A stretch of 60,999 bases of DNA, taken from the IMG/VR virus record IMGVR_UViG_3300044568_003707, positions 1-60,999 of that record; one strand, written 5' to 3'. Of the stretch, positions 1-60,999 are shown piece by piece; position 1 is the first letter of the stretch; the number at the start of each line of letters is the position of its first letter. Below the pieces are notes generated by a model that made no database searches, was not told the DNA's origin, and saw only the letters and a list, made by a program, of their open reading frames with translations. A program made the translations under genes and the position numbers. This stretch comes from a virus. Lineage: Duplodnaviria > Caudoviricetes.

Positions 1-1521
1 TGGTTTTTTCTTTGATACACTCAAGTCGTATATATCTGCACTATTGTCATTTATCAATGCAACCTTCATTTTTTTGTAGTCTACCTTAGTTTTTTTAGGT
101 TTCTTTATTTTTGGCGGAAGATAATAAACCTTTTCATATTTAGATGCATTTTCAATTGTGTCCACAACAGTTTGTGGATCTTTGAACTTGAATCTAGGAC
201 CAGAAGACAGAATATTGATGGTGTTCATCACAGAGTTTGTATCTGGATTTATACTCATGATATTTTTTGCTGCGTCTTGAGCATAATCCATAACGTCTTC
301 AAACTTGGCGAACTTGGCGGCTGGTTCGTCATAACGAATGCGAATATTTACCCAAGCCAATGCTTGTAGTTGATATGATGTCAATCCAACCTTTTGTGCT
401 TCTTCGTGTAGAATTTTGACCAAATTCTGACGTATCACATCGCTGCCAAACAGTTTCATCACGATTATATTTACAATACCGTCTTGCTTCTTCTTTAGTT
501 GAGCGGCTTTTTTGGCAATAGCAGCTTCTTCTGGAGAAAGTTTTGGTTTCTTTGGTTTTCCAGTGGCTTCGTCGATTTCTTTACTGGCATTATCTTCGGA
601 ACTGAGATATTCAATCCAATTGGATAAATCTTCTTCTACCATTTTTTGCAACGGCTTGTCGAAAAACACACGTATCATCCAACGATCAACGGTAGCCGGA
701 TCAATTTTGCCATCCCACTTTTTACCGGGAAACACAAGATTCAGAAAGAAAGAGTTTATTTTTGTTCCGCCAATTTTTAAGACTCCGCTTTGCAAATCTT
801 TGTATAGTTTATCTTTATTGATACTTGAACCATTGGCCAGATAATATTTCACAAACAGATTAAAGTTTGGAATTTTTGCATTTGCGACGGTGATTTCACT
901 AAAAATGTCATCTTGACCTTTGCGAGCACCTTGAGTTACTTTACCACCTTTATAGTCTTTCTTTGGAGCCAAAAGGTCAGCATAGTTTGATCCTTTATTT
1001 TGAAACGTCTTGAGATACTCCAAACTCTTGGTATCCATATTATTTTTTACATTGGAAGACAGTTGGTTCAGCATGTCAATACCTTCTGGTGTTTTGGAAT
1101 CTGCGGCCACCGCTTTGTATAACTTGGCAGCTTCTAATATATTTTGGTCCAATGCAGTGTTGGCTGAACAATAAGCACACGCAGCAAGAAATAAACAAGC
1201 ATCTGTTTCTCCCATATTTTGGAAAATCAACTTATTAAAATTGTCATACCAATATGCATATGTGTCTAACTTTTGTTTTAATTCCGGCGGAGCTTTGAGA
1301 TAGTCGTCCACTTCTTTTCTTAGATTGTCCATTTCCAATTTGATTGGAATATCAACTTCTACGGATTTGTTATCAACTTTGAAAGCAACTTTGACTGGAA
1401 ATGTGTCTTTGGACTTGAATTTTGGAGATACAAGTTGATTATAAAATTCTGGGCCAGACATGGCTTCAAGCAGCTGGGCAATTTCAAAGTCATTCAGTTC
1501 AAGCATTTCGTTTAGATTCAT
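1..1521 (-). CDS. Large hypothetical protein, 3'-partial (>=507 aa), possible HhH-GPD/DNA-glycosylase-like domain
   Basis: Not in ORF track. ATG at 1521, open to the window edge: MNLNEMLELNDFEIAQ...YAYWYDNF...GGTKINSFFLNL...ATVDRWMIR...LQALAWVNIR. Family call is motif resemblance only. Confidence 0.75.
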   Translation of the reverse strand, partial: MNLNEMLELNDFEIAQLLEAMSGPEFYNQLVSPKFKSKDTFPVKVAFKVDNKSVEVDIPIKLEMDNLRKEVDDYLKAPPELKQKLDTYAYWYDNFNKLIFQNMGETDACLFLAACAYCSANTALDQNILEAAKLYKAVAADSKTPEGIDMLNQLSSNVKNNMDTKSLEYLKTFQNKGSNYADLLAPKKDYKGGKVTQGARKGQDDIFSEITVANAKIPNFNLFVKYYLANGSSINKDKLYKDLQSGVLKIGGTKINSFFLNLVFPGKKWDGKIDPATVDRWMIRVFFDKPLQKMVEEDLSNWIEYLSSEDNASKEIDEATGKPKKPKLSPEEAAIAKKAAQLKKKQDGIVNIIVMKLFGSDVIRQNLVKILHEEAQKVGLTSYQLQALAWVNIRIRYDEPAAKFAKFEDVMDYAQDAAKNIMSINPDTNSVMNTINILSSGPRFKFKDPQTVVDTIENASKYEKVYYLPPKIKKPKKTKVDYKKMKVALINDNSADIYDLSVSKKKP

Positions 1522-1565
1522 AAGTTTGTGTATAATAAATATATATCAAACCTAATAAAAAGTCC

Positions 1566-1594
1566 TTGACTTGTTGCTATTTTTTGTTCATAGT
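1566..1594 (+). promoter_or_regulatory. Sigma70-type promoter
   Basis: TTGACT-17nt-CATAGT just upstream of the ATG at 1604. Confidence 0.65.
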
Positions 1595-1603
1595 ATGGTC
1601 ATT

Positions 1604-2629
1604 ATGAGTGAACGTAAATTAGCTTCTATACAGAAAATAACGGAAATCCTACCAATTGACGGTGCGGATAAGATTGTGTGTGTAAAAATTCTGGGGTGGC
1701 AATGCGTGGCACTAAAGACTGAATTTAAAGTCAATGACGCTTGTGTTTTTTTTGAAATAGATAGTGTTCTTCCTATCGCACAATGGAATGATCATCTAAG
1801 AAAAGAGCCAAATAAGCCATTGCGTATAAAAACAATACGACTTCGTGGACAATTGAGCCAAGGATTGGCTATGCCAATGTCTATTATTCCAACTGGAGAA
1901 TATGAAGTGGGTCAAGATGTCACTGAACTTGTTGGTGTTACTAAATACGAACCTGTTGTGCCTGCACATCTATCTGGTATGGCCAAAGGAAACTTTCCAG
2001 CATTTTTACATAAAACTGATGAAACTCGTTTACAATCGGAACCAAGAGTGCTTGATGAAGCCATATCCAAAGGTCTTGTGCTCGTTGGCACACTCAAAAT
2101 GGACGGTACAAGTTTTACTGCATATCGAAGAGACGATGAGTTTGGCGTGTGTTCTCGCAACCTTGATTTAAAGGAAACGGAAGATAATGCTCATTGGAGA
2201 ATGGCTCGCAAGTTGAAACTTGAAGAAATTCTTCGCAGCGAACCTAGCAATCTTTCTATTCAAGGTGAAATTGTAGGTCCGTCTATTCAAGCAAATCGTC
2301 TTGGTTTATCGGAATCTAAGTTGTATTTATTCAATCTATTTGATATAGACACAGGGAAATATCTTAGTCACACCGAACTTTCTGCGTTTGCAGAAAAGCA
2401 TGGATTGAAAGTGGTTCCAACTGTGTATCGTCTTGATTTTGGCGGTGTTGTTGGTCCAAGAGATGTCAATCATTTGCTCAATATTGCCAACAATCTGAAC
2501 TATGACAACGGTACACCAGCCGAAGGCATTGTTTGGCGTTCTATGTGTGAAACTCACAGCGATGTTCTCAAAGGTAGATTATCGTTCAAGACAATATCAA
2601 ATAGATATTTGGAAAAATATAAAGAATGA
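1604..2629 (+). CDS. RNA ligase, Rnl2/DRB0094 family
   Basis: N-terminal RKLASIQKI..I.GADKI module; KTDETR; motif I KMDGTS; QGEIVG; EGIVWR; FKTISNRYL. Confidence 0.9.
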   Translation: MSERKLASIQKITEILPIDGADKIVCVKILGWQCVALKTEFKVNDACVFFEIDSVLPIAQWNDHLRKEPNKPLRIKTIRLRGQLSQGLAMPMSIIPTGEYEVGQDVTELVGVTKYEPVVPAHLSGMAKGNFPAFLHKTDETRLQSEPRVLDEAISKGLVLVGTLKMDGTSFTAYRRDDEFGVCSRNLDLKETEDNAHWRMARKLKLEEILRSEPSNLSIQGEIVGPSIQANRLGLSESKLYLFNLFDIDTGKYLSHTELSAFAEKHGLKVVPTVYRLDFGGVVGPRDVNHLLNIANNLNYDNGTPAEGIVWRSMCETHSDVLKGRLSFKTISNRYLEKYKE

Positions 2630-2711
2630 TCGTCATATAGTATATAAGGCTGTATATACATATATAAAAAGTTTTTTACAATTTGCGTTGTATATATAAT
2701 ATGTATTTGCG

Positions 2712-3173
2712 ATGAAACTCGCAACATATATTATATTATTATTGGCACCATTCTGCCATGTTTATGGCAGTGATATGGTACATTCTTTTAAGAGTTCTTC
2801 GTTCAACGGAGCCAATTTTTCCGCAACTGCAATGACGATTGAGAACTTAGCACGCACTCGCAAACAAACAATAAAAGACATTGCAGTATCAAAAGCCGAA
2901 CAAGCAACAGCACAGGCTCAAAACACACCGTTAAACACATTTATAAACAATTTGCAGGCAAGAATATACTCACAACTGGCTTCGCAAGTTACAGACCAGA
3001 TATTCAATTCTGGTGGAGCAACATTTGGTATAATAAATCTTCAAGGTGGAGCAACTGTTACATGGCAACGCAATGGCGATTTTGCTACACTTTTTATAAA
3101 CGACCCAGCAAGCGGAAGTACCACTCAAATAACCGTTCCAGTCGGTTCATTGACACCGATACCATCAGGATGA
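2712..3173 (+). CDS. csgF: Curli assembly CsgF-like protein
   Basis: Signal peptide; MVHSFKSSSFNG; FINNLQARIYSQLA; TTQITVP; directly upstream of CsgG. Confidence 0.8.
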   Translation: MKLATYIILLLAPFCHVYGSDMVHSFKSSSFNGANFSATAMTIENLARTRKQTIKDIAVSKAEQATAQAQNTPLNTFINNLQARIYSQLASQVTDQIFNSGGATFGIINLQGGATVTWQRNGDFATLFINDPASGSTTQITVPVGSLTPIPSG

Positions 3174-3973
3174 AGAAATATGTTATTTTTGTTATTTCAT
3201 TGTTATTGTTGAGTGGCTGCGGTTCTATTCCTCGCAATCCAGCAATCCTCGACGTACCAAGAACTCAAACTTCTCCCATGGAGAATGAATTGTTGTCTAT
3301 TCCATCCATTGACGGTCCAAGAATAACCATAGGTGTGTATGGATTTGCAGATAAAACAGGTGCAAGAAAAGTTGCAGACAATTATGCATCATTTTCTGCT
3401 GCCGTGACGCAGGGTGCAGAAAGTTGGCTCATTGATGCTTTACGACAATCTGGTCGCGGAACATGGTTTCAAGTATTAGAACGTGCAAGTTTGGACAATA
3501 TAATCAAAGAGCGACAACTCATTTCACAAACCAGAGAAACATTCCAAGGAAAAAATTCTGAGAAACTAACACCGATGTTATTTGCAGGTATTCTTGCTGA
3601 AGGCGGAATTATTGGATATGATAGCAACATTCTGACTGGTGGTGCGGGTGCGAGTATATTGGGTATATCAACAAATGCTCAATATCGCAAAGACGTGGTG
3701 ACGGTATCACTTCGGTTGATCAGCGTGCATACAGGAGAAATACTTCTGAGCACCGCCGTAACAAAAACAATTTCCAGTGTAGCAGTGTCGGGAAACTTAT
3801 TCAAATTCTATGAACATGGAACATTGTCAATAGAATCTGAATTGGGACTGACCGCAAACGAACCAAATACAATTGCGGTTCGCAGTGCAATAGAAAAAGC
3901 CGTGATAGATATTATTTATCAAGGCGAAAAATTAAACCTCTGGAAGTTTAAAAAACAAAACACAACACCATGA
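3170..3973 (+). CDS. csgG: Curli secretion channel CsgG-like lipoprotein
   Basis: Start moved to ATG 3170; lipobox LLLSGC; FADKTG, AVTQGA, WFQVLER, EGGIIGYDSN, YRKDVVTVSLRL. Confidence 0.9.
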   Translation: MKKYVIFVISLLLLSGCGSIPRNPAILDVPRTQTSPMENELLSIPSIDGPRITIGVYGFADKTGARKVADNYASFSAAVTQGAESWLIDALRQSGRGTWFQVLERASLDNIIKERQLISQTRETFQGKNSEKLTPMLFAGILAEGGIIGYDSNILTGGAGASILGISTNAQYRKDVVTVSLRLISVHTGEILLSTAVTKTISSVAVSGNLFKFYEHGTLSIESELGLTANEPNTIAVRSAIEKAVIDIIYQGEKLNLWKFKKQNTTP

Positions 3974-4830
3974 AAATCATGAACACAATAAAGTTTACAA
4001 TATTTACAGCAGTCTTTGGACTTGCTTCGACCATATATGCTCAAACACCCGGTGTTCTTGGTGCCATTGCGGGAAATCCGTCTGGTAATCAAATATATGT
4101 AAATCAAATAACAACTGGAGGAGATACCACGTTAATACAAAATGGAGCATCCAATAGAATCGGATCTTTTGCTCTTCCAAGCAACATCACTGGAGATAAC
4201 ATCTTCATGGAATGGAGACAAATCGGAGATAGTAATAATACCGACTTTTCTATCACTGGAGCCAACAATCTGAAATTATTGTCTGCATTCGCAGGAAACA
4301 ATAACGAGCAGAGAGTTTATTTCAACGGAGCCAATAACAACATGAACTTCAAATTTGATGGTAATGCCAACAAACTTTGGATAAATAATGATGTTACTGT
4401 GTATCGTGACGGTGGAGAAAACACAGCAACAGACAAGGCAACATTGGCAAGTTCCGATTTACAAATCAAATTTGCAGGCAATAATAACTTGTTTGCTTAT
4501 GCCACAACAACTGGTTTAAACAACTATTTGAAGTATGATGTTACTGGCAACAGCAACAACGTCAAGTCCACTCAAATTGGCAGTGCCGGTACCGGAACCC
4601 GTCAATCGGGACACTATCAAGATGTCACTATTCTCGGTGGAGGAAATGACGTTATGATATATCAACAAGGCACCGTTCAACAATACTTCCAATACAGTCT
4701 TATTGGTAGCAATAACACTGTACGTGTTTCACAAACAGCAACAGCTGCTCCAACATTCACAATCAACAACACCAATCAGCTGGCTCCACAAGGTCCGGGC
4801 AGCGCAACAACCGTCATAGGCAATCCGTAA
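3970..4830 (+). CDS. Secreted curlin-repeat-like protein (CsgA/CsgB-like)
   Basis: Signal peptide; repeated Q/x-x-G-x-x-N units (QNGASN, QIGDSNN, AGNNN, TGNSNN, IGSNN); follows csgG. Confidence 0.7.
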   Translation: MKIMNTIKFTIFTAVFGLASTIYAQTPGVLGAIAGNPSGNQIYVNQITTGGDTTLIQNGASNRIGSFALPSNITGDNIFMEWRQIGDSNNTDFSITGANNLKLLSAFAGNNNEQRVYFNGANNNMNFKFDGNANKLWINNDVTVYRDGGENTATDKATLASSDLQIKFAGNNNLFAYATTTGLNNYLKYDVTGNSNNVKSTQIGSAGTGTRQSGHYQDVTILGGGNDVMIYQQGTVQQYFQYSLIGSNNTVRVSQTATAAPTFTINNTNQLAPQGPGSATTVIGNP

Positions 4831-4832
4831 TA

Positions 4833-6011
4833 ATGAACAAAATTGTTACATTGTTTTTGATGTTCTTTCTGTGGAACAATGTTTATGGTGCTGTGGGTAA
4901 ATTGACAGAGGTGACTGGCCCTACACAAGTTAGTAGGGCCAGTACCAAATTGGATGGTAAGGTTGATGTGGGTATAGAAATAGATGATACCATCGAAACT
5001 TTAAAATCGCGTGTTGGTATAACATTTGAAGATGGTACCAGAGTACAATGCACCGAGTTTAGCAAACTTGTTATAGATACGTTTGTGTATGATCCAAGTA
5101 GTGGAAAAGGAAAGCTTGCAATGAAGGCAACAATGGGAACGGTGAGATATGCTTCTGGATTGATTGCCAAAAATAATAAAGAAGAAGTAAAAGTAAAAAC
5201 TCCCACGGCATCTATATCAGTACGTGGCACAGATTTTTCAATGACAGTTGATGAATTGGGCAGAAGTTTGGTTATTCTTTTACCATCCCAGCCACAATTT
5301 GGACCTTCCGTTGTTGGTCAGATAACAGTGAGTAATGGACTTGGAACAGTTGTATTGACCAAAGCATATCAGGCTACATTTATAGCATCAAGTTCTGTTG
5401 TACCATCTTCTCCAGTGATTTTGAATTTTGACGACGAAAGTAAAGTGAACAATATGTTGTTGATTGATACACCAAAAAATGTCACACAAGCTGCAAAAGA
5501 AGCAAAGAAAGCATCTGTTGGTTCAGAAAAAGAAGATGATGGTGGAGACAAAAACAAAAAGATGGAAAAGAAAGAAACAAAGTCCGAGAGCAAATCCGCT
5601 GGTACATCAGTTGCTCAAGTTGACGGAGGTTCGACTGAGGCTCCAATCGAGGAGACCCACTCAACTGTCAATGTGGTCCAAGAAAATATTACTATAAAGC
5701 TTGATATAAACGCTATAAGTCCAAGCACCAATGTTGCTGTCATGGATGCAATTGCGGCAAAACAATCTATACAATCCGTACAACCGACATCAATAGCACC
5801 AATTATATCCACGCCAACTTCTACAGTAAATAATGGCTTTACAACGAACGGAACGCATGCTATATTGTATATAACCAATGGAAATAATGTGGTGTGGTAT
5901 ACTCTAAAGGCTGATGCCAATGCTATATTCAATATAACTCAAAATACTGAATCAAAGGAATATCCATTGAACTTCGGTTCTAAACTTAAAGTTAATATAA
6001 TTCAAAAATGA
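4833..6011 (+). CDS. FecR-domain protein
   Basis: Signal peptide; ITFEDGT, VKTPTASISVRGTDF, GQITVSN. Confidence 0.85.
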   Translation: MNKIVTLFLMFFLWNNVYGAVGKLTEVTGPTQVSRASTKLDGKVDVGIEIDDTIETLKSRVGITFEDGTRVQCTEFSKLVIDTFVYDPSSGKGKLAMKATMGTVRYASGLIAKNNKEEVKVKTPTASISVRGTDFSMTVDELGRSLVILLPSQPQFGPSVVGQITVSNGLGTVVLTKAYQATFIASSSVVPSSPVILNFDDESKVNNMLLIDTPKNVTQAAKEAKKASVGSEKEDDGGDKNKKMEKKETKSESKSAGTSVAQVDGGSTEAPIEETHSTVNVVQENITIKLDINAISPSTNVAVMDAIAAKQSIQSVQPTSIAPIISTPTSTVNNGFTTNGTHAILYITNGNNVVWYTLKADANAIFNITQNTESKEYPLNFGSKLKVNIIQK

Positions 6012-8068
6012 AATCTCATATTCTTAAACTATTTGGCGTCGGTTTGCTGATATTAACTGCACTTGTTGTGCTACGCATACAAGATTCATATCCAATAGAA
6101 GTAATGAGGCTCAAGGGATTGGACTATTATCAACGCACACAAGACAAAGTAAAAAGTGAAAATATCATCATTGTTGAAATTGATGAAAAAAGTTTAGAAG
6201 AAAAAGGACAATGGCCGTGGCCAAGAAATGAATTGGCAGATGGTATCAAGAAAGCATTTGAAAATGAAGCAGCTACTGTAGTATTGCCAATTATATTTGC
6301 GGAAAAAGATAGAATGGGTGGAGACGCAGCATTTGTGGAAATATTGGGAAAAGCACCCGTAATCACAGCACAATCTGCGGCAGTAAAGGGCAAAGGCGTA
6401 CCAGTATCAAGAGGTATGGCAACGATTGGCGGCAGTGCAGATGGATGGTTGTATGATTATCCCAACGCAATTGGACCGATAAAAGAAATAGGTGAATCGT
6501 CTGCTGGTGTGGGAATGTTATTGACGGCACCTGAACTTGATGGTGTGGTACGTCGCTTGCCGTTGGTTGTGCAAGTAAAAAAAGAAACATATCCAACTTT
6601 ACCTTTGGAAGTGTTGAGAGTGTTTGGAAATGAACCGAGCTATCAAGCAAAAATCAATGAAGCCGGAGTGCAAGCCATAAGAGTAAAAGGCTCTGCTCCA
6701 ATAAATACAGATGCTAGTGGTAGAGTATGGATAAACTTCAAATACAAGTTTGATAATATTTCATATACAGATAAAGATTGGAGCAAAGTCAAAGGTAAGA
6801 TTGTGGTTATAGCATTGACTGCTGAAGGATTAACAAACACGGTGGCAACTCCTGTAGGAACAGCATATGGACACGAAGTTAGTATGCAGACGCTACAAAT
6901 GTTGGTTGATGGAAACAGATTGGAACGCAAAGCGGAGTTTGATTTATATGAGTTGGCAGTTGGAACATTGCTTGGATTGATTCTTGTAACATCCGCTGCA
7001 TATCTTGGCTATGTTTATAATGGAATATTGATAAAAGTATCTGTGTCTATGTGTGTATTTATTGGATTTTATTTGTTCAACAAGCATGGTTATTTGATTG
7101 ATTATACTTGGCCGATTATGGCAGCATTTTTGCCGTGGGTTGGATCAATATTTATGAGATTTGTAATGGAGTTCAAATTGAAGATGCAAATCAAGAAGCA
7201 GTTTGGTACATATTTGTCGCCAGCACTGGTTGAAAAACTACAAAAAAATCCGGGCTTGCTCAAACTTGGTGGCGATGAAAGAGAATTGAGCATCATGTTC
7301 ACAGACGTTCGTGGATTTACATCTATTTCAGAACATTATGGTAAAAATGTACAAGGTCTGACAATGATAATGAACAGATATATGACTGCTATGACAGAAG
7401 CCATTCTAAAAAATGATGGTACTCTAGATAAATATATAGGGGATGCTCAGATGGCATTCTGGAATGCTCCATTGGATGATCCAAATCACGCCAAGAATGC
7501 CGTAAAAACGGCACTGCAAATGCTAAAGAGATTGGATACATTCAATGAAGAAATATCTAAGGAAGGAGTTCCGGCTTTTGGAATGGGATTGGGAATCAAC
7601 ACTGGGGGCGTCGTCGTTGGCAACATGGGTTCTACTCAGCGTTTCGACTATACTTGTCTTGGCGACCATGTAAATCTTGCTTCTAGATTAGAAGGTCAAA
7701 GCAAACCATATGGTGTACGTATTGTTATTGGTACAAGAACATTTGAGCACATCAGAAATGATTATCAATGTTTTGAACTTGATTGTATCGCCGTCAAAGG
7801 TAAAAAAGATGGTACGAGAATTTATACCGTTCTTGAAAAAAACTTGAGTGAAAGCCAGTATAACATAGTTGTATCTGGTCATTTTGCTTTTCTAAATGAT
7901 TACAGAATGCAAAGATGGGATAGTGCAATATCTCATGCCAATGAACTCATGACGCAGAATAAAGAAATGAAGAAGTATTATGAAATGATGATTGAAAGAA
8001 TGTTGGAACTTCGTACCAGCAATATTGACAAACATTGGGACGGTATTTTTAGAGCAACCTCCAAGTAA
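6008..8068 (+). CDS. CHASE2-domain class III adenylate/guanylate cyclase
   Basis: GQWPWPR and DGVVRRLPL (CHASE2); 3 TM segments; FTDVRGFT, DKYIGDA, GDHVNLASRLEG, VKGK. Confidence 0.93.
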   Translation: MKSHILKLFGVGLLILTALVVLRIQDSYPIEVMRLKGLDYYQRTQDKVKSENIIIVEIDEKSLEEKGQWPWPRNELADGIKKAFENEAATVVLPIIFAEKDRMGGDAAFVEILGKAPVITAQSAAVKGKGVPVSRGMATIGGSADGWLYDYPNAIGPIKEIGESSAGVGMLLTAPELDGVVRRLPLVVQVKKETYPTLPLEVLRVFGNEPSYQAKINEAGVQAIRVKGSAPINTDASGRVWINFKYKFDNISYTDKDWSKVKGKIVVIALTAEGLTNTVATPVGTAYGHEVSMQTLQMLVDGNRLERKAEFDLYELAVGTLLGLILVTSAAYLGYVYNGILIKVSVSMCVFIGFYLFNKHGYLIDYTWPIMAAFLPWVGSIFMRFVMEFKLKMQIKKQFGTYLSPALVEKLQKNPGLLKLGGDERELSIMFTDVRGFTSISEHYGKNVQGLTMIMNRYMTAMTEAILKNDGTLDKYIGDAQMAFWNAPLDDPNHAKNAVKTALQMLKRLDTFNEEISKEGVPAFGMGLGINTGGVVVGNMGSTQRFDYTCLGDHVNLASRLEGQSKPYGVRIVIGTRTFEHIRNDYQCFELDCIAVKGKKDGTRIYTVLEKNLSESQYNIVVSGHFAFLNDYRMQRWDSAISHANELMTQNKEMKKYYEMMIERMLELRTSNIDKHWDGIFRATSK

Positions 8069-8090
8069 AATTTTATTATAAAACATAATT

Positions 8091-8534
8091 ATGAAATATA
8101 TGAAAACAAAACTACTATTAGCAATACTTCCGTTGGTGCTATTGACTTCATGTGCCAACTCTCAAGGTGATGTGTTTGGACGCAAAGCAGATGCTGGTGC
8201 CATTATTGGTGGCATGGCTGGAACCGTGATTGGTGCTTATAACGGCAATGCTCTCAAGGGTGCTATTATTGGTGCTGGCGTGGGTTTGGGTGCTGGTGCC
8301 ATTGCAGATACCAATGATGCTCACCAAACTCAAAATAGACCAATGATATATCGCGAACAGCCTGTTCAACAAACAGAAGTTGTTGTGGTTCAACAACCTA
8401 TTGTGATAGAAGAGCGTGTATGGGTCGGCCCGGACCTATGGGTATACTCATATCATGGCTATAGGCACAATGGCAGAATATATTATCGTGGACCGCACGC
8501 ACCATTTCATCGTCGCCCCGCTTTTAGACGCTAA
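8091..8534 (+). CDS. Glycine-zipper lipoprotein
   Basis: Lipobox LLTSC; GAIIGG..G..IG and GAIIGAGVGLGAGA. Confidence 0.75.
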   Translation: MKYMKTKLLLAILPLVLLTSCANSQGDVFGRKADAGAIIGGMAGTVIGAYNGNALKGAIIGAGVGLGAGAIADTNDAHQTQNRPMIYREQPVQQTEVVVVQQPIVIEERVWVGPDLWVYSYHGYRHNGRIYYRGPHAPFHRRPAFRR

Positions 8535-8542
8535 AAAGTACT

Positions 8543-8917
8543 ATGATTTCATTTCCTAAACCAGAGGTGCATCCCAAAGGCTGGGGTGCCGAGACTTGGC
8601 TGATTAATTGCCCTGATTATTGTTCTAAATTTTTAGATTTTAAAAAGGATTCTCGTGGAAGTATGCACTTTCACGACAAGAAGCACGAAACTTGGTACAT
8701 TTTATCCGGACAAATTTCCGTTTCGTGGGTGGACGCACTCAATGCCCAAAAACATTCTCGCATTATTAGCGTGGGAGAAATGGTAGATATTCCTCGCCTT
8801 CAAACGCATCAAGTTCACGCTCTTGAAGATACTCGTATTCTTGAAGTGTCTACTCAGCATTTTGAAGATGACTCTTATCGAGTACTAGCAGGTGATTCTC
8901 AAACACAAATCAAATAG
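8543..8917 (+). CDS. Cupin protein (sugar isomerase-like)
   Basis: KGWG.E.W; SMHFH..KHETWY; H..EVST.H..DDSYR. Confidence 0.8.
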   Translation: MISFPKPEVHPKGWGAETWLINCPDYCSKFLDFKKDSRGSMHFHDKKHETWYILSGQISVSWVDALNAQKHSRIISVGEMVDIPRLQTHQVHALEDTRILEVSTQHFEDDSYRVLAGDSQTQIK

Positions 8918-8968
8918 TTGTTATAATAAGATATTTGCAAAAAATGTCACTTTTTTAGAAAAAAGTGT

Positions 8969-8997
8969 TTGACTTTTCATTTTTTCTTCATCATAGT
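8969..8997 (+). promoter_or_regulatory. Sigma70-type promoter for the leader transcript
   Basis: TTGACT-17nt-CATAGT with an upstream A-tract. Confidence 0.65.
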
Positions 8998-9017
8998 TCT
9001 ATTTATCAATAACAAAC

Positions 9018-9131
9018 ATGAACTCGTATTCACACAAATCGCTAAATCTCGTCTCCAAGTGGAGCTTGTGCTTTATTACACAACCTACACGTGGAGCCAA
9101 TAAAGGCGATACTACGGAGGGTGTGGCATAA
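9018..9131 (+). CDS. Putative attenuator leader peptide (37 aa)
   Basis: MNSYSHKSLNLVSKWSLCFITQPTRGANKGDTTEGVA; all 20 amino acids; 3' end complementary to the downstream terminator arm. Confidence 0.65.
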   Translation: MNSYSHKSLNLVSKWSLCFITQPTRGANKGDTTEGVA

Positions 9132-9165
9132 TAGGAGTTAAAGTTTAATAACTTTACAAAACCTA

Positions 9166-9199
9166 AAAAGCCCACCCTCCAAAAGAGAGTGGGTTTTTT
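9166..9199 (+). terminator. Intrinsic terminator / attenuator hairpin
   Basis: AAAAGCCCACCCTC-CAAAA-GAGAGTGGGTTTTTT with one C.A mismatch and a U tract. Confidence 0.8.
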
Positions 9200-9210
9200 G
9201 TTTTTGGAGT

Positions 9211-9360
9211 TTTTAGAAAAAAGTTAGAAAAAAAGATTGACAAAATAAAAAAAGTAAGTAGAGTAAATGAAGTTAAATGCGGAAAGTTTTTGAAAGCAAA
9301 GTTTAGAAAAAAGAAAGTAGTAAAAAAGATTGACAAAGTATAAAAAGTAAGTAGAGTAAG
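9211..9360 (+). promoter_or_regulatory. Tandem duplicated sigma70-type promoters for the stable-RNA region
   Basis: Two near-identical units AAAAAAGA-TTGACA-16nt-TAGAGT (TTGACA at 9237 and 9330) with A-tracts upstream. Confidence 0.7.
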
Positions 9361-9380
9361 AAGTATCAAATTTAAGTTAG

Positions 9381-9392
9381 GTTCTTTTAACA
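9381..9392 (+). promoter_or_regulatory. boxA-like antitermination element
   Basis: GTTCTTTTAACA compared with rrn boxA GCTCTTTAACA; lies just after the tandem promoters. Confidence 0.5.
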
Positions 9393-9740
9393 ATTCAAAT
9401 TTTTAGGTTAGGTTAGATGGGTAAAAACGCACCTGTAAGCGCGATAAAATAGCCACCGGCCCATTTAGGGACCGTTCTGTGGGAATCAATATCATTATGT
9501 AGGTCAGAGATAGGTTAGATGAAAACATAATGTGAGGCCGAAGTATATAATGTTATTTATAAAGTTGAAGAAAGAAGCAACAAGACACGTATTTAGCGTG
9601 TTGAGTTTCTTTCTTCATATGTTCTGCGTAATATACAACCTCCTCGTGGTGCAGAGCGGGACAAAATAAAAAAATATTTTGTGCGAATAGTATAGTTAAA
9701 AGAGTTTTTATATAATATTTATTATTAACATTAAAAAAAT

Positions 9741-10058
9741 ATGGAAGATAAAGATATACTGATGGAGTTTTTAAGAGGCGGATGGATTGTTGCGCTGATT
9801 GGAGCACTGGGTATGTTGGCAAGAACTTTCATGGATGGTGTAAAACGTTCTTTTACAGAACAAATTAAACGAATCATAGCAGCAGCAATATGTTCTACAA
9901 TAGCATGGTTTATTTTAGAACAAGTAGAAGTAAGTAGCTTGACAAAAGCAATTAGTTATGGCATAACTGGTGTGATAAGTCCAGAAATTCTTCAAGGTAT
10001 AACAGTATTATCAAAGAAATTTGCTAAGAAACCAGAAGATTTCTTGAAAAAAAAATAA
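9741..10058 (+). CDS. Small membrane protein (holin-like)
   Basis: About 3 hydrophobic segments and a basic C-terminus. Confidence 0.6.
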   Translation: MEDKDILMEFLRGGWIVALIGALGMLARTFMDGVKRSFTEQIKRIIAAAICSTIAWFILEQVEVSSLTKAISYGITGVISPEILQGITVLSKKFAKKPEDFLKKK

Positions 10059-10063
10059 TTTTT

Positions 10064-10138
10064 GCATCGGTAACTCAATGGTAGAGTATCTGTTTTCCAA
10101 ACAGAATGTTGCAGGTTCGAGCCCTGTCCGTTGCACCA
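10064..10138 (+). tRNA. tRNA-Gly(TCC)
   Basis: Cloverleaf; TCTGT-TTTCCAA-ACAGA; CCA encoded. Confidence 0.92.
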
Positions 10139-10257
10139 ATTTGCAAACGCCACGTCATTGGCGAAATTGAGGTTGACTCAAATGACAATTTTTTTGGCCA
10201 AAAAAGGTGAAGAAGTAGTAATTAAGCTTCTTGTGACCAAGCTGAAATGTAATACGT

Positions 10258-10335
10258 GATTCATTAGCACAGTCCGGTAAAGTGCGCCCTACGTTGAGTA
10301 GGGAGACGTGAGTTCAAATCCCACATGATTCGCCG
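10258..10335 (+). tRNA. Atypical or pseudo tRNA (TTG in loop, G33)
   Basis: D arm GCAC/GTGC; anticodon stem CCCTA/TAGGG with loop CGTTGAG; mismatched T stem; no CCA. Confidence 0.55.
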
Positions 10336-10406
10336 CGACCTACATTTCTAAAAACTTTATTGTAAATATGTAATGTTTTCGGACTTCAAGTCTATATTTA
10401 TTACAT

Positions 10407-10847
10407 ATGAAACAAAACCATAAGATCAAAGTATCGGACGCAGATGTAATTAAGGCATACAATTCCAAACTAACATTACACAAAGCCGCAAGTTTTCTTG
10501 GTGTAACTGTCATAACCTTATGGAGACGAGCCAAAAAACTCAATCTGGCTTGGAAAGACAAAAATTATAGAGGAACCAACAGTGGAACAAAAATTCCTTT
10601 ACAAGAAATTCTAGAAGGAAAACACCCCGACTATCAAACATTTAAGTTAAAAAACAGACTTATAGCAGATAAAGTAAAAATGAATAAGTGTGAAGTGTGC
10701 AGTATATCGGAATGGAATAATCGAGCATTAATAATGCAGCTTGACCACATAGATGGAGACCCGCATAATCATAGACTTGAAAATTTAAGAATGATTTGTC
10801 CAAACTGTCACTGTCAAACTCCAACTTGGTGCGGTAAAAACAAATAA
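10407..10847 (+). CDS. HNH homing endonuclease
   Basis: CEVC...LDHIDGDPHNHRLENLRMICPNCH; N-terminal HTH-like segment. Confidence 0.9.
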   Translation: MKQNHKIKVSDADVIKAYNSKLTLHKAASFLGVTVITLWRRAKKLNLAWKDKNYRGTNSGTKIPLQEILEGKHPDYQTFKLKNRLIADKVKMNKCEVCSISEWNNRALIMQLDHIDGDPHNHRLENLRMICPNCHCQTPTWCGKNK

Positions 10848-10854
10848 TTTTTAT

Positions 10855-10941
10855 GGGTATGTCGCATAGCGGCAATTGCAACGCACTGTAAATGCGTCGG
10901 CCTAACGGTCTCCGATGGTTCGAGTCCATCCATGCCCACCA
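10855..10941 (+). tRNA. tRNA-Tyr(GTA)
   Basis: Cloverleaf, long variable arm, CCA. Confidence 0.93.
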
Positions 10942-10953
10942 TTTTTAGAATAC

Positions 10954-11041
10954 GGAAAATTGGCAGAGTGGTCTAACGCAGGACTTTGCTAAAGTCCCGA
11001 TCCGAAAGGGTCCATAGGTTCGAATCCTATATTTTCCGCCA
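10954..11041 (+). tRNA. tRNA-Ser(GCT)
   Basis: Cloverleaf, long variable arm, G73, CCA. Confidence 0.93.
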
Positions 11042-11052
11042 AATTTATATAT

Positions 11053-11127
11053 GCCGAATAAACATAAATGGTAATGTGCTAGTCTTGTAAACTAGATAAG
11101 CGGGTTCGATTCCCGCATTTGGCTCCA
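11053..11127 (+). tRNA. tRNA-Thr(TGT)
   Basis: CTAGT-CTTGTAA-ACTAG; CCA. Confidence 0.92.
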
Positions 11128-11135
11128 CGATTTAT

Positions 11136-11211
11136 GCAGTAGTAGTTCAATGGTAGAATGCTTCGTTGCCAACGAAGAGGTCTGCGGGTTCAAGTCCCGC
11201 CTACTGCACCA
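11136..11211 (+). tRNA. tRNA-Gly(GCC)
   Basis: CTTCG-TTGCCAA-CGAAG; CCA. Confidence 0.93.
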
Positions 11212-11221
11212 TTTTTTAAAT

Positions 11222-11297
11222 GCCGTGTGACATAGCTGGTTGTGATGACCCCTCTGCAAAAGGGAGGAGATTGGTTCGATTCCAATACACGGCTCCA
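11222..11297 (+). tRNA. tRNA-Cys(GCA)
   Basis: Loop CTGCAAA; U73; CCA. Confidence 0.88.
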
Positions 11298-11300
11298 TTT

Positions 11301-11404
11301 TGTTGTGTAGTTCAGAGGTAGATCACTGACGGGATATGATGGTAAAAGACACCGAAAAAGTTCCCTATAAGCAGATGCCGATGGTTCGAGTCCATCCATA
11401 ACAA
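11301..11404 (+). ncRNA. tRNA-like RNA with enlarged anticodon arm
   Basis: Acceptor TGTTGTG/CATAACA; D arm; T arm GATGG-TTCGAGT-CCATC; ~50-nt structured arm replaces the anticodon arm; no CCA. Confidence 0.6.
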
Positions 11405-11414
11405 ATAATTTTAT

Positions 11415-11492
11415 GGCCATGTGACGCAACTGGATAGTCGTGTTACGCTTAGAACGTAAATGTTGGGGGTTCGAGTCCCTCCATGGCTACCA
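11415..11492 (+). tRNA. tRNA-Leu(TAG), short variable loop
   Basis: TTACG-CTTAGAA-CGTAA; 5-nt variable loop; A73; CCA. Confidence 0.88.
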
Positions 11493-11579
11493 TTTTGTCA
11501 ACGAAAAACGCGGACTGATAGACCGCAAGTAGTTTTAATCTCAAACAGGAAAAACTTATCTCCATGTGAGACGACAAAA
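11493..11579 (+). ncRNA. Structured inter-tRNA RNA, unknown
   Basis: Closing stem TTTTGTC/GACAAAA; inner helices GCGG/CCGC and TCTCA/TGAGA. Confidence 0.4.
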
Positions 11580-11587
11580 AATTTTAT

Positions 11588-11665
11588 GGGCGTGTGACGT
11601 AACTGGATAACCGTGTTTCATTCAAAATGAAAATTTTGTGGGTTCGAGTCCCACTATGCCCACCA
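11588..11665 (+). tRNA. tRNA-Leu(CAA), short variable loop
   Basis: TTTCA-TTCAAAA-TGAAA; 5-nt variable loop; CCA. Confidence 0.88.
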
Positions 11666-11667
11666 TT

Positions 11668-11789
11668 TTTGATAGTGTATGTGTTTTCGTCTCTAAAATC
11701 TTACGGCACATGGAAGACGTGTAACGGGTTCAAAGTCCGACCACTTTGCATTGAGCAGAGTGAGTAAGCCAACCATATACATTATCAAA
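11668..11789 (+). ncRNA. Structured inter-tRNA RNA, unknown
   Basis: 16-bp closing stem TTTGATAGTGTATGTG/CATATACATTATCAAA including G.U pairs. Confidence 0.55.
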
Positions 11790-11798
11790 TATTTTTAT

Positions 11799-11874
11799 GG
11801 GAGTTTGGTGAAGGCGGTCCTCACGTCGCACTGAAGATGCGAAGAAGTTGGTTCAATTCCAACAGCTCCCACCA
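11799..11874 (+). tRNA. tRNA-Phe(GAA)
   Basis: TCGCA-CTGAAGA-TGCGA; CCA. Confidence 0.92.
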
Positions 11875-11880
11875 TTTTAT

Positions 11881-11954
11881 TGAGATATATTGTAGTGGCA
11901 GCAAAAGAGTCTCTGAAACTCATAGCATTGGTTCGATTCCAATTATCTCATCCA
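11881..11954 (+). tRNA. tRNA-Gln(CTG)
   Basis: T1-A72; loop CTCTGAA; CCA. Confidence 0.88.
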
Positions 11955-12119
11955 TTTTATTATACAACAACTGCGGAGATAGTAATTCCAAAAAAGTTGT
12001 TACTGTATGAGTAGAAGATATCGTGAGTTAATTACTATATCACGTGAAGCGAAAAATATAGGATAATATAAAGGTGACGCCTCATCTTGAATGGGTTAAA
12101 TTCCCAAAGGCATTTTTAT

Positions 12120-12194
12120 TCCCATCGGGCTGGCATGGTGTTAAGCACGTGACTGTTAATCACGATAAGCGTGGATCGTTACCACGGGTGGGAG
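12120..12194 (+). tRNA. tRNA-Asn(GTT)
   Basis: CGTGA-CTGTTAA-TCACG; T loop ATCGTTA; CCA not encoded. Confidence 0.85.
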
Positions 12195-12305
12195 CTTTGG
12201 TGTGAATTGAACATGAAATAATACTGTTAATTCATATCGTTTTGTTCGAGTCCATGCAGATATATACAATCCAATTCATGGTAAATCTTACTGAAAAATT
12301 TATAC

Positions 12306-12384
12306 GGAAGCCAAGCTACAGTGGACGGGCATTCGACTCTTAATCGAACTATTCGTGTGGGTTCAACTCCCACGGCTTCCACCA
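12306..12384 (+). tRNA. tRNA-Lys(CTT)
   Basis: TTCGA-CTCTTAA-TCGAA; CCA. Confidence 0.9.
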
Positions 12385-12389
12385 ATTTC

Positions 12390-12466
12390 GAGCAAGAAGA
12401 GGCTGTTAAAGTCAGCATGGACATTACAAGATGCTAAATGGTGATAAGTGAATTCACATCTTGCTT
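12390..12466 (+). ncRNA. Structured inter-tRNA RNA, unknown
   Basis: Closing stem GAGCAAGA/TCTTGCTT. Confidence 0.35.
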
Positions 12467-12477
12467 AAAAAATTTAT

Positions 12478-12561
12478 GGTGTCGTCCCCATAGCGGCGAT
12501 TGGTTCCGGCTTTTAACCGGAAATATAAACATCGTGGGTTCGAGTCCCACCGGCACCACCA
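12478..12561 (+). tRNA. tRNA-Lys(TTT), enlarged variable loop
   Basis: TCCGG-CTTTTAA-CCGGA; 12-nt variable region; CCA. Confidence 0.88.
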
Positions 12562-12567
12562 TTTTAT

Positions 12568-12650
12568 AGCAGAGACAAGCCAAGGGACGCTAACTGCGCT
12601 CATAACGCAGCCGAAAGGTATGATGTGTTCGATTCACATCTCTGCTTCCA
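12568..12650 (+). tRNA. tRNA-Met/Ile2(CAT), enlarged variable arm
   Basis: CTGCG-CTCATAA-CGCAG; variable hairpin CCGAAAGG; CCA. Confidence 0.8.
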
Positions 12651-12657
12651 TTTTTAT

Positions 12658-12733
12658 CAGTGTGTGGTGCCAAAGGTTGGCGATTCCGCTTGGAACGGAA
12701 ATTATGTTGGTTCGAGTCCAATCACACTGACCA
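12658..12733 (+). tRNA. tRNA-Pro(TGG)
   Basis: C1-G72; TTCCG-CTTGGAA-CGGAA; CCA. Confidence 0.87.
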
Positions 12734-12796
12734 TTTTAACATACACAGTAGTCCTCTTGATTTATATCAATGACAATAATGGCTGTGTGAAACTTT

Positions 12797-12871
12797 GGGG
12801 TGGTAGCTTAATGGTGAAGCACCAGCTTGTCACGCTGTAGATTGCGAGTTCGAATCTCGTCCATCCCGCCA
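12797..12871 (+). tRNA. tRNA-Asp(GTC)
   Basis: Loop TTGTCAC; G73; CCA. Confidence 0.92.
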
Positions 12872-12905
12872 CTTTTACGATTTGAATATGGACGCATATT
12901 CATTC

Positions 12906-12986
12906 GTCGCGTCTGATTCAAGGTGACTGGCAGTCCTTGTGGCTGGGTTCTAGACTAAGTTGTTTCGACTACAACGGCGCGACACA
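12906..12986 (+). tRNA. Degenerate tRNA-His-like gene (8-bp acceptor)
   Basis: GTCGCGTC/GGCGCGAC; T arm GTTGT-TTCGACT-ACAAC; TTGTGGC loop on a poorly paired stem; ends ACA. Confidence 0.5.
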
Positions 12987-12998
12987 TTTAAATTTTAC

Positions 12999-13072
12999 GG
13001 GGATATAGTATAAGGGTATTACGCTGCTCTGTCTAAGCAGATATCGGATTTCGATTATCCGTATCCTCGCCA
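12999..13072 (+). tRNA. tRNA-Asp(GTC), second divergent copy
   Basis: CTGCT-CTGTCTA-AGCAG; G73; CCA. Confidence 0.85.
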
Positions 13073-13184
13073 TTTTGCATGTAGTAAAACATGAAATTAT
13101 GATTGGCCAACGAAAGAACTGAAATCATGACAGCGACGGTAAAGCTCCGGGTCGCTATATAAATTCTGGCGCTTACGATTTTAT

Positions 13185-13260
13185 GGGAATATAGTGAAAT
13201 TGGACATCACGACGCTTTGCGGAGGCGTTATTCTAGGTTCGAATCCTAGTATTCCCACCA
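13185..13260 (+). tRNA. tRNA-Arg(GCG)
   Basis: ACGCT-TTGCGGA-GGCGT; CCA. Confidence 0.9.
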
Positions 13261-13266
13261 TTTTAT

Positions 13267-13343
13267 GGAGACGCTGGCAAAGTAGAGCCGACCTCGCTTC
13301 GAACGAGTTATAACTATAGGTTAGAGTCCTATCGTCTCCACCA
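13267..13343 (+). tRNA. tRNA-Arg(TCG), atypical D/T loops
   Basis: CTCG-CTTCGAA-CGAG; T loop TTAGAGT; CCA. Confidence 0.78.
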
Positions 13344-13348
13344 ATTTT

Positions 13349-13502
13349 TGAGCGGCAGCGTGGAAGGACATGCAGCCTTGAGAAGTTCTATTACGCACAG
13401 TATATTGTACATAAAGCTGTGCCTCTGAAACGAAGCGATGACTACCTAATAGATCGGGTCAGATTCAATGTCATCAATAGGTATCAAACCCTACCCGCTC
13501 AA
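13349..13502 (+). ncRNA. tRNA-like RNA with ~100-nt central domain
   Basis: Acceptor TGAGCGG/CCGCTCA; D-like arm GCGT-GGAAGGAC-ATGC; T-like arm TAGG-TATCAAAC-CCTA; inner helices GCACAG/CTGTGC and TCTGA/TCAGA. Confidence 0.55.
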
Positions 13503-13509
13503 ATTAATT

Positions 13510-13713
13510 TTGAATAGCAGCTCGGAGTGTAGGAAAGTTTTTTCCTTTCCGGTACGAGCATGGGGTTAAACCATCAGCGGAAAAATAAGCAACGAAAAGC
13601 CTCTAGGTTCATAACAATATGTTAAATGGAAAAATAATAACATGTTGGAATTTATGCGTAACTAAGAAACTCGCTATAGTGTAGCTATATAAAGCAAAAC
13701 TACACCTATTCAA
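13510..13713 (+). ncRNA. Structured RNA, unknown (~200 nt)
   Basis: Closing stem TTGAATAG/CTATTCAA; several inner hairpins (GCTCG/CGAGC, GGAAA/TTTCC, GTGTAG/CTACAC). Confidence 0.45.
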
Positions 13714-13769
13714 TTAATTTTATGAGTTATAATAAAGTTTTGATATAATATATACTATATATATTATAT

Positions 13770-14012
13770 ATGAACATATCACCAATACAATCATCGGCTG
13801 AAACAAATAGTTCACCAGTAAACATTCAATCTGCGGCTAAAATATATAGTAAAAATAGCCCAGTATCACTCAGTACAAATGCATCTGGATTTTTTGCAAA
13901 TGCTGAAGCTGACGTTGTGCATGATCTTAAAAAAGCTTTGATGGCTGCAATAAATTGTGGAGATTTTGACAAAGCTATACATATTTTAAAATGTTTAAAA
14001 GAACTGGGATAA
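13770..14012 (+). CDS. Hypothetical protein
   Basis: 80-aa ORF with AT-rich leader. Confidence 0.6.
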   Translation: MNISPIQSSAETNSSPVNIQSAAKIYSKNSPVSLSTNASGFFANAEADVVHDLKKALMAAINCGDFDKAIHILKCLKELG

Positions 14013-14031
14013 TAATATATAAACAATTTAC

Positions 14032-14111
14032 AGAGAGTAAAGGGTACTGCCACTGGGATTATCGCGGTGGGTTCACGTAGCGTAATAAGCACACATGACC
14101 AAACACTCTCT
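14032..14111 (+). ncRNA. Structured RNA containing a 23S H44-like hairpin
   Basis: Closing stem AGAGAGT/ACTCTCT; GCGTAATAAGCACAC at 14080-14094. Confidence 0.4.
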
Positions 14112-14117
14112 AATATT

Positions 14118-14214
14118 TGAACAGAAGTCTAGTTGTTTGTAAAACAGGAGTCGGTGTAATCATATTGATGTTTTTCAACAGGCAACCGTGCGCGGAATAA
14201 TCGGGTGCTGTTCA
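14118..14214 (+). ncRNA. Structured inter-tRNA RNA, unknown
   Basis: Closing stem TGAACAG/CTGTTCA. Confidence 0.35.
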
Positions 14215-14221
14215 TTTTTTT

Positions 14222-14296
14222 GGCCCTATAGAATAGAAGTTAGTTCGCCTGACTTTCAATCAGGAGATGTGGGAGCGTTACCCACTGGGGCTACCA
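14222..14296 (+). tRNA. tRNA-Glu(TTC), atypical elbow
   Basis: CCTGA-CTTTCAA-TCAGG; D loop AG; T loop AGCGTTA; CCA. Confidence 0.85.
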
Positions 14297-14300
14297 ATTT

Positions 14301-14570
14301 TTGTTGAGGAGGTTGGCTTAGAGGCAGCAATCCTATAATGAGTAGAGTCCGTACTCCAAGCAAGTAAAAGTGCAGCGATGAATTCTTGAATTCTGCATTT
14401 TCCATTACCAACTATAATGGTTTTGCATGGAGGCAATTCAGACGATTGAACCGATAAGAACTAAGGAATTGACCTTAGCTCGGTGCCGAAAATGTAAGCG
14501 CAAGTATAGTTGTTATATATTTGGCCGCGAAACGGTATCAGCTCTTTTGGCGTAATAGCACACTCTTCAA
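14301..14570 (+). ncRNA. 23S rRNA L11-binding domain (H43-H44) mimic with 206-nt insertion
   Basis: GAGGAGGTTGGCTTAGAGGCAGCAATCCTATAATGAGT-[insert]-GCGTAATAGCACACTC aligns to 23S ~1053-1106. Confidence 0.75.
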
Positions 14571-14575
14571 AATAA

Positions 14576-14645
14576 CCCATGCCTGCACACGCAGGAAAGT
14601 TGGTATTTGGCACGGGAAACCGCCAACCATCTATCCTATCATGGG
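14576..14645 (+). ncRNA. Small structured RNA, unknown
   Basis: CCCATG/CATGGG closing stem; CCTGC/GCAGG and CGG-GAAA-CCG hairpins. Confidence 0.4.
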
Positions 14646-14656
14646 AACAATTTTAT

Positions 14657-14735
14657 GGCGATATCGTCTATGTTTGAAAAGGACAGGATATTCTCAATAT
14701 TCAGAGGTCGGTTCGACTCCCGACTATCGCCACCA
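14657..14735 (+). tRNA. tRNA-Glu(CTC)
   Basis: GGATA-TTCTCAA-TATTC; CCA. Confidence 0.82.
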
Positions 14736-14793
14736 TTTTATAATAAATAGTTCAAATTAGTTCAAATTCAAGATTTGAATGATATTTATGTAT

Positions 14794-15441
14794 ATGCACT
14801 ACTTGATATACAAGGTCACTAACAAAGTAAACAATAAAATTTATGTTGGTAAGCATAAAACAAATGACAAGAACGATAGCTATCTAGGGTCCGGCGCAAT
14901 TATTAAGAGGGCCGTTACGAAGTACGGTAAGGATGCTTTCCAAAAAGAAATACTTTACGAATGTGAAAACGAGGATGCGATGAACCGCAGAGAAGCCGAG
15001 ATAGTTGACGAAGAGTTCATAGCTCGTCAAGACACATATAATATAAAGCTCGGCGGTAATGGTGGATGGGACTTTATAAACAAGAATGCCCTTTTCAACG
15101 GAGTAAAACACCGCGCAGCGGCACGAGAAAATATAAAAAAAGCCAGTAAGGGATACAAAATTTGGTTTAAAAGTTTATCTACCGACGAGAGGGAAGAATA
15201 CATGGTAAAAAGGATGTTGGGAATTCGGCTATTTCAAGAGACGCATGGGGGCACTTTCAAAGGAAAGTCACACTCAGATTTAACGAAAGAAAAAATGCGA
15301 AAAGCGAGATTGGGTAAGGTGAGTGGAAAAGATAATCCATCATATGGAACAATGTGGATAACAAATGGTGTTGACAATAAGAAGATACACAGAGATACTA
15401 CGATTGCTGTTGGTTGGAAAAAAGGTAGAATAATAAAATAA
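14794..15441 (+). CDS. GIY-YIG/NUMOD3 homing endonuclease (Seg-like)
   Basis: LIYKVTNKVNNKIYVGKH; YLGSG; YNIKLGG; FKGKSHSDLTKEKM; GTMWITNG; GWKKGR. Confidence 0.9.
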   Translation: MHYLIYKVTNKVNNKIYVGKHKTNDKNDSYLGSGAIIKRAVTKYGKDAFQKEILYECENEDAMNRREAEIVDEEFIARQDTYNIKLGGNGGWDFINKNALFNGVKHRAAARENIKKASKGYKIWFKSLSTDEREEYMVKRMLGIRLFQETHGGTFKGKSHSDLTKEKMRKARLGKVSGKDNPSYGTMWITNGVDNKKIHRDTTIAVGWKKGRIIK

Positions 15442-15447
15442 TTTTAT

Positions 15448-15522
15448 TGGGATGTCGTATAAAGGCTATTACCTGCGGCTTTGACCCGCATGATCGTCGT
15501 TCAATTCGACGCATCCCAGCCA
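15448..15522 (+). tRNA. tRNA-Gln(TTG)
   Basis: TGCGG-CTTTGAC-CCGCA; CCA. Confidence 0.9.
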
Positions 15523-15616
15523 TTATATAGTTGACGGGTTGTAAAAACATATTCGAATTGTGTTTGATAAAACTTCGATACTCTCCATTTTTGTATATTA
15601 GTATACTTATAAAAGT

Positions 15617-15817
15617 ATGAGCGACATGACATCAAATAATTTGATTATACGCAGAATGATTGATAAGAAAACATCTTATACAGCAATTTTTTTAAAAGGA
15701 GAACAACCAAGAATTTTCCCTACAGATGATTATGAACATGCTCGTATTTTACAGATATACAAGCAAGATAGAAAATATGAAGGTATAATAAACGATTTTA
15801 CAGATTTTGATTTATAA
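15617..15817 (+). CDS. Hypothetical protein
   Basis: 66-aa ORF preceded by a TATACTTAT motif. Confidence 0.65.
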   Translation: MSDMTSNNLIIRRMIDKKTSYTAIFLKGEQPRIFPTDDYEHARILQIYKQDRKYEGIINDFTDFDL

Positions 15818-15820
15818 AAT

Positions 15821-15898
15821 GGTAGAGAAGCACAAGTAGTTATATGCTCTCGTTTGATAGACGAAGGACAGTGAGTGCAAGTCTCACCTCTACCACCA
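15821..15898 (+). tRNA. tRNA-Ile(GAT), atypical elbow
   Basis: Loop TTGATAG; D loop AG; T loop TGCAAGT; CCA. Confidence 0.8.
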
Positions 15899-16021
15899 AT
15901 TTTCTTCACCCGAGACCGCCTATCTCATGTAAAAATGATGATGGACTCAATCTGAAACTACAGATGATGACATATGACGATATGTATAGGGCAATCTTTT
16001 ATACGTTGACAAAACCATATT

Positions 16022-16365
16022 TTGTATTGTATATGTATACAAATGTTATCCGTATATAAAAAATATAAAATAGAATGCCAGTTTAGATTTGTAATAAAAA
16101 ATTATCCAAACGAATTTGATTTTGCATTGGTAGAAAAACATGGATGGTATTCACCAAAAAATCACGGCAATAATCCATTTGGAGTAAGCAGAGATCATAT
16201 CATGTCAGTAAAGTGGGGATTTGATAATGATATTGATCCGAAATATATTCGCCACCCCGCAAACTGTCAGTTATTGAAACACAACGACAATGTAAGAAAA
16301 GGAAAAAAAAGAATCAATAACACTTGACATTTTATTAGAAAAGATTAGAGTTTGGGATAGTAAAT
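16022..16365 (+). pseudogene. Truncated, frameshifted HNH-like endonuclease
   Basis: SRDHIMSVKWGF..IRHPANCQLL..N..K; an extra A in the A8 run at 16303-16310 shifts a plausible C-terminus (ESITLDILLEKIRVW) out of frame. Confidence 0.55.
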
Positions 16366-16372
16366 ATTTTAT

Positions 16373-16444
16373 GGGCTTATAGTGATAATGGCAGCACAGT
16401 TGATTTGCATTCAACAGGTTGGGATTCGATTTCCCATAGGTCCA
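16373..16444 (+). tRNA. tRNA-Ala(TGC)
   Basis: G3.U70; GTTGA-TTTGCAT-TCAAC; CCA not encoded. Confidence 0.88.
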
Positions 16445-16524
16445 GGTCCGAGTATAATCATAACCTCCACGCGGTTCGGACTGGAACAAGTATATTATAC
16501 TTGTACTAATAATGATTATTTTAC

Positions 16525-16603
16525 ACCAGGGTCGTCTAGCGGCTATGACAACTGCTTTACATGCAGTCTATAATCGGGGGTTCGAGTCCCTCCCTTGGTA
16601 CCA
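16525..16603 (+). tRNA. tRNA-Val(TAC)
   Basis: ACTGC-TTTACAT-GCAGT; CCA. Confidence 0.9.
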
Positions 16604-16673
16604 TTTAGCATATTGAGGGTAGCCCCTTGGTGGTGACGATATACCTTATCACGTCAAATTTTTAGAGTTTTTT

Positions 16674-16748
16674 CGGTGTGTAGCCTAGAGGACAGGCACC
16701 TGTTTTGGGAACAGGACCACGTGTGTTCGATCCACATCGCACCGACCA
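16674..16748 (+). tRNA. tRNA-Pro(TGG), second copy
   Basis: CCTGT-TTTGGGA-ACAGG; CCA. Confidence 0.92.
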
Positions 16749-16758
16749 ATTTTTTTAT

Positions 16759-16834
16759 GGCGTTTATAGTGTAGTGGTTCGCACACAAGTTTGTGAAACT
16801 TGAAGGACGATTTCGAATATCGTTGGACGCCCCA
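16759..16834 (+). tRNA. tRNA-His(GTG)
   Basis: G-1:C73; CAAGT-TTGTGAA-ACTTG; CCA. Confidence 0.9.
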
Positions 16835-16845
16835 ATTTGATTTAT

Positions 16846-16922
16846 AGGTGGGTCGCATAATTGGTATTGCAGCAGTCTCCAAAACTGCCACCCTGTGGGT
16901 TCGAGTCCCACCCCACCTGCCA
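16846..16922 (+). tRNA. tRNA-Trp(CCA)
   Basis: GCAGT-CTCCAAA-ACTGC; G73; CCA. Confidence 0.93.
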
Positions 16923-16986
16923 TTTATGTCAATACACAATAATTTATTGGCATAATAATTGCAATGATGTGTATATATTTAAAGAT

Positions 16987-17130
16987 ATGTCAAAGAAAAA
17001 AACATCAAAGAAAATTAAACGAGTATCAATGAAAGAAATTGTTGACGCATTTTATTCAGGAATTTCACCCAGTAAAATAGGTAAAATGGCAAAACAACTT
17101 GTAAAGCAACAAGATACCAGAAATTATTAA
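16987..17130 (+). CDS. Small basic hypothetical protein
   Basis: MSKKKTSKKIKR...; start moved downstream of tRNA-Trp. Confidence 0.5.
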   Translation: MSKKKTSKKIKRVSMKEIVDAFYSGISPSKIGKMAKQLVKQQDTRNY

Positions 17131-17211
17131 TTTTAGTTTTTATAACAAACGAATAAAAGTTTTAGAAGATAGTTATGTTGTGTATATACACACCAACCAA
17201 AATAAAATCAT

Positions 17212-18282
17212 ATGAGCAAAATCACTATTCAAAATCTAGCCGAAAGATTGTCGGCAGTTGAAGCAAAATTAGCCACGCTTTCTGACCTGCAAGTCAGCGG
17301 CGTTGATGCATCAAGCATCCAAGAACTGGACATTCGTTTGTCCATCGTTGAACGTACCGTAGATGAACTGATCGCAAAACCTGCCGCTGACGCAGTTGCT
17401 GCATTGGTAGCTGCACCGGCGGATGAAGCACCAACAGCTGTAGCAAGTGTTGTGGCATTGAGTCCATCAGCCACAGTTCCAGACGCCGCTGCAATTGTAT
17501 CTGAAGTTATAGCAGCACAAGCTGCTGTTGACGCGCCAGAATCGCAAGAAGTTAATGATGTTGTTGTCGCTGCAATTACTGCAATTCTTACTGCTCCTGC
17601 TGATGTTGTAACAGACACAGAAGCTCTGATTGAAGCCATCACCGACGCTGTTGCCGAAGTTGCAACAATTGCTGATGCAACAGTAGCACAATCCGCTGCT
17701 GACGCAGTTGCTCAAATCATTGAAACCGCAACAGGTGAAGCACCAACAGCAGATGTGATTGAACAAATCACAGATGCTGTAGCATCTTGCCCAGTTGAAG
17801 CCGCTGTATCCGAAGTTATTACATCCGAAGCAGCACCAGATGCCGTGGTGGATACGCTCGTTGAAAATATTGTTGCTGACAGCCCAAGCGCCGATGTATC
17901 AGCCGCAGCCGATATCGTGAGTTTGGTCGTTGAATCTGTTGTCACAGCTGATGCCGAAACACAACCAGACGTTGTTGCAGCAGTTGCCGCAGCCGTTGCC
18001 GCAGTTGTTAATGCCGAACCAGAAGTGGTGCAAGACGCAGAAGCCATCACAGAAGCAATCACAGCCGCTGTTGCCGAATTGTCAGCACCAGAATCAGCTG
18101 ATGTGCAAGCCGACGTAGCGGATGCAGTTGCTCAAATTATTGCCACCGCAACCAACGTAGAAGAAGTTACGGATGCAGTTCAAGCTCAAATCGAAGAAGC
18201 CGTTGCCGCTGATCCAGAACTAGAAGTTATCAATAGCCGTTTGACGGAGGTTGAAGAAAAAGTTGGTCTGCTGGGAAAATAG
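17212..18282 (+). CDS. Acidic Ala/Val-rich repeat protein with terminal coiled coils; probable -1 frameshift extension to 18356
   Basis: Two ~100-aa internal repeats (SPSA..AA.IVS...EAIT.AVAE...ADAVAQII.TAT); ends CTG GGA AAA TAG. Confidence 0.85.
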   Translation: MSKITIQNLAERLSAVEAKLATLSDLQVSGVDASSIQELDIRLSIVERTVDELIAKPAADAVAALVAAPADEAPTAVASVVALSPSATVPDAAAIVSEVIAAQAAVDAPESQEVNDVVVAAITAILTAPADVVTDTEALIEAITDAVAEVATIADATVAQSAADAVAQIIETATGEAPTADVIEQITDAVASCPVEAAVSEVITSEAAPDAVVDTLVENIVADSPSADVSAAADIVSLVVESVVTADAETQPDVVAAVAAAVAAVVNAEPEVVQDAEAITEAITAAVAELSAPESADVQADVADAVAQIIATATNVEEVTDAVQAQIEEAVAADPELEVINSRLTEVEEKVGLLGK

Positions 18283-18369
18283 GTTCCAGCGTAGGACAGA
18301 TGACAGAGAATATAATGTCCACTGTCAAACGCTGGTTTAAAAACTGGTCAGTGTAATCAAAACTCAAAG

Positions 18370-18393
18370 GCTCCAGAAATGGAGCCTTTTTTT
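18370..18393 (+). terminator. Intrinsic terminator
   Basis: GGCTCCA-GAAA-TGGAGCC followed by a T tract. Confidence 0.85.
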
Positions 18394-18555
18394 ATTTACT
18401 ATATGTATATTTATCTATATATGCAAAGCAATGAATTTTCAAAAATGACTCATCGTGAATTTGACCAAACCGGAACTGGTTGGAGAAAATTTGGTGATGA
18501 TCATAAAGCTTCTATCAAAGCTATTTTTCAATTTGCTTTATACATATGTTTATAC

Positions 18556-18647
18556 GGAAGCGTGGGTGAGTGGATAAAAATCGCCTGTCTTGAAAACAGG
18601 AATCGGTTAATAGCCGGTCGCAGGTTCGAATCCTGCCGCTTCCGCCA
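18556..18647 (+). tRNA. tRNA-Ser(TGA)
   Basis: CCTGT-CTTGAAA-ACAGG; long variable arm; CCA. Confidence 0.92.
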
Positions 18648-18653
18648 ATTTTT

Positions 18654-18728
18654 GCAGCATAAACATAAATGGTGATGTGCAAGTTTCGTAAACTTGAAAA
18701 CCGAGTTCGATTCTCGGATGCTGCTCCA
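18654..18728 (+). tRNA. tRNA-Thr(CGT)
   Basis: CAAGT-TTCGTAA-ACTTG; CCA. Confidence 0.92.
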
Positions 18729-18773
18729 TATTGGTATATTATAAGTTCATATATACTATACTTATTGGTAGCT

Positions 18774-19448
18774 ATGGCTACTAATAATATAACACTAAAC
18801 GGTCAGACATTCAACAAATCTGACTCATTCAATCCAAACACAGAAAATCTACAAACAGATGGTCTTTCTGTGCTTTGTTTCAGTCAAAATGATGATTCTA
18901 AAGTAAATGACTGTATCATAGATGGTCAAGATGCACGCTGGGGAGGCAAAGCCTCATTAACATTTGGTCTTGAATATAATAGATGCACATTCAAGAATGG
19001 CACTGCACGAGCATTTGATATGGTGCGTGGTGGCAATGTTACATTTACTGAATGTATATTTGAAAATACTGTACGCAAGCCTGTAGCATCACAGTATACT
19101 ATAGCAGAACAATGCGACATTGGTATAAAAGGTGGTGTACATGATGTAACATTTCACAGTTGCATATTCAATGATATTTTAATAGGTGATTATAGCATAT
19201 ATGATCAACAAGATCGTCCAAAAGCTCGTCGCTTTACTTTCATCAATTGTAAAAATAAAGATGGTGGACCAATCATTATTCGTGGCAAATATGTTGATAA
19301 AGATTCTATTAATCTTGTTGGTACACAAGCAAAAATGTGGGTTTGGCCGTCATTTTTAACCAAACTATATTGGATGTTTAATCGCAAGTTTGGTGACACT
19401 CGCAAACCAGATGGTTGGAATGTATATGATCATAGAGAGTTGGACTAA
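18774..19448 (+). CDS. Right-handed beta-helix-like protein
   Basis: Repeated V/F-x-x-C-x-F units (NRCTF, TECIF, HSCIF); start moved downstream of tRNA-Thr. Confidence 0.65.
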   Translation: MATNNITLNGQTFNKSDSFNPNTENLQTDGLSVLCFSQNDDSKVNDCIIDGQDARWGGKASLTFGLEYNRCTFKNGTARAFDMVRGGNVTFTECIFENTVRKPVASQYTIAEQCDIGIKGGVHDVTFHSCIFNDILIGDYSIYDQQDRPKARRFTFINCKNKDGGPIIIRGKYVDKDSINLVGTQAKMWVWPSFLTKLYWMFNRKFGDTRKPDGWNVYDHRELD

Positions 19449-19554
19449 AACATAACATCGCAGTTTTTATATAAAAATTTAACTTGCCAAATTGGTAAGC
19501 GTGTATCATATTTATCGGTTCAAACGTCTAAAGACGAAAACTAAATAATAAAAT

Positions 19555-21528
19555 ATGAAATATAATAACACACAAAATAACTCGCTGCTTGTGAAGCTCT
19601 TTGCTTCTATGATGCTGTTTGTGGTCGCTGTGACCAGTGTATTTGCCATTCCGGGCATTACATCCACAAACCTACAAACAACGGCGGGTGTAACAGTTAC
19701 AGGTGCAGGTACTACTCTTAGTATCGTCGCCCCAAACAAGTCTGTGCTTACATGGCAGAACTTTGGAAGTGGCACGGATACTATTGCTATTGGAGATGCA
19801 CTAAACTATACACTTCCTTCCAATAATGCATCCGTACTAAACATTGTTGCTGGTGGAGCATCTTCAACCATCAACGGTACACTTTCCTCTAACGGTAATG
19901 TATATGTTCTGAATCCAAATGGCATTTTGATTGGTGGCAGTGCCCGAATTGATGTCAACCGTTTGGGCTTGAGCACATCCGACAATCCATCATTTGCTAG
20001 TTTTTATTTCCAGCAAAATGGATTTCTTCCGTCCCAAGACGGACTGGTTCCTGTTGCTGGTAATACAACCATCAACAATGGTGCAATCATCTCAGTAAGC
20101 GAAAACATTACTCTTGTTTCCAAGAACGTCACAATCAATGGTGTATTGTCTCAAGGAAATCTTGTGCTCAATGCTGATGGTAATGTTACTGTGGGTTCTG
20201 CTGGTATGGCTTATATCGCTGGCAATTTGACTATCAATAATCCAACTGGAACAACTACAATTGGTTCTGCTGGCAACAACACAATTATCACCAATAACCT
20301 AGTGGTCAATGGAAATTCTACAAGTGCGTTTTCTTCGGTTGCTACTGGCACAATACAAGCCAAGACGCTGAACGTCACGGCTGGAACAATTCTAGCCGAT
20401 CGTATCAGCACAAGCAACACAACCGTAACTGGCACAAACGTCACTGTTAATGTTGGTTCTGGTGCTGGTACGCCTTCTGTTACCGCAGTTGGTAATGGCA
20501 CAGTACAAATATCCGCTCCCGCATCTCTTGCCGTAAATGTCACCAATTCTGGTGTTGGTGCAACTAGCGTATCTGCTGGTGGCAATTTGATATTGGGCAA
20601 GGTGCAAGTTGAAGGTTTGGCTGGTGCTTCTTTTACTGGTGCCGCCGTGACTGACACTTCGTCCAGAATATTTGTTTATGGTGGTGCTGCGTTCACTGCA
20701 ACTGCTGGGAATGTCAATATCGACAAAGGACAACACAGTTTTGGTCCAGTTAGCGTATCCGCTACTGGCGAAGCCTTGATCTTTGAAGACGCTGCCACAC
20801 AGCTGAACGTTGTCAACACTCCAAAGCTAACATTGCGTTCCGCTGATTATGTTTTTCAAACTCCGACAACTGGTGTAGTTAATAGTGCATTGGTGTCTGT
20901 TGTGGGTGCTGGAAATATAACACTTGGTGCAGCCACAAACTCCGTTGGAAATTACACAATCACCGGAAACGATGTTGTGGTTGCCAACAACGGCGCATTG
21001 TCTATCTCCACGACTGCAACTGGTAACGCCTCCGTTACATCAACGGGTGCAGTAAATCTCGGTGGAACAACCGCAGGTGGCACACTAACAGTTACTTCTG
21101 CTGGAGCAATCACTCAAGCAGTTGATACCAAAGTCAGTTCGTTTGGATCTGTTCGTTTTGTTGGAACTGGATTGACACTATCAAATGCTGGCAACGGCTT
21201 TGGTGGCATCACAGTTGATGTTGGTACTGCCGGTACTGCCACACTCACAGAAGAAACAACTCTAAACCTCGTTTCTCTTCGCGCTGCTAATGCAACGGTG
21301 AAAAGTACATTTGATGTTATCACTACTGGTACATTGCCAGTAGTCGCTGATACATTCAATGTTGTTGTTGGTGGGGATTTTGTTCCTGCTGCAAACTTCC
21401 GCGCTGTCAATGGTATTACAGTATTGTCTGGTGGAAATGTTGACTTGAGCAATTTGAGTTTGATCACAAACTTGAATAACAAGAGCCCAAGCATCATTGC
21501 CAAGGGATACAAGGCTCCACAGCCATAA
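19555..21528 (+). CDS. Filamentous haemagglutinin-like (TpsA) exoprotein
   Basis: Signal peptide; TPS domain (LTWQNF, SVLNIV, STINGTL.SNGNVYVLNPNGI); G/T/N/V-rich beta-helix. Confidence 0.85.
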   Translation: MKYNNTQNNSLLVKLFASMMLFVVAVTSVFAIPGITSTNLQTTAGVTVTGAGTTLSIVAPNKSVLTWQNFGSGTDTIAIGDALNYTLPSNNASVLNIVAGGASSTINGTLSSNGNVYVLNPNGILIGGSARIDVNRLGLSTSDNPSFASFYFQQNGFLPSQDGLVPVAGNTTINNGAIISVSENITLVSKNVTINGVLSQGNLVLNADGNVTVGSAGMAYIAGNLTINNPTGTTTIGSAGNNTIITNNLVVNGNSTSAFSSVATGTIQAKTLNVTAGTILADRISTSNTTVTGTNVTVNVGSGAGTPSVTAVGNGTVQISAPASLAVNVTNSGVGATSVSAGGNLILGKVQVEGLAGASFTGAAVTDTSSRIFVYGGAAFTATAGNVNIDKGQHSFGPVSVSATGEALIFEDAATQLNVVNTPKLTLRSADYVFQTPTTGVVNSALVSVVGAGNITLGAATNSVGNYTITGNDVVVANNGALSISTTATGNASVTSTGAVNLGGTTAGGTLTVTSAGAITQAVDTKVSSFGSVRFVGTGLTLSNAGNGFGGITVDVGTAGTATLTEETTLNLVSLRAANATVKSTFDVITTGTLPVVADTFNVVVGGDFVPAANFRAVNGITVLSGGNVDLSNLSLITNLNNKSPSIIAKGYKAPQP

Positions 21529-21552
21529 TAGATATTATAAAGTGTATACTTC

Positions 21553-21583
21553 AAAAACCCAACCGTAAATGGTTGGGTTTTTT
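21553..21583 (+). terminator. Intrinsic terminator
   Basis: AAAAACCCAACC-GTAAAT-GGTTGGGTTTTT. Confidence 0.85.
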
Positions 21584-21612
21584 GTTATGTTCATATATAT
21601 TTATAATAACTT

Positions 21613-21864
21613 ATGAAGAAATCAGAACTCAAAAATCTTATCAAAGAAGTGATGGATGAAGTAGTAGAACTTAATCCAGAAAAGCAAGAACAAATGACAA
21701 CCACACAGTTGAATGGGTTGAATCAAAAATCTGAAAAAATGCTAGAAATAATGAAATCAAGTGATGTTAAGTTGGAACCTTGGATGATTGATCTTATCAG
21801 TCAAGCATATCACAACATTGATGCTGTTGCCAACAAACTGATGTTTGGTGATAAAAAAGATTAA
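21613..21864 (+). CDS. Hypothetical protein
   Basis: MKKSELKNLIKE N-terminus; preceded by TATATTTAT. Confidence 0.75.
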   Translation: MKKSELKNLIKEVMDEVVELNPEKQEQMTTTQLNGLNQKSEKMLEIMKSSDVKLEPWMIDLISQAYHNIDAVANKLMFGDKKD

Positions 21865-21916
21865 GAAAGTTATTGACTTTAGATAAAATTCTGCCACGAT
21901 CTTAATCAAGAAAAGG

Positions 21917-21990
21917 GTGGAGTGAAAATGACTCCACGGTGGGACGGCTTGAATCCACCGAAGGACACGAACCGCAATATGTGCCTTCCT
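21917..21990 (+). ncRNA. Three-hairpin structured RNA, unknown
   Basis: GTGGAGT/ACTCCAC, GGTGG/CCACC and GAAGG..CAC/GTG.CCTTC, downstream of a TTGACT promoter-like site at 21874. Confidence 0.45.
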
Positions 21991-22026
21991 CTAGCTTCTT
22001 TTGTTTTTTGAAAGTATTTAGTTTTT

Positions 22027-22102
22027 CCTCTTGTAGCTCAATGGTTAGAGCGGGTGCTTTATAGGCGCAGGGTTGTGGGTTCAAGTCCTACCAGGAGGAC
22101 CA
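22027..22102 (+). tRNA. tRNA-Ile(TAT)
   Basis: Loop TTTATAG; canonical D and T arms; CCA. Confidence 0.9.
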
Positions 22103-22104
22103 AT

Positions 22105-22362
22105 TTTGAGAATAAAAAAGGCACTTGGCCCGATGATAATTGTGACGCTTGCAACCTCGCTAGAGGGAACTTAGTAAGCAAGCTGCGTCAGTCCGAAAGG
22201 GTTGGTCGTCTAACTACGAGGTAATGCTCATCTTAGATGTAGATGTACAAGCACATCGTATAATAGCAGAGTTTCAGCACAGCCAAGAGGTAGAATGTCT
22301 GGCGGTTGATAGACACCTACTGAAACATCATCATTCTAGGTTAGCAACTAGGTATTCTCAAA
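22105..22362 (+). ncRNA. Large structured RNA, unknown (~260 nt)
   Basis: 10-bp closing stem TTTGAGAATA/TATTCTCAAA; helices TGACGC/GCGTCA, CTTGGC/GCCAAG, GTTTCAG/CTGAAAC, CTAG/CTAG. Confidence 0.55.
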
Positions 22363-22462
22363 TATTTTATTAGATTTTTAGCAAAGAGTAACTAGTATAG
22401 TATTCAACTTGATTCCAAACCAAGCCAAAATATTGTGTGAACTAGTTTACTCGGCTATTTAT

Positions 22463-22538
22463 GGTAGTGAGGTCGATTGGTTAAGGCAGCGGTTTCATAC
22501 GCCGTTCTATGTGGGTTCAATTCCCACCACTACTTCCA
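22463..22538 (+). tRNA. tRNA-Met(CAT)
   Basis: GCGGT-TTCATAC-GCCGT; CCA. Confidence 0.88.
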
Positions 22539-22546
22539 TTTTTAAT

Positions 22547-22622
22547 GCCGCCGAAGTTCATATGGGTGAACAATTCATTGGTAATGAATAAGAAGTTGGT
22601 CCGATTCCAACCGGTGGCTCCA
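22547..22622 (+). tRNA. tRNA-Thr(GGT)
   Basis: ATTCA-TTGGTAA-TGAAT; CCA. Confidence 0.88.
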
Positions 22623-22783
22623 TTTATTGTATATTGACACATATGTATTATTGAGTAATATAATCACAATATTAAAAATGAGTGAACTAGATCTACTAAG
22701 AATTCTTCCAAAAGAACAATTTACAGAATATAAAGGAAAATGTATACAGGTTCGTGATCTAATAAAGATACTTGAAAAACAGA

Positions 22784-23209
22784 ATGAAAAAAATACTAAT
22801 AATGGGATTACCCGGCGCAGGAAAAACAACACTGGCAACTGAGTTAGCAAGTACATTAAATGCAGTTCATTTTAACGCTGACGAAATTCGTAAAGAAATC
22901 AATAAAGATTTGACGTTTAGTATACAAGATAGAATAGAACAAGCACGTCGTATGAAAGTGTTGTGTGATATTGTTGTTAGGTCTGGAAATTATGCTATAG
23001 CAGATTTTGTATGTCCAACAAAACAAGCACAAGATGTATTTATAACAGAAGATACATATGTTGTTTGGGTTGATAGAACAAAGGTTGGTAGATATGAAGA
23101 CACCAACAAACTGTTTCATCCTCCAGAGAATTTTGATATGATAGTCAATGAATATGGATCTCCAAAATTTTGGTCGCTATTGATTGCTGACGAACTGCAA
23201 GCACACTAA
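22784..23209 (+). CDS. Adenylylsulfate kinase-like P-loop kinase
   Basis: GLPGAGKTT; NADEIR; FS.QDR.EQARR; ADFVCP. Confidence 0.8.
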   Translation: MKKILIMGLPGAGKTTLATELASTLNAVHFNADEIRKEINKDLTFSIQDRIEQARRMKVLCDIVVRSGNYAIADFVCPTKQAQDVFITEDTYVVWVDRTKVGRYEDTNKLFHPPENFDMIVNEYGSPKFWSLLIADELQAH

Positions 23210-23264
23210 TTGATATATATTATATCTTTTGGGCATATATATTATATGTATTTCTATATAATAT

Positions 23265-23921
23265 ATGGCAAAAAAGATCAAAGTTAAACCGACTGATATA
23301 ATAAATAGTCCTCTGTTTGCTGGAGTGCCGCCGAAATTTGTAAAAAAAGCGGCTACTTTTTGTGAAGTAAAAGAGTATAGTGCTGGTTCATTTATAATAA
23401 ATGAAGGTGAAAAAGGAGACTTTATGTTTATTATACTTGAAGGCGAAGTAAATGTGCTAAAAGGACCAAAGAAGATGAAATTAGCCACACTTGGCAAAGG
23501 TGTATTTTTGGGAGAAGGTGCATTGGTTAGTAGATCACCAAGAAATGCAAGTATTGTAGCAAATAGCAGTGTTAAACTTGCTGTATTTGATCAAAATGGA
23601 TTTGATAAATTATCTGTTATGCATCCATGTATTCCTGTAACAATGATGAATATACACAATGAGCGATGCAAAGACACAGTGCGTAAACTCAATATAGTAA
23701 AATCAAAAGAATTTATATTGATGGCAGCAGTTGGATTGGTGTTGCTTGTAAAAAATTCACATAGTATACTTCCAATGAATCTACATGATATTGCAGATCA
23801 AATTGCAAGCTATATTCCAGATCAAGTTATGGCATTGGGTGGTCCAGCAGCAGCAGCAATTGGATTGAAATTAAAACAAATGGAAATGGGTGACATTGTT
23901 TCTAAATTAGATAAGATTTGA
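23265..23921 (+). CDS. Cyclic-nucleotide-binding domain protein with hydrophobic C-terminus
   Basis: IINEGEKGDFMFIILEGEV; FLGEGAL..SPRNASIVA. Confidence 0.88.
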   Translation: MAKKIKVKPTDIINSPLFAGVPPKFVKKAATFCEVKEYSAGSFIINEGEKGDFMFIILEGEVNVLKGPKKMKLATLGKGVFLGEGALVSRSPRNASIVANSSVKLAVFDQNGFDKLSVMHPCIPVTMMNIHNERCKDTVRKLNIVKSKEFILMAAVGLVLLVKNSHSILPMNLHDIADQIASYIPDQVMALGGPAAAAIGLKLKQMEMGDIVSKLDKI

Positions 23922-23981
23922 TAGTTTGTAGTTGACCAGAACAATATAATGTGTATAGTTATGTTTGTTCTTTTGAAATAT

Positions 23982-24065
23982 GGTCGGGTGATGGAATGGC
24001 AGACATGAAAGTCTTAGAAGCTTTTGCCGCAAGGCGTATGGGTTCAAGTCCCTTCTCGACCACCA
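23982..24065 (+). tRNA. tRNA-Leu(TAG), long variable arm
   Basis: AAAGT-CTTAGAA-GCTTT; CCA; preceded by a promoter-like site and boxA-like GTTCTTTTGAAA. Confidence 0.92.
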
Positions 24066-24075
24066 ATTTAAATAC

Positions 24076-24303
24076 TTTTTTCTGGTAGTAAATTCTTTGA
24101 GGTTCGTCGCCTCATTTACTGGCTGATATACAATGACAAAATCGTGGTTATTATTGATTGAAATGAAACGACTTCCGACACGCGGGTCTGATATAATAGT
24201 TAGATTAGAGTCCTTGAGGTAATAACTTGATTGTATATCAAAGGAGAGCATAACTGCGGTGCCATAACTTGGGATGACCAACCCAACGCGCAGTCAGAAA
24301 AAA
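24076..24303 (+). ncRNA. Large structured RNA, unknown (~230 nt)
   Basis: Closing stem TTTTTCTG/CAGAAAAA; helices TGATATACAAT/ATTGTATATCA, AGTAAA/TTTACT, CTGCG/CGCAG. Confidence 0.5.
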
Positions 24304-24306
24304 AAT

Positions 24307-24382
24307 AAGTGCTGACATTGGGGATGACTCACCTGCTGATGAACCAATGGCGCGGAGACGCAGGTCACTACCGCCAGCACTT
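24307..24382 (+). ncRNA. Small pseudoknot-capable RNA
   Basis: AAGTGCTG/CAGCACTT; CATTGG/CCAATG; loop ACCTGC complementary to downstream GCAGGT. Confidence 0.45.
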
Positions 24383-24390
24383 CACTTTAT

Positions 24391-24509
24391 GGCAGAGTGG
24401 CGCAATTGGCTGACGCGGTTGACTCTTTCCAGTTATTGTGAATAACGATGACTGGCAAAAATCAACTGTCTTAACGACACTGTGGGTTCGAACCCCACCT
24501 CTGCTACCA
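24391..24509 (+). tRNA. tRNA-Leu (probably CAA) with 32-nt hairpin insertion in the anticodon loop
   Basis: Otherwise canonical Leu tRNA (long variable arm, A73, CCA); stem GTTGA/TCAAC encloses 39 nt instead of 7. Confidence 0.8.
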
Positions 24510-24512
24510 AAA

Positions 24513-25199
24513 ATGAATTACACCAATGAACAAATTTTTCTATATGGTTCTACAATTGGAACAAGTACTCTGAGAAAGAGAATTATACAGCATAAACTCA
24601 AAGAATATCAATGTGAGATATGTAAGATAGATGATTGGAACAACAATTCAATCAGTTTACAACTTGACCACAAAGATGGTGATAGAAAAAACAACATATT
24701 AGATAATCTTAGATGGCTCTGTCCAAATTGCCATTCCCAAACTCCAACATTTTGTTCAAAAAATATTAAAGTTAAACGTTTCTCGGATGAACAAATATTG
24801 GAAGAGTGTAAGAAACAAAAAAATATTAGGGGTGTTGTATTGGCGATTGGGTGTAATGTTCGTTTGTATGGTAGAATAAAAAGAATTGCGGATGAAAATG
24901 GAATAGCATTTGAACAACCATATGGTACAGGTAGAATTTCCAGAGAGAGAAAAGTTCCAATTGGATTTGATGCAAAAAACAAATCTAAAGAATGGAAAGC
25001 AAAGATTGGATATTCTAATAGAAGAACAACTTGGCCAACAAAAGAAGTATTGACAAATCTCGTTGATTCTGTTCCAATTGAAACCATCGGAAATCAATAT
25101 GGAGTATCTGGAAATGCTGTTAAAAAGTGGTGTAATTTCTACGAAATAGAAACCAAACCGTCTGGATACTGGCAGAAGAAAAAATTTGGAAAAATTTAA
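24513..25199 (+). CDS. HNH homing endonuclease with C-terminal HTH
   Basis: CEIC...LQLDHKDGDRKNNILDNLRWLCPNCHSQT; IGNQYGVSGNAVKKW. Confidence 0.9.
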   Translation: MNYTNEQIFLYGSTIGTSTLRKRIIQHKLKEYQCEICKIDDWNNNSISLQLDHKDGDRKNNILDNLRWLCPNCHSQTPTFCSKNIKVKRFSDEQILEECKKQKNIRGVVLAIGCNVRLYGRIKRIADENGIAFEQPYGTGRISRERKVPIGFDAKNKSKEWKAKIGYSNRRTTWPTKEVLTNLVDSVPIETIGNQYGVSGNAVKKWCNFYEIETKPSGYWQKKKFGKI

Positions 25200-25212
25200 T
25201 TATAATAATTCA

Positions 25213-25389
25213 ATGAAAACTAAACTACCAAAACAAATCATTCGTATTGATGACGGTGAAGTATTTTCATTGAATGAAAATGGAACATATTCGCTTGAAA
25301 TGATGAAACAAAAATTCCCCAATCATTTGTACAATGAATACACATATGAAGTTTTGATGGAAAATTTCAAAGGATGCTTTAGACACTAA
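25213..25389 (+). CDS. Hypothetical protein
   Basis: MKTKLPKQIIRIDDG... Confidence 0.55.
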   Translation: MKTKLPKQIIRIDDGEVFSLNENGTYSLEMMKQKFPNHLYNEYTYEVLMENFKGCFRH

Positions 25390-25396
25390 TAATTTT

Positions 25397-25570
25397 ATGG
25401 ATATTCAAAACACAACAAACTATGATGCTGGAAAAATTGCAAAGCGTGAAGCAATGCGTAAAGAATTAAAACGTATGAAGATGCAACATATGATTGAACT
25501 AAATCAAACTATCGGTGAAAAAGCTGATGTTGTTGCAAAAAGATGGATTGCTGAGTTGAAACAAAAATAA
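25397..25570 (+). CDS. Hypothetical protein (57 aa, below track cutoff)
   Basis: MDIQNTTNYDAGKIAKREAMRKELK...; fills the gap before tRNA-Leu. Confidence 0.55.
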   Translation: MDIQNTTNYDAGKIAKREAMRKELKRMKMQHMIELNQTIGEKADVVAKRWIAELKQK

Positions 25571-25580
25571 TTTTAGATAT

Positions 25581-25666
25581 GGGCATATGGCGTAATGGTA
25601 GCCGCAGCAGACTTAAAATCTGTTTCTCGTAAGAGAGTATCGGTTCGAGTCCGATTATGCCCACCA
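25581..25666 (+). tRNA. tRNA-Leu(TAA)
   Basis: GCAGA-CTTAAAA-TCTGT; long variable arm; CCA. Confidence 0.93.
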
Positions 25667-25675
25667 ATTTATAAT

Positions 25676-25873
25676 ATGAAAACTTTAAAAGTTAAGAAAA
25701 AAGAATTTAAAAAAGCACTCAATGAATTGTGCCATAAACATAACGTCATTATTGATGACTCATTTACTATTGTATATACACGAAAAAAATATTGGGACGT
25801 TTCTCGCGTTGAAGTAAATACTCATCCATATAAAAGTGTATCGGATGTTGGAATGAAACTTTTACATAAATAA
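25676..25873 (+). CDS. Hypothetical protein
   Basis: MKTLKVKKKEF...; start moved downstream of the tRNA. Confidence 0.55.
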   Translation: MKTLKVKKKEFKKALNELCHKHNVIIDDSFTIVYTRKKYWDVSRVEVNTHPYKSVSDVGMKLLHK

Positions 25874-25881
25874 TTTATAAT

Positions 25882-26046
25882 ATGAAAACATTATGGAGAA
25901 TATGGGCAAAAGCCCTTGGTGAAAAAGCAAGTGAAAATGACTGCGAAGCAGATCGTGTTGCATTTATTCGCACACTTATTGTGCTTTGTTATGTTATAAC
26001 AAACATATTCATTGTTGCAGGAGTAATAAAGCATTGGCATGACTAA
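25882..26046 (+). CDS. Small phage membrane protein
   Basis: MKTLWRIWAKALGEKAS..EADRVAFIRT followed by a hydrophobic segment. Confidence 0.65.
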   Translation: MKTLWRIWAKALGEKASENDCEADRVAFIRTLIVLCYVITNIFIVAGVIKHWHD

Positions 26047-26491
26047 AGAGATTTATATTGAAAGCGGCAATCATTGGATAAATGCTCCATATCCATTGAA
26101 GCCAAATGATACTGAAGTAAAAATGTATCAACAACATCTATTGACCGGCACTACATTGTTACTAGGTTCTACAGTTCCTTTATTACCTTTGTGTGATGAA
26201 GCAATTGACTTGACTCCAAGAATACAAGATCCAAAAATAATCAAGGGAGATTGGAATAACATAGAAAAATTTTATGATAATATTATTGGCGACGGAGTTC
26301 TAAATTTAGAAGGAGAAAAGATGATTGAAAATCTTCGTCCCAAGTGTCATAGATTTATAAGCAGAGTATTTTCCAGAAAATTCTCATATATGAAATACGC
26401 TACATTTTTTTATAAAGATTTTCATAACGCAACAAAAATAGCAGAAATAAATGAATCATGTCCGATTTTCATCTGGAAGTTTACAAACTAG
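26039..26491 (+). CDS. Hypothetical protein, methyltransferase-like
   Basis: LLLGST; IDL; IKGDW; YDNIIGDG. Confidence 0.55.
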   Translation: MTKEIYIESGNHWINAPYPLKPNDTEVKMYQQHLLTGTTLLLGSTVPLLPLCDEAIDLTPRIQDPKIIKGDWNNIEKFYDNIIGDGVLNLEGEKMIENLRPKCHRFISRVFSRKFSYMKYATFFYKDFHNATKIAEINESCPIFIWKFTN

Positions 26492-27477
26492 TCAAGGCGT
26501 TGGAAGAAAACCAATATACACAACGCGATGTATCATTATTGATACCAAATCTTGATATATTGACAAGAGCGGAGTTGCAGAAAATACCTATAGACAAATC
26601 CAAACCATTTTCATCCACCAGTGGAGCAACTGGTCAACCAGTATTTGTTCAAAAGTATATGGCTCAAAATATTTGGTATTGGGCAACCAATATGCGTGAA
26701 CTAATTTGGAGAAAATGGGATACATCATTGAATTTGGCGGTAATCAACGCACCAGTTTCAGAAGAAAAAATAATACCTTGGCCGACAAATCCGTATTTAT
26801 TTACAAAAGGAGTTGGTAAGTGTTATATGCATCCAACACGAGGAGATTTGCAAGGTTGGCTATATAGAATTCAGCCAGATTATTTACACACATATCCATC
26901 TATCATCGCCACACTTGATACATCTAAACTAAAAGATGTAAAATCAACAAGTGAAAGAGGCGGAACCAATTATAGTTCAGAAGAAGTTGGTACAATTGGA
27001 TTAGAATGCCCAGACAATCCAGATGTATATCATATCATGGAGAACATTGTTATAGAAATCGTAGATGACAATGACATCCTCGTTACAGACCTCACACATC
27101 CATATATCAAGCGATACAAAATTGGAGATAAAGGAGAGTTTGATACTTGCAGCTGTGGAAGAAAATTACAAACCATCAATCGTAATGTTCTTGGTAGAAT
27201 TCGTAATATGATAAAGTATCAGGATGGCACAACTGCGTGGCCATTGTTTGGTAGCAATACCATAAGAAATGCATGTGATACAATAAAAAGATTTCAATGT
27301 GTGCAAGAGTCATACTCAGACATCACGCTGAAGATTCAAGGAACTATACCAGAAGATAAAATTGAAGATGTAAAGAAATTGGTATTGAAAAGACTCAATC
27401 ATCCATTCAATTTAAAGATAGAGTTTGTAGAATCTTTTCCAGAAGGAAAATTTGAAGAGTTTGTTTGTAAGATATAA
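26458..27477 (+). CDS. Phenylacetate-CoA ligase/CapK-like adenylating enzyme
   Basis: STSGATGQP; YSSEEVG; RYKIGDKG; CSCGR; VLGR. Confidence 0.85.
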   Translation: MSDFHLEVYKLVKALEENQYTQRDVSLLIPNLDILTRAELQKIPIDKSKPFSSTSGATGQPVFVQKYMAQNIWYWATNMRELIWRKWDTSLNLAVINAPVSEEKIIPWPTNPYLFTKGVGKCYMHPTRGDLQGWLYRIQPDYLHTYPSIIATLDTSKLKDVKSTSERGGTNYSSEEVGTIGLECPDNPDVYHIMENIVIEIVDDNDILVTDLTHPYIKRYKIGDKGEFDTCSCGRKLQTINRNVLGRIRNMIKYQDGTTAWPLFGSNTIRNACDTIKRFQCVQESYSDITLKIQGTIPEDKIEDVKKLVLKRLNHPFNLKIEFVESFPEGKFEEFVCKI

Positions 27478-27479
27478 AT

Positions 27480-27556
27480 GCATCTGTCGGCAATTGGATA
27501 GTCAACGTGGTTTCTACCCACATTTAGTGTCAGTTCGAATCTGACCAGATGCACCA
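27480..27556 (+). tRNA. tRNA-Arg(TCT)
   Basis: GTGG-TTTCTAC-CCAC; CCA. Confidence 0.88.
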
Positions 27557-27793
27557 TTCTTCAACTTTATAAAAACATTATATAATAAGTATTTAATAAC
27601 AAACACTTGACTTTTTATAAAAACTGGTTCATAGTTATGGTTGTTGGGGTTAGAATAGTCATATAACCTACGGGTCTGTGACTTTTATATGAAAGGATAC
27701 ATACTATGCTCATTGCTATAGCATGTTACGCTGTTCTTGGCTTAATTGTCATTGCGGACAGCGATTATAACAGACAGTAAAACAGAAAATCAT

Positions 27794-27824
27794 AAAGAGG
27801 GTGGAATTTCCACCCTCTTTTTTT
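27794..27824 (+). terminator. Intrinsic terminator
   Basis: AAAGAGGGTGGAA/TTCCACCCTCTTT followed by a T tract. Confidence 0.75.
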
Positions 27825-27844
27825 GTGCTCGTATATTTATAAGT

Positions 27845-28699
27845 GTGATCAAACTGAAAGACATATTAGCAGAAGCCAAACTATACTCTTATTCTATAAA
27901 AGAAGTATTAGACAAGTTTCTACAGTTTGATGGAAAAACAATGATACTGTTTGATACAGAAACAGTTGGTTTGGAGCCAAATACTTCATATATTCAACTT
28001 ACACATATTGCTGCAATTGCATATGAAGGTTCTTCACTAAAAGAAATTGGAGAGTTTTCCAAAAAGGTAAATATTGGTTCCGCTTTGAACAATGCACTGA
28101 ATGATCCAAATAGTACAGAAGCAAAGCAGTTGGATAAAGAAATGAATAGAAGATTGAAAAAATATGGCAAGCCAGACTTGCATCCAAGAGATGCACTAAA
28201 AATGACTGGTTATGAAAATCCAAATGCAGAAAAGTTGGATGAAAAAGAAGCATTGATTCAATTTGAAAAATTTTTGAGTCAATTTGAAAATGTTGTGATA
28301 CTTGCTCACAATGCTACATTTGATATGAAATTTATTGAGGCTCGTAGAAAGTTAAATGGATTGCCGCCAACAAAAAGATATCCAGTATTAGACACAGTAA
28401 ACATATCACGATTTTTCTTTATACCAGCAATGCAAGCACTTGAAACAATACCAGAAGTTAAAACTATATTGGATGGTTTGCTTGCCAAGACAAAATATAA
28501 AAGTTATAGTTCAAGTCTTGGAAAACTTGGTGCGGTGTTGGGAGTTAAAGTTGATGGTTGGCACGATGCTAAAGAAGATGTAAAAATGCTTATGCAAGTG
28601 CTTCAAAAAATGATTGAATTTCTGAAAGCAAACTCAACAACAGATATTAAAAAATATATAGCACCAGCAGCAAAAAGATTTCGTAAATCAAAATTCTAA
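27845..28699 (+). CDS. DEDDh 3'-5' exonuclease (DnaQ-like)
   Basis: FDTETVGL; AHNATFD; LDT; HDAKEDV; GTG start after the TATATTTAT motif. Confidence 0.88.
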   Translation: MIKLKDILAEAKLYSYSIKEVLDKFLQFDGKTMILFDTETVGLEPNTSYIQLTHIAAIAYEGSSLKEIGEFSKKVNIGSALNNALNDPNSTEAKQLDKEMNRRLKKYGKPDLHPRDALKMTGYENPNAEKLDEKEALIQFEKFLSQFENVVILAHNATFDMKFIEARRKLNGLPPTKRYPVLDTVNISRFFFIPAMQALETIPEVKTILDGLLAKTKYKSYSSSLGKLGAVLGVKVDGWHDAKEDVKMLMQVLQKMIEFLKANSTTDIKKYIAPAAKRFRKSKF

Positions 28700-28710
28700 A
28701 TATAAATATT

Positions 28711-29049
28711 ATGGCTAATAACAATACATACACATGGCAGTTTCCAGCATTGGAAGTAACAAAACAACAAGGCGATTATACAGACGTAGTTTACACTATT
28801 CACTGGCGTCTAAACGGGGCAGATCAAACATCATCACATTCTATAGAATTATATGGCGTGCAATCTGTTGCGCCATATAGTCCAGATAGTGGTTCTTTTA
28901 TAGCATATAATCAACTGACCAAAGAAACCGTCATCGGTTGGGTTATTGGTGCAATGGGTGAAAGATATGGTCAACTAACATCCAGCATTGATACATCAAT
29001 AGATGTAATGATAAATCCAACGACACAACAACTGGCTCCACCTTGGTAA
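28711..29049 (+). CDS. Conserved phage hypothetical protein
   Basis: TYTW..DVVYTIHWR..FIAYNQLTKETVIGWV..PPW. Confidence 0.75.
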   Translation: MANNNTYTWQFPALEVTKQQGDYTDVVYTIHWRLNGADQTSSHSIELYGVQSVAPYSPDSGSFIAYNQLTKETVIGWVIGAMGERYGQLTSSIDTSIDVMINPTTQQLAPPW

Positions 29050-29070
29050 TAACAACCAATTGATTTCAAT

Positions 29071-29100
29071 AAAAAACCCACCAAAAGGTGGGTTTTGTTT
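29071..29100. terminator. Bidirectional terminator
   Basis: AAAAAACCCACC-AAAA-GGTGGGTTTT between convergent genes; identical copy near 31637. Confidence 0.85.
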
Positions 29101-29101
29101 T

Positions 29102-29821
29102 TTACATTAGATGCGGCAGATATGCTCTGCGAAGAACATCATTTGCATATTTATGATCAAACTCATAATTGAATTTACGATCTTCATATGCTTTCTTCAA
29201 TTCTATTTCATAATTGTCGGCAAGAAAGTTTAGCTGTTCCACTGTGTATGTTTCTGGTTGAGTTTTTACCAGCATTAGAAAAGCATGAACATTTGTGTCA
29301 TATTGCTTCATATTGACAGGAAAATAACCTTTTTCAAACAATGCTTTGCCGCAATTGGCCAATCTGAACAATTGCGTAAAATTTTTTGGACTAAAACCAT
29401 ACTTATCGAGGTGAGCCTTGCGTTTACTGCCAAGCTGACCTGTGCGTTCACCGTTGGCAAGACGCCGTTCACCCTGCATATAACCAAGCAAGCATCTAAA
29501 CATCTTGTCTGTGTCAACAAACTTTAACTTGTTTGTTTGTATTTCTTCAAATACATCACTTGTTTCAAGTAAGTTGTCAGAGAAAAGTATTTCAAGCGCA
29601 CCTGTGTTGCCATTGCGAAGAAGTTCAAAAAACTTACGAACTTCATAATAAACTATGTCGTCGGTTTCTTGCTTTTGAACATGATCCATACGCTCCAATC
29701 CAAGTATTTTGGATGGATCTGTATTTATGAATACACCTCTGTAATCAAGGTCGGACTCGGGAGTGTTGAGTCCATACGCTGTGCTGCCTCCCAAAGCTTT
29801 TACTAGCATTTTCATGATCAT
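29102..29821 (-). CDS. Pol-beta nucleotidyltransferase (YcgL/RlaP-like)
   Basis: GSTAYGLNTPESDLDYRGVF; YEVRKFFELLRNGN..LEILF. Confidence 0.85.
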   Translation of the reverse strand: MIMKMLVKALGGSTAYGLNTPESDLDYRGVFINTDPSKILGLERMDHVQKQETDDIVYYEVRKFFELLRNGNTGALEILFSDNLLETSDVFEEIQTNKLKFVDTDKMFRCLLGYMQGERRLANGERTGQLGSKRKAHLDKYGFSPKNFTQLFRLANCGKALFEKGYFPVNMKQYDTNVHAFLMLVKTQPETYTVEQLNFLADNYEIELKKAYEDRKFNYEFDHKYANDVLRRAYLPHLM

Positions 29822-29892
29822 ATATTCAATAAAAAGTGGAGTTTTGTCAAGAGCATTCTATATTTATAGATGAACTTATTATATAAAAAATT

Positions 29893-30558
29893 ATGGCAAC
29901 TACATTTACATTCCTATCAAGCGGAACATTTACACTAACCGGTTCCCATGTCGGGCAATCTGTAACAATCAAGTGTTACGGTGCCGGTGGACGCGGTTCT
30001 AACACAGGCAACGGTGGCTCTGGAGGAGCTTACTCGAAGATCATAAAAGTGCTTCCAACTGGATCTTATTCGGTTGGAGTTGGCCAGAATGACTATAATG
30101 GATATGGCAATGGTGGAGATACATGGTTCAAGTCTGGTAGTGCCAATGTCGTTGTTTGCCAAGCCGGTGGTGGCAACCAAGATGGTACAATAGACAACCA
30201 ACTAACGTCTGCAACTGGAAGTACGGTATATTATGGCGGTCATGGATGCCCAGACTTCCAAGGATATTCCAGCTACAATGGTTCTGGTGGCGGTGGCGGC
30301 GCGGGTGAAACCGCGAACGGAGAAAATGGTCAAAGTGCATTTTATTCCACCGACCTCGCAGCGGCATCTGGTGGATATAGCGTAGCTGGTGGCACAGGTG
30401 GTGCCGGTGGTTTCTATTATGCCGGTGCAGCAACCAACCGAATATTTGCTCCAAAAGAAGGAAAATTTCCAGGCGGCGGCGGTGGTGGCTCATATGACTA
30501 TGGCAATGCTTATGAAACAATTGGTGGAAGCGGTGTTTGCTATATAACCGTACCATAA
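29893..30558 (+). CDS. Glycine-rich protein (virion/tail-associated type)
   Basis: YGAGG; GGSGGAY; GSGGGGGAG; PGGGGGG. Confidence 0.75.
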   Translation: MATTFTFLSSGTFTLTGSHVGQSVTIKCYGAGGRGSNTGNGGSGGAYSKIIKVLPTGSYSVGVGQNDYNGYGNGGDTWFKSGSANVVVCQAGGGNQDGTIDNQLTSATGSTVYYGGHGCPDFQGYSSYNGSGGGGGAGETANGENGQSAFYSTDLAAASGGYSVAGGTGGAGGFYYAGAATNRIFAPKEGKFPGGGGGGSYDYGNAYETIGGSGVCYITVP

Positions 30559-30577
30559 TATAAAGTTTAGTTTTTAC

Positions 30578-30608
30578 AAAAAACCCCGCTATTTGCGGGG
30601 TTTCTTTT
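30578..30608. terminator. Bidirectional terminator
   Basis: AAAAACCCCGC-TATTT-GCGGGGTTT. Confidence 0.8.
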
Positions 30609-31109
30609 TTAGTTCATATCAAGGCGATATACTATTACATCGTTGGGATAATCATCAAATGCTACTTCAATGAGTCTAGAGACAATGTCCCAATTTCCAC
30701 CTCCGCGAAAACTGCCCATTTGAAATGGAAATCCAACAGATGGAACAGGAAGGCTCATATCATTTTCTATCAAATCATGCGCCATGCCTTCTAGCGCACT
30801 ATACAAAGCATCATAGTTGGTTTGTCTTGTACCTTTACCATAAAGATTTTGACCATACAAGTTATAGATACGAGAAATAGAACTGATATTGTTATCTGTT
30901 GGAATATAACCTACGGAAAAATTACCAAGAGTGTTCACGTTTACCCTTGCGGCACTGCAATCTGCTTCATATGCAACTGGATACATTTCTCTAATGCTGC
31001 GAGCAATGCCACTACCAAATGTGTTTTGACAATTTGCTTGGTGTCCAATTACTGCAACATCTTTAGCAAGCAATAGATTACCCTCTCTATAAATTAGTTT
31101 TTTCATCAC
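30609..31109 (-). CDS. Macrodomain protein (ADP-ribose processing)
   Basis: EGNLL; HQANCQNTFGSGIARSI; NLYGQ; GGGNW. Confidence 0.88.
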   Translation of the reverse strand: MMKKLIYREGNLLLAKDVAVIGHQANCQNTFGSGIARSIREMYPVAYEADCSAARVNVNTLGNFSVGYIPTDNNISSISRIYNLYGQNLYGKGTRQTNYDALYSALEGMAHDLIENDMSLPVPSVGFPFQMGSFRGGGNWDIVSRLIEVAFDDYPNDVIVYRLDMN

Positions 31110-31182
31110 AACATTCTTGCTAAAAAAATAAAAAAGTCAAGACTTTTTTTATAGCACTTTTGTTAGATTTTATAATACTTAT

Positions 31183-31635
31183 ATGTATATGACAATGATA
31201 CCCGGCCCAAACAATGAAATGATGACAGCATCAATCGCACCTGCTTATGGCAGTACTGCAAACTATTATCAAGGTACACAAGGTAAAAAAACAATAGCTA
31301 CCGGAGGTACATTTCCAAAGACTGTTGTAAGTGGCAGCATCACTACATACGGCAATCCTGTATTGATTATATGCTCAGGTGATGCAAATCCATCCGCCGT
31401 TGGCACGTATGGTATTATTCAATTATACAGAGACACAACGGCATTATGCCAAACTATTCAATATGAAAGCTCTGATGCAAACGAGAATGTTCCATATAAC
31501 ATCAGTTGCATAGATCCCGTTTCAGCCGGTACATATACATATTATATGAAAGTAAATGCAATGGGTGGTGGAAACACCGATTTTGGAGAAGCCTCCAGCC
31601 CAAACTTTATCTTGACTGAATTGAGTCGAGTATAA
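31183..31635 (+). CDS. Hypothetical beta-rich protein
   Basis: Clean ORF with DPVSAGTYTY; preceded by ATACTTAT. Confidence 0.7.
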   Translation: MYMTMIPGPNNEMMTASIAPAYGSTANYYQGTQGKKTIATGGTFPKTVVSGSITTYGNPVLIICSGDANPSAVGTYGIIQLYRDTTALCQTIQYESSDANENVPYNISCIDPVSAGTYTYYMKVNAMGGGNTDFGEASSPNFILTELSRV

Positions 31636-31636
31636 C

Positions 31637-31665
31637 AAAAAACCCACCAAAAGGTGGGTTTTCTT
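31637..31665. terminator. Bidirectional terminator
   Basis: AAAAAACCCACC-AAAA-GGTGGGTTTT. Confidence 0.85.
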
Positions 31666-32316
31666 TTATGTATCTTTGCCGTGATGATCTGGCGCAATTG
31701 TGCTGCGCGGACTCAATTCGCGCACAATTTCATTCCATTCAACTGGACGACGTTTCCACTCCCAACCAACATCCAATCTTTGTAGGGTTGTATCTTCTTT
31801 TAGATTGCGGTGACAATGACCGTGAATATGATACGCGCCTTTGCTGATATGATTCCATGAAGCAATTGGATAATGAGTCAACACAACTACTCTGCCATCA
31901 ATTGTAATTTCTGCATAATGACCAAGAAATGTGAATGGACTGTTTGGATAATTCAATGGATACATTTCTATATCATCTGCCAACAATCCAATGTCTTTGC
32001 GGCAGTCATCATATAATTGATGAATACCAGCATTATGATTGCCCCAAATAAAATATTGATGCTTGCAAGGCAGATGCACAATGCGTTTAGCATATTCCAT
32101 AGAATTTGGTCCAGCACCAATCACGGCATCGCCAAGATTGAACACAATATCATTTGGTCCAATATGCTCATTCAACATTTGATGTGTATGAGAATATGCT
32201 TCACTAACATTTGTATATTTACGAGGACCGAGAATAAATGGTTTGTCATGACCCAAATGCAGATCACTCACAAACCAAATCTTTTGGTCAATTGATTTTA
32301 AACTAATTTTCTTCAT
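31666..32316 (-). CDS. Calcineurin-like metallophosphoesterase
   Basis: SDLHLGH; NLGD; GNHN; THYP; HGHCH. Confidence 0.9.
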   Translation of the reverse strand: MKKISLKSIDQKIWFVSDLHLGHDKPFILGPRKYTNVSEAYSHTHQMLNEHIGPNDIVFNLGDAVIGAGPNSMEYAKRIVHLPCKHQYFIWGNHNAGIHQLYDDCRKDIGLLADDIEMYPLNYPNSPFTFLGHYAEITIDGRVVVLTHYPIASWNHISKGAYHIHGHCHRNLKEDTTLQRLDVGWEWKRRPVEWNEIVRELSPRSTIAPDHHGKDT

Positions 32317-32675
32317 TTTCTGCTTTTCTTGTATGATTCAATATAACTACGAATGTTCTCTCTGCCAATAGGATTCATACTGTGAACTTGATAATCGGGA
32401 AATTCAAGATTATTGTTCATACAATATTCTACCAACCATTTGGCACAATCATACCCCGTTTTTTCTTTATATTCGTTATATTTTGGAGCACCAACAATAT
32501 AATGTTCAATTCCCAAATCATGGTCAAAACTCACAAACGACGGCAACCCATTTTGCATGATATATTTTACAAAATCATCATAATTTCTTGCTATAATCCA
32601 AGGACCAAGTGGCATTTCTACCCAATTAACATTTTTTGGCAGACGTTCATCATCAATAAATAATTTATACATCAT
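32313..32675 (-). CDS. Cyclic-phosphate-processing receiver-like protein
   Basis: LFIDDER; SFDHDLG; TGYDCAKWL; VHSMNPIG. Confidence 0.8.
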   Translation of the reverse strand: MMYKLFIDDERLPKNVNWVEMPLGPWIIARNYDDFVKYIMQNGLPSFVSFDHDLGIEHYIVGAPKYNEYKEKTGYDCAKWLVEYCMNNNLEFPDYQVHSMNPIGRENIRSYIESYKKSRK

Positions 32676-32710
32676 TTCATTGTATATAAATTCTATACAA
32701 TGTCAAGAGT

Positions 32711-32881
32711 TTATATGATTGCGTCGTTGTAAATATCCAAGTATTTGTCTATCATCAGATTTGCTACTCTTGTACCAGCTTTATTATTGGTCTTCTCAAA
32801 GTGCTCTTTCTTTTTACTCCAATACTCCAAATCTTTTTTGATTTGTTCTTTGGTATAAGATATAGTGTTATCTGTTTCCAT
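32711..32881 (-). CDS. Hypothetical protein (56 aa, below track cutoff)
   Basis: METDNTISYTKEQIKKDLEYW... Confidence 0.5.
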   Translation of the reverse strand: METDNTISYTKEQIKKDLEYWSKKKEHFEKTNNKAGTRVANLMIDKYLDIYNDAII

Positions 32882-33350
32882 TGATAATAGGGTTTTGATA
32901 AATCAGTGCATGTACAAGTTGACTTTCATACTGATATAAATCTTTCAAGTTGCCTCGCAAAATATCATGAATCTTAAAAAAGCCAACTGGACCAAGATAT
33001 TTGAACTCGCGATCATAACTATACGAAACCCAAAGGTCGCCTCGCCAAAAATCTGGACCACCGCAGTTGTCCCAATACCAACCAAAATGAAGATATGGAT
33101 GAGCAGCCTTGTTGTCAGCTACAATTCCAGTTGGTTTGCGAAAGTTGAGCACATAACCATGTTCCACGATACACCCACCTTCGGTGAAGGTCCAACCATT
33201 CTTGTTCAAGAATTTGGCAACTTTGTTGTTTGCCTTCACTCTGGCAATCGCGTCTTTTCGCGACATGTTGTGTTTCAACATGTCCATATAAGTGGTCACA
33301 TTGTTTGTTTCTGCCCAAGTGGGCAATTTAAATGTTTTCATTGTTTTCAT
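32868..33350 (-). CDS. Hypothetical protein
   Basis: Overlaps neighbouring genes in operon fashion. Confidence 0.7.
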   Translation of the reverse strand: MKTMKTFKLPTWAETNNVTTYMDMLKHNMSRKDAIARVKANNKVAKFLNKNGWTFTEGGCIVEHGYVLNFRKPTGIVADNKAAHPYLHFGWYWDNCGGPDFWRGDLWVSYSYDREFKYLGPVGFFKIHDILRGNLKDLYQYESQLVHALIYQNPIINGNR

Positions 33351-33625
33351 TGTAGTCTTCCTCCACCAACCAATACATTTCTAAGTGTGCTAGACTGTCC
33401 CTTGCGGGATGTCTTGGCTTTAAAATCGGCAAATGTGTCTGGTAACATAACTTGCAGAAATCCAGCCGTTTTGTGCTCATATACTTGAGCACCCATATAT
33501 TTTGACTGAGATACACCTCGTTTAGCACATCGCAAACATACTCGCAAACCAAGTTCGGCACGAGCATCTTCAATAGATTCAGAGCAGCAACTGCAAGGAT
33601 TTTTATATAGAGTAAAACCATTCAT
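33347..33625 (-). CDS. DksA/TraR-like C4 zinc-finger protein
   Basis: CSCC.ESI..ARAELGLRVCLRC. Confidence 0.6.
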   Translation of the reverse strand: MNGFTLYKNPCSCCSESIEDARAELGLRVCLRCAKRGVSQSKYMGAQVYEHKTAGFLQVMLPDTFADFKAKTSRKGQSSTLRNVLVGGGRLQ

Positions 33626-33760
33626 ATACCGAAAATAATAGAGTAAGTATATAAAAAGTCAAGTGAAAAAGACATTTTTTAAAAATTGTTTAAAATAAAA
33701 AACATTGACAACGGCATATAATGTGATACTTATAGTAGCAGTTCTTTGATATCAATTTTG

Positions 33761-33932
33761 AAACATGTAGGGTAGTTTAAAGGACCGCTGTTTAAGAAAC
33801 TCGCGGTCATTCTTCCAAGACAACATAGTAGGCATCAAGTTTCTTGTTTAAAAGCCGAAGTCGTGAAGATAGGACGAATTCCCCGAATGGAACTCCGGTA
33901 TCAGATGCCCGAACTCTGGTCCCTACATGTTT
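33761..33932 (+). ncRNA. Structured RNA upstream of tmRNA, unknown (~170 nt)
   Basis: 12-bp closing stem AAACATGTAGGG/CCCTACATGTTT; GACCGC/GCGGTC. Confidence 0.55.
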
Positions 33933-33941
33933 TCTTTTCAT

Positions 33942-34333
33942 GGGCTCGTTTTTAGATTCTACTCTATGAAATGAGTACAAGCCGCAAGCACAGAGTCTAA
34001 TGTCTCTGTATAATACCCGTTGGAAAACATAAATGCTAAGAGAAATCTTGCAAAGGTGTCTTTTCTTTCTGTTCGCAAGAACAGCGGAGCCGAGACACTT
34101 GTCGCAGCCTAATAAAATAGGCTGTCCGTTGTCCTTGTGACACAGATAACAAGTCAACAACGTTCATCATCTGGCCGTTTGTGCGAGATAGAAGATGGTA
34201 GCACAAATCAAATACTAAACTTCAACTTCAATGTGGTGCTCTACCAAACATTGATGTATTATAAGAGATAAGCTTGTATATGTTTGTAAGCTTTTTATAT
34301 AGCACCCGGATGCAACTTCCGGCGAGTCCACCA
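33942..34333 (+). ncRNA. ssrA: tmRNA
   Basis: GGGCTCG/CGAGTCC-A-CCA with G3.U70; AGATTCTAC; T arm; tag ORF 34035-34112 AKRNLAKVSFLSVRKNSGAETLVAA. Confidence 0.9.
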
Positions 34334-34435
34334 TTTTATAACATATATACGTAGGAAATTTTCTTGACCGAAAGCTTTTCTGGTGTATAGTTATTCGTAC
34401 TTTACAAACTGTGAAGTATTAAAACAATAATATAT

Positions 34436-35149
34436 ATGACAAAGAAAATACTATTAATGATTACGGCAGCATGTGCCGCACTCACACTAACTGCATCGCC
34501 TGTGACCGTCACAGCGGACGCAACATATTACACCAAGTTTTTGGACCGTGGTGTTGTTGCATATAATGACGTTGCAGTCGTTGGTGCAAATGTTGAGGTT
34601 GCAGGTTTCGTATTGGGTGCAAGCACCTTCAATACTATTCAAGCAAATGCTGTGGGAAAGAACGTAGTAAGTTCTGGACTACTAAAGCGAATTGACACAA
34701 CCGTTGGTTATAAGTTTACCGCTCCTTTGGCAAACTTGACCTTGGGTTCGGTTTATTCCTCTTATAGCAAGAGCATTTCCAACATTGCCAGCACAAACGA
34801 ACCATTTGTTAAGCTAGATGGTAAGTTGTGGAAGAATAGTGTATGGGATATTACAGGTCGTTCAGATCTGAAGCTACACACCAATAATGTAGAAACAAAT
34901 GTTAAACTTCCTTTTGGTTTTCAACACCTAAAGATTGTTCCTTCCGTTGGATACGGATTCAATGATCCCGGTGCCGCCACAATTGCTGCATTGAAGAATG
35001 CAAAGCAATATGCATTGGTTGGAGTTGGTGTTGGATATTACACCAAATATGCCACATTGAATATTGGTGTATATCAATCCCGTGACACGCTATTTACTGC
35101 CGGAAATACCAGCAGTGGAGTGTCTGGTGGTTTGGCTGTAAAGTTCTAA
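34436..35149 (+). CDS. Outer-membrane beta-barrel-like protein
   Basis: Signal peptide; amphipathic beta strands; C-terminal LAVKF. Confidence 0.7.
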   Translation: MTKKILLMITAACAALTLTASPVTVTADATYYTKFLDRGVVAYNDVAVVGANVEVAGFVLGASTFNTIQANAVGKNVVSSGLLKRIDTTVGYKFTAPLANLTLGSVYSSYSKSISNIASTNEPFVKLDGKLWKNSVWDITGRSDLKLHTNNVETNVKLPFGFQHLKIVPSVGYGFNDPGAATIAALKNAKQYALVGVGVGYYTKYATLNIGVYQSRDTLFTAGNTSSGVSGGLAVKF

Positions 35150-35167
35150 TAATCAGTTAGTTTTTAT

Positions 35168-35201
35168 CAAAAAAGGACACCGTAAATGGTGTCCTTTTTT
35201 T
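35168..35201 (+). terminator. Intrinsic terminator
   Basis: AAAAAGGACACC-GTAAAT-GGTGTCCTTTTTT. Confidence 0.85.
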
Positions 35202-35245
35202 ATTGTATTGTTGACAAACATCAACATATGTGTAATATCACTATT

Positions 35246-36196
35246 ATGATTCTATCACATAATATAGTTCCTTCACTTTGTTGTATTCACAATGGTCTAA
35301 AAGACCAAGGTGTTAAATTCAACACCATGACTTATGCTCAATACAAGAAATTGGGCAAGGACACAGCAATGAAGATTCTAGCAGACCGCTCGTTCAATAA
35401 TATCAAGACCATTCACTCTATTATAAAAGAGTGTGCCAAAAACAAATGGAATTATAGAATTGGCAGCAATGTGTTTCCATTGATGACACATCCCGATTTG
35501 AAATTTGGCATAGATGATTTTTATAATTTCTCAGATATTATATCAGAGTTTAGCGCATGTGCTACTACTATTAAACAAAACAAAGTGCGTTGCAGTATGC
35601 ACCCAGACCAGTTTGTGGTTCCTGCAAGTCCAAAAAATGGTGTTGCTGAAAACTCTATTCGCGACCTTGAACAACATGCTATAATTATGGATTTACTTCA
35701 ACTACCACAATCATATGAAGCACCAATCAATATTCACATGAATTGTTATAATGATGGCAATTTTAGTGAAGTTATTGATAGATTGGAAAAAGTTATCAAA
35801 CGCATGTCAAAATCTGTAACAAGCAGATTGGTCTTCGAGTGCGAAGATAAACTAAAGAGTTGGACTGTATATAATCTACACGAGTATCTCCACGAGCGTA
35901 CAGGTATTCCAATCACTTATGACAATTTGCACCATAAATGCAATCCCGGAAATCTAACTGAACAACAAGCATTTGATTTATCTGTATCTACTTGGCCAGA
36001 TAATATTGTTCCATTGTTTCATTTCAGCGAATCACTTGCTGGTAAAAATCCTCGTGCTCATGCCGACTTTCCTACATTTGTACCTATGGTATATTCTACA
36101 TATACAAAAGATTTGCATCTTGATTTTGAGTTTAAGCATAAAGAATCTGCTATAAATAAGATTTCTCGTCAAAACTTATTGACATTTGATAAATAA
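35246..36196 (+). CDS. uvsE: UV-damage endonuclease
   Basis: YRIGSNVFPLMTH; SMHPDQFVV; INIH; RLVFECED; YDNLHH; FHFSES; RAHAD; EFKHKE. Confidence 0.9.
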   Translation: MILSHNIVPSLCCIHNGLKDQGVKFNTMTYAQYKKLGKDTAMKILADRSFNNIKTIHSIIKECAKNKWNYRIGSNVFPLMTHPDLKFGIDDFYNFSDIISEFSACATTIKQNKVRCSMHPDQFVVPASPKNGVAENSIRDLEQHAIIMDLLQLPQSYEAPINIHMNCYNDGNFSEVIDRLEKVIKRMSKSVTSRLVFECEDKLKSWTVYNLHEYLHERTGIPITYDNLHHKCNPGNLTEQQAFDLSVSTWPDNIVPLFHFSESLAGKNPRAHADFPTFVPMVYSTYTKDLHLDFEFKHKESAINKISRQNLLTFDK

Positions 36197-36246
36197 TTGA
36201 CATACTAACTGTGTAATAAAAATTACATTAACAAATAACAACTAAT

Positions 36247-36462
36247 ATGACTAAGACAAATAAAACAAACAATGGCCGCAAGGTCTCCACACTCGTCAAG
36301 GGTTCTACTTATGAACTTTCTTTTTCTCGTCCCGTCAAGGGCGTCAAGAGCGAAAGCACTCATCTAAATGTTACGGGATTCAATCCTACCACTGGTGAAG
36401 TCAACAAGGTTCGCCTTGATGGACGTGCCGTTGCCAACCTTCGCAAGATTCTTGCTAAATAA
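36247..36462 (+). CDS. Small basic hypothetical protein
   Basis: Own promoter-like site and terminator. Confidence 0.7.
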   Translation: MTKTNKTNNGRKVSTLVKGSTYELSFSRPVKGVKSESTHLNVTGFNPTTGEVNKVRLDGRAVANLRKILAK

Positions 36463-36523
36463 TAACTAGCAATCAAAGGTTATAAATCAAAATCCCACGC
36501 TAAACCCGTGGGATTTTTTCTAT

Positions 36524-36730
36524 ATGAAAAATAAACCACTTACAAAAAAACAACGCAAAGATTTGATTAATGCTTGGGCAGGAATGCATAGTTTATGTGC
36601 ATATCTAAAAGATTACAAGACGAAGCCTGAAAATTTCGGTGTTAAATTTGACCCACATAGTTATGCCAAAGACATATATGAACTCCTTGATTCGGTTATA
36701 AAGAACGTTGATGACTCCGATTTGTGTTAA
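36524..36730 (+). CDS. Hypothetical protein
   Basis: 68-aa ORF. Confidence 0.6.
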   Translation: MKNKPLTKKQRKDLINAWAGMHSLCAYLKDYKTKPENFGVKFDPHSYAKDIYELLDSVIKNVDDSDLC

Positions 36731-36770
36731 TAATCCTTGACATTTTATAAAAAAGTTTCATACTAAAGTA

Positions 36771-37886
36771 GTGAAAATTGACTTACAATCCATCGACAAA
36801 GAGTCGTTTATGGTTCATCAACACTTTGTTGGTGGACATGAATGTTTTTTGGTTCAGCCAATTCATATTGGTGCTACTTGGAATAAAGAGAACCTTATTT
36901 ATCGTTCTTCATTGTGGGATAAAGATGGACATCCTGTTTCACTGTCGTTCAAGAAATTTTTCAATTATGATGAAAAGCCTGATATTTTTCCAGCACCTTC
37001 TGATCTAAAAAATGCGAAGTTGATGGAAAAGTTGGACGGTTCTACTTTAATCTTTTCTCGCTATAAGGGTCATACTGTTATTCGTACACGCGGAACTGTT
37101 GATGCTCGTAAGCAAGCAAATGGGTATGAGATTGACTATTTGCTTCAAAAGTATCCAAAGTTTGCAGATATGTTGAATCAAGCCGACACATACGATCAAT
37201 CGTTTATATGTGAGTGGTTGAGTCCGACAAATAGAATTGTACTAAATTATGGCGATGAACCAGAAATGAAGTTGATTGCTGCAATCGGACACGCAGATTA
37301 TACACTTACTCCGCAGAGTGTATTGGACTTGTATGCAAAGAGTTGGGATTTACCACGTCCCCGCACATTCTCTTACAACTCTGTTGAAGAAATGAAGTCG
37401 GCGGTTGAAGTGTTGAAAGACCAAGAAGGTTTGTGTGTATATTATGGAAACGAACAACAAATTCGTAAAGTAAAAGCCGCAAGCTATCTTTTTTTACATC
37501 GTGCAAAAAGTGAAATTTCTAGCATAGAAAAAATAATTGATGTGTATATTGATTGGTTTATACCACGTAACACATTATCACACGAACCAACTGGTTATGT
37601 AGAATTCTTTGAGTATCTTACCGAAAAGTTTGACTTTGAGATTGCTACAATGGCAACTGGACACGCTTCGCGCATCTGTGATGCTATGAAAGAAGTTCAC
37701 AAGATCATGACTGCACTGTTTGAGTTTGCGTCTGAGCGTATGAACATTGCTCGTAATATTGCCGCCAAAGAAATCTTACAAGCATATGGCAGCACGGGCA
37801 GAAGTGCAATTATATTCAAGATGCTAGATCGCAAGACCATCAGCACTGATGATTATAAAAAACTGCTATATCAAGTATTGAAGTAA
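36771..37886 (+). CDS. RNA ligase, T4 Rnl1-like
   Basis: SFKKFFNYDE; motif I EKLDGS; RTRG; EWLSP.NRIV; EGLCV; KVK. Confidence 0.85.
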   Translation: MKIDLQSIDKESFMVHQHFVGGHECFLVQPIHIGATWNKENLIYRSSLWDKDGHPVSLSFKKFFNYDEKPDIFPAPSDLKNAKLMEKLDGSTLIFSRYKGHTVIRTRGTVDARKQANGYEIDYLLQKYPKFADMLNQADTYDQSFICEWLSPTNRIVLNYGDEPEMKLIAAIGHADYTLTPQSVLDLYAKSWDLPRPRTFSYNSVEEMKSAVEVLKDQEGLCVYYGNEQQIRKVKAASYLFLHRAKSEISSIEKIIDVYIDWFIPRNTLSHEPTGYVEFFEYLTEKFDFEIATMATGHASRICDAMKEVHKIMTALFEFASERMNIARNIAAKEILQAYGSTGRSAIIFKMLDRKTISTDDYKKLLYQVLK

Positions 37887-37956
37887 AAACATAGGGCTTG
37901 ACTTTATATAGTTCAAGCCCTATACTATTGCATATTGGAAATATACTTATTAATAT

Positions 37957-38466
37957 ATGATTAAACTACTAAGAGAGAAATATGAATTGCTAAGAGAAAG
38001 TAAATTGTTTTCTGAACTGAAGGCAGTGGCTTCACATAAGACAGATCTTCTTACATCCAAAATGTGGATTTTACCAGATGGCAAGCCTGTGTCTTTGGAT
38101 CAATGGCATTACAGATGGTTGCAAAACAATCCAAAAATTGCATTGAAACATGGATTGGATGTTAAGTCGTTGCCAGATGAAGAACAACCTGTGCGCGTTG
38201 CCGCATTGAAGAAAGGATTTTTTCGCGTCAATTATGAATACAATAGTGGGACTATTACCATTGAAGGATTGTCCTCAAAGTTTCATAAAAAAATCAAAGA
38301 TGCTATATTTGTAATTGCGATTGACAATATTAGATCAATTGATCGCATGAAATTGACACTAATGAATGAAACACTAACAAAAATTATTAGAGCGGAAGAA
38401 GTCACATTGTTCACATACAGAAGTGAAGAAGAAAAACTCGCCGCAGTTGAAGATATTATAAAATAA
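37957..38466 (+). CDS. Hypothetical protein
   Basis: WILPDG..H..W; ALKKGFFRV. Confidence 0.7.
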   Translation: MIKLLREKYELLRESKLFSELKAVASHKTDLLTSKMWILPDGKPVSLDQWHYRWLQNNPKIALKHGLDVKSLPDEEQPVRVAALKKGFFRVNYEYNSGTITIEGLSSKFHKKIKDAIFVIAIDNIRSIDRMKLTLMNETLTKIIRAEEVTLFTYRSEEEKLAAVEDIIK

Positions 38467-38473
38467 ACAATAT

Positions 38474-38668
38474 ATGACAAAAACAAAAAATTACATTGAA
38501 AAAGCAGCAAAGCGATTGGTGATCGGAGACAAAGTGTTGAGTGCGTCGGGCAAAACACTGATAGTATCACTTGTTGTGAATAAAGGAAATAAAACTATTA
38601 TTCTGTTTGACGGCGATATGGAAGTTGATGTTGATCCGTATCTTCAACTCAAAGTTGTTGTATCTTGA
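38474..38668 (+). CDS. Hypothetical protein
   Basis: 64-aa ORF. Confidence 0.6.
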   Translation: MTKTKNYIEKAAKRLVIGDKVLSASGKTLIVSLVVNKGNKTIILFDGDMEVDVDPYLQLKVVVS

Positions 38669-38670
38669 GT

Positions 38671-39351
38671 ATGCAAACAACCAATATAACCACATTAGAA
38701 GATCAAATCAAACTTGTGGTAAAAACCAAGTTGAACAAACTCACTGCTACTCTTCAAGCAGATGAAGCATCCGACAGAAGCCAAAACCCTTTTCTGTCTG
38801 GATTTTCTCCCAACGTCACGAAGGTGATGAGCTTGGAAAGAAGTCTAATGTCTAAGCTAGGCTTTACTTGTGAGGACATTATTTGCGGCACTATTAAAAT
38901 TTTACATCCTTCTAGAAACTTCTTTGGCAGAATATATGACCAAAAGTTGGGAAAAAACGGAAAAGTCTTAAAAGAAAAGAAAGATAACGACTGTTGCTAT
39001 GAATGCATTGAAGATAATATTTCAAAAATTTATGTGTTCGAGATGAAGACGGGCGGAAAATTGGATAAAAATAAAGCTAAAAAGGATATTGAAGCGTTGA
39101 TGGAAAAATCCTTAGAATTGAAACGAAAACACCCAAACTCAAATATCATTCCCGCCGCAGTCGTACTATTCCCAGATAAGAAACACACGGGTTTATCTAA
39201 TATAAAAAATAACTGTAAAAACCATAATATTCCTTGTTATTTGGGGGAAGAGGCATTTACACAATTTGGTATACCTAATAACTATAGAGAAATCATATTT
39301 GAGAGTATAAAAGTTTGGTCTGCGGAATACAACAAAATTATATCGACTTGA
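38671..39351 (+). CDS. Putative type II restriction endonuclease (PD-(D/E)xK)
   Basis: RSL.SKLG..E; D...FEMKTGG.LD; adjacent to a DNA methyltransferase. Confidence 0.5.
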   Translation: MQTTNITTLEDQIKLVVKTKLNKLTATLQADEASDRSQNPFLSGFSPNVTKVMSLERSLMSKLGFTCEDIICGTIKILHPSRNFFGRIYDQKLGKNGKVLKEKKDNDCCYECIEDNISKIYVFEMKTGGKLDKNKAKKDIEALMEKSLELKRKHPNSNIIPAAVVLFPDKKHTGLSNIKNNCKNHNIPCYLGEEAFTQFGIPNNYREIIFESIKVWSAEYNKIIST

Positions 39352-39384
39352 CATTTGATGCTTATACTCTAGCATAGATATCTT

Positions 39385-40212
39385 ATGAAATTGAAACCGA
39401 TGTTTAAGTGGGCCGGATCTAAGAATTCAGAAATACCTTTATTTTCTGAATACTTTCCAACTAAATTTGACAAATATATTGAACCATTCGTGGGTGGAGG
39501 ATCTGTATTTTTTCATATAAACAAGGCTGGGTCTGTTATTTGCGACAATAATATTGAACTTATCAATTTTTATAAACAATTGGCGGACGGGAACGCCGAA
39601 GAAATAGTAAAACTCTGCAAATCGTTTGGTGAAACGGAAGATAATTATTATCATATGCGAGACGATTATGTTCCCAAGAATGACTTGGAGAGATCTGCTA
39701 AATACTTTTACATTCTGAAGACCTGTTATAGAGGAATGACGCGATATAACAAGAAAGGAAAGTTTAATATCCCCTGGGGAAGATATAAAAACGTTAATTT
39801 TCAAGACATTATTTCTCCAGATCACGCAAATCTGCTCAAATCAAGCACTATAATTTCTGGAGATTATACAAAAGCAATGGAATTAGCAACCGATGACAGT
39901 TTTGCATTCTTTGATCCTCCATATGATTCCGAGTTCAAAAACTATTATTTGCCGTTTGGCAGAGAAGAGCATACAAAACTAGCCGAAACTTTCAAGACAA
40001 GCAAGTGCAGCTGTATGATGGTGATCGCAAAGACTGATTTTATTACCTCCTTGTACGAAGGATGCATCACTCACGAGTATGATAAAGCTTATAGGTTCAG
40101 AATAACAAAACAGAGAGTGTCAAAACAACAACTGGAAGTAAAACATTTGGTTATATCAAATTATACTCTACAGGCAAAACTTGCAGAAAACCACTCATTT
40201 TTCTTGAATTAA
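39385..40212 (+). CDS. Dam-family DNA adenine methyltransferase
   Basis: KWAGSK; EPFVGGGSV; RYNKKGKFNIP.G; DPPY. Confidence 0.92.
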   Translation: MKLKPMFKWAGSKNSEIPLFSEYFPTKFDKYIEPFVGGGSVFFHINKAGSVICDNNIELINFYKQLADGNAEEIVKLCKSFGETEDNYYHMRDDYVPKNDLERSAKYFYILKTCYRGMTRYNKKGKFNIPWGRYKNVNFQDIISPDHANLLKSSTIISGDYTKAMELATDDSFAFFDPPYDSEFKNYYLPFGREEHTKLAETFKTSKCSCMMVIAKTDFITSLYEGCITHEYDKAYRFRITKQRVSKQQLEVKHLVISNYTLQAKLAENHSFFLN

Positions 40213-40271
40213 GTATTGACTTTTTATAAAAAGCATATCATAGTTATAGGTATATAAAGAATGTTATAAAA

Positions 40272-40928
40272 ATGAATGTTATAAACCAACCAGTATTATG
40301 TCTAAACGGCGTTTGGCAAGCCCTCGGTACTAAAACCGTGAAAGAATCTCTTATATCTATGCTAGGCGGAGAAAGGGGAAATTCTCCCGCTGCTATGGCT
40401 ATTGACATGGTATTTCCAATTGATGATGACGGAAATGTTGATTGGAACAGCCCCGAATACACCCAACCTGTTGGCTGGGAGGAATGGCGAAAGCTGCCAG
40501 TTAGGGACTATGACTTGGCGATTCACACCTCCAACATGGTTATTCGTGCTCCACGGGTTATTATTCAGCCCAACTATAGCAAGATGCCGACCGTGCAACC
40601 TCGTCCAACCAAGGAAGCAATCCGAAAGCGTGACGGCGGCATTTGTCAATACACTGGTCAAGTTTTGTCTTGGAAAGAAGGTAATATTGACCATGTTACT
40701 CCTCGTGCTCAAGGTGGCAGAAACACATTTGAAAACATGGTGTGGTGTCATAAAGATATCAACAGCAAAAAGGCAGACAAGACACCAAAGCAAGCAGGTT
40801 TGACACTTATTCGTAAGCCATTTGCTCCCAAATCATTGCCCATCAGTTCCACAATCAATGTAGCACATCATCCAAGTTGGGTACACTTCTTGGACAATGT
40901 AACGCATGTGAAAGAAGTTGTAGCATAG
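40272..40928 (+). CDS. HNH endonuclease (McrA-like)
   Basis: RDGGICQYTG; NIDHVTPRAQGG; N..KADKTP.QAG. Confidence 0.88.
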   Translation: MNVINQPVLCLNGVWQALGTKTVKESLISMLGGERGNSPAAMAIDMVFPIDDDGNVDWNSPEYTQPVGWEEWRKLPVRDYDLAIHTSNMVIRAPRVIIQPNYSKMPTVQPRPTKEAIRKRDGGICQYTGQVLSWKEGNIDHVTPRAQGGRNTFENMVWCHKDINSKKADKTPKQAGLTLIRKPFAPKSLPISSTINVAHHPSWVHFLDNVTHVKEVVA

Positions 40929-40981
40929 AACAGCATTGACAAACATAAGGATGTATCATAATCTGATACATCCTTTTATTT

Positions 40982-41335
40982 ATGGACTATTTTACATTGA
41001 CACTATGCGCTTTGCTGATTGCATATTCCGTTCGTTCTTATTATCAAATAAAGAAATTGCAGCAAAAAATAATTGAACAAGATGCAAAAATAATTGAACA
41101 AGATGCTACACATAAAAGAGCACTTGCAACAGCAGGAAATGCAATCACAGATACACTAAAAGTTGCATTTGAGCAACTAAAGAAAAATAACTCAGACCAC
41201 GTTAAAATAAATAGTAAATTGACGGAATATAACTCAAGAATACATCGTTTAGAGCAAAACATGAACCGATCTGTGAAAGACGGTTTAAAACAAAAGATGA
41301 ATTTACAATATACAGAAGAAAATGAAAACAAATAA
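40982..41335 (+). CDS. Membrane-anchored coiled-coil protein
   Basis: N-terminal TM segment; 21-nt tandem duplication (KIIEQDA x2). Confidence 0.7.
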   Translation: MDYFTLTLCALLIAYSVRSYYQIKKLQQKIIEQDAKIIEQDATHKRALATAGNAITDTLKVAFEQLKKNNSDHVKINSKLTEYNSRIHRLEQNMNRSVKDGLKQKMNLQYTEENENK

Positions 41336-41537
41336 TGAAGGACCGCGTATGGTAGAATTTGGCAAGTTGGAACTTGGAAACAAGTTTTTTCTTGGAAACC
41401 CAGATATACTAACTGAAAACGCTGCATACACAAAAATAGTCAGCCAAAAGAACAATGAAGGTAAATGGGCCAATGCCAAGAACGCATTTGGTCTTGTTAC
41501 ATTCGTACAATACGACAAAAGGGTATGGAAGAAATAA
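41322..41537 (+). CDS. Hypothetical protein
   Basis: Overlapping operon ORF. Confidence 0.6.
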   Translation: MKTNNEGPRMVEFGKLELGNKFFLGNPDILTENAAYTKIVSQKNNEGKWANAKNAFGLVTFVQYDKRVWKK

Positions 41538-41538
41538 A

Positions 41539-41838
41539 ATGAAAAAGTTTGTGCTAAAACGTGAATATATTTCTGATGTGACAGACACCAAATACATGAC
41601 ATTGAATATGTATGATGGTTCTACCATATCTGGAATGTCGCATGGCACAATTGATCACCCAGAGTTCACAAAGTTGCGTGATATGTTGGAACAACAAGGC
41701 TATATTAGCACAGAAAGAAGTTGGGTCAACGGTGACAAAGTGCTCAAACCATTTAGTTTAAATACATTTAAGTTCAAAATTGGGGAACAATTTCCTTGTG
41801 CTGCTGCGTTGGATGTTCGCTTATCTATAAAAAAATGA
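41539..41838 (+). CDS. Hypothetical protein
   Basis: MKKFVLKREY..DHPEFTKLR. Confidence 0.6.
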   Translation: MKKFVLKREYISDVTDTKYMTLNMYDGSTISGMSHGTIDHPEFTKLRDMLEQQGYISTERSWVNGDKVLKPFSLNTFKFKIGEQFPCAAALDVRLSIKK

Positions 41839-42110
41839 AAATTATAATCAATACTTGTTATGGTGGCTTTGGGCTTTCTAAAGAAGCTCTTGCTCTGTTT
41901 AATGAACGATCTGGTACAGTCAATACATATGAGCGTGACATCGAGCGAAACAATCCTATTCTAGTAGAAATTGTGGAGCAACTAGGAGAAGCTGCTGACG
42001 GGGGCTTTGCCGAACTTAAAGTTGTAGATATTCCTGATGATGTTCAATGGCAGATTGAAGAATATGATGGTAATGAATGGGTGGCTGAAAAACACAGAAA
42101 GTGGGATTAA
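41835..42110 (+). CDS. Conserved phage hypothetical protein
   Basis: KIIINTCYGGFGLS..LKVVDIP..IEEYDG.EWVAE. Confidence 0.75.
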   Translation: MKIIINTCYGGFGLSKEALALFNERSGTVNTYERDIERNNPILVEIVEQLGEAADGGFAELKVVDIPDDVQWQIEEYDGNEWVAEKHRKWD

Positions 42111-42115
42111 AATAT

Positions 42116-42322
42116 ATGAAGCAAATGGGCGTAACTCAACTTGATTTAGACAAAGCAACATTTGAAGAAGCTCAACAAGCATATGATAATCATATGATAA
42201 TGGAGTATGCTTCAACTGCTACTGTGGAAGATTATTTAAAAATTAAAGAAGAAGCTTTAGAAAAAGCCGCCAACATTATTTTAAAAAATCGTATAAACGA
42301 CGGGTTTACTAAAATTGTATGA
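42116..42322 (+). CDS. Hypothetical protein
   Basis: Short operon ORF. Confidence 0.5.
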   Translation: MKQMGVTQLDLDKATFEEAQQAYDNHMIMEYASTATVEDYLKIKEEALEKAANIILKNRINDGFTKIV

Positions 42323-42366
42323 TGTTGTTGACATATATCCATACTATTGTATAGTTAAAAACTAAC

Positions 42367-42840
42367 ATGGCAAAAATAAAAAACGAAGTTGATAAAAAGC
42401 CAAAGACTAAAAGTTTATTTGATCACATCAATGAAGTGCGTGTGGGAAAAAATCCTAAATACTTTGATACATTGTCTGATGCGGATAAAAAGACTTGGAG
42501 TAATTATATGGTATGCAGATTTTTGAGTATGCAGATGGACTTTGTTGACAGCATCAATGATTTACAATATTATCAAGATAAACTAACTCCAGAGCAGTTT
42601 TATAGAGTTTGTATTGACATTGTACCAAAAGCCAAAGTATTTGTGCCATATATAAAAAACAGCGGAGAGAAATATAATAAAACTTTGTTGACTTTGTTGT
42701 GTATGCATTTCAAAGACAGTGAACGCAATGTTGTTGAATATATGAGTATCATGACCAACGATGACATTCGCAGTATTGTGCAAAATTATGGGTATGACAC
42801 AGAGCAAATTGAAGAGTTATTGGAAAAGAGTAAACGATAA
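42367..42840 (+). CDS. Clamp-loader small subunit-like (T4 gp62-like)
   Basis: LFDHINEV; WSNYMVCRFLSM; F.PYIK. Confidence 0.65.
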   Translation: MAKIKNEVDKKPKTKSLFDHINEVRVGKNPKYFDTLSDADKKTWSNYMVCRFLSMQMDFVDSINDLQYYQDKLTPEQFYRVCIDIVPKAKVFVPYIKNSGEKYNKTLLTLLCMHFKDSERNVVEYMSIMTNDDIRSIVQNYGYDTEQIEELLEKSKR

Positions 42841-42843
42841 AAT

Positions 42844-43473
42844 ATGCAAACATCAAATAAAAAAGTGGTGGGGCTAAGTGGCGTGGCAAGATCGGGTAAA
42901 GATACATTTGCTTCCATTCTTACATATAAACTTCAACAGGCGGGTAAATCTGTAAAAAGAATTGCACTGGCTGATCCATTAAAAGCGGATGTTGATAATT
43001 TCTTGATGAAGAATCTTGGCATTTCTGCATTCACAACTATTCCAGAAGAAAAATTAATTATTCGTCCCATGCTTGTATGGTATGGCGATGCTCAACGCAA
43101 GCGCACAGATGGTAGATATTGGGTTGATATTGCCAAGAAGACCATTGATGAAACCAATTATGATTATTATATCATCACAGATATTCGCTATGATGTATAT
43201 GAAAAAGACGAGCTATACTTTTTAAAGAATGAAGTAAATGGAGTATTGTGTCATATCAGCAAATATACTTGGGATATTCAATGGGGACACAAAGTATTTG
43301 TTAAACCCGCCAATGAACATGAACAAGAAAATGATCCAAAGATTGAAGCTGCTGCACATCGTGCCATTAAATGGGAACATGTAGAATGCAAACTACCAGA
43401 AGATTTGTTGCTTGACACTCAACTAAATGCTCACGTAGACAAGTTTATGAATATTTGGGTTCAGAACTTCTGA
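42844..43473 (+). CDS. Deoxynucleoside monophosphate kinase-like
   Basis: GLSGVARSGKDT; LADPLK; YWV; ITDIRY. Confidence 0.8.
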   Translation: MQTSNKKVVGLSGVARSGKDTFASILTYKLQQAGKSVKRIALADPLKADVDNFLMKNLGISAFTTIPEEKLIIRPMLVWYGDAQRKRTDGRYWVDIAKKTIDETNYDYYIITDIRYDVYEKDELYFLKNEVNGVLCHISKYTWDIQWGHKVFVKPANEHEQENDPKIEAAAHRAIKWEHVECKLPEDLLLDTQLNAHVDKFMNIWVQNF

Positions 43474-43934
43474 CTTTCTTCATCATCTTCGTCGCCATCA
43501 TCATCATCATCATCATCGTCTTCGTCATCATCAGTTTGATTTTCCAATTCTTTTTTTAGAGTAATAAAATCTTCTTGTGTCAACCCAAGTTCATTGATGA
43601 TTGCCGAAATCAAAAATGCAAGTTCTCGCTTGCTAAATTTTTGAGTTTTTATTCCTTTGCAAAATTTTGTGGTGATGGCAACCAATAATTTTTTTCTATC
43701 ATCATCTGGTACAGGATAAATGATGCCAGGTATTGGATTGCTTTGGTCATGCATATTGGAGATTTTAGACATTTCTTCCTTCAACATTTTTTTATATTCA
43801 TTTTCATCCGAAGCCACGCTTTTTACCAATGCTTTTAGCTCGTCGATGTCTTGTTTCTTGACAATTTTTGCAACTGTGAATGTTTTTAGCACACCCGTTT
43901 TTTGTAATATGTGCGTGAAAGATTTATTTTGCAT
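43461..43934 (-). CDS. Hypothetical protein with acidic tail
   Basis: MQNKSF...; poly-Asp C-terminus; TATATTTAT motif upstream on the minus strand. Confidence 0.7.
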   Translation of the reverse strand: MQNKSFTHILQKTGVLKTFTVAKIVKKQDIDELKALVKSVASDENEYKKMLKEEMSKISNMHDQSNPIPGIIYPVPDDDRKKLLVAITTKFCKGIKTQKFSKRELAFLISAIINELGLTQEDFITLKKELENQTDDDEDDDDDDDDGDEDDEESQKF

Positions 43935-43999
43935 CGTTATTAATAAATATACAGTCATTAACATTGACAGATAGTTTTTTTTATGTATAGTAGTATTAT

Positions 44000-45013
44000 A
44001 TGTCCAATCAATTTCTTGTAGAAACTCCCGATCCTGTGTCGGTTATAACCGAACCCACTCAGCCAGTAAAAAAACTCAAGAATGTGAGTTTCAGTCAATA
44101 TAGCAAATGGCTAAAATGTCCAATGGATTGGAAACTTTCATATATTGACAAGTTGGCTCCATATGAAGCAAGCATACATACCACATTTGGTACAGCTATT
44201 CATGCTGCATTACAAGAATATCTTCGGTTGTTATATACAGTAGGAACTGCCGAAGCAGATGCTTTGGATGCATTTGGTTTGTTCAAGAAAGAATATGAAG
44301 AAGGCTTAAAAGACCTCAAGATTGCTACAGATGAACAGCTCAAGTTGACTGAAGATGAAAGAGATGTATTGGGCTTGATTACTCAAGATACAGTCAAAGA
44401 GTTTGAGAATGATGGTAAAGTTATTCTGGATCATACATTAGCATATGCTCAACGCAGCAAGCATTTTCCAAGTAAAAAATATGAACTTGTTGGTATTGAA
44501 CTGCCATTGGAAATTCCATTAAAAGGCGGCACAATATTATACAAAGGCTTTCTTGACATTGTGCTAAAAGACAAACTGACCAAGAAGGTACTTATTTTAG
44601 ATTTCAAGACATCAACCAGAGGCTGGGGTAAATGGGGAAAGCAAGACCGAACCAAGATTGATCAACTCATTCTGTATAAACGATTTTATAATCAAATGTT
44701 CAAGGTTCCTATGAGTGATATTGAAATTGAGTTTTTTATTATGAAGAGGAAACTCTTGGAAGACGTGAGTTTTCCGCAAAGTAGGATTGAAAGATTTAGT
44801 CCCGCTGATGGAAAAATGAGTGTCAAGGAAGTTGAAACTTCATTTTTAGAATTTATAAATAACGGATTTACTGCTAGTGGGGAGTATAATACAAGTGGAG
44901 TTTTTCTAAAAACTCCAGGTAAAAATAAAAAATCATGCAAATATTGTCAATTTAAAACTATGAAAGATCCAAACGGTAATTTGTATTGTAATGGAAAAGA
45001 AGATAAAATATAA
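44000..45013 (+). CDS. PD-(D/E)xK nuclease (RecB/Cas4-like)
   Basis: SFSQ..CP; FGTAIH; GFLDIV; DFKT; QL.LY; CKYC..C. Confidence 0.85.
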   Translation: MSNQFLVETPDPVSVITEPTQPVKKLKNVSFSQYSKWLKCPMDWKLSYIDKLAPYEASIHTTFGTAIHAALQEYLRLLYTVGTAEADALDAFGLFKKEYEEGLKDLKIATDEQLKLTEDERDVLGLITQDTVKEFENDGKVILDHTLAYAQRSKHFPSKKYELVGIELPLEIPLKGGTILYKGFLDIVLKDKLTKKVLILDFKTSTRGWGKWGKQDRTKIDQLILYKRFYNQMFKVPMSDIEIEFFIMKRKLLEDVSFPQSRIERFSPADGKMSVKEVETSFLEFINNGFTASGEYNTSGVFLKTPGKNKKSCKYCQFKTMKDPNGNLYCNGKEDKI

Positions 45014-45098
45014 AAAGTAGTTTTTATATATTAATTTGATTTCTTATATATACGGAATGTTATTTTCATATATATGTATATAGGAAAAACAACAACAT

Positions 45099-45308
45099 AT
45101 GAAACTAAAATCAAATCACGAAACATCTTTTACCTCAATTCACATTTTTAAAGACAAATATACTTCATTCAAAGAAGCTGGTGTAAGTAGCGGCATGACA
45201 CTGCAAAAGTTAGTCAATCGTTGTGTATATCTATACACCAATGATGCTGATTTCAAAAAGAAAATTGACGACACAAATGCTTTACAAATTAGCGGCAGTG
45301 CATTTTAA
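45099..45308 (+). CDS. Small DNA-binding-like protein
   Basis: TSIHI..Y..FK..LQKLVNR..LY. Confidence 0.6.
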   Translation: MKLKSNHETSFTSIHIFKDKYTSFKEAGVSSGMTLQKLVNRCVYLYTNDADFKKKIDDTNALQISGSAF

Positions 45309-45351
45309 TAATTTGACAATAATCAAATTTAAAACATACTAAATTTTATAT

Positions 45352-45927
45352 ATGAATAATGGTTATATTCCTCAAAAAGACAGAAAGAAAATTATACTAC
45401 TTTGCGATGATTTGCGTATGCATTCGGGTGTGGCCACCGTTGCACGTGAGTTCGTGACGGGATTAGCTGGTAAGTATAATTGGGTTCAAATCGCTGGCTC
45501 TGTTCAACATCCAGAAAAGGGAAAGATAATAAATTTGGACGGTGCAGTAAATAACAGTGCTGGTATCAGCGATGCATATGTTCGTTTATATCCAGTGGAT
45601 GGCTATGGCAATCCCGAAATATTGAACGAAGTCATCAAACTTGAAAAGCCAGATGCATTGATGCATTTTACTGATCCTCGTTTTTGGGGCTGGTTGTATC
45701 AAATGGAACGTGAGCTTCGTCAAAAGATGCCAATCGCATACCTAAATATATGGGATGACGTACCATACCCAATGTATAATAGAGCATTTTATGAATCGTG
45801 CGATTTGCTGATGGCCATCAGCAAGCAGACATATAACATAAATAAATGGGTAATGGGACCGGAAAATTGTCGCACGGTTGACGGAGAATTTCTAAAAGAC
45901 GGCACATTTGTTCAATATAAAAAGTAA
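45352..45927 (+). CDS. Glycosyltransferase family 4, N-terminal part
   Basis: DDLRMHSGVAT; GYGNP; FTDPR; WDD.PYP.YN; AISKQT. Confidence 0.8.
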   Translation: MNNGYIPQKDRKKIILLCDDLRMHSGVATVAREFVTGLAGKYNWVQIAGSVQHPEKGKIINLDGAVNNSAGISDAYVRLYPVDGYGNPEILNEVIKLEKPDALMHFTDPRFWGWLYQMERELRQKMPIAYLNIWDDVPYPMYNRAFYESCDLLMAISKQTYNINKWVMGPENCRTVDGEFLKDGTFVQYKK

Positions 45928-45930
45928 ATT

Positions 45931-45965
45931 ATTCATTTTTATTCATTTTTATTCATTTTTATTCA
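45931..45965 (+). repeat. Tandem 10-mer repeat
   Basis: ATTCATTTTT x3.5. Confidence 0.8.
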
Positions 45966-45986
45966 CATTGTTTCATATTTATTTGT

Positions 45987-46784
45987 ATGAAAAGACGACC
46001 AAAATTTGACGAAGATATTAAAACCGAATTTTTTAAATCATGTCCATCTTGTGGCAAACGTATAAATTATAGAAAAAAATTAACATTATATTGTTCTCAT
46101 AAACAAAATTCTAAATGTAAAAAATGTAGAACTCTGCAAATGGCGGAAAAAATAAAAGGTAGAACTTGGAGTTGGTCGCGAGATGAATCTAAAAAAAAAT
46201 GTGCAGAATCTCACAAAAAATCGGAAGTATGGATCAGTTCTATGAACACTGTGGAATACAAGAATCGTCAAAGTGAAACAAAATCTGGAAAAAATAATTA
46301 TATGTTTGGAAAAAAACATGACGAACTGTCGTTGGAAAAAATAAGAGTTGCTACCAAAAATAGAATGAAAGATCCAAACCAACGAGAAAATCTGAGAAAC
46401 CACAGACTTGGTCAATTGGAAAAATCAAACACCTATCCCGCATATAATAAAACTGCTTGTGAGTTTTTTAACATTCTTAATGAAAAATTAAACATGACTG
46501 GAAAACACGCACTAAACGGAGGAGAGTTGCGTATATGCGGTTACTCGGTTGATTATTACGATACTTCAAAAAATTTAGTAATTGAATGGGATGAAGAAAA
46601 ACACTATAAAGCGGGTAATCTAATTGATAAGGATATAAAACGACAAACTCGAATCATGGAAGAAATAAACTGTAAATTTTACAGAATTCGTCAAAAAACA
46701 AAAAGTGTATCAAAAATTGATACGTTACCTGAAAATTTTACAAATGAAATAGGAGATATTCTAAATGAAAACTATAAAAAGTGA
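45987..46784 (+). CDS. Homing endonuclease (Zn ribbon, NUMOD3, Vsr/DUF559-like)
   Basis: CPSC; NYMFGKKH; HALNGGE; VDYYD; IEWDEEKHY; D..RQ. Confidence 0.8.
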   Translation: MKRRPKFDEDIKTEFFKSCPSCGKRINYRKKLTLYCSHKQNSKCKKCRTLQMAEKIKGRTWSWSRDESKKKCAESHKKSEVWISSMNTVEYKNRQSETKSGKNNYMFGKKHDELSLEKIRVATKNRMKDPNQRENLRNHRLGQLEKSNTYPAYNKTACEFFNILNEKLNMTGKHALNGGELRICGYSVDYYDTSKNLVIEWDEEKHYKAGNLIDKDIKRQTRIMEEINCKFYRIRQKTKSVSKIDTLPENFTNEIGDILNENYKK

Positions 46785-46923
46785 ACGGCGGGTTGTAAAT
46801 ATACCCCATGATGAATTCAATATCATAAAAAAATATTGTCAAGAAAATGCTTTAAATATGCCAAAATGGTTGACAAAACTTGCAATTGATTTCATAATAA
46901 AAGAATCCAAATATACAAAATGA
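46765..46923 (+). CDS. Small ribbon-helix-helix-like protein (52 aa)
   Basis: RRVVNIPHDEFNIIKKYCQENALNMPKWLTKL; overlaps both neighbours. Confidence 0.55.
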   Translation: MKTIKSERRVVNIPHDEFNIIKKYCQENALNMPKWLTKLAIDFIIKESKYTK

Positions 46924-47879
46924 CTAAAACTCTAATACACTATGTGCCACATGGCATCAATACAAAAACGTTCAAGCCATTGACAAGTGAGTCTGAACTA
47001 AAAGAACTGAATGTGGTAAAAAAGCAATTATTCAAGAAAGATTATAACTATGTTATTTTTTATAACAATCGTAACATTCGTCGCAAGCAAACCAGCACAA
47101 TCATGCTTGCTTATAGAAACTTCTGCGATAATTTAACCAAAGAAGAAGCATCCAAATGTGTATTGTTTATGCATACTCCTCCACTGGATGATGCGGGTAC
47201 CGACTTGTTGGCATGTAAGACCGCTTTCTGTCCCGATTATGATGTCGTTTTCAGTACTGACAAGATCATGCCAGATCGTCTAAATCAGTACTATAATATT
47301 TCCGATGTTACAATCAATCTTTCTGATAATGAGGGATTTGGACTTGGAACGGCGGAAAGTATCGCCGCTGGCACACCCATTATCGTAACAGTAACCGGCG
47401 GTTTGCAAGATCAATGTGGATTTACAGATGAAAATGGTAATCCTGTGGAGTTTGATACAAACTGGGGAACCAATGCGGATGGTAGATACAAGAACCACGG
47501 AACTTGGGTTACTCCAATATTTCCCGGTGCAAGAATGGTACAAGGCAGTATTCCAACTCCATATATTCTCGCAGATTATGCTCGTTGGGAAGATGCTGCT
47601 GTAGCAATGATGCACTGGTATGAAGTTGGTCGTGAAAATCGCAAAGATCGTGGTCTCAAAGGTCGTGAATGGCTCATGAGTCCAGAAGGATTGAGTTCCG
47701 ATAGAATGTGTGAAACTATGGCAGTTGGTATCGACAATATGTTGTCAAACTGGAAAGGCAGAGAACGCTTCAACATTCATCGCCAAGATGAATATGTTGG
47801 GCACAACATGCCAAACAAGAGTCTTGGATTCATTCTACCAAAGATTGACAGAACAGAAGCAAAAAATAAATTCAACTAA
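46920..47879 (+). CDS. Glycosyltransferase family 4, C-terminal part
   Basis: YVPHGIN; NRNIRRK; NEGFGL..AES..AGTP; TGGLQDQ. Confidence 0.85.
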   Translation: MTKTLIHYVPHGINTKTFKPLTSESELKELNVVKKQLFKKDYNYVIFYNNRNIRRKQTSTIMLAYRNFCDNLTKEEASKCVLFMHTPPLDDAGTDLLACKTAFCPDYDVVFSTDKIMPDRLNQYYNISDVTINLSDNEGFGLGTAESIAAGTPIIVTVTGGLQDQCGFTDENGNPVEFDTNWGTNADGRYKNHGTWVTPIFPGARMVQGSIPTPYILADYARWEDAAVAMMHWYEVGRENRKDRGLKGREWLMSPEGLSSDRMCETMAVGIDNMLSNWKGRERFNIHRQDEYVGHNMPNKSLGFILPKIDRTEAKNKFN

Positions 47880-47892
47880 ACTAAAAAATATT

Positions 47893-48084
47893 ATGGCTAA
47901 ACCACTAACTAAAGAAGAAGCAAAAGCAAAAGTATACGAGCTAACAAAACAGCTCGCTGAAATCAAGAAGGAGAAGAAGTCTGCAAATGTTGATTTCAAA
48001 GACCGCATCAATGATGTAGAAAATGAAATTGAAGCAATCATTGCTGAACAAGAAGACCAGAATACGGCTGGAACAACTCCGTAA
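47893..48084 (+). CDS. Small coiled-coil protein
   Basis: MAKPLTKEEAKAKV... Confidence 0.65.
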   Translation: MAKPLTKEEAKAKVYELTKQLAEIKKEKKSANVDFKDRINDVENEIEAIIAEQEDQNTAGTTP

Positions 48085-48105
48085 TAATAAAATAAAGGTT
48101 ATATA

Positions 48106-49407
48106 ATGAGTAATGAAATAAAACCTGTATGTGTAATCCAAGGACCAGTAGCATCTCGAAGTGGCTATGGCGATCACATGAGACAAATTTGTGATGCACT
48201 AATCAACAGTAACAAGTTTGATGTAAAGATCATTCCTATGCGTTGGGGTGTATGTCCAAACACCATGCTTGATGATGAAAATGCTCCAATGGTGAAAGAA
48301 ATCAAGAGCAGAATAATCAATCAACTATCAGCACAGCCAGAGTTGTTTATTCAAGTATCTATTCCCAATGAATTCAGACCAATTGGTAAGTATAATATTG
48401 GCGTAACTGCTGGTATTGAAAGTACAATTCCAAAGGCTGAATGGATTGAAGGAATGAACAGAATGAATCTAAACATTGTTCCATCCAACTTCGCCAAAGA
48501 AGGTTTTGTGAAGGCAAATTATACAAAGAAACATGAAAATGGTACAGAAGAAAAGGTTGTACTAAACAAGCCAATCGAAGTTGCGTTTGAGGGTGTTGAT
48601 GTAAATATCTACAAAAAGACAAGCGAACCTTCCGCTGAAATTGACACTGCCATTGATGCCATTGCAGAAGACTTCTGTTATTTGTTTGTTGGTCATTGGC
48701 TACAAGGAGACTTGGGTGCGGATCGTAAAGATGTTGGAATGCTTATAAAAGTATTCAGTGAAGTGTTCAAGAACAAGAAAAAGAAGCCTGCTCTTATTCT
48801 CAAGACCAGTGGTGCAACATTCAGCAAGATGGATAAAACTGACTTGTTGAAGAAAATCAATGAAATCAGAACTCCATTGACTGGAGACTTGCCAAACATT
48901 TATCTTGTGCATGGTGAGTTGGAACCAAAGGAATTGAATAGACTATACAACCATCCAAAAGTCAAAGCACATGTAAGCTTTACTCACGGTGAAGGATTTG
49001 GTCGTCCATTGCTTGAAGCAACACTGAGCGGAAAGCCATTGCTCACCAGTGGTTGGAGCGGTCATGTTGACTTTTTGTCAGCCGATCTTGCAAACCTGTT
49101 GCCCGGCACATTGGTCAATATTCCACCAAGTGCATGCAACGATTGGCTAATCAAAGAAGCACAATGGTTCAATGTAAACTACAGTGTTGCTGCTCAAAAA
49201 CTGGAAGATATTTTTGATAACTATATCAAGTATATTCCAAATGCAGAAAAACTGCGTCAGCAAAACAGCGAAAAGTTCACACTTGAAGCGGGAAATAAAG
49301 TGTTCATGGACATATTGGACAAGAACTTGCCAGTGTTTGAAAAGAAAGTGGCAATCACTCTACCAAAGTTCAAGAAGATAACAGCACCAACACCGGTCGC
49401 AGGATGA
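48106..49407 (+). CDS. Glycosyltransferase family 4
   Basis: SRSGYG; DRKDVG; HGEGFGRPLLEA; WSGHVDF. Confidence 0.88.
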   Translation: MSNEIKPVCVIQGPVASRSGYGDHMRQICDALINSNKFDVKIIPMRWGVCPNTMLDDENAPMVKEIKSRIINQLSAQPELFIQVSIPNEFRPIGKYNIGVTAGIESTIPKAEWIEGMNRMNLNIVPSNFAKEGFVKANYTKKHENGTEEKVVLNKPIEVAFEGVDVNIYKKTSEPSAEIDTAIDAIAEDFCYLFVGHWLQGDLGADRKDVGMLIKVFSEVFKNKKKKPALILKTSGATFSKMDKTDLLKKINEIRTPLTGDLPNIYLVHGELEPKELNRLYNHPKVKAHVSFTHGEGFGRPLLEATLSGKPLLTSGWSGHVDFLSADLANLLPGTLVNIPPSACNDWLIKEAQWFNVNYSVAAQKLEDIFDNYIKYIPNAEKLRQQNSEKFTLEAGNKVFMDILDKNLPVFEKKVAITLPKFKKITAPTPVAG

Positions 49408-50084
49408 AAATCAGTTATTTAGTAACTTGCAAGAATGAGACACTTGAGCTTCTGCAACTGATTGAGAAGCTCAAGACTCATATAGATTTTGTTGCCCCAA
49501 ACGATGAAGTTGTTGTATTGGACGATTTTTCGGATAATGAAGACACCAAGAAAATTCTTGCCAAAGCAAAAAGTTATGGGTTCACTGTTGTTCAACATGC
49601 ACTAAACAAAAATTTTGCTGAACATAAAAATTATGGCAGCAAGCGTTGTGTGGGCGACTTCGTATGTCAAATCGACGCTGATGAATATTTGTTTCCAAAT
49701 CTGTTGAACAATATGCACGAAATCATTGATTCAAATCCAACGGTTGAATTGTATAGAGTTCCAAGAGTCAATATTGTACGAGGTGCCACAGACAATGATG
49801 CCAGAAACTGGGGATGGCATATATCAAAATTACCGGAATTTGGTGACTTGCCTATTATAAATTGGAATTCAGGAGATTATCAATCTCGTATTTATAAAAA
49901 TAGTTTAAGAATACAATGGCACAAGCCATTGCACGAAACAATCATAGGAGCATCTATTGTGGCACATCTTCCAAAAGAAGTTGATTATGCCATTATTCAT
50001 GACAAAACGATTGACAGGCAGAGAGCACAAAATATTAGATATAATACAGAGTGGAGCGAAAAAGAAAATCGTGGGATTGGCTAA
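49404..50084 (+). CDS. Glycosyltransferase family 2
   Basis: TCKNE; LDDFS; IDADE; DYQSR; LHE. Confidence 0.88.
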   Translation: MKISYLVTCKNETLELLQLIEKLKTHIDFVAPNDEVVVLDDFSDNEDTKKILAKAKSYGFTVVQHALNKNFAEHKNYGSKRCVGDFVCQIDADEYLFPNLLNNMHEIIDSNPTVELYRVPRVNIVRGATDNDARNWGWHISKLPEFGDLPIINWNSGDYQSRIYKNSLRIQWHKPLHETIIGASIVAHLPKEVDYAIIHDKTIDRQRAQNIRYNTEWSEKENRGIG

Positions 50085-50125
50085 AATAGTTTATCGTTTG
50101 GTGTTTATCGTTTATATTTATTGAT

Positions 50126-50275
50126 ATGGGCAGAAAATCATTAAATAGAACATATGGGCAGGTTCTTGAAATTAAGAGACAATTGGCTCTTTCTTACTAC
50201 AAGAATAATAGAGATGTTATCAACGAAAAACGCAGAAAGAAATATCAACAATTAAAAATGGAATCGCTGAAATAA
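50126..50275 (+). CDS. Small basic protein (49 aa) upstream of an endonuclease
   Basis: MGRKSLNRTYGQVLEIKRQLALSYYKNNRDVINEKRRKKY; paralogue at 56691. Confidence 0.6.
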   Translation: MGRKSLNRTYGQVLEIKRQLALSYYKNNRDVINEKRRKKYQQLKMESLK

Positions 50276-50276
50276 T

Positions 50277-51257
50277 ATGAACATATGCTCATTTAATTCT
50301 ATCCCCTGTTTTGACGGCGATAAGTTTTGTGGTAACGCTGAAAGAAACGTTGTATATTTGTGGACGTGTTTAGACAATCCATGTTACGTTGGAATAACAA
50401 AAAATCTTATCCATGAAAGAATAAATGATCATTTAACAACGTGTATTCCAAAATTATTCCTGTTTCAAGAAAAATTACGAAATAATCCTGTAAACTTCAA
50501 ATGTTATATTATAGATAAGAATGACGATTATAGCGAATTATTACGACTGGAAACGTTCTACATCAAAAAATATAATACATTGGTTGACACAAACCCCGAG
50601 TGGGGATATAACCTAACCGTAGGTGGGCAGGGAGCAAATGTTTCCGAACAGACAAAGGAAAAAATATCAAAGTCTCGCAAGAAAAGGTTTGAGTCGGTAA
50701 CGGGAGATTTGGAAAGAGAAAAAATGTCAAATACGGCATTGAAGTTTTTTGCAAGTGACCGTGGGAGAGTGGCAAAAGAAAAAATATCCAATGCATCTAA
50801 AGGAAGAAAATTGCCGATTGCTCAGTGTGAACTTATATCACAATCAAAAAAACATTTATTTGCTACTGACGAAGGAGATGAGACTAGAAAAAAATTATCA
50901 ATCGCAAACACCGGAAAAACGCATAGTAAAGAAACACGCATAAAATTATCAATTATAAATACGGGAAAGAAACGTTCAAATGAAACTAAATCTAAAATGT
51001 CAGTCTCCCGATTAGGAAAGAGACTTCCAGACGAATGGAAAACAAATATATCTAATGGAAGAACGGGAATGTCATTTAATGATGATCATAAAAAATCTTT
51101 GTCAACCGCTACAACATTATTCTGGAAAAAGGAAAAAGGAAAATATAAAAACGAAGAAGACTGTCGGGAAGCAATGAGAATTAGGATGACCAAAGTGTCA
51201 GCCGCGCGATGGGGAAACAAAAATTGGTCAATAAAAGCCAATATGGGACAAGGATAA
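50277..51257 (+). CDS. GIY-YIG homing endonuclease with NUMOD3 repeats
   Basis: VVYLW..YVGIT; E..YIKKY; GYNLT.GG; repeated S.ETK.KIS. Confidence 0.85.
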   Translation: MNICSFNSIPCFDGDKFCGNAERNVVYLWTCLDNPCYVGITKNLIHERINDHLTTCIPKLFLFQEKLRNNPVNFKCYIIDKNDDYSELLRLETFYIKKYNTLVDTNPEWGYNLTVGGQGANVSEQTKEKISKSRKKRFESVTGDLEREKMSNTALKFFASDRGRVAKEKISNASKGRKLPIAQCELISQSKKHLFATDEGDETRKKLSIANTGKTHSKETRIKLSIINTGKKRSNETKSKMSVSRLGKRLPDEWKTNISNGRTGMSFNDDHKKSLSTATTLFWKKEKGKYKNEEDCREAMRIRMTKVSAARWGNKNWSIKANMGQG

Positions 51258-52198
51258 TGAAAATTGGACTGCACGCACCAGCAATAGATGACCGTGGCAA
51301 TGGTACTGTAATGTATGATTATGCGCATGCACTGAGAAATGTGTTGGGGTACGAACCCGTAATAATAAGTTCAGCGGCAAAATCCACACACGTAGAATCT
51401 AGATTTTCCGAATTTAAATGTTGTCTATATGAAAATATGTCGGCGGAAATACCGAACATAGTAGACAAAGAAAAGATTGATGTACTTTACATGACTCGTG
51501 CCGGTGGAAATGAATTTTTTCCCACCAACTGTAAAACCGCAATACATTGTGTGTTTAGTATGCAGGAACCGCATGGAACAGTGTATGCAGGAGTGAGCGA
51601 ATGGTTGGCTAAATATTTCAAAAAGGAACTGTGGGTTCCTCATATCATAAATCTACCAAAAACAAATGAAACTCTACATGATGATTTAGGTGTACCTAAA
51701 AGTGCCTTTGTGATTGGTAGAGTGGGCGGTTATAATCAATTCGATGTGAAAGATGCGCAGGTGGCGGTTCAGCGCGCACTCGTCGCCAGAAATGATTTGT
51801 GGGCAATTTTCTTAAATACCAAGCCATTTGTGGAACATCCACGCGCATTATTCATACCATTCAATCCAAGTAATTTATACAAAAGTAAGTTTATCAACAC
51901 ATGCGATGCCATGATACACGCACGTTCGGACGGAGAAACTTTTGGATTGGCGATTGGAGAATTTTCATCATTCAACAAGCCTGTATTCACTTATGATGCA
52001 CCATATTGGTGGTATATGCGAGCACACATTGATATGCTCGGAGACAAGGCTTTGACATATAAAAATAAAGAAGAGCTGCTTTCGTATTTATTACAAATTG
52101 ACAAACAGTATGTCAATGATGTAGACTGGGATTGTTATTCAATCAAATTCTCACCACAGAATGTTATAAACAAATTCGACGCGGTGTATATAAAATAA
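51257..52198 (+). CDS. Glycosyltransferase-like protein
   Basis: RG.GT.MYDYA; IGRVGG; DAMIHARSDGETFGLAIGE. Confidence 0.8.
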   Translation: MKIGLHAPAIDDRGNGTVMYDYAHALRNVLGYEPVIISSAAKSTHVESRFSEFKCCLYENMSAEIPNIVDKEKIDVLYMTRAGGNEFFPTNCKTAIHCVFSMQEPHGTVYAGVSEWLAKYFKKELWVPHIINLPKTNETLHDDLGVPKSAFVIGRVGGYNQFDVKDAQVAVQRALVARNDLWAIFLNTKPFVEHPRALFIPFNPSNLYKSKFINTCDAMIHARSDGETFGLAIGEFSSFNKPVFTYDAPYWWYMRAHIDMLGDKALTYKNKEELLSYLLQIDKQYVNDVDWDCYSIKFSPQNVINKFDAVYIK

Positions 52199-53011
52199 AT
52201 GCCAAATATAATAGAAGCAAAACATGGAAAATTCTTAGTGCTTCCCAACGACTCACTGGGCAAAGCTTTGATTGAAAATCGTGACTTTGAACCTCACTTT
52301 TACAATGTGGTCAAGAATATAGTGAAAGACGGAGACACTTGTTTGGATTGTGGAGCCAATCTTGGATATCATACCGTGACATTGTCAAAGTTAGTTGGGC
52401 GTACTGGAAAAGTAATTTCGTTTGAGCCATTGAGAATAATTTATCAACAATTGAATGGTAATGTGTTTTTGAACGATTTGAGAAATGTATATTGCCTCAA
52501 TGCGGCTGTTGGTAACGAGCGAAAGTTGATTCAGATGGATTATGTGGATGTGGATGCCACGCAAATAAACATTGGAGCAACAAAAGTTGGTGTTGGTGGC
52601 GACGTTGTTGAAATGGTACGGATTGATGACATAATATCAAATGGCGTATCATTCATGAAAGTTGATGTACAAGGTTCCGAATTACTATTGTTGGCTGGTG
52701 CGGAAACTTTGATCAAGAATTCAAGACCAATAATGTTTGTTGAGGTAGAGAATAATTGGTTGCGTTGCTTCAACGAAAGCTCAGAAAGCTTGTTGAACAA
52801 GCTATTGTCTCTGGACTACATTCTGGCCAGAATCAATACCGATTATCCTTGCGATCATGTTGCTATTCCCAGAGAAAAAAAGCACATGCTTGATATCATC
52901 ATGAAAGATGCTGGATATCCAATTGATATCATAGATGGAAAATCCATACAAATACACTTCAACAGACAATCCCACTCCAACATACTTTATGGAAGCTACA
53001 CAGTAAATTAA
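52199..53011 (+). CDS. FkbM-family methyltransferase
   Basis: LDCGANLG; FEP; MKVDVQGSE. Confidence 0.9.
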   Translation: MPNIIEAKHGKFLVLPNDSLGKALIENRDFEPHFYNVVKNIVKDGDTCLDCGANLGYHTVTLSKLVGRTGKVISFEPLRIIYQQLNGNVFLNDLRNVYCLNAAVGNERKLIQMDYVDVDATQINIGATKVGVGGDVVEMVRIDDIISNGVSFMKVDVQGSELLLLAGAETLIKNSRPIMFVEVENNWLRCFNESSESLLNKLLSLDYILARINTDYPCDHVAIPREKKHMLDIIMKDAGYPIDIIDGKSIQIHFNRQSHSNILYGSYTVN

Positions 53012-53013
53012 AT

Positions 53014-53784
53014 ATGAAGAAAATTACTACCATCATAAACTATTGTACGAATGATTATATCTTTTTGAAGTCTTGCATTGACAATGTTCGACCATTTTCA
53101 CATGAAATAATCATACCATACTGCGACCATTTTCATGATGGCACAGAAGAAAACAAGGCACTGCAAGAAAAGTCTGTGCTGGAAAACACAGGTGTTCAAT
53201 TTGTAGAATTTGCTTATGACAGCACCAAGTCTTCGCGTTGGCATTGTAACATTTCTCGTAAAATTGGTATTGAGTTGGCACCAACAGACACAGAGTATTT
53301 TCTTTTTCTGGACACTGATGAAATCGTTGAGTCCAACAAGTTTATTGATTGGGTTAATGAAGAAGAAAAATCGGGTATGCTAGATAGTTATAAAATTGCC
53401 CATTACTGGTATTTCAGAGACTTTAAGTTTCGCAGCCGAACATGGGAAGACAACACGGTGTTTGTGAAGAAGGGTCCAATCACAGAAAATGACGACTTTA
53501 TCTTTCATCAAGAAGAACGCAAAGGAATGTTTTGGTTTGTGCCAATGAATCGTCGCAGGGCAATGACAACATACAATGGTAGTCCATTTGTACATCATTA
53601 CTCATGGGTGCGTTCAAAAGAAGCAATGCTAAAAAAAGTCAGTTGTTGGAGTCACAACAAAGACAAGGACTGGATTTCTTTGGTTCATAAAGAATTTGAG
53701 TTGCCATTCAGAGGAAAAGATGTAATATTTTCAGATAGAGAATATGATATTGTGGAGCCGTATATAAATCTAAAAACAAATTAA
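53014..53784 (+). CDS. Glycosyltransferase family 2-like
   Basis: LFLDTDEI; HHYSWVR. Confidence 0.75.
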   Translation: MKKITTIINYCTNDYIFLKSCIDNVRPFSHEIIIPYCDHFHDGTEENKALQEKSVLENTGVQFVEFAYDSTKSSRWHCNISRKIGIELAPTDTEYFLFLDTDEIVESNKFIDWVNEEEKSGMLDSYKIAHYWYFRDFKFRSRTWEDNTVFVKKGPITENDDFIFHQEERKGMFWFVPMNRRRAMTTYNGSPFVHHYSWVRSKEAMLKKVSCWSHNKDKDWISLVHKEFELPFRGKDVIFSDREYDIVEPYINLKTN

Positions 53785-53787
53785 ACT

Positions 53788-54393
53788 ATGGAGAAAGTGT
53801 ATGTATCATTAGGAGCGGACTGTGGTGGGGCCGGTGCATTGCGAGAGGCTGGCAATAAAACGTTTTCGTTTCCGTTCGATTGGTTGGTGTGCTTTCATTC
53901 TGCACATCTGCCATTTCAACACAACTTTAAGGGATTTTTGGCGGATAGAGTAATGGTGCGATCTCACGAAGTAAATCCAAAGTATGCTATAAAATTTTTC
54001 CACCGAGAACTAATAAAGGACTACGATGTGACTCTGCAAAGAAGAGTTGATAGACTGCTCAAATTTCTCGAAGACTCGGATAAAGAACTGATATTCATCA
54101 GAAGATCGCACGGCGAAGAACATCACATGGAAATGGCAAACTGCGGATGCCTTCCAATGGAAGACATCGACGATGTCAAGGACATCATGTTACTTAAAGA
54201 TATTCTTATTTCAAAGTATCCGAATTTAAAGTTTCGGATAAATTTATTTTTACAGTGCCCTCACTGTAATAAGAATCAACAAGATTTTAACGACGAGCAC
54301 GTCAGCATAAAGGTGTCAACTCAGAAGCATATTAAAGGATTAAACTTGGAGCCTTGGGCCAGAGAGTTCGTCAATTGGGTAAAAACATTATAA
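53788..54393 (+). CDS. DUF1796 papain-like protein
   Basis: SLGADC; LR; SFPFDW; FFH; RRVDRL. Confidence 0.75.
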   Translation: MEKVYVSLGADCGGAGALREAGNKTFSFPFDWLVCFHSAHLPFQHNFKGFLADRVMVRSHEVNPKYAIKFFHRELIKDYDVTLQRRVDRLLKFLEDSDKELIFIRRSHGEEHHMEMANCGCLPMEDIDDVKDIMLLKDILISKYPNLKFRINLFLQCPHCNKNQQDFNDEHVSIKVSTQKHIKGLNLEPWAREFVNWVKTL

Positions 54394-54398
54394 AAATT

Positions 54399-55709
54399 AT
54401 GGAAACAAATTACGCACAAGATATAAAAGAATTCATTGATAAAATGACAAGCAAGTACGGTGTATTACCAAAGTTTGCTCACAACATGGTTGGAAAAGAC
54501 CCAAAGAAAGTATACTACTCCGGTCCATATTTTGATGGCAGTGAAATATCGGCTGCGATTGAAACATTGCTGTTTGGCAAATGGTCTTCTTCTGGTGAAG
54601 TTTGTGCAAAATTTGAGCGTGAATTTGGTAAGCACATCAACACTAAAAATTCATTCTTCTGTAACAGCGGTTCAAGTGCAAACTTGTTGCTCATTGCTGC
54701 ATGCAAAGAATATTTCAAGTGGCAAGATGGCGATGAAGTGATTGTATCCGCTGTAGGATTTCCAACCACGGTATCAGCATTGGTTCAGAATGGACTGGTG
54801 CCAGTGTTTATTGACATTGAATGGGAAACTCTCAACTTTGATTTGTCTGCCATAGAACAAAAGATTACCAGCAAAACAAAAGCAGTATTTTTGAGTCCGG
54901 TTCTTGGGAATCCACCAGATATGGATGAAATGCTTGCGATTGTAAAGAAGCATGATATAAGATTGTTGCTCGACAACTGCGACTCGCTTGGATCAAAATG
55001 GAGAGGAAAATTTCTAAATGAATACTCTATCGCATCCAGTTGTTCTTTTTATCCTGCTCATGAAATCACCACACTGGAAGGTGGTATGGTGTCATCCGAC
55101 ATACAAGAAATCGTTGATTTGGCCAGAAGTTATGGCACATGGGGCAGAGATTGTTATTGTGTTGGAGCAGCCAATCTATTGTGTAATGGTTCGTGTAGCA
55201 AACGATTCTCTAACTGGATTCCGGAGTTTCCCGACCTTATTATTGACCACAAGTATGTGTTCAATCGTATTGGATACAATTTGAAACCATTGGATTTGCA
55301 AGGAGCCATTGGATTGGAGCAGCTAAAGAAACTCAAATTCATTTGCAGCACCAGAAGTAAAAATCAAGCTGCTATTTCAACATTGTTTTTCCAAAATGTG
55401 GATGGTGTGAAGTTTCCCAAAGTGTATGAACATTGTGAATGGGTTCCATTTGGTGTTCCAGTGATTTGTAAAGACAAGCAACAAAAACGTCGTTTGGTTG
55501 ATTTCTTGGAAAAGAATGGAATACAAACACGAAACTATTTTGCTGGCAATCTACTCATGCATCGTGGATACAAACATTTGGGCAATTACTTGGATTATCC
55601 AGAGTCAAACAAAGTGTTGGACCTTGTGTTCTTTGTGGGATGTGCTCCAACAATCAGCAAAGAAAACCTTCAATATATCGAAGAGGTTCTAAAAACATGG
55701 GTAAATTAA
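54399..55709 (+). CDS. rfbH: RfbH/DdhC-like CDP-4-keto-6-deoxyglucose 3-dehydrase (DegT family)
   Basis: NSGSSANLL; FPTT; DNCDSLG; SFYPAH (His at the Lys site); WGRDCYC; DHKY; GYNLK; TRNYFAGN. Confidence 0.85.
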   Translation: METNYAQDIKEFIDKMTSKYGVLPKFAHNMVGKDPKKVYYSGPYFDGSEISAAIETLLFGKWSSSGEVCAKFEREFGKHINTKNSFFCNSGSSANLLLIAACKEYFKWQDGDEVIVSAVGFPTTVSALVQNGLVPVFIDIEWETLNFDLSAIEQKITSKTKAVFLSPVLGNPPDMDEMLAIVKKHDIRLLLDNCDSLGSKWRGKFLNEYSIASSCSFYPAHEITTLEGGMVSSDIQEIVDLARSYGTWGRDCYCVGAANLLCNGSCSKRFSNWIPEFPDLIIDHKYVFNRIGYNLKPLDLQGAIGLEQLKKLKFICSTRSKNQAAISTLFFQNVDGVKFPKVYEHCEWVPFGVPVICKDKQQKRRLVDFLEKNGIQTRNYFAGNLLMHRGYKHLGNYLDYPESNKVLDLVFFVGCAPTISKENLQYIEEVLKTWVN

Positions 55710-56527
55710 GCATATTTGGCGGAACTGGGTTTGTGGGCAGTAACTTTGTGAAGTTGTATTCAAACAAATGTAATGTCATAGAACGAGAGAATAATGTTCC
55801 AGTTGATCGTGATGTGTTGTATTTGATAAGTACAACTCACAACTATCATGTATTCAGCGATGTTCATCTTGATGTAAATACGAACCTAACCAAGTTGCTG
55901 AATGTATTGCCCAATACAAAAGGCACATTCAATTTTATTTCTAGTTGGTTTGCTTATGGAGATGGTTATGGTACAAACTCCACACCAGCCTTTGAACATT
56001 CTGATTGCCGACCACAGGGATTTTATTCCATAACAAAGAAAGCCGCTGAAGATTTGATGGTGTCATATTGCAAAACATTCAACAAAGAATATCGCATACT
56101 GCGTTTGTGTAATGTAATTGGCGGCGATGTTGATGCTGGTAAAAAGAAAAACGCATTGGAGTTTTTGATTGGTAAGATCATAAACAACGAACCGATTGAT
56201 ATATACAAAGGAGACAACTATAGAAACTTTCTGCATGTCGAAGATGTGTGTGAAGCAATCAATCTGGTCACATCCAATGGAAATATAAACGAAATTTATA
56301 ATATCGGAGCACAGAACAGCCATAAGCTCATTGATGTTGTAAATCATGTTATGAAGCTAACAAAGTCCAAGAGCAAAATAAACCATGTGGATGTGCCAAC
56401 CTTTCATAGTATTGTTCAAGCTCCCAATTTTTTCATGAACTGTCAAAAGCTGTATGACTTGGGATTTAAACCAAAGTATGATATATACAATGCAGTTGAA
56501 CTTATCGTAGCCAATAACCTATTATAG
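55697..56527 (+). CDS. NAD-dependent epimerase/dehydratase
   Basis: GGTGFVG; YSITK; RLCNV; RNFLHVED. Confidence 0.88.
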   Translation: MGKLSIFGGTGFVGSNFVKLYSNKCNVIERENNVPVDRDVLYLISTTHNYHVFSDVHLDVNTNLTKLLNVLPNTKGTFNFISSWFAYGDGYGTNSTPAFEHSDCRPQGFYSITKKAAEDLMVSYCKTFNKEYRILRLCNVIGGDVDAGKKKNALEFLIGKIINNEPIDIYKGDNYRNFLHVEDVCEAINLVTSNGNINEIYNIGAQNSHKLIDVVNHVMKLTKSKSKINHVDVPTFHSIVQAPNFFMNCQKLYDLGFKPKYDIYNAVELIVANNLL

Positions 56528-56568
56528 TTTGACTGTTTGGTAAAAATGTTCATAGTATCTTTTCTACT

Positions 56569-56631
56569 ATGGCAAAAATAACCAACGCCCTGTTCACCAG
56601 TTTCAAAGAACTGAATGAGTATAAAAAGTAA
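56569..56631 (+). pseudogene. Remnant 5' end of the helicase gene
   Basis: MAKITNALFTSFKELNEYKK* resembles the helicase start MAKLEKALLGKFIQYPEWKT; follows a TTGACT..CATAGT promoter. Confidence 0.5.
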
Positions 56632-56682
56632 AGATATTGATTTTGTATGATGTTTTATCGTATGATGATATATTTATAGGAA

Positions 56683-57738
56683 ATGAACATATGGGAAGAA
56701 AAAAACTCAATAGAACCAAGGAAGAATTGCTCGGACAACACAAAGAGCGACAGCGAAGATATTACTATAAAAATAGAGAAGAAATCAATAAACTCCGAAT
56801 GCAAAAGTATTGGAAAGACAAAAACAACTGAACAATTTATTGTGGACGCCAGAGCAAGACATGGGCATAGATATGACTATTCCAATTCTCTCTATAAGAG
56901 AAGTAATATCAAAATAGAGATAATTTGCTCAAAGCATGGTTCATTCTGGCAGGAACCGAGCAAACATATTGGAGGACAGGGATGTATGGGGTGTAGGCAA
57001 ACTTCGACTATAGAAGATTTTATCTTAAAAGCGAACATAGTACATGGACAATTATACGATTATTCCAGAGTAATATACTCCAAATCTAAAACAAAAATAG
57101 ATATAGTCTGTAAATTACATGGTTCATTTTGGCAAACACCTGTAGCACATATTAGCGGAAAGGGATGTTATATGTGCGCAAACAATAGGAGAAAAACATT
57201 ACCTAATTTTGTAAAGTCGGCAAAAGAAGTTCACGGGGAAAAATATGATTACTCCGATGTAATTTATAAAAATAACAACACCTTGATAAAAATTATCTGC
57301 AAAAAACATGGAGATTTTTATCAAACTCCAAAAAAACATTTACAAAAAAATGGTTGTGAGAAATGTGGGCATCATATTTCTCTGTTAGAAACCGAATTTT
57401 TGGACTATCTGTCTATAAAAAATAGAGGAACGAGAGTAGATGCTTGGAAAAATAAAGCCGTGGATGGTTACGATAAACAAACCAATACAATGTATGAATT
57501 TTTGGGAGATTATTGGCACGGAAATCCTCTTGTTTATGACAAAAACGAAAAACATCCGGTTGTAAAAATGACTTATGGAGAGCTGTATAAAAAGACGTTT
57601 GATAATCTGAACAAACTTATGTCTCTTGGGTATACCGTAAAATATATCTGGGAGAGAGATTGGAAAAACTATAAAGCGGGAATTGATAAGACTCCGAATA
57701 TAATAACACACATCCAAAGTGATTTATTGACAGGATGA
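56683..57738 (+). CDS. Homing endonuclease with Zn-ribbon repeats and a C-terminal PD-(D/E)xK-like domain
   Basis: 3x HG.YDYS...I.C.KHG.F.Q.P..H....GC..C; VDGYD; YEFLGDYWHG; IWERDW. Confidence 0.8.
   Translation: MNIWEEKNSIEPRKNCSDNTKSDSEDITIKIEKKSINSECKSIGKTKTTEQFIVDARARHGHRYDYSNSLYKRSNIKIEIICSKHGSFWQEPSKHIGGQGCMGCRQTSTIEDFILKANIVHGQLYDYSRVIYSKSKTKIDIVCKLHGSFWQTPVAHISGKGCYMCANNRRKTLPNFVKSAKEVHGEKYDYSDVIYKNNNTLIKIICKKHGDFYQTPKKHLQKNGCEKCGHHISLLETEFLDYLSIKNRGTRVDAWKNKAVDGYDKQTNTMYEFLGDYWHGNPLVYDKNEKHPVVKMTYGELYKKTFDNLNKLMSLGYTVKYIWERDWKNYKAGIDKTPNIITHIQSDLLTG
56691..56831 (+). CDS. Small basic protein (46 aa) overlapping the endonuclease 5' end
   Basis: MGRKKLNRTKEELLGQHKERQRRYYYKNREEINKLRMQKYW; paralogue of 50126. 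Confidence 0.6.
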   Translation: MGRKKLNRTKEELLGQHKERQRRYYYKNREEINKLRMQKYWKDKNN

Positions 57739-57762
57739 TGATAGTCTGTATCATATTCAAAT

Positions 57763-60396
57763 ATGGCTAAATTAGAAAAAGCATTGCTTGGAAAGTTTAT
57801 ACAATATCCGGAATGGAAAACCTTGACCAAAGGACAAAAAAAGTTTTTCAAGGATTTTTTCTCCGGAAGAAATATATTCTTGACTGGTGCCGCCGGTGTT
57901 GGAAAGTCCCATGCTGTATCCGTGTTATTCAAGTTCCTTGATTTGAATGGAATTTTTTATGCAAAAACTGCAACAACTGGCGTAGCTGCACTGAATATAG
58001 GTGGAGTAACTTTGCATTCATGGTCTGGTATGGGATTGGCCGAAGAACATGGTATGGAACTGCTGGATAAAGTATCTGAAAATAACAAGGCAGTCAATCG
58101 TATCAAGCACAGTAAAGTGCTTATCATAGATGAAATATCAATGGCCAAGAGTGATTTGGTTGATAAACTGGACATTGTTTGTCAATATATCAGAAACAAA
58201 GACAAACCTTTTGGTGGTATTCAAGTGGTGTTTGTGGGTGATTTCATGCAATTACCACCCGTATTCAAGAACTTTGATGAAGAAAAGTTTGCTTTTGATT
58301 CTCAAGCATGGCGCGATGCTAAAGTAAAAACAATTCATTTGACTGAAATTGTAAGACAGCATGACGAACCTCATTTTGCCAAGTTGCTCAATGAAATACG
58401 AATGGGGAAAGCTAAAGATTATACACTACTTACAGATTGTATAAACAGAAAGTTTCCAGATGATGGCATCAAACCAGTAAAGCTGTTTTGTAAAAATATT
58501 GATGTAAGCAAATATAACCACGACGAGTTGTATAAAATAAAAAATCAAAGTAAGTTTTATCATTCATCTGATTCAGGTGGTGACACGTGGCGTCAATTTT
58601 TTGATAAGAATTGTCCTGCTCCAACTACACTAGAACTGCGTAAAGGTGCTCAAGTTATTTTGCTGGTCAATCTGGATACAAAACTTGGATTGGTCAATGG
58701 CAGTGTTGGCACAGTGACCGAGGTATATGATACATATGTTGATATAAAATTTGCTTGTGGTGCTCAAATTATTGAAACATATAAATGGGAAATAAAGCAA
58801 AACGAGTATGATGCATTGACTGGTAATATGAAAAAGGTTGTATTGGCTTCACGTTCTCAATTTCCATTGAAACTTGCATGGGCTTTGACTGTTCATAAGT
58901 GTTTAGAAGAAAACTCGGTTATACATCTAAAAAATTCATCAAAATTGATAAAAAACGTGGGCAATGACTATACTTATAGTGTGAAGAACTCACACAATAA
59001 AATAGAAAAAGTCCATAATATGAAAAACCAAGATGCTATAAAAATCACTCTCCATTCGGGTAAAGAAATAATATGCTCTCCTAATCACAAAATTGCCATA
59101 GCATATTCACTAACTCAAATTGCATTTGAAGAAGCCTTCTCTATAAAAGAGGGAGATTTTATATTATCAAAAAAAGGATTTCCCACACCCGAAAAGTCTC
59201 CCATATCAACCGAACTTTGTTGGCTTCTCGGCGCTCTTGTCGGAGATGGAAGTTACTCTCAATACAATATAGACCGTTGCGATTATAGAGTTGATTTTAC
59301 AAATATACCAACAGAATGTGGTAATATTTATAAAAAGTTGGCAGAATCATTGCTTGGAGTTAAAATATCCATCACAACGCCTAGAAATAACAAAGCAAAA
59401 ACTTATTATTTTCATAATAAGGCGGTTAGAGAATACCTGTCGTCGATTGGACTGACCCCCGCAATTCGTGCTAATAAACAAGTACCAAAAATAATTTTTG
59501 AATGTAGTAGAGAGGGTATTGCCAATTTTATTTGCGGACTTATAGATTCCGACGGGCATATAAACCGACGAAATATTGTAATCACAAATGTGGCCAAGCA
59601 AATGTTGTTGGAAGTTCAAAGTTTGTTGGAAATTTTGGGATTTAGGTCATTCTTGGCACCAGCGGGGTGCCCAAAAAAAAATCAAAACCAAGCGTTTCAG
59701 TTGCAAATATATTCTTATGAGGCGAGAAGATTTTTGCGAGAATTTTCTGGTTATTTAAAAGCGGTTGATAAATATAAACATTTACCGACGTTGATGAAAT
59801 ATCCATACAAGAAAATAAAAGTACAAATAAACGACTTGCCATTGACCGAAGACGAAATTGAGTGCTTGCGGTTGGAATTGAGGCCAAAGTTTGGAAAGCC
59901 GCATGGAAAATCGTATCGCTTACATTTGCCGAGTGGGTTGAGCGATTTCTTAACCACAAATAGAAACGGACTAGACCGTTTTGTTTTGGAGCGAATGACG
60001 AGAGAAATTCCGAACTTTTCGGAACTCGGACCTACCACGAAGATAATAGATTCAGCCGTTACTGCCAATTTATTCGTGGACACTGTAGTATCGGTTGAGC
60101 CTGTATTTGATAAGACGCTGGTGGACGTTACGCTTGACAGAGAACATACATATTTTGCCAATGGAGTATTTCATCACAATTGCCAAGGCAGTACACTTGA
60201 TAGAGCAGAAATTGATATAAGTGAAGCATTTGCGGATGGGCAATGTTACGTGGCATTGAGCAGAGTGCGTAGTTTATCTTCACTTAGTATAAAGTCTTTT
60301 TCTCCACACAAAATCAAAACAAATAAAAAGTGTTTAGATTTTTATAACTCGCAAATTGATGAAAAAGAGATAGAGTTCTTTGTTGACGAGGACTGA
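57763..60396 (+). CDS. Pif1-family helicase containing an intein
   Basis: GAAGVGKS; DEISM; PFGGIQ..GDFMQLPP; QFPLKLAWALTVHK/CQG; GQCYVALSR. Confidence 0.93.
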   Translation: MAKLEKALLGKFIQYPEWKTLTKGQKKFFKDFFSGRNIFLTGAAGVGKSHAVSVLFKFLDLNGIFYAKTATTGVAALNIGGVTLHSWSGMGLAEEHGMELLDKVSENNKAVNRIKHSKVLIIDEISMAKSDLVDKLDIVCQYIRNKDKPFGGIQVVFVGDFMQLPPVFKNFDEEKFAFDSQAWRDAKVKTIHLTEIVRQHDEPHFAKLLNEIRMGKAKDYTLLTDCINRKFPDDGIKPVKLFCKNIDVSKYNHDELYKIKNQSKFYHSSDSGGDTWRQFFDKNCPAPTTLELRKGAQVILLVNLDTKLGLVNGSVGTVTEVYDTYVDIKFACGAQIIETYKWEIKQNEYDALTGNMKKVVLASRSQFPLKLAWALTVHKCLEENSVIHLKNSSKLIKNVGNDYTYSVKNSHNKIEKVHNMKNQDAIKITLHSGKEIICSPNHKIAIAYSLTQIAFEEAFSIKEGDFILSKKGFPTPEKSPISTELCWLLGALVGDGSYSQYNIDRCDYRVDFTNIPTECGNIYKKLAESLLGVKISITTPRNNKAKTYYFHNKAVREYLSSIGLTPAIRANKQVPKIIFECSREGIANFICGLIDSDGHINRRNIVITNVAKQMLLEVQSLLEILGFRSFLAPAGCPKKNQNQAFQLQIYSYEARRFLREFSGYLKAVDKYKHLPTLMKYPYKKIKVQINDLPLTEDEIECLRLELRPKFGKPHGKSYRLHLPSGLSDFLTTNRNGLDRFVLERMTREIPNFSELGPTTKIIDSAVTANLFVDTVVSVEPVFDKTLVDVTLDREHTYFANGVFHHNCQGSTLDRAEIDISEAFADGQCYVALSRVRSLSSLSIKSFSPHKIKTNKKCLDFYNSQIDEKEIEFFVDED
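58900..60180 (+). mobile_element. Intein with LAGLIDADG endonuclease (427 aa)
   Basis: Starts CLEENS; SPNHK block; LLGALVGDG and FICGLIDSDG; ends HHN followed by Cys+1. Confidence 0.93.
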
Positions 60397-60404
60397 AAAC
60401 AATT

Positions 60405-60839
60405 ATGACTACTTATAAAAAAGGTTTGTATTATTATCTGATGTGCGCTTTTGCCATTATTGGCTTTCCACTTGCATTGGGCGGATTGCTTGCACTAAAA
60501 GCACAATGGATGAATGAAACGCTATGGTCTGACATGTTAAAGACCGCATCAAATTCTATTATGATTCTCGCAGAAATGATTTGGTTGGGAGAAGTATTCA
60601 GACATGATGCTGGATATACTATCATAACAACCACTGAATATAAACTGTTCAAGTGTAAAGAAAGTGGCAAAGAAGAAGCATTTATGATGTTTGCTGACAG
60701 CATAGAAGAACTGGAACACTTTTTTGAAGTATCAGAACCAACCAAAAAGATTTATATAGAAGAAGCAGAAATGACTGGTAAAAGTATTCAAATGAAAGTA
60801 TTCAATGGAGACAAAGAAGACGTGGAGGGCGACAAATGA
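60405..60839 (+). CDS. Hypothetical membrane protein
   Basis: N-terminal hydrophobic segments. Confidence 0.65.
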   Translation: MTTYKKGLYYYLMCAFAIIGFPLALGGLLALKAQWMNETLWSDMLKTASNSIMILAEMIWLGEVFRHDAGYTIITTTEYKLFKCKESGKEEAFMMFADSIEELEHFFEVSEPTKKIYIEEAEMTGKSIQMKVFNGDKEDVEGDK

Positions 60840-60999
60840 AAACCAAAACAGCGGCGTTTATATTAAATCACAATCTACCTGATTATACAGACATGTTGTA
60901 TGAGTCGCTAAAGCCATATGAGCGAACTGACTATGACTTGTTTGTTATAGACAATGCTTCATCAACTGAAGGAAAAAGCAAGCATACTTCATTTGAGTT
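60836..60999 (+). CDS. Glycosyltransferase family 2-like, 3'-partial
   Basis: AFILNHN...LFVIDNAS; runs off the window. Confidence 0.65.
   Translation, partial: MKTKTAAFILNHNLPDYTDMLYESLKPYERTDYDLFVIDNASSTEGKSKHTSFE

Follow-up and report, generated by a model that had tools for sequence, protein, structure and literature searches.

The DNA analysed here (the window), a 60,999-base IMG/VR virus record, is ~19% complete according to CheckV and so represents a fragment of the genome of a jumbo lake phage. It encodes 36 tRNA genes, all on the plus strand between 10064 and 27556 and together covering all 20 amino acids, as well as a tmRNA. No cultured phage relative was found by DNA for 8960-9420 or by protein for the ORF at 19555-21528. 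Shine–Dalgarno (SD) use is seen for 4 of the 49 long ORFs of the window against a background of 7%, which hints at a host that may not rely on SD sequences. Ahead of the tRNA array lies a compact unit made up of a promoter, a short ORF and a terminator, and this unit is followed by a second promoter, a non-coding stretch and a holin-like ORF. The features concerned are:

8969-8997, plus strand: promoter P1 (TTGACT-17-CATAGT), 9/12 matches, with an A/T-rich stretch upstream; kept in relatives
9018-9131, plus strand: leader ORF, 37 codons plus TAA, predicted peptide MNSYSHKSLNLVSKWSLCFITQPTRGANKGDTTEGVA
9030-9035, plus strand: candidate region 1 (UCACAC), able to form helix H_B with the GUGUGG in region 2
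9038-9043 with 9105-9110, plus strand: helix H_A, internal to the ORF
9053-9070 with 9079-9096, plus strand: helix H_C, internal to the ORF, with the invariant apical loop GCUUUAUU
9116-9127, plus strand: region 2, 5' strand of the antiterminator, GGAGGGUG(U)GGC, formed by the last codons of the ORF
9132-9165, plus strand: hairpin P1, lying between stop codon and terminator; fits both folds
9170-9180, plus strand: region 3, the shared strand, GCCCACCCUCC; 3' strand of the antiterminator and 5' arm of the terminator
9185-9193 and 9194-9205, plus strand: region 4 (GAGAGUGGG) and the U-run; 3' arm and tail of the intrinsic terminator
9237-9264 and 9330-9357, plus strand: promoter P2 (TTGACA-16-TAGAGT) in two tandem copies, 10/12 matches each
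9360-10138, plus strand: region that read-through would enter (non-coding stretch, holin-like ORF and first tRNA gene)
9621-9695, plus strand: candidate HDV-like ribozyme, inside the conserved non-coding stretch
9741-10058, plus strand: holin-like ORF, between P2 and the tRNA array
10064-10138, plus strand: tRNA-Gly(UCC), the first gene of the array
33942-34333: tmRNA gene

A generic promoter scan of the window is not significant on its own (18 sites vs. 12.4 ± 3.5 in shuffled sequences). The class TTGAC[ATC]-N15-18-[CT]A[TG]A[GA]T, to which both promoter P1 and P2 belong, occurs 15 times on the plus strand of the window and never on the minus strand, and its sites lie mostly immediately 5' of genes. 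The promoter placed at 8969 in a preliminary description of this DNA is present as a conserved member of that class. The same description cautioned that promoters at 9237 and 9330 could give unattenuated expression; both are real, and they represent a single promoter, P2, duplicated in tandem. This doubling is confined to the lineage of the window, most relatives having one copy. The conserved P2 begins 38 nt past the U-run, between the terminator and the tRNA genes, so that read-through from promoter P1 can only add to the output of P2. The next promoter of the class is at 16324, and 23 tRNA genes precede that site. Because P2, a promoter of the same class, follows the terminator, the regulated fraction of downstream transcription may be small.

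Relatives of the unit were identified in viral and metagenome contigs. Searches with the two flanking proteins and a DNA motif search with the core of the ORF yielded 74 places with 29 distinct units; 17 of the 48 pattern matches to the ORF-core motif were unrelated sequences, and 4 of 16 loci (L134, L136, L139, and L142) failed the unit filter. An RNA motif that takes in regions 3 and 4 but only the last three codons of the ORF matched 36 viral stretches, eight of them from contigs new to the set; these contribute four new sequences, and the new contigs again contain an ORF with unchanged start and end. The one match among genome contigs, L184, is the end of an ordinary sigma-factor-like gene and was rejected as a unit. 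A recount over all loci gathered, using the pattern from region 2 to the U-run, gives 31 distinct units. All of these relatives share one ancestor, so independent events are few and are overstated by counts of sequences.

The position of the unit is constant relative to what lies downstream. Among the relatives that hold both the unit and a long downstream flank, the order unit, P2, non-coding stretch, holin-like ORF, and tRNA array beginning with tRNA-Gly(UCC) is found in 10 of 10 (L134, which has no tRNA and no demonstrated unit, is left out of this count). The upstream neighbour of the unit varies by clade, while the downstream part remains homologous. The window carries the unit once, as does a 297,258-bp relative rated complete by CheckV; no second copy of the element occurs in either.

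A conserved ORF, on which the preliminary description had made its proposal depend, was found throughout: an ATG followed by an open frame of 37, 38, or 23 codons is present in 31 of 31 distinct units. The putative 5' untranslated region is ~13 nt long, A-rich and without an SD sequence, a start context similar to that of other genes of this SD-less phage. The stop codon lies 1 nt past the GGC of region 2 in all units; counted from the last base of region 2 that pairs, its first base is always 2 nt downstream. At least 101 substitutions have accumulated within the ORF, and none has produced a stop codon, compared with 4.1% of the possible changes at variable sites (P = 0.014). Indels within the ORF measure 3 and 45 nt, and the untranslated parts vary by other lengths. 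In one contig from an RNA library the ATG is replaced by TTG, which is still a start codon. Variable sites are spread evenly over the three codon positions (21, 22, and 23), and pN/pS is 0.4-1.3 for the leader vs. 0.05-0.29 for the neighbouring gene at the same ten loci. A peptide that is nearly neutral while its frame stays open is what would be expected of a regulatory leader ORF. Of the 38 columns of the peptide alignment, 11 are invariant and six more are nearly so. No Pfam family matches the 37-aa product, and a profile search of 1.84 billion proteins recovered seven clusters of 37-43 aa belonging to the same family and one spurious repeat protein, with no wider family. An AGGAG just past the stop codon was considered as a ribosome-binding site and rejected: it is followed by no start codon, SD sequences are not used by this phage, and the motif is the 5' side of hairpin P1.

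RNA folding places the end of the ORF and the terminator in competition for region 3. In the antiterminator, 9116-9123 pairs with 9173-9180 and 9125-9127 with 9170-9172, U9124 being bulged, and the helix encloses UAGG/CCUA (9132-9135/9162-9165) and UAAAGUU/AACUUUA (9139-9145/9150-9156). The terminator stem is formed by 9171-9179 and 9185-9193, and this hairpin alone amounts to about -11 kcal/mol in the window. It contains a mismatch, C9176.A9188, at a base that the antiterminator pairs correctly (C9176-G9120); a terminator scanner lists the stem on the minus strand only, where the mismatch reads G.T. The singly bulged pairing with its nested helices, the mismatch repaired in the alternative fold, and a terminator ahead of the tRNA region (placed here at 9170-9205, including the U-run) had all been described before and are borne out here.

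Before region 4 has been transcribed, the minimum-energy fold of the RNA is the antiterminator in every one of the 31 units. Homologues devoid of antiterminator complementarity, which the preliminary description took as an argument against its proposal, were not encountered among these units. For the full-length RNA, the energy of the antiterminator minus that of the terminator ranges from -7.5 to +3.8 kcal/mol (median 0.1), and 26 of the 31 units have the two folds within 3 kcal/mol of each other. The antiterminator is favoured over the terminator state by ~7 kcal/mol in L080, L098 and the window itself, for which the terminator might therefore rarely form without a ribosome. Hairpin P1 is retained with at least five different sequences (e.g., UAAAGUU/AACUUUA, GAGACU/AGUCU, GAAAA/UUUUC, and GGAAA/UUUCC).

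Both folds leave a record in the alignment of relatives (A1). Antiterminator cells are paired in 88.5% of cases vs. 42-55% with slid partners, and the terminator-state structure in 85.7% vs. 32-53%; terminator helix 4 is 88.1% paired and has one pair changed on both sides. The covarying switch helices that had been suggested as something to look for in related phages are represented by column 205 in region 3 (C or U), which covaries with both of its partners: it forms GC 16/AU 9/GU 2 with antiterminator column 147, and CG 13/UA 11/other 3 with terminator column 216. The third base of the final Ala codon and the base 5' of GCC form A-U in one clade and U-A in another, and in 9 of the 21 distinct sequences they do not pair (A.A or A.G). 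Codon choice points the same way. The synonymous choice made for the last five codons in the window ranks 2nd of 512 for pairing with region 3, and each of the 13 representatives examined places its own choice within the top 4% (57 of 1536 in L110; between rank 1 and rank 5 of 128-768 in the other 12). All lines of evidence agree in indicating that both folds are maintained.

The ORF itself offers a less consistent picture of structure. The 5-6 bp of H_B in the long form are invariant or weakened, with none compensated, and the codons of region 1 are not tuned for this pairing (ranks 7 of 24, 11 of 16, and 21 of 24). H_A includes a pair that is GC 11/AU 5/GU 4/other 8, and in H_C two pairs have changed on both sides; the ORF-internal helices together contain three pairs of this kind. 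The folding energy of the ORF does not go beyond that of synonymous recodings in six of eight representatives, and ORF-internal structure was rejected as a strong signal on this account. The ORF contains the invariant stretch GCUUUAUU...CAACC, and the invariant synonymous sites Phe UUU, Ile AUU, and Gln CAA fit neither the pairings nor an attenuator model.

A short form of the unit, represented by one sequence in four contigs, shares its start, end and terminator with the long form, but its ORF has 23 codons and the conserved core is absent. Its predicted minimum-energy fold consists of a 10-bp 1:2 helix (codons 3-6 with region 2), hairpin P1 and the terminator, and the antiterminator (2:3) fold lies 3.1 kcal/mol above it. 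As modelled, the short form is the classical four-region 1:2/2:3/3:4 layout; a 1:2 pairing in the long form is doubtful.

Our preferred reading, to which we attach a probability of about 55%, is that the unit is a ribosome-dependent leader-ORF transcription attenuator, present once per genome between promoter P1 and the block formed by P2 and the tRNA genes. We infer that the ORF is translated, that a ribosome takes part in the choice of fold, and that tRNA output is affected. By this mechanism, promoter P1 would give rise to an RNA whose 5' part is the 37-codon ORF (111 nt), and region 2 would pair with region 3 as an antiterminator around hairpin P1. If the lead ribosome were at the stop codon while the polymerase made region 4, region 2 would be covered, region 3 would pair with region 4, and transcription would terminate at the U-run. 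A ribosome lagging or stalling in about the first 29 codons would leave region 2 free to capture region 3; in the long form, the same would result if a ribosome never loaded. Read-through from promoter P1 would then pass P2 and cover the holin-like gene as well as the first 23 tRNA genes, which precede the promoter at 16324. There is no run of any one codon in the ORF, so the signal would be the general speed of translation and not the supply of one amino acid. A weak hint in the same direction comes from RNA-library contigs that begin near the leader and bridge the terminator (X15, 9037-9649; X16, 9023-9330; X17, 8959-9450), obtained from three lake metatranscriptome runs in two studies; from such contigs neither the ends nor the strand nor the level of an RNA can be read, some of them may derive from DNA, and the parts that they leave uncovered (such as 8700-8915) carry no weight.

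The classical examples of leader-peptide attenuation, a textbook mechanism, come from amino-acid operons of bacteria: trp, his, leu, thr, ilv, and pheA. The phage unit resembles these in having a short ORF in the leader transcript, in having a terminator 5' arm that alternatively pairs with a strand coverable by a ribosome at the stop codon, and, in the 23-codon form, in the full 1:2/2:3/3:4 layout. It differs from them in that there is no run of codons for a single amino acid (the long form contains 19-20 different residues), in that it stands ahead of tRNA genes rather than biosynthetic genes, in having a promoter between the terminator and the downstream genes, and, in the long form, in the ~85 nt of additional structure that separate region 1 from region 2. 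The trp/his-type logic proposed in the preliminary description thus holds for the ORF, the terminator and the competing antiterminator, and does not extend to the codon run or to the downstream genes, where P2 intervenes. The element has the structural features of an attenuator (an ORF, a terminator, a competing antiterminator, and a stop codon next to the antiterminator strand) and lacks two of its usual attributes, a regulatory codon run and promoter-free downstream genes. The leader has no sequence relation to any Rfam leader: at gathering threshold Rfam reports nothing at 8969-9236, the best sub-threshold match over 9126-9239 has an E-value of at least 0.5, and Thr_leader scores 18.3 bits vs. 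a threshold of 55.

T-box leaders possess a specifier loop and a 7-nt bulge in the antiterminator. The phage leader shares with them a choice between terminator and antiterminator that would be tied to tRNA supply, but it has no specifier loop and only a single bulged antiterminator base, and no T-box match was obtained in Rfam. Leaders of the erm, bmrCD, and vmlR type are attenuators that respond to antibiotics. Another ribosome-mediated attenuator, induced by tylosin, is the yxjB leader of Bacillus subtilis (PMC6851288). As in these systems, the phage leader has no amino-acid bias, any stall in the leader would free the antiterminator, and the state of translation would be what is sensed. 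In antibiotic-responsive leaders the trigger is a drug-bound ribosome, frequently one halted at a defined arrest motif, and the genes controlled confer resistance, whereas the phage leader has no known arrest motif and is followed by tRNA genes and a holin-like gene. The proposed logic of the phage leader is closest to that of drug-responsive leaders that sense stalled ribosomes generally. Conditional terminators of the kind that PASIFIC predicts from two mutually exclusive folds (PMC5314783) also have a shared strand and comparable fold energies; that class is a generic structure and is silent on the ORF, which is the distinctive part of the phage element. In a literature search restricted to the openings of abstracts, no leader-peptide attenuator is described in a phage or ahead of tRNA genes.

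The unit could instead be a stand-alone small gene, in which promoter P1 serves a trans-acting 37-aa micro-protein with its own terminator; the alternative pairing would then shape mRNA stability, or be a by-product of the G-rich end of the ORF standing beside a C-rich arm. Such a gene would account for a self-contained promoter, ORF and terminator followed by another promoter, for the 11 invariant and six nearly invariant peptide columns, and for the 37-43 aa protein annotated by gene callers in seven clusters; a similar layout of ORF end and terminator is seen at the sigma-factor-like gene of L184, a match that was itself chosen by pattern. We nevertheless regard it as unlikely. A pN/pS of 0.4-1.3 and substitutions even over codon positions are at odds with a functional micro-protein, as is the 23-codon form, which has lost the conserved core and kept the start, the end, and the switch. 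Nor would a small gene predict compensated changes that link the final Ala codon to a base ~40 nt downstream, codon choice tuned to pairing, or linkage of the unit to the downstream part while its upstream neighbour changes, and the product has neither a Pfam family nor a wider family among the 1.84 billion proteins.

Two conserved, mutually exclusive folds, an invariant loop (GCUUUAUU) suggestive of recognition by something, and the lack of codon-position bias would also be compatible with a structured non-coding RNA in which the ORF is incidental. Here a protein, small RNA, tRNA, or metabolite would set the choice between terminator and antiterminator in the manner of a riboswitch, or the terminated RNA of ~195 nt would act in trans; terminated attenuator RNAs can act in this way in Sinorhizobium (PMC7968998). 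This account is rather improbable in view of a frame that stays open (P = 0.014) with indels in multiples of three, a start and stop fixed relative to regions 1 and 2 in long and short forms alike, and a change from ATG to TTG in one RNA-library contig that preserves a start codon; moreover, neither an Rfam family nor a T-box matches.

The preliminary description reported a 37-codon ORF at 9018-9131 with 20 different amino acids and 33 distinct codons, all of which we recover, and took the leader to sample nearly every isoacceptor. Under the codon usage of the window, the chance of 20 amino acids in 37 codons is 0.0035 and that of at least 33 distinct codons 0.00027, a calculation that had been called for; however, a six-frame survey of the window finds two among 190 ATG-ORFs of 30-45 aa with the complete set, and for this reason 20/20 is not compelling on its own. 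Enrichment for rare codons was rejected, with codon adaptation low in some units and ordinary in others.

In its strict form, the idea is that selection acts to keep every amino acid in the leader, with the result that phage tRNA transcription rises whenever any tRNA is depleted or cleaved. Diversity is indeed kept above chance in the relatives: long forms all have 19-20 of the 20 amino acids, when the probability of 19 or more is 0.036 for random 37-mers. Single-copy residues relocate instead of vanishing: among 22 peptides, Tyr occupies three different columns and Arg six without ever being lost, and Cys, found at two columns, is retained by 21 of them. In a tree-aware permutation of derived residues among 78-80 inferred substitutions, the observed mean of 19.55 distinct residues compares with permuted means of 18.3-18.8 (0 to 5 of 2000-3000 permutations; P 0 to 0.002). 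The 36 tRNAs of the window likewise span all 20 amino acids. Against this, 16 of 29 units have 19 amino acids, missing one (E, L, C, or H), and the 23-codon form has 13. A stall would free region 2 only in codons 1 to 29-30, which contain 17-19 amino acids. Asp is absent from this part in 22 of 22 peptides, as anticipated by the earlier remark that Asp and Glu codons are probably too far 3' to be sensed. With the permutation restricted to the first 29-30 codons, p is ~0.03; the Arg that one clade has acquired falls outside the sensable part, and the repertoire signal comes down to roughly four relocation events. Codon adaptation is inconsistent, from the 2nd to the 75th percentile among units, and P2 supplies unattenuated transcription. 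The strict form is possible but unproven, and we consider it quite unlikely. A whole-repertoire probe of translation, in which selection would retain almost all amino acids by shifting single-copy residues, and in which cleavage or depletion by the host of any of most tRNAs during infection would slow the ribosome and thereby send extra transcription from promoter P1 into the complete phage tRNA set, is an improbable reading.

How phages set the levels of their tRNAs is, to our knowledge, little understood. A conserved reader of translation speed at the head of a tRNA array would make this question testable, and would demonstrate a use of attenuation to gauge translation in general, beyond the supply of one amino acid. 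Phage tRNAs are now viewed as countering host defence systems that cleave tRNAs (PMC11555353). If the repertoire probe were true, it would constitute a phage feedback loop against tRNA-targeting defence.

Upstream of the leader element (promoter at 8969-8997, 37-codon ORF at 9018-9131 and terminator), the window directly carries genes for a cyclase, a lipoprotein-like ORF and a cupin (together 6008-8917), and downstream of it lie a holin-like ORF (9741-10058) and the tRNA array. The window contains 36 tRNA genes covering all 20 amino acids, in addition to a tmRNA gene.

Features of the window near the element, with the tmRNA gene
6008-8068: CHASE2-domain adenylate/guanylate cyclase, gene 5' of the element
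8091-8534: glycine-zipper lipoprotein-like ORF, 5' of the element
8543-8917: small cupin, 5' of the element
9621-9695, + strand: HDV-like ribozyme candidate (RF02682), 32.1 bits, below the family threshold of 44
10407-10847: HNH-endonuclease-like ORF among the first tRNA genes (weak Pfam matches, below threshold)
33942-34333, + strand: phage-borne tmRNA gene (RF00023), 68.2 bits

Across the whole window, the promoter class TTGAC[ATC]-N15-18-[CT]A[TG]A[GA]T has 15 sites, all on the + strand and none on the - strand, and the majority of these sites are immediately 5' of genes. P2 (TTGACA-16-TAGAGT), a promoter between the leader terminator and the holin-like ORF, is present as a tandem duplication with a unit of ~93 nt (9237-9357); this duplication is limited to the window and the lineage of three related contig loci (L007, L068, and L096), with a single copy in other relatives. 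Shine-Dalgarno use is absent as a rule from the long ORFs of the window (seen in 4 of 49).

The HDV-like ribozyme candidate is positioned immediately 5' of the holin-like ORF and tRNA array, and a second candidate of this family occupies the equivalent place in the related locus L081 (4882-4951; 40.3 bits, also below 44). In another clade (L064, L069, L071, L074, and L075), the same spot (~4838-4928) holds a 79-84 nt 'tRNA-Lys(ctt)' called by ARAGORN; for L074 (4844-4927), Rfam gives a tmRNA-like partial match of 28 bits.

Within the leader ORF, the stretch GCUUUAUU...CAACC (9070-9086; Cys-Phe-Ile..Gln-Pro) shows no variation across 24 distinct coding sequences, and even the Phe, Ile, and Gln codons are unchanged at their synonymous positions; at the third position of Pro, all four bases occur. 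This invariance is accounted for by neither pairing nor peptide constraint.

Two matches from the searches are due to chance: P0008, which matched the leader-peptide profile among 1.84 billion proteins, is a repeat protein of 325 aa that contains six FQPTAGANPGRC units, and L184:3001-3085, which fits the RNA motif (last three leader codons plus both terminator arms), comes from an Oscillospiraceae MAG, where it comprises the 3' end of a sigma-factor-like gene and that gene's terminator.

Four contigs (L153, L154, L159, and L165) share one identical short leader of 23 codons, with 13 different amino acids, and the 5' part of its ORF forms a clear 10-bp helix with the 3' end. The leaders of L080 and the window are near-identical (pS 0.08), whereas the adjoining holin-like genes are strongly diverged (pS 0.71); this comparison of sequences points to movement of the leader unit between lineages by recombination.

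Follow-up and report, generated by a model that had tools for sequence, protein, structure and literature searches.

What is a stretch of DNA resembling 23S rRNA doing among the tRNA genes of a lake-water phage? The question is posed by an IMG/VR virus record, and the whole stretch analysed here, 60,999 nucleotides in length, is referred to as the window. An earlier note on this DNA had described two segments, at 14306-14343 and 14550-14565, as a likeness of 23S positions ~1053-1106, the GTPase-associated domain (GAC), which in bacterial 23S is the site that binds ribosomal protein uL11. Both quoted sequences are present at these coordinates. The evidence assembled below indicates that the element is almost certainly a real, expressed GAC mimic whose fold is under selection.

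The element was said to lie between two tRNA-Glu genes, and ARAGORN agrees, placing tRNA-Glu(UUC) upstream and tRNA-Glu(CUC) downstream, at distances of 0 nt and 83 nt from 14297-14573. The upstream boundary of the RNA was set by the 3' end of tRNA-Glu(UUC) at 14296, and the downstream boundary by the 5' end of tRNA-Glu(CUC), a presumed RNase P site. The parts of the locus are as follows, R1 being the covariance model of the family described below.

14222..14296, + strand: tRNA-Glu(UUC) with encoded CCA (ARAGORN; Rfam tRNA, 54.4 bits)
14297..14309, + strand: 5' strand of the closing helix, equivalent to the tip of H42 (R1 alignment)
14310..14334, + strand: equivalent of H43, 23S 1057-1081 (alignment to 23S; A1067 is 14320)
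14335..14339, + strand: A1082-U1086 pair with its UAA loop (23S alignment)
14340..14343, + strand: G1087, A1088, G1089 and U1090 (23S alignment)
14344..14545, + strand: lineage-specific multi-helix expansion domain of 202 nt, closed by 14344-14348/14541-14545
14546..14549, + strand: conserved UUUG linker from the insert stem to the H44 tip (81-member tally)
14550..14562, + strand: H44 tip (1091-1100, GC-GUAAUA-GC), then A1101, C1102 and A1103 (A1095 is 14554)
14563..14573, + strand: 3' strand of the closing helix (R1 alignment; covariation)
14576..14645, + strand: optional 3' two-hairpin domain, closed by CCCAUG/CAUGGG (fold, RNA-library contigs)
14657..14735, + strand: tRNA-Glu(CUC) (ARAGORN; Rfam tRNA, 37.3 bits)

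In the R1 alignment the closing helix pairs 14297 and 14299-14303 with 14568-14573, and 14306-14308 with 14563-14565; 14304-14305 face 14566-14567 as two U.U oppositions, and G14309 corresponds to 23S position 1056. The H44 tip at 14550-14559 reads GCGUAAUAGC and is followed by A at 14560, while the H43 equivalent carries, in the window's lineage, G at 1070 and A at 1076. The optional 3' domain folds with a z of -3.27 (1 of 200 shuffles equally good) and received no tRNA call from ARAGORN. It is kept in the window and in the near-twin contig L086 and is missing from the relative L136, which agrees with the window as far as 14572 and lacks 14573-14654. Comparison of L086 with the window gave 37 differences in 13257-13964 and none in 13965-14778. 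Scans of 13300-15500 for promoters and terminators returned no informative site adjoining the element. The tRNA array to which it belongs adjoins a phage tmRNA. An upstream look-alike at 14034-14112 (GAGAGU ... AGCGUAAUAAGCACAC ... ACUCUC) was considered and rejected, as it gave no R1 match; the fold of the surrounding 14013-14221 has a z of -1.40, with 14 of 200 shuffles equally good.

How close is the likeness to 23S rRNA? Actual 23S sequences were retrieved for the comparison. Against positions 1053-1090 and 1091-1106 of an enterobacterial-type 23S (L106), 43 of 54 positions in the two segments are identical (80%; 29/38 and 14/16), which bears out the reported resemblance; the corresponding values are 30/38 and 14/16 for an E. 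coli K-12 copy (L121) and 31/38 and 14/16 for a Firmicutes-type 23S (L126). Eight of the 11 differences from L106 fall in four base pairs, all still Watson-Crick. Three of these had been proposed as compensatory before and are confirmed, namely 1053/1106 (C-G to G-C), 1082/1086 (U-A to A-U) and 1090/1101 (A-U to U-A), and a fourth was added, 1058/1080 (U-A to G-C). The unpaired differences are A1070G, C1076A and A1089G. GAGU at 1087-1090 is native to Firmicutes-type 23S and is thus not peculiar to the mimic, and A at 1076, found in 10 of 123 members of the family, turns the G1062-C1076 pair into G.A in the window.

Using blastn, 14297-14350 matched 5,423 of 5,426 E. coli genomes, and the five matches listed all lie in 23S genes and are weak by themselves (E 0.3-4); that the likeness exceeds chance is instead established by the family model R1 and by covariation in relatives. 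Rfam at gathering score found tRNAs and a tmRNA in the whole window and no LSU rRNA match, and at E<=10 in 13340-15450 only tRNAs, the tmRNA and chance matches, with no LSU rRNA, leader or intron family. One such match, the snoRNA Afu_191, scored 20 bits against a gathering score of 60 and was set aside as chance. In true 23S pieces met in the scans, the 3' motif follows the 5' anchor by 31 nt and continuous 23S comes after it; the element has no LSU match, is flanked by tRNAs, and has its H44 split by 206 nt, and it does not qualify as a genuine 23S gene or fragment. True 23S pieces do occur in phage records (L126, L036, L089 and L106).

The covariance model from related phages that the earlier note had proposed was built from 30 relatives in other phages, with the window outside the training alignment. 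R1 matched the window at 89.1 bits (E 1.6e-19) over 14297-14575 on the + strand, as the sole copy in the window and over the full model (positions 1-171 of 171). The element has the features that mark the family: a self-closing helix that joins sequence 5' of 1055 to sequence 3' of 1104, an expansion at 1090/1091 with its own stem, the UUUG linker, a GCGUARNAGC tip and A1101. Two scans of viral contigs, each yielding more than 115 loci, brought the family to at least 142 distinct members, and the cultured phages with an element include Pseudomonas pf16, Serratia BF and Cronobacter GAP32. In pf16 (KU873925) it occupies about 29410-29609 on the minus strand. A 58-bit match in Paenibacillus phage Pd_22F proved to be a true 23S piece and was removed. 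A scan of 185,579 species genomes added 37 full elements, on contigs labelled Clostridia, Bacteroidota, Proteobacteria, Chloroflexota, Nitrospirota and others. Genome contigs gave 88 pattern matches, 47 of them without the 5' half, about as many as expected by chance in 596 Gb; ten of the 47 were inspected and were unrelated sequence except for one, a CRISPR spacer directed against the element. A match to an already described family had been named as a possible objection, and Rfam gave none at gathering score or at E<=10; nor is the family described in Rfam 15 or in the searched open literature, where supplementary motif lists could still hold it. The element is a member of a large, phage-specific RNA family for which no published name was found.

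Covariation was measured on a MAFFT alignment of 30 members, over 21 pairs and with 500 shuffles. Paired cells made up 92.8%, compared with 70.1% in shuffles, and none of the 500 shuffles reached as high. The covariation score reached 0.581; shuffles gave 0.143 and slid registers no more than 0.184. Of the 21 pairs, 13 change on both sides. All six pairs of the closing stem covary among the 30 relatives, as do the four pairs compensated relative to 23S, and across the family so do all four of the insert-closing stem. At 1082-1086, for example, the 30 relatives have UA 14 times, CG 10 times and AU twice.

These data bear on the simplest alternative, that the element is a captured, decaying piece of host 23S, possibly split by an intron or mobile insert. 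The 80% identity over 54 nt and the genuine 23S pieces in phage records fit such an origin, yet a covarying self-closing stem takes the place of the continuation into H41/H42, the invariants A1101 (80/81) and UUUG are foreign to 23S, more than 140 distinct members sit in unrelated phages, no Rfam intron family covers the insert at E<=10, and purifying selection is visible both in the comparison with L086 and in covariation. Because of the covariation and the family-specific invariants, a decaying 23S piece is regarded as refuted and retains next to no probability. The view of the earlier note, that selection acts on the fold and that this is no rRNA scrap, is upheld by the 13 of 21 covarying pairs, the self-closing stem, the more than 140 relatives and the RNA libraries described below.

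A 206-nt insertion is indeed present at 14344-14549 and is closed as first described, AGAGU at 14344-14348 pairing with GCUCU at 14541-14545; what did not stand is its status as a one-off, for it occupies the constant expansion site of the family, where lengths run continuously from ~40 to 364 nt among at least 142 members. The window's insert is thus a lineage-specific expansion at the fixed insertion point 1090/1091. The fold of 14297-14656 has a z of -2.88. L086 is identical to the window across the insert, and L136 retains the expansion domain with 13 differences inside it. In one variant contig from the RNA libraries, 14373 C>U occurs together with 14395 G>A, its predicted partner. Taken together, L136 and two RNA-library variants offer one compensated pair, three wobble-compatible changes and four that break pairs of the minimum-free-energy (MFE) fold (14358, 14400, 14447 and 14464). 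Since natural variants break predicted MFE pairs, most of the drawn insert structure is unproven, and the only parts with any variant support are the hairpin 14367-14401 and the stem 14360-14364/14422-14426.

It had also been suggested that GCCGAAAATGTA in the insert echoes the 23S sequence 3' of the domain. This was not sustained: the match to E. coli is 10/12, and inserts do no better than shuffled sequence. In blastn-short searches of 81 inserts against E. coli 23S, 16S and 5S, the best score was 24.3 bits, and ten shuffled sets gave 24.3-30.2. Against Firmicutes-type 23S, the bins above the shuffle maximum all come from one insert module shared between members and from one place in the target, so that the excess is not independent. 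As the 13-mer GCCGAAAATGTAA, the stretch is identical to a Firmicutes-type 23S, with an E of 0.006 as a single query, but 81 inserts were queried and it was rejected; inspection by eye also failed to reveal a partner strand with which it could form a kink-turn of the Kt-42 type. Group I or II intron identity was likewise dismissed, with no intron family over 14344-14549 at E<=10 in Rfam, and the only ORFs within the insert are short (30-52 aa).

To read conservation position by position, the way members were collected matters. The search used exact patterns lying in one conserved half, an ascertainment bias that leaves only the other half informative about conservation. Among 123 members found by the 3' motif alone, 1059, 1060, 1063, 1072 and 1075 are invariant (123/123), the bases of the tertiary fold are kept (G1071 in 122, C1072 and U1060 in all 123), and A1067 is present in 113. 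In the 81-member tally, G1091, C1092, G1093, G1099 and C1100 are invariant, preserving the pairs G1091-C1100 and C1092-G1099, and A1095 (78/81), A1098 (79/81) and A1101 (80/81) are nearly so. The UUUG linker is U in 79, U in 78, U in 73 and G in 73 of these members. Two neighbouring positions are variable, 1096 (A 53, G 25, U 3) and 1097 (U 44, C 26, A 10, G 1). The exposed A1067 and A1095 are not known to be required by the GAC fold; that they are kept while 1096 and 1097 vary points to selection on a ligand-facing surface. The junction adenines are retained as well (A1084 in 78/81, A1085 in 70/81), and in 23S A1085 forms an A-minor triple with G1055-C1104 (PMC1919483). Because the closing helix is an unremarkable stem of variable sequence, the copy does not extend to the uL10 site (H42 and its kink-turn).

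A few relatives carry a second ribosomal motif. A hairpin resembling the sarcin-ricin loop (SRL), with the loop AGUACGAGAGGAA, was found in 3 of the 142 distinct members listed (L083, L028 and L159), within a large-insert sub-lineage. Compared with the E. coli SRL taken from L122, their loops agree at 12/12, 11/12 and 11/12 positions. The closing stems covary, and the mean number of members with the loop at <=1 mismatch is 0.03 when inserts are shuffled. All three carriers seem to belong to a single lineage, hence a single evolutionary event, and the hairpin, absent from the window's insert and from 139 of the 142 members listed, cannot be the core function of the family.

Two explanations turn on these surfaces. 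In one, the RNA is a portable docking site that, probably with uL11, captures or mis-activates a protein whose usual docking place is between the GAC and the SRL, such as EF-G, the EF-Tu ternary complex, IF2, RF3 or RelA, so that the phage retunes translation or the stringent response. The conserved factor-facing A1067 and A1095 speak for it; against it, isolated GAC RNA is not known to bind such factors tightly. The SRL-like hairpin would fit too, GAC and SRL jointly forming the factor-binding site (PMC8661411), but its restriction to what looks like one lineage, with the window among those lacking it, weighs against; we consider this explanation distinctly unlikely. In the other, the RNA is a decoy for weapons directed at the GAC: free, or with uL11, it would absorb enzymes or antibiotics, such as Tre23-type ADP-ribosyltransferases, rRNA nucleases or thiopeptides like thiostrepton, and shield host ribosomes during infection. 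No anti-phage defence system is known to target the GAC, and nothing in the analysis ties the mimic to toxin-carrying hosts; the retention of A1067 and A1095, a position among translation-sustaining genes in tRNA arrays beside phage tmRNA, and the addition by three relatives of the SRL, the other classic rRNA toxin target, all favour a decoy. A GAC-directed antibacterial toxin does exist: Tre23 modifies 23S by ADP-ribosylation within helix 44, in the stretch 1095-1098, and hampers the GTPase activity of EF-G (PMC8661411). Tre23 is however a T6SS effector and no phage-triggered system, and 1096 and 1097, inside its mapped window, vary freely. On balance a decoy appears rather unlikely.

RNA libraries contain the element. 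Six metatranscriptome runs contain 38-51% of sampled words, whereas the sequencing rows X21-X24 have next to none, and contigs of four runs, which represent at least two habitats and years, span 14297-14645, extending through the optional 3' domain to 14633-14645. A 291-nt contig (14343-14633) and a 311-nt stretch (14325-14635) show zero differences from the window. Logan contigs cannot give the strand, ends or level of an RNA, and RNA libraries can contain DNA; as a weak hint, one contig begins at 14297, the base directly after the CCA of the upstream tRNA, and three end at 14633-14635 although the DNA continues, which points to discrete RNA ends. One contig joins 14645 directly to 14299, its short side being 30 letters against a bridging threshold of 31. 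Contigs lying on the element have depths of 10-158, the few from the flanks 2-4, values that cannot rank the parts. Uncovered parts are uninterpretable, namely the tRNAs, 14663-14850 in all four runs and most of 13950-14290 in three. Some 32-nt contigs at 14305-14341 have very high depth; they were assigned to the 23S of other organisms because they continue into AGAAAGCGTAA.

The genomic surroundings were examined for a partner. A same-strand tRNA lies within 1 kb of the element in 55 of 81 members, ending at most 50 nt upstream in 23 and starting at most 150 nt downstream in 26, and many members have one within 15 nt on both sides. No tRNA was found in the examined locus of 17 of the 81, including Serratia phage BF, for which the locus examined spans just 3 kb. 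Protein genes flank the element in BF and Cronobacter GAP32, with an ORF start ~30 nt downstream. When 1,060 ORFs from the window and 80 member loci were compared with one another by blastp, no neighbour protein family recurred, the best clusters, homing-endonuclease-like, occurring in 7 of 81 sources. The uL11 gene is absent from all 49 mimic-bearing records searched, among them 21 virus records with a completeness of 90% or more and five cultured-phage records; a bL12 domain occurs in four of the 49, two above cut-off, and no co-occurrence of the mimic with uL11 or bL12 was seen among them.

These surroundings could suggest that the element works in cis on the tRNA array, as a spacer for folding, processing or stabilisation or as a platform for tRNA elbows, which on the ribosome contact A1067 and uL11. 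The tight same-strand linkage agrees with this. A spacer, however, needs no near-invariant copies of more than 40 rRNA positions, and the members without a tRNA in the locus, with the BF and GAP32 elements between protein genes, make cis action very unlikely. Another possibility is a cis-regulatory operator resembling a ribosomal-protein leader that controls a downstream gene through uL11 or uL10. Mimicry of rRNA by r-protein mRNA leaders is a known principle, and the ORFs of BF and GAP32 are suitably close. In the window and many relatives, though, a tRNA gene follows, the downstream genes share no recurring protein family, none of the 49 records has uL11, and no Rfam leader matched at E<=10; an operator is extremely improbable.

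The preferred reading is a self-closed GAC copy, released from the tRNA array, that acts off the ribosome on readers of the uL11 site. Here 14297-14573 encodes a stable non-coding RNA whose two ends fold back, as covariation shows, into a copy of the H42 tip, H43 and H44 (1051-1108), with the 202-nt lineage-specific domain growing from H44 between 1090 and 1091. It would be transcribed with the tRNA array and excised by tRNA-processing enzymes. The RNA would adopt the tertiary structure of the rRNA domain and bind host uL11 off the ribosome; judging from likeness to that domain, binding of uL11 in the cell is somewhat probable. The RNA-uL11 particle would then imitate the base of the ribosome stalk and titrate a reader of that surface. 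This reader could be a GTPase of translation, a weapon that the host or a competitor directs at the GAC, or uL11 itself, in which case RelA activation would be blunted. As a whole explanation this is evenly balanced between right and wrong, and any single downstream purpose is doubtful. Counting against it, the insert enters H44 itself, the window has the uncommon A at 1076, and the copy leaves out the uL10 site.

A broader variant was also considered, in which the family provides a portable factor-docking site, always the GAC and in one lineage the SRL too. The RNA, produced in large amounts from tRNA operons and carrying host uL11, would present a pseudo-ribosome surface that captures GTPases, RelA or effectors directed at the GAC or SRL, with a circular or head-to-tail form in the lake-phage lineage. 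Such RNA may occur in that lineage, the basis being the one contig that joins 14645 to 14299. We hold the variant as a whole to be rather improbable.

Neither Rfam 15 nor the searched open literature describes a copy of any functional centre of the ribosome that is virus-encoded and stands by itself. With the 23S GAC (E. coli 1051-1108, the uL11 and thiostrepton site) the mimic shares the helices, 43 of 54 positions, the 1082-1086 pair, A1084/A1085, G1071, C1072, the GC-GUAAUA-GC tip, A1067 and A1095. It differs in standing alone, with a variable closing stem for the continuation into H42/H41, in adding a 202-nt domain and UUUG at 1090/1091, in its family-invariant A1101 and relaxed 1096/1097, and in being phage-encoded and tRNA-flanked, outside any rRNA operon. 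If binding of uL11 or of translation factors is true, the family would give viruses a new means of interfering with translation, with the stringent response or with immunity directed at rRNA. Tractable pairs carry the element (Pseudomonas putida/pf16, Serratia/BF), which opens the question to direct experiment, and the more than 140 natural GAC variants with built-in expansion domains are a resource for structural work.

Ribosomal-protein operators, among them the L10 leader and the L1 site in the mRNA of the L11 operon, are partial rRNA mimics in the 5' UTRs of the genes they regulate. Like them, the mimic is an off-ribosome RNA imitating an rRNA site for a ribosomal protein; unlike them, it is a near-complete copy of a domain, appears as its own RNA in libraries and has no r-protein gene nearby. 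Release punctuated by tRNAs is known from MALAT1/mascRNA in vertebrates and from the small stable RNAs in the phage T4 tRNA cluster. Here too a non-tRNA RNA lies between tRNA units, releasable by RNase P/Z-type cuts, although processing of the mimic is inferred and its cargo is the copy of an rRNA domain.

GOLLD and ROOL (for ROOL, PMC5737381), both Rfam families, are large structured RNAs that phages and prophages often carry close to tRNA genes. They too are structured phage non-coding RNAs that cluster with tRNAs, but they have no rRNA likeness and gave no Rfam match here, whereas the mimic, of smaller size, can be traced to a template in the ribosome. A term search within PMC5737381 turned up no RNA like the mimic. 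A further parallel is the pseudo-ToxI of phage PhiTE, a phage RNA decoy against a host toxin (PMC3475682). In both, a phage RNA would imitate a host RNA to neutralise a host protein; the PhiTE decoy copies the antitoxin RNA of a defined abortive-infection system, while the mimic copies a domain of the ribosome.

The mimic lies between two tRNA-Glu genes on 61 kb of DNA from an uncultured virus, a fragment with an estimated completeness of 19% and with 36 tRNA genes on its + strand. A phage-encoded tmRNA gene (33942-34333, Rfam 68.2 bits) is found in the same window as these tRNAs and the mimic. The features around the element are:

14222-14296, + strand, tRNA-Glu(UUC), left border of the 360-nt gap that holds the element
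14576-14645, 70-nt two-hairpin domain separating the mimic from the next tRNA, closed by CCCAUG/CAUGGG, fold z -3.27
14657-14735, + strand, tRNA-Glu(CUC), right border of the same gap
14779-15441, SegE-like GIY-YIG gene

The sequences quoted in the earlier note are present in the window where it had placed them. The reference 23S sequences used for comparison were L121 and L122 (E. coli K-12 copy), L106 (enterobacterial-type 23S sited in a viral-contig record) and L126 (Firmicutes-type 23S piece from a Paenibacillus phage record). The two halves of the mimic, 14306-14343 and 14550-14565, are identical to L106 at 29/38 and 14/16 positions. Eight of the 11 differences make up four pairs, all still Watson-Crick (1053/1106, 1058/1080, 1082/1086 and 1090/1101), leaving three unpaired single changes, A1070G, C1076A and A1089G. 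The compensated differences claimed in the earlier note are therefore real, and the observation is slightly stronger than first stated because 1058/1080 adds a fourth compensated pair. GAGU at 1087-1090 is native to Firmicutes-type 23S, and is thus no mimic-specific feature. At its position 152, L121 (NZ_CP047127, one rrn copy) has G at 1053 where L106 has C; this G would oppose G1106.

In a blastn search of 50,697 phage records, matches covered no more than the first 43 nt (93% identity) and lay in unannotated DNA of eight Eneladusvirus records, including Serratia phage BF and six Erwinia phages. In BF the 3' half follows 213 nt further on, and the closing stem pairs despite a sequence unlike that of the window. 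An exact-pattern scan of IMG/VR with the H43 loop region gave at least 117 loci and at least 95 distinct sequences. Among the matches listed, three are true 23S, and in at least 81 the H44-tip motif lies downstream at a distance of 76-363 nt, with the bases after it complementary to the sequence upstream of the 5' half; in the remaining sequences the motif is absent or the locus ends first. A second scan with the 3' motif alone gave at least 119 loci, with the 5' half upstream in 129 of the 140 distinct sequences among the matches listed. Pooling both scans yields at least 142 distinct inserts among the matches listed, with lengths between 40 and 364 nt and a median of 138 nt.

Structure was scored on a MAFFT alignment (A1) of the shortest-insert members, 35 with the 3' motif within 175 nt of the anchor, reduced to 30 by removal of five near-duplicates, using the rRNA-derived pairs plus the insert-closing stem. 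Pairing holds in 92.8% of cells versus 70.1% in shuffles, the observed value being reached by 0 of 500, and both sides have changed in 13 of 21 pairs across the 30 members. The covariation score is 0.581, versus 0.143 in shuffles and at most 0.184 in registers slid by 1-3 columns. Covarying pairs include all six of the closing helix and all four of the insert stem; 1058-1080 occurs as four pair types and 1082-1086 as UA (14), CG (10) and AU (2). The element copies the uL11-binding GTPase-associated centre (GAC), closes on itself and has been selected for its fold.

The covariance model R1, built from A1, matches the window at full length (14297-14575, 89.1 bits, E 1.6e-19), and an R1 search of the window found no second copy. 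Full-length copies were also recovered in Pseudomonas pf16 (flanked by tRNA-Asn and tRNA-Pro), Aeromonas 4_4572 (directly 5' of tRNA-Met), Xanthomonas XacN1, Cronobacter GAP32 and Serratia BF; Pectobacterium CBB and Pseudomonas Astolliot, Milchi and UNO-G1W1 were identified by blastn match only. The R1 match in Paenibacillus phage Pd_22F is true 23S, and this phage was dropped from the family. In XacN1 (L124), a single case, an annotated 2'-5' RNA ligase gene (532-1182) precedes the start of the mimic (1194-1436) by 12 nt. Among 185,579 prokaryote species, one genome each, the 3' motif occurs 88 times. Full elements account for 37 of these, mostly in MAG contigs with a few in Clostridia isolate genomes, 47 lack the 5' half (ten examined are unrelated sequence), and four are too close to the locus end for judgement. 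Given these counts, the family is essentially viral, with hosts across many phyla.

As either scan pattern constrains one half of the element, conservation was read only in the half left free. In the 123 3'-motif members without indels, among the matches listed, G1059, U1060, G1063, C1072 and C1075 are invariant, G1071, A1073, G1074 and A1077 are kept in 122, A1067 in 113 and C1076 in 109 (A in the window lineage), and 1061 is variable (U 93, A 20, G 7, C 3). Changes in the H43 stem are rare but compensated, as in the loci L146, L202 and L208. In the 81 5'-motif members, again among the matches listed, the H44 tip pairs never change, A1095, A1098 and A1101 are kept in 78, 79 and 80, and the UUUG linker is retained in 73-79; positions 1096 (A 53, G 25, U 3) and 1097 (U 44, C 26, A 10, G 1) vary freely. 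Most of the invariant set consists of bases that build the tertiary fold. A passage of PMC1919483 describes one such contact, the A-minor triple that A1085 makes with G1055-C1104 at the junction. A1067 and A1095 are exposed and dispensable for folding and uL11 binding, but the contacts with thiostrepton, factors and the tRNA elbow centre on them. That these two bases are kept suggests that selection acts on the ligand-facing surface, beyond the fold alone.

The insert occupies the family's fixed expansion point and is closed by 14344-14348 paired with 14541-14545, while its interior is lineage-specific. The near-twin contig L086 is identical to the window over 13965-14778, with 37 differences in the preceding 708 nt; the more distant relative L136 retains the element with 15 differences, and two RNA-library variants contribute a few further differences. 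In a variant contig, 14373 C>U and 14395 G>A occur together at predicted partners of the MFE fold; of the other natural changes, three would still allow wobble pairing and four disrupt predicted pairs. The predicted insert structure is backed only at the hairpin at about 14367-14401 and the stem 14360-14364/14422-14426. An additional 23S likeness of the insert (GCCGAAAATGTA), proposed earlier, falls to chance level given all 81 inserts among the matches listed and shuffled controls. A shared insert module, CACCCC, a 3-bp hairpin and GGUAAGG, is present in 36 of the 142 members among the matches listed (e.g. loci L085, L047, L127 and, in pf16, L123). It lies 10-12 nt before the insert end (11 nt in 33 of 36), with a GNRA-like loop, a covarying third hairpin pair and a preceding RAAGUR; the window insert has no clear counterpart. 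The module and the 23S region around E. coli position 1685 have CCCCGUAACU in common, possibly by chance. Downstream of the mimic, 14573-14654 is wholly missing from L136, and the two-hairpin domain is therefore an optional add-on in the window phage; ARAGORN called no tRNA there. Upstream, 14034-14112 (GAGAGU ... AGCGUAAUAAGCACAC ... ACUCUC) resembles the mimic 3' half in its own closing stem, its H44-tip-like motif having one extra A; R1 gave no match to this region, whose fold is no better than shuffles (z -1.40).

According to a run index, the sampled words are present at 97-100% in 14 lake or freshwater DNA runs and at 38-51% in six metatranscriptome runs. Four RNA runs, three freshwater from 2025 and one estuary from 2018, were compared with 13950-14850. 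The earlier note had named the lack of a transcript as grounds against its reading, and this case did not arise: contigs from these runs cover 14297-14645, at contig level, and read through the two-hairpin domain. A 291-nt contig (14343-14633) and a 311-nt stretch (14325-14635) show no differences from the window. One contig begins directly after the tRNA CCA, at 14297, and three stop at 14633-14635, where the DNA goes on beyond. These coincident stops are only a weak hint of discrete RNA ends, because the RNA-run data are contigs, which carry no strand, true end or level. A 200-nt contig from RNA run X19 passes from 14476-14645 directly to 14299-14328, as expected from circular or head-to-tail RNA; this is a hint only, the short side of the 14645-14299 junction having 30 letters against a bridging threshold of 31, and the junction is absent from the joints table.

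With tRNAs called by ARAGORN in the 81 members among the matches listed, a same-strand tRNA ends within 50 nt upstream in 23, one starts within 150 nt downstream in 26, and a same-strand tRNA lies within 1 kb in 55. The GAC copy is encoded by many unrelated phages, sited among tRNAs and present in RNA libraries. No recurrent adjoining protein family was found, the best clusters being homing-endonuclease-like with seven sources. A uL11 search, positive in 14/14 control genomes, found no uL11 gene in 49 carrier records, among which are 21 virus records with a completeness of 90% or more and five cultured-phage records; a bL12 domain is present in four of the 49. The window also carries unusual phage signalling cargo (4833-8068, 19555-21528, 23265-23921 and 27746-28699), with FecR-domain, CHASE2 plus adenylate/guanylate-cyclase, TPS-secretion-domain with DUF5649 repeats, cyclic-nucleotide-binding and RNase T-like exonuclease proteins. 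In Thiothrix fructosivorans (L231, about 5941-5972), a spacer of a CRISPR array with repeat GTTCACTGCCGGATAGGCAGCTTAGAAA matches the mimic 3' end (UUUGGCGUAGCAGCACACC...), and a host has therefore acquired immunity to a phage via the element.

In the proposed mechanism, tRNA processing would release the mimic RNA, which would bind host uL11 and, off the ribosome, would imitate the stalk base. uL11 itself may be titrated, leaving relaxed ribosomes and less RelA signalling. The element has no family in Rfam 15 and turned up in no full-text search of open-access papers and bioRxiv, though it may be described elsewhere; a term search of the text of the 224-motif paper (PMC5737381) found no such RNA.

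Two further readings, compatible with uL11 titration and with each other, are touched by a sarcin-ricin-like hairpin with loop AGUACGAGAGGAA, found in three of the 142 members among the matches listed, all from a sub-lineage whose inserts measure about 310-325 nt:

L083, 8491-8530 (-), sarcin-ricin-like hairpin
L028, 3775-3814 (-), sarcin-ricin-like hairpin
L159, 7825-7864 (-), sarcin-ricin-like hairpin

The window insert has no such hairpin. The closing stems of the three covary, and inserts shuffled and searched at up to one mismatch gave a mean of 0.03 such members versus the three observed. The hairpin bears on both readings: the mimic may serve as a decoy for toxins or thiopeptides that attack the GAC, an ADP-ribosyltransferase aimed at it, Tre23, being documented in a passage of PMC8661411, or the mimic may capture translation GTPases. 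Compared with the E. coli sarcin-ricin loop, the AGUACGAGAGGAA loops match at 12/12 (L083), 11/12 (L028) and 11/12 (L159) positions, and these RNAs would imitate the factor-binding site in both of its rRNA elements.

Follow-up and report, generated by a model that had tools for sequence, protein, structure and literature searches.

An interrupted leucine tRNA gene

Positions 24391-24509 of a large lake phage hold a class II tRNA-Leu gene whose anticodon is split by a 32-nt hairpin insert. The window, by which we mean the whole 61-kb virus record analysed here, represents an estimated 19% of the phage genome, and its distant kin by protein similarity are Methylophilales phage Melnitz and Pelagibacter phage HTVC008M (41-42% over a cyclase-like protein). 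The interrupted gene lies on the plus strand, as do tRNA-Leu(UAG) upstream of it (23982-24065) and tRNA-Leu(UAA) downstream (25581-25666), both found by ARAGORN and by Rfam. A free-standing HNH endonuclease gene (24513-25199, plus strand, 228 aa) follows directly. Upstream, outside the cassette that the tRNA and the HNH gene form, is a conserved structured RNA of about 310 nt (24074-24388, plus strand).

The 5' exon of this tRNA-Leu(CAA) (24391-24425, plus strand) comprises the acceptor strand, a 3-bp D arm, the 5' strand of the anticodon stem and loop nucleotides C32, U33 and C34. The 3' exon (24458-24509, plus strand) comprises A35-A38, the 3' strand of the anticodon stem, a long variable arm, the T arm, the acceptor strand, A73 and CCA (24507-24509). 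Both exons are supported by the Rfam match, the fold and alignment with uninterrupted relatives. Between nucleotides 34 and 35 lies the insert (24426-24457, plus strand), which appears as a 32-column gap against eight uninterrupted Leu(CAA) genes. Its location is unique, since exactly 32 gap columns fall between C34 and A35 and alternative placements fail to restore the loop CUCAAAA. As encoded, the anticodon loop has 39 nt, and it shrinks to seven only after removal of 24426-24457.

A sequence-only reading of this DNA, made before any database search, had described an intact class II leucine tRNA whose anticodon loop encloses a 32-nt insert with an 11-bp hairpin, and our analysis bears this description out. 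The Rfam tRNA family (RF00005) matches 24391-24506 at 37.8 bits (E 7e-06; gathering score 29 bits) over model positions 1-71 despite the insert, leaving 36 bases of the anticodon loop unaligned. The minimum-energy fold of the gene is a full cloverleaf in which the 11-bp hairpin sits over the anticodon stem on a 6x6 internal loop; its energy of -43.7 kcal/mol (z -4.37) was equalled by none of 200 shuffles. In this fold the pairs of the anticodon stem have probabilities of 0.96-0.995, and both insert junctions fall in single-stranded loop. Moreover, the fold and the alignment to the eight uninterrupted Leu(CAA) genes reveal the features of a class II tRNA-Leu, namely the long variable arm, the 3-bp D stem, A73 and orthology to Leu(CAA) genes. 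ARAGORN with default settings called 36 tRNA genes in the window and missed this one; with its intron option, it called a 32-nt intron in the gene, placed the junction one base leftward and labelled the product Phe(AAA). Removing 24426-24457 does restore CUCAAAA, as the earlier reading had proposed, and the same loop is found in uninterrupted relatives. Its arithmetic was also right that a junction one base rightward would give CUA.

The hairpin itself occupies 24429-24455 and consists of 11 bp, two of them G-U, with a 5-nt loop. Folded alone it has an energy of -14.3 kcal/mol; 1 shuffle in 5000 folds as well, as do 10 in 5000 random 32-mers drawn from the window. The insert folds autonomously and leaves the cloverleaf undisturbed, and the tRNA body is flawless both in the window and in a second carrier, L014, described below. 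A flawless tRNA body around an insert that is predicted to fold by itself is the appearance expected of an intron.

Is it an intron of a known kind? As a rule, group I introns follow a 5' exon that ends in U, themselves end in G, and contain a catalytic core (P3-P8) that makes them well over 100 nt long. Here the last base is C34 in the 5' exon and A in the insert. The group I family (RF00028) gave no match at E <= 10 in 23800-25800, and the same search method did match in two other loci (L023 and L025). Indeed, a search of that region against Rfam at E <= 10 matched the insert to no family besides tRNA. The earlier judgement that the insert is not a group I intron is therefore upheld by its length of 32 nt, the missing RF00028 match, the exon-final C and the insert-final A. 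A bulge-helix-bulge, which consists of two 3-nt bulges 4 bp apart at the exon-intron junctions, is likewise not what the fold contains, as both junctions lie in one symmetric 6x6 internal loop.

Several sources for the insert were considered. Fold-back repair would make it an inverted copy of the anticodon arm, and was rejected, the best local alignment score of 14 being reached by 308 of 2000 shuffles. Homology to the 47-50-nt inserts of loci L022 and L026 is not demonstrated either, with scores reached by 164 and 659 of 2000 shuffles, respectively; those two inserts are homologous to each other (0 of 2000 shuffles reach the score). Finally, a repeated mobile hairpin was discarded because the insert is single-copy in the window, with no further copy at up to three mismatches, and a complete 297-kb relative (G001) is without any mini-insert tRNA.

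A replaceable cassette, its empty sites and a second carrier

The HNH gene lies directly after the tRNA, as had been noticed from the sequence: its ATG at 24513 stands 3 bases beyond the CCA, and the protein matches PHROG HNH families at E 4.6e-31. The Pfam HNH_3 score is 20.5 bits, under the cut-off of 24.8. Among 13 aligned relatives, D52, H53, N61, N72 and H74 are invariant, as are C34, C37, C70 and C73, so that the protein has both an HNH catalytic motif and paired CxxC zinc ligands. Homologues numbered 312 at E <= 0.001 among 405 candidates. Proteins 96-100% identical to it are recorded on dozens of contigs (P0001-P0007), and the cassette is therefore not rare; identities in P0005-P0009 range from 96 down to 73%. 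Its occurrence is patchy: the gene is present in L014, whereas G001 and each of the nine related loci covering the site are without it.

These related loci were retrieved with a neighbouring protein (26458-27477). Ten viral loci with 87-96% identity were obtained, nine of which cover the site, and neither the insert nor the HNH gene occurs in any of the nine. In four contigs, representing three distinct sequences (L004, L005, L006 and L012), the same upstream spacer leads straight into an unbroken 86-nt tRNA-Leu(CAA). Three identical ones (L008, L009 and L011) have Leu(CAA) about 270 nt further along, and two (L007 and L013) have no Leu(CAA) at the locus. G001, too, encodes no homologue of this HNH.

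Where does the cassette begin and end? Against the HNH-less L004 and L005, blastn homology ends at 24393 and resumes at 25213, which makes 24394-25212 (plus strand) the smallest differing block; against L006 and G001 it ends at 24410 and resumes at 25392 (block 24411-25391, plus strand). Because these breakpoints surround the tRNA and the HNH gene, the two form one replaceable block, and because Leu(CAA) is uninterrupted and HNH-less in four contigs, the tRNA allele and the HNH gene make up one cassette of about 0.8-1 kb. The tRNA body in the window, at whose 5' end the breakpoints lie, is an allele unlike those of its neighbours; its acceptor, anticodon and T stems carry differences that are compensated. 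Judged from sequence, these comparisons show that the cassette replaced an ordinary uninterrupted tRNA-Leu(CAA) of the kind found here in related jumbo lake phages. It is close to certain that we are dealing with an HNH cassette that carries its own interrupted tRNA allele. The proposal that the insert is tied to the HNH gene is thus sustained, the two being present together in the window and L014 and absent together from relatives.

We also looked for the same allele elsewhere. In an exact scan of viral contigs, an 18-mer from the D arm and anticodon arm gave two chance matches in coding DNA; pattern scans of the same contigs with the insert borders around a variable gap, and with the 3' half of the tRNA, gave none. 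These scans therefore revealed no uninterrupted copy of the exact allele and no extra carrier among those contigs. DNA searches of a phage collection with the locus, in near and distant modes, returned no match, and a scan for close relatives by the HNH protein alone returned 11 pattern matches, none of which was confirmed.

The second carrier, L014, is an independent metagenome contig with the same interrupted tRNA and an HNH gene of 98% amino acid identity, so the arrangement is not an assembly artefact. Its tRNA has the same RF00005 score as that of the window. Compared with the window, L014 has 5 differences in 533 nt upstream, 1 in the 87 nt of exons (a purine-for-purine change in the T loop) and 9 in the 687 nt of the HNH gene (four synonymous). 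The 32-nt insert has four, three of them in the 5-nt loop and one a C-A mismatch in the stem, and the energy of the hairpin weakens from -14.3 to -8.6 kcal/mol. Comparison of the two carriers indicates that the insert is real, inherited and less constrained than all surrounding segments. At the 1.3% divergence between them, intact exons prove neither selection nor decay. The earlier reading had made its case depend in part on conservation of the hairpin in relatives, and here the outcome is divided: relatives at the locus are without the hairpin, and L014 retains it with a weakened stem. Downstream in L014, tRNA-Leu(UAA) belongs to another allele and about 165 nt are missing, which shows recombination around the cassette.

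The HNH family and other interrupted tRNAs

The relatives of this HNH gene live beside tRNA genes. We scanned 159 loci that encode HNH relatives with ARAGORN in intron mode and found a tRNA at most 400 nt away in 146 of them. The HNH gene lies inside a tRNA intron of at least 150 nt in 5 loci, adjoins a tRNA with an intron of at least 150 nt in 25 and adjoins a tRNA with a 15-149-nt insert in 7; in 109 it adjoins uninterrupted tRNAs only, and in the remaining 13 there is no tRNA within 400 nt. Leu(UAA) accounts for 22 of the tRNAs with long introns, each split at U34|A35 by an intron whose last base is G, and the two long inserts that were checked both match RF00028 (70.4 and 50.7 bits). These phage Leu(UAA) introns start GAGAG... 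or AGAG... and end ...GUAAG, obeying the group I terminal rule. Of the seven 15-149-nt insert calls, Rfam (E <= 0.01) confirms as tRNAs only those in L014 and L077; the other five rest on ARAGORN and a reading of the folds.

On the alignments, the insert in the window is a clean 32-nt insertion at 34/35, and this is shown to be the site at which group I introns partnered with HNH relatives interrupt tRNA-Leu(UAA). Group I introns at U34|A35 of bacterial tRNA-Leu(UAA) are also known from cyanobacteria and plastids. The insert shares their nucleotide position, and the phage examples adjoin the same HNH family, but it is without a catalytic core, has the wrong terminal nucleotides and is about one-sixth of their size.

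The nearest non-identical HNH relatives behave differently from this pattern. Those of L015 and L017 (59%), L016 (54%) and L124 (52%) lie just downstream of an uninterrupted tRNA-Leu(CAA), and the anticodon arm of L015 is identical to that of the HNH-less L006. Immunity therefore does not depend on having an insert, and the target may be at another place. The suggestion that the insert protects the allele from the adjacent nuclease accordingly survives in part: it gains from the insert's occupying the same anticodon site as HNH-partnered introns and loses from L015, L016 and L124, which have no insert.

The window itself holds further cassettes of this type. A second HNH cassette with an extra tRNA-Gln lies at 10193-10884 and a GIY-YIG-type cassette at 14302-15577, both absent from G001, which makes nuclease-plus-tRNA cassettes the rule in this tRNA array. 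A comparable case in T4 is SegB, a GIY-YIG homing endonuclease that stands free within the tRNA cluster and is reported to recognise a tRNA gene motif (PMC2330249). In both phages a selfish nuclease in a tRNA array appears to spread with neighbouring tRNAs, and the target given for SegB is in a tRNA gene; SegB, however, is of the GIY-YIG rather than the HNH type, and the tRNAs described beside it are uninterrupted.

The locus also resembles collaborative homing, described for a free-standing endonuclease whose target is the site at which an ORF-less intron is inserted (PMC3984707). As in that arrangement, the nuclease gene is a neighbour of an interrupted conserved gene rather than a part of it; relatives of the nuclease have introns at the point of interruption; and interruption and nuclease are present or absent together. 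Unlike in collaborative homing, the interruption is a 32-nt hairpin without a ribozyme, the host gene is not obviously rescued, and close HNH relatives here do without any insert.

Short non-catalytic inserts in tRNAs have precedents. Our literature search for a short non-ribozyme phage tRNA intron linked to a homing endonuclease found a single report, on the Lak megaphages, which have "enigmatic" non-group-I introns in tRNA anticodon loops (Devoto et al. 2019, PMC6784885). As in our case, the Lak inserts were defined by aligning alleles with and without the insert, and that report gives their removal route as not known. One Lak example, however, is 93 nt long and lies at 37/38, compared with 32 nt at 34/35 here, and the Lak introns are reported as highly conserved, with no nuclease linkage mentioned, whereas the present insert varies fast and is HNH-linked. 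The protein-spliced tRNA introns of archaea and eukaryotes are also short, non-catalytic and located in the anticodon loop, and are removed by a nuclease and a ligase (PMC4090602), as an insert like ours would have to be. The differences are that here there is no bulge-helix-bulge, the position is non-canonical, no endonuclease homologue was found in the window or G001, and the host is a bacterial virus.

Possible fates of the insert

Could the phage remove the insert? That it encodes two RNA ligases, as the sequence-only reading had stated, is confirmed by Pfam. One is a T4 Rnl1-type ligase (36771-37886, plus strand; RNA_lig_T4_1, PF09511, 46.4 bits; PHROG 562), and the other combines an RNA_ligase domain (PF09414) with an OB-fold domain (1571-2629, plus strand). 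If, and only if, the insert is excised, the Rnl1-type enzyme would be a candidate for sealing the exons. Copies of both ligases, 87% (36771-37886) and 78% (1571-2629) identical, are encoded by the insert-less G001, so the ligases are not specific to the insert. Searches for a nuclease partner gave no candidate: the tRNA-splicing endonuclease family (PF01974) had no matches in the window (about 19% of the phage genome) or in G001, with controls that matched in four archaea, and RNase III (PF14622) and RtcB (PF01139) were likewise not found in these two sequences. RNase III leaves a 2-nt 3' overhang. Excision of this type was rejected, as either helix register, worked out by hand, gives a 5' overhang at the deduced junctions and no RNase III gene was found. 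Four metatranscriptome runs from four studies contained no contig over 24391-25199, a count that says nothing on expression or splicing.

The window contains a second tRNA with anticodon CAA (11588-11665, plus strand; ARAGORN, and Rfam at 53.5 bits). It has a short variable arm and A73, and a 95% identical copy is present in G001. Its sequence makes it a possible back-up decoder of UUG. Since it occurs in both the window and G001, a dead interrupted allele would be tolerated.

We favor, tentatively and with a little less than even confidence, a homing cassette in which the hairpin is a passenger or target breaker at the DNA level, the allele is broken and its RNA is probably non-decoding. The insertion would break, or once have broken, the nuclease target in the anticodon region, and it would travel with the HNH gene, as in collaborative homing. 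The best argument for a link to the nuclease target is that the insertion occupies the same nucleotide position in a leucine tRNA as the HNH-linked introns do. At the RNA level, the hairpin would be unable to remove itself; with no self-removal and no visible removal machinery, the transcript is most likely a non-decoding passenger. UUG would then be read by the tRNA at 11588-11665 together with the host tRNA.

A different outcome, which we consider possible although rather unlikely, is that the hairpin is excised by proteins as a mini-intron and a working tRNA-Leu(CAA) results. A host or phage endoribonuclease would cleave the 6x6 loop on both strands, once 3' of C34 and once 5' of A35, and the Rnl1-type ligase would reseal the ends, so that the hairpin and the HNH gene would amount to a mobile intron whose homing enzyme is encoded separately. 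In favour of this, excising the cleanly placed insert gives the exact loop of the eight uninterrupted relatives; cloverleaf and autonomous hairpin fold together with both junctions in single-stranded loop; and changes between carriers cluster in the hairpin loop while the exons are retained, as intron-like constraint predicts. The C-A mismatch acquired in the L014 stem and the back-up tRNA(CAA), which makes loss tolerable, pull the other way. Similar inserts recur, as in the tRNA introns of Lak phages (PMC6784885). On the enzymatic side, the phage possesses the Rnl1-type ligase as well as a second one, T4 Rnl1 with Pnkp being described as resealing anticodon-loop breaks (PMC3400036). Permuted contigs of the neighbouring spacer RNA, found in two of four RNA runs, also hint at end-to-end ligation of phage transcripts in relatives. 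Against this stand the occurrence of both ligases in insert-less G001, the failure to find PF01974, PF14622 or PF01139 in the window (about 19% of the phage) or G001, a helix with no bulge-helix-bulge and a register that leaves a 5' overhang rather than the 2-nt 3' overhang of RNase III, and the coverage of the gene in none of the four metatranscriptome runs. The fuller version, in which a protein nuclease cuts out a true mini-intron, the Rnl1-type ligase reseals the anticodon loop, and hairpin and HNH gene spread jointly as DNA to make a ribozyme-free mobile intron, is somewhat less likely again.

The three other explanations that we weighed are all improbable, to increasing degrees. The insert could be what is left of a group I intron that formerly occupied 34/35 and lost its core by deletion, with no present role. 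It does share its site with the group I introns beside HNH relatives, and ARAGORN calls at or near this site in HNH-adjacent tRNA-Leu genes form a size series of about 200-250, 71 (L118), 47-50 (L022, L026 and L035) and 32 nt. Yet Rfam at E <= 0.01 confirms no short insert-bearing tRNA except L014 and L077, the ends of the insert are unlike those of the phage introns (GAGAG.../AGAG... to ...GUAAG), it finishes in A instead of G after an exon that finishes in C34 instead of U, and a perfect 11-bp hairpin between two intron ends is unexpected. Slightly more improbable is an anticodon-masked tRNA mimic that acts as a decoy for an anticodon nuclease or LeuRS, or as a processing signal by which the HNH mRNA is released with a leader of 3 nt. 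All tRNA identity features, including A73 and CCA, are intact, a split anticodon can be neither read nor cut in the usual loop, and 3' processing of the tRNA would set the 5' end of an mRNA whose ATG lies 3 nt past the CCA. Such a function fits poorly with relatives that manage without the insert and with a hairpin whose sequence differs even between its two carriers. We give very little credence to a shifted junction, whether one base right, yielding a CUA amber suppressor, or one base left, yielding AAA. The CUA arithmetic is correct and ARAGORN's intron mode picks the left-shifted site, but CAA is the anticodon in 8 of 8 uninterrupted relatives, and the 49 ORFs of at least 150 aa in the window follow the standard code with no sign of recoding. 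The probability that remains is assigned to possibilities outside these readings.

Why does the fate of one phage tRNA matter? Phage tRNA arrays are known to be invaded by homing endonucleases, and group I introns are known to take the harm out of such invasions. This locus stands in between and matches neither picture: nuclease family and anticodon site are shared, but the interruption is far too small for self-splicing. If the tRNA goes unspliced, as the homing-cassette explanation would have it, selfish cassettes are seen here eroding and replacing phage tRNA genes, with duplicate tRNAs as the buffer. If it is spliced, protein-based tRNA splicing has been overlooked in bacterial viruses; to our knowledge, no such route has been described for bacteria or their phages. 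Phage RNA ligases have so far been explained as repair enzymes against anticodon nucleases, and splicing would give them a routine processing role. In either case, the orthologous empty sites and the second carrier supply exact junctions.

The structured and abundant RNA upstream of the cassette deserves separate mention. A spacer of 325 nt separates tRNA-Leu(UAG) from the interrupted tRNA. Fifteen loci share it at 85-99.7% identity, and L015 and L017 in addition share its 3' half at 82%. In L004, L005 and L006 it is 98.8-99.7% identical compared with about 92-95% for the flanking DNA, and it is thus the more conserved. Against Rfam the spacer RNA had no family match at E < 6. Its consensus fold has 70 pairs, 18 of which are changed on both sides; shuffles gave 5.1 +/- 1.7 such changes (0 of 500 reach 18) and slid controls at most 4.

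All four RNA runs contain a contig over 24074-24383/24393, which comes from close relatives (3-7 other letters), with spacer-RNA word depths of 32, 304, 52 and 8; the word shares of 0.15-0.18 in the RNA runs came from this spacer RNA of relatives. A literature search on circular phage-encoded RNAs found nothing relevant. In two runs, from different studies, the spacer contig wraps from about 24383 to 24074, with the same five bases at both ends. The wrapping could mean that the RNA, about 310 nt long, is circular or that the relatives carry a tandem copy of the gene, two sources between which contigs do not discriminate. Should the mini-intron explanation be true, this possibly circular neighbour RNA would be another outcome of that ligation activity.

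Variation of the HNH gene and its downstream flank

By sequence comparison, the HNH genes are mosaics. One database homologue of the window HNH protein (gene at 24513-25199), P0009, shares with it an identical C-terminal stretch of about 75 residues, whereas its HNH core is different and it carries an extra N-terminal domain. In a second homologue, P0008, the C-terminal two-thirds are common to the window protein. The DNA 3' of the gene also varies. We compared window 25200-25700 with positions 1343-1700 of L014, an independent metagenome contig bearing the same interrupted tRNA and HNH gene. Relative to the window, L014 lacks about 165 nt 3' of the HNH gene, a segment that holds a 67-aa ORF, and its allele of the downstream tRNA-Leu(UAA) is quite different from that of the window. 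In the upstream DNA, identity between the window and L014 is about 99%.

Short tRNA inserts near other HNH relatives

Short anticodon-loop inserts were also found in phage tRNAs close to HNH relatives at three other loci. These are a tRNA-Leu(UAA) with a 71-nt insert between U34 and A35, located 25 nt after the HNH gene (L118:3400-3555); a tRNA-His, scoring 51.7 bits against Rfam, with a 49-nt insert apparently between positions 37 and 38 (L077:3583-3705); and a tRNA-Lys(UUU) with a 32-nt hairpin insert (L065:869-973).

Class II tRNA-Leu genes with anticodon-loop inserts of 47-50 nt occur at three more loci with HNH relatives (L022:2699-2835, L026:2501-2635 and L035:2703-2837); none of these genes was confirmed by Rfam at E <= 0.01. 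The three inserts are homologous to one another (0 of 2000 shuffles) despite the differing tRNA bodies that carry them. At each locus, a short-armed tRNA(CAA) begins 3 nt past the insert-bearing gene, and the HNH gene, whose product is 30-32% identical to the window HNH protein, lies 90-290 nt beyond that tRNA. L026 additionally carries a ROOL RNA at 4566-5144.

A structured RNA upstream of the interrupted tRNA

On the plus strand, between two tRNA genes, the window encodes a conserved RNA roughly 310 nt long (24074-24388), for which comparison with Rfam returned no family match. Covariation supports its fold, with changes on both sides in 18 of 70 pairs compared with 5.1 in shuffles. Contigs from four metatranscriptome runs cover the RNA, at word depths of 8-304. 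In two of these runs the contig is circularly permuted, joining approximately 24383 to 24074, and the permuted contigs have the identical 5 bases at either end. The RNA may be circular, or else the permuted contigs may reflect a tandem copy in a relative.

Other cassettes and genes in the window

Two further nuclease-plus-tRNA cassettes in the window are missing from G001, a complete relative. One (10193-10884) contains tRNA-Gln(UUG) (10258-10334) and the gene for a 146-aa HNH protein (10407-10847). The core of this protein shares 54% identity with the HNH protein of the interrupted-tRNA cassette. The other (14302-15577) contains a homing-endonuclease gene (14779-15441; PHROG 314) flanked by tRNA-Glu(CUC) and tRNA-Gln(UUG).

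The window also encodes two 78-nt tRNAs with the leucine anticodons UAG (11415-11492) and CAA (11588-11665). Unlike ordinary class II tRNA-Leu, in which the variable arm is long, both have short variable arms. A gene for a protein with a cyclic-nucleotide-binding domain (23265-23921) is located within the tRNA array, and a 686-aa protein (6008-8068) is similar to proteins of phages Melnitz and HTVC008M annotated as adenylate/guanylate cyclase.
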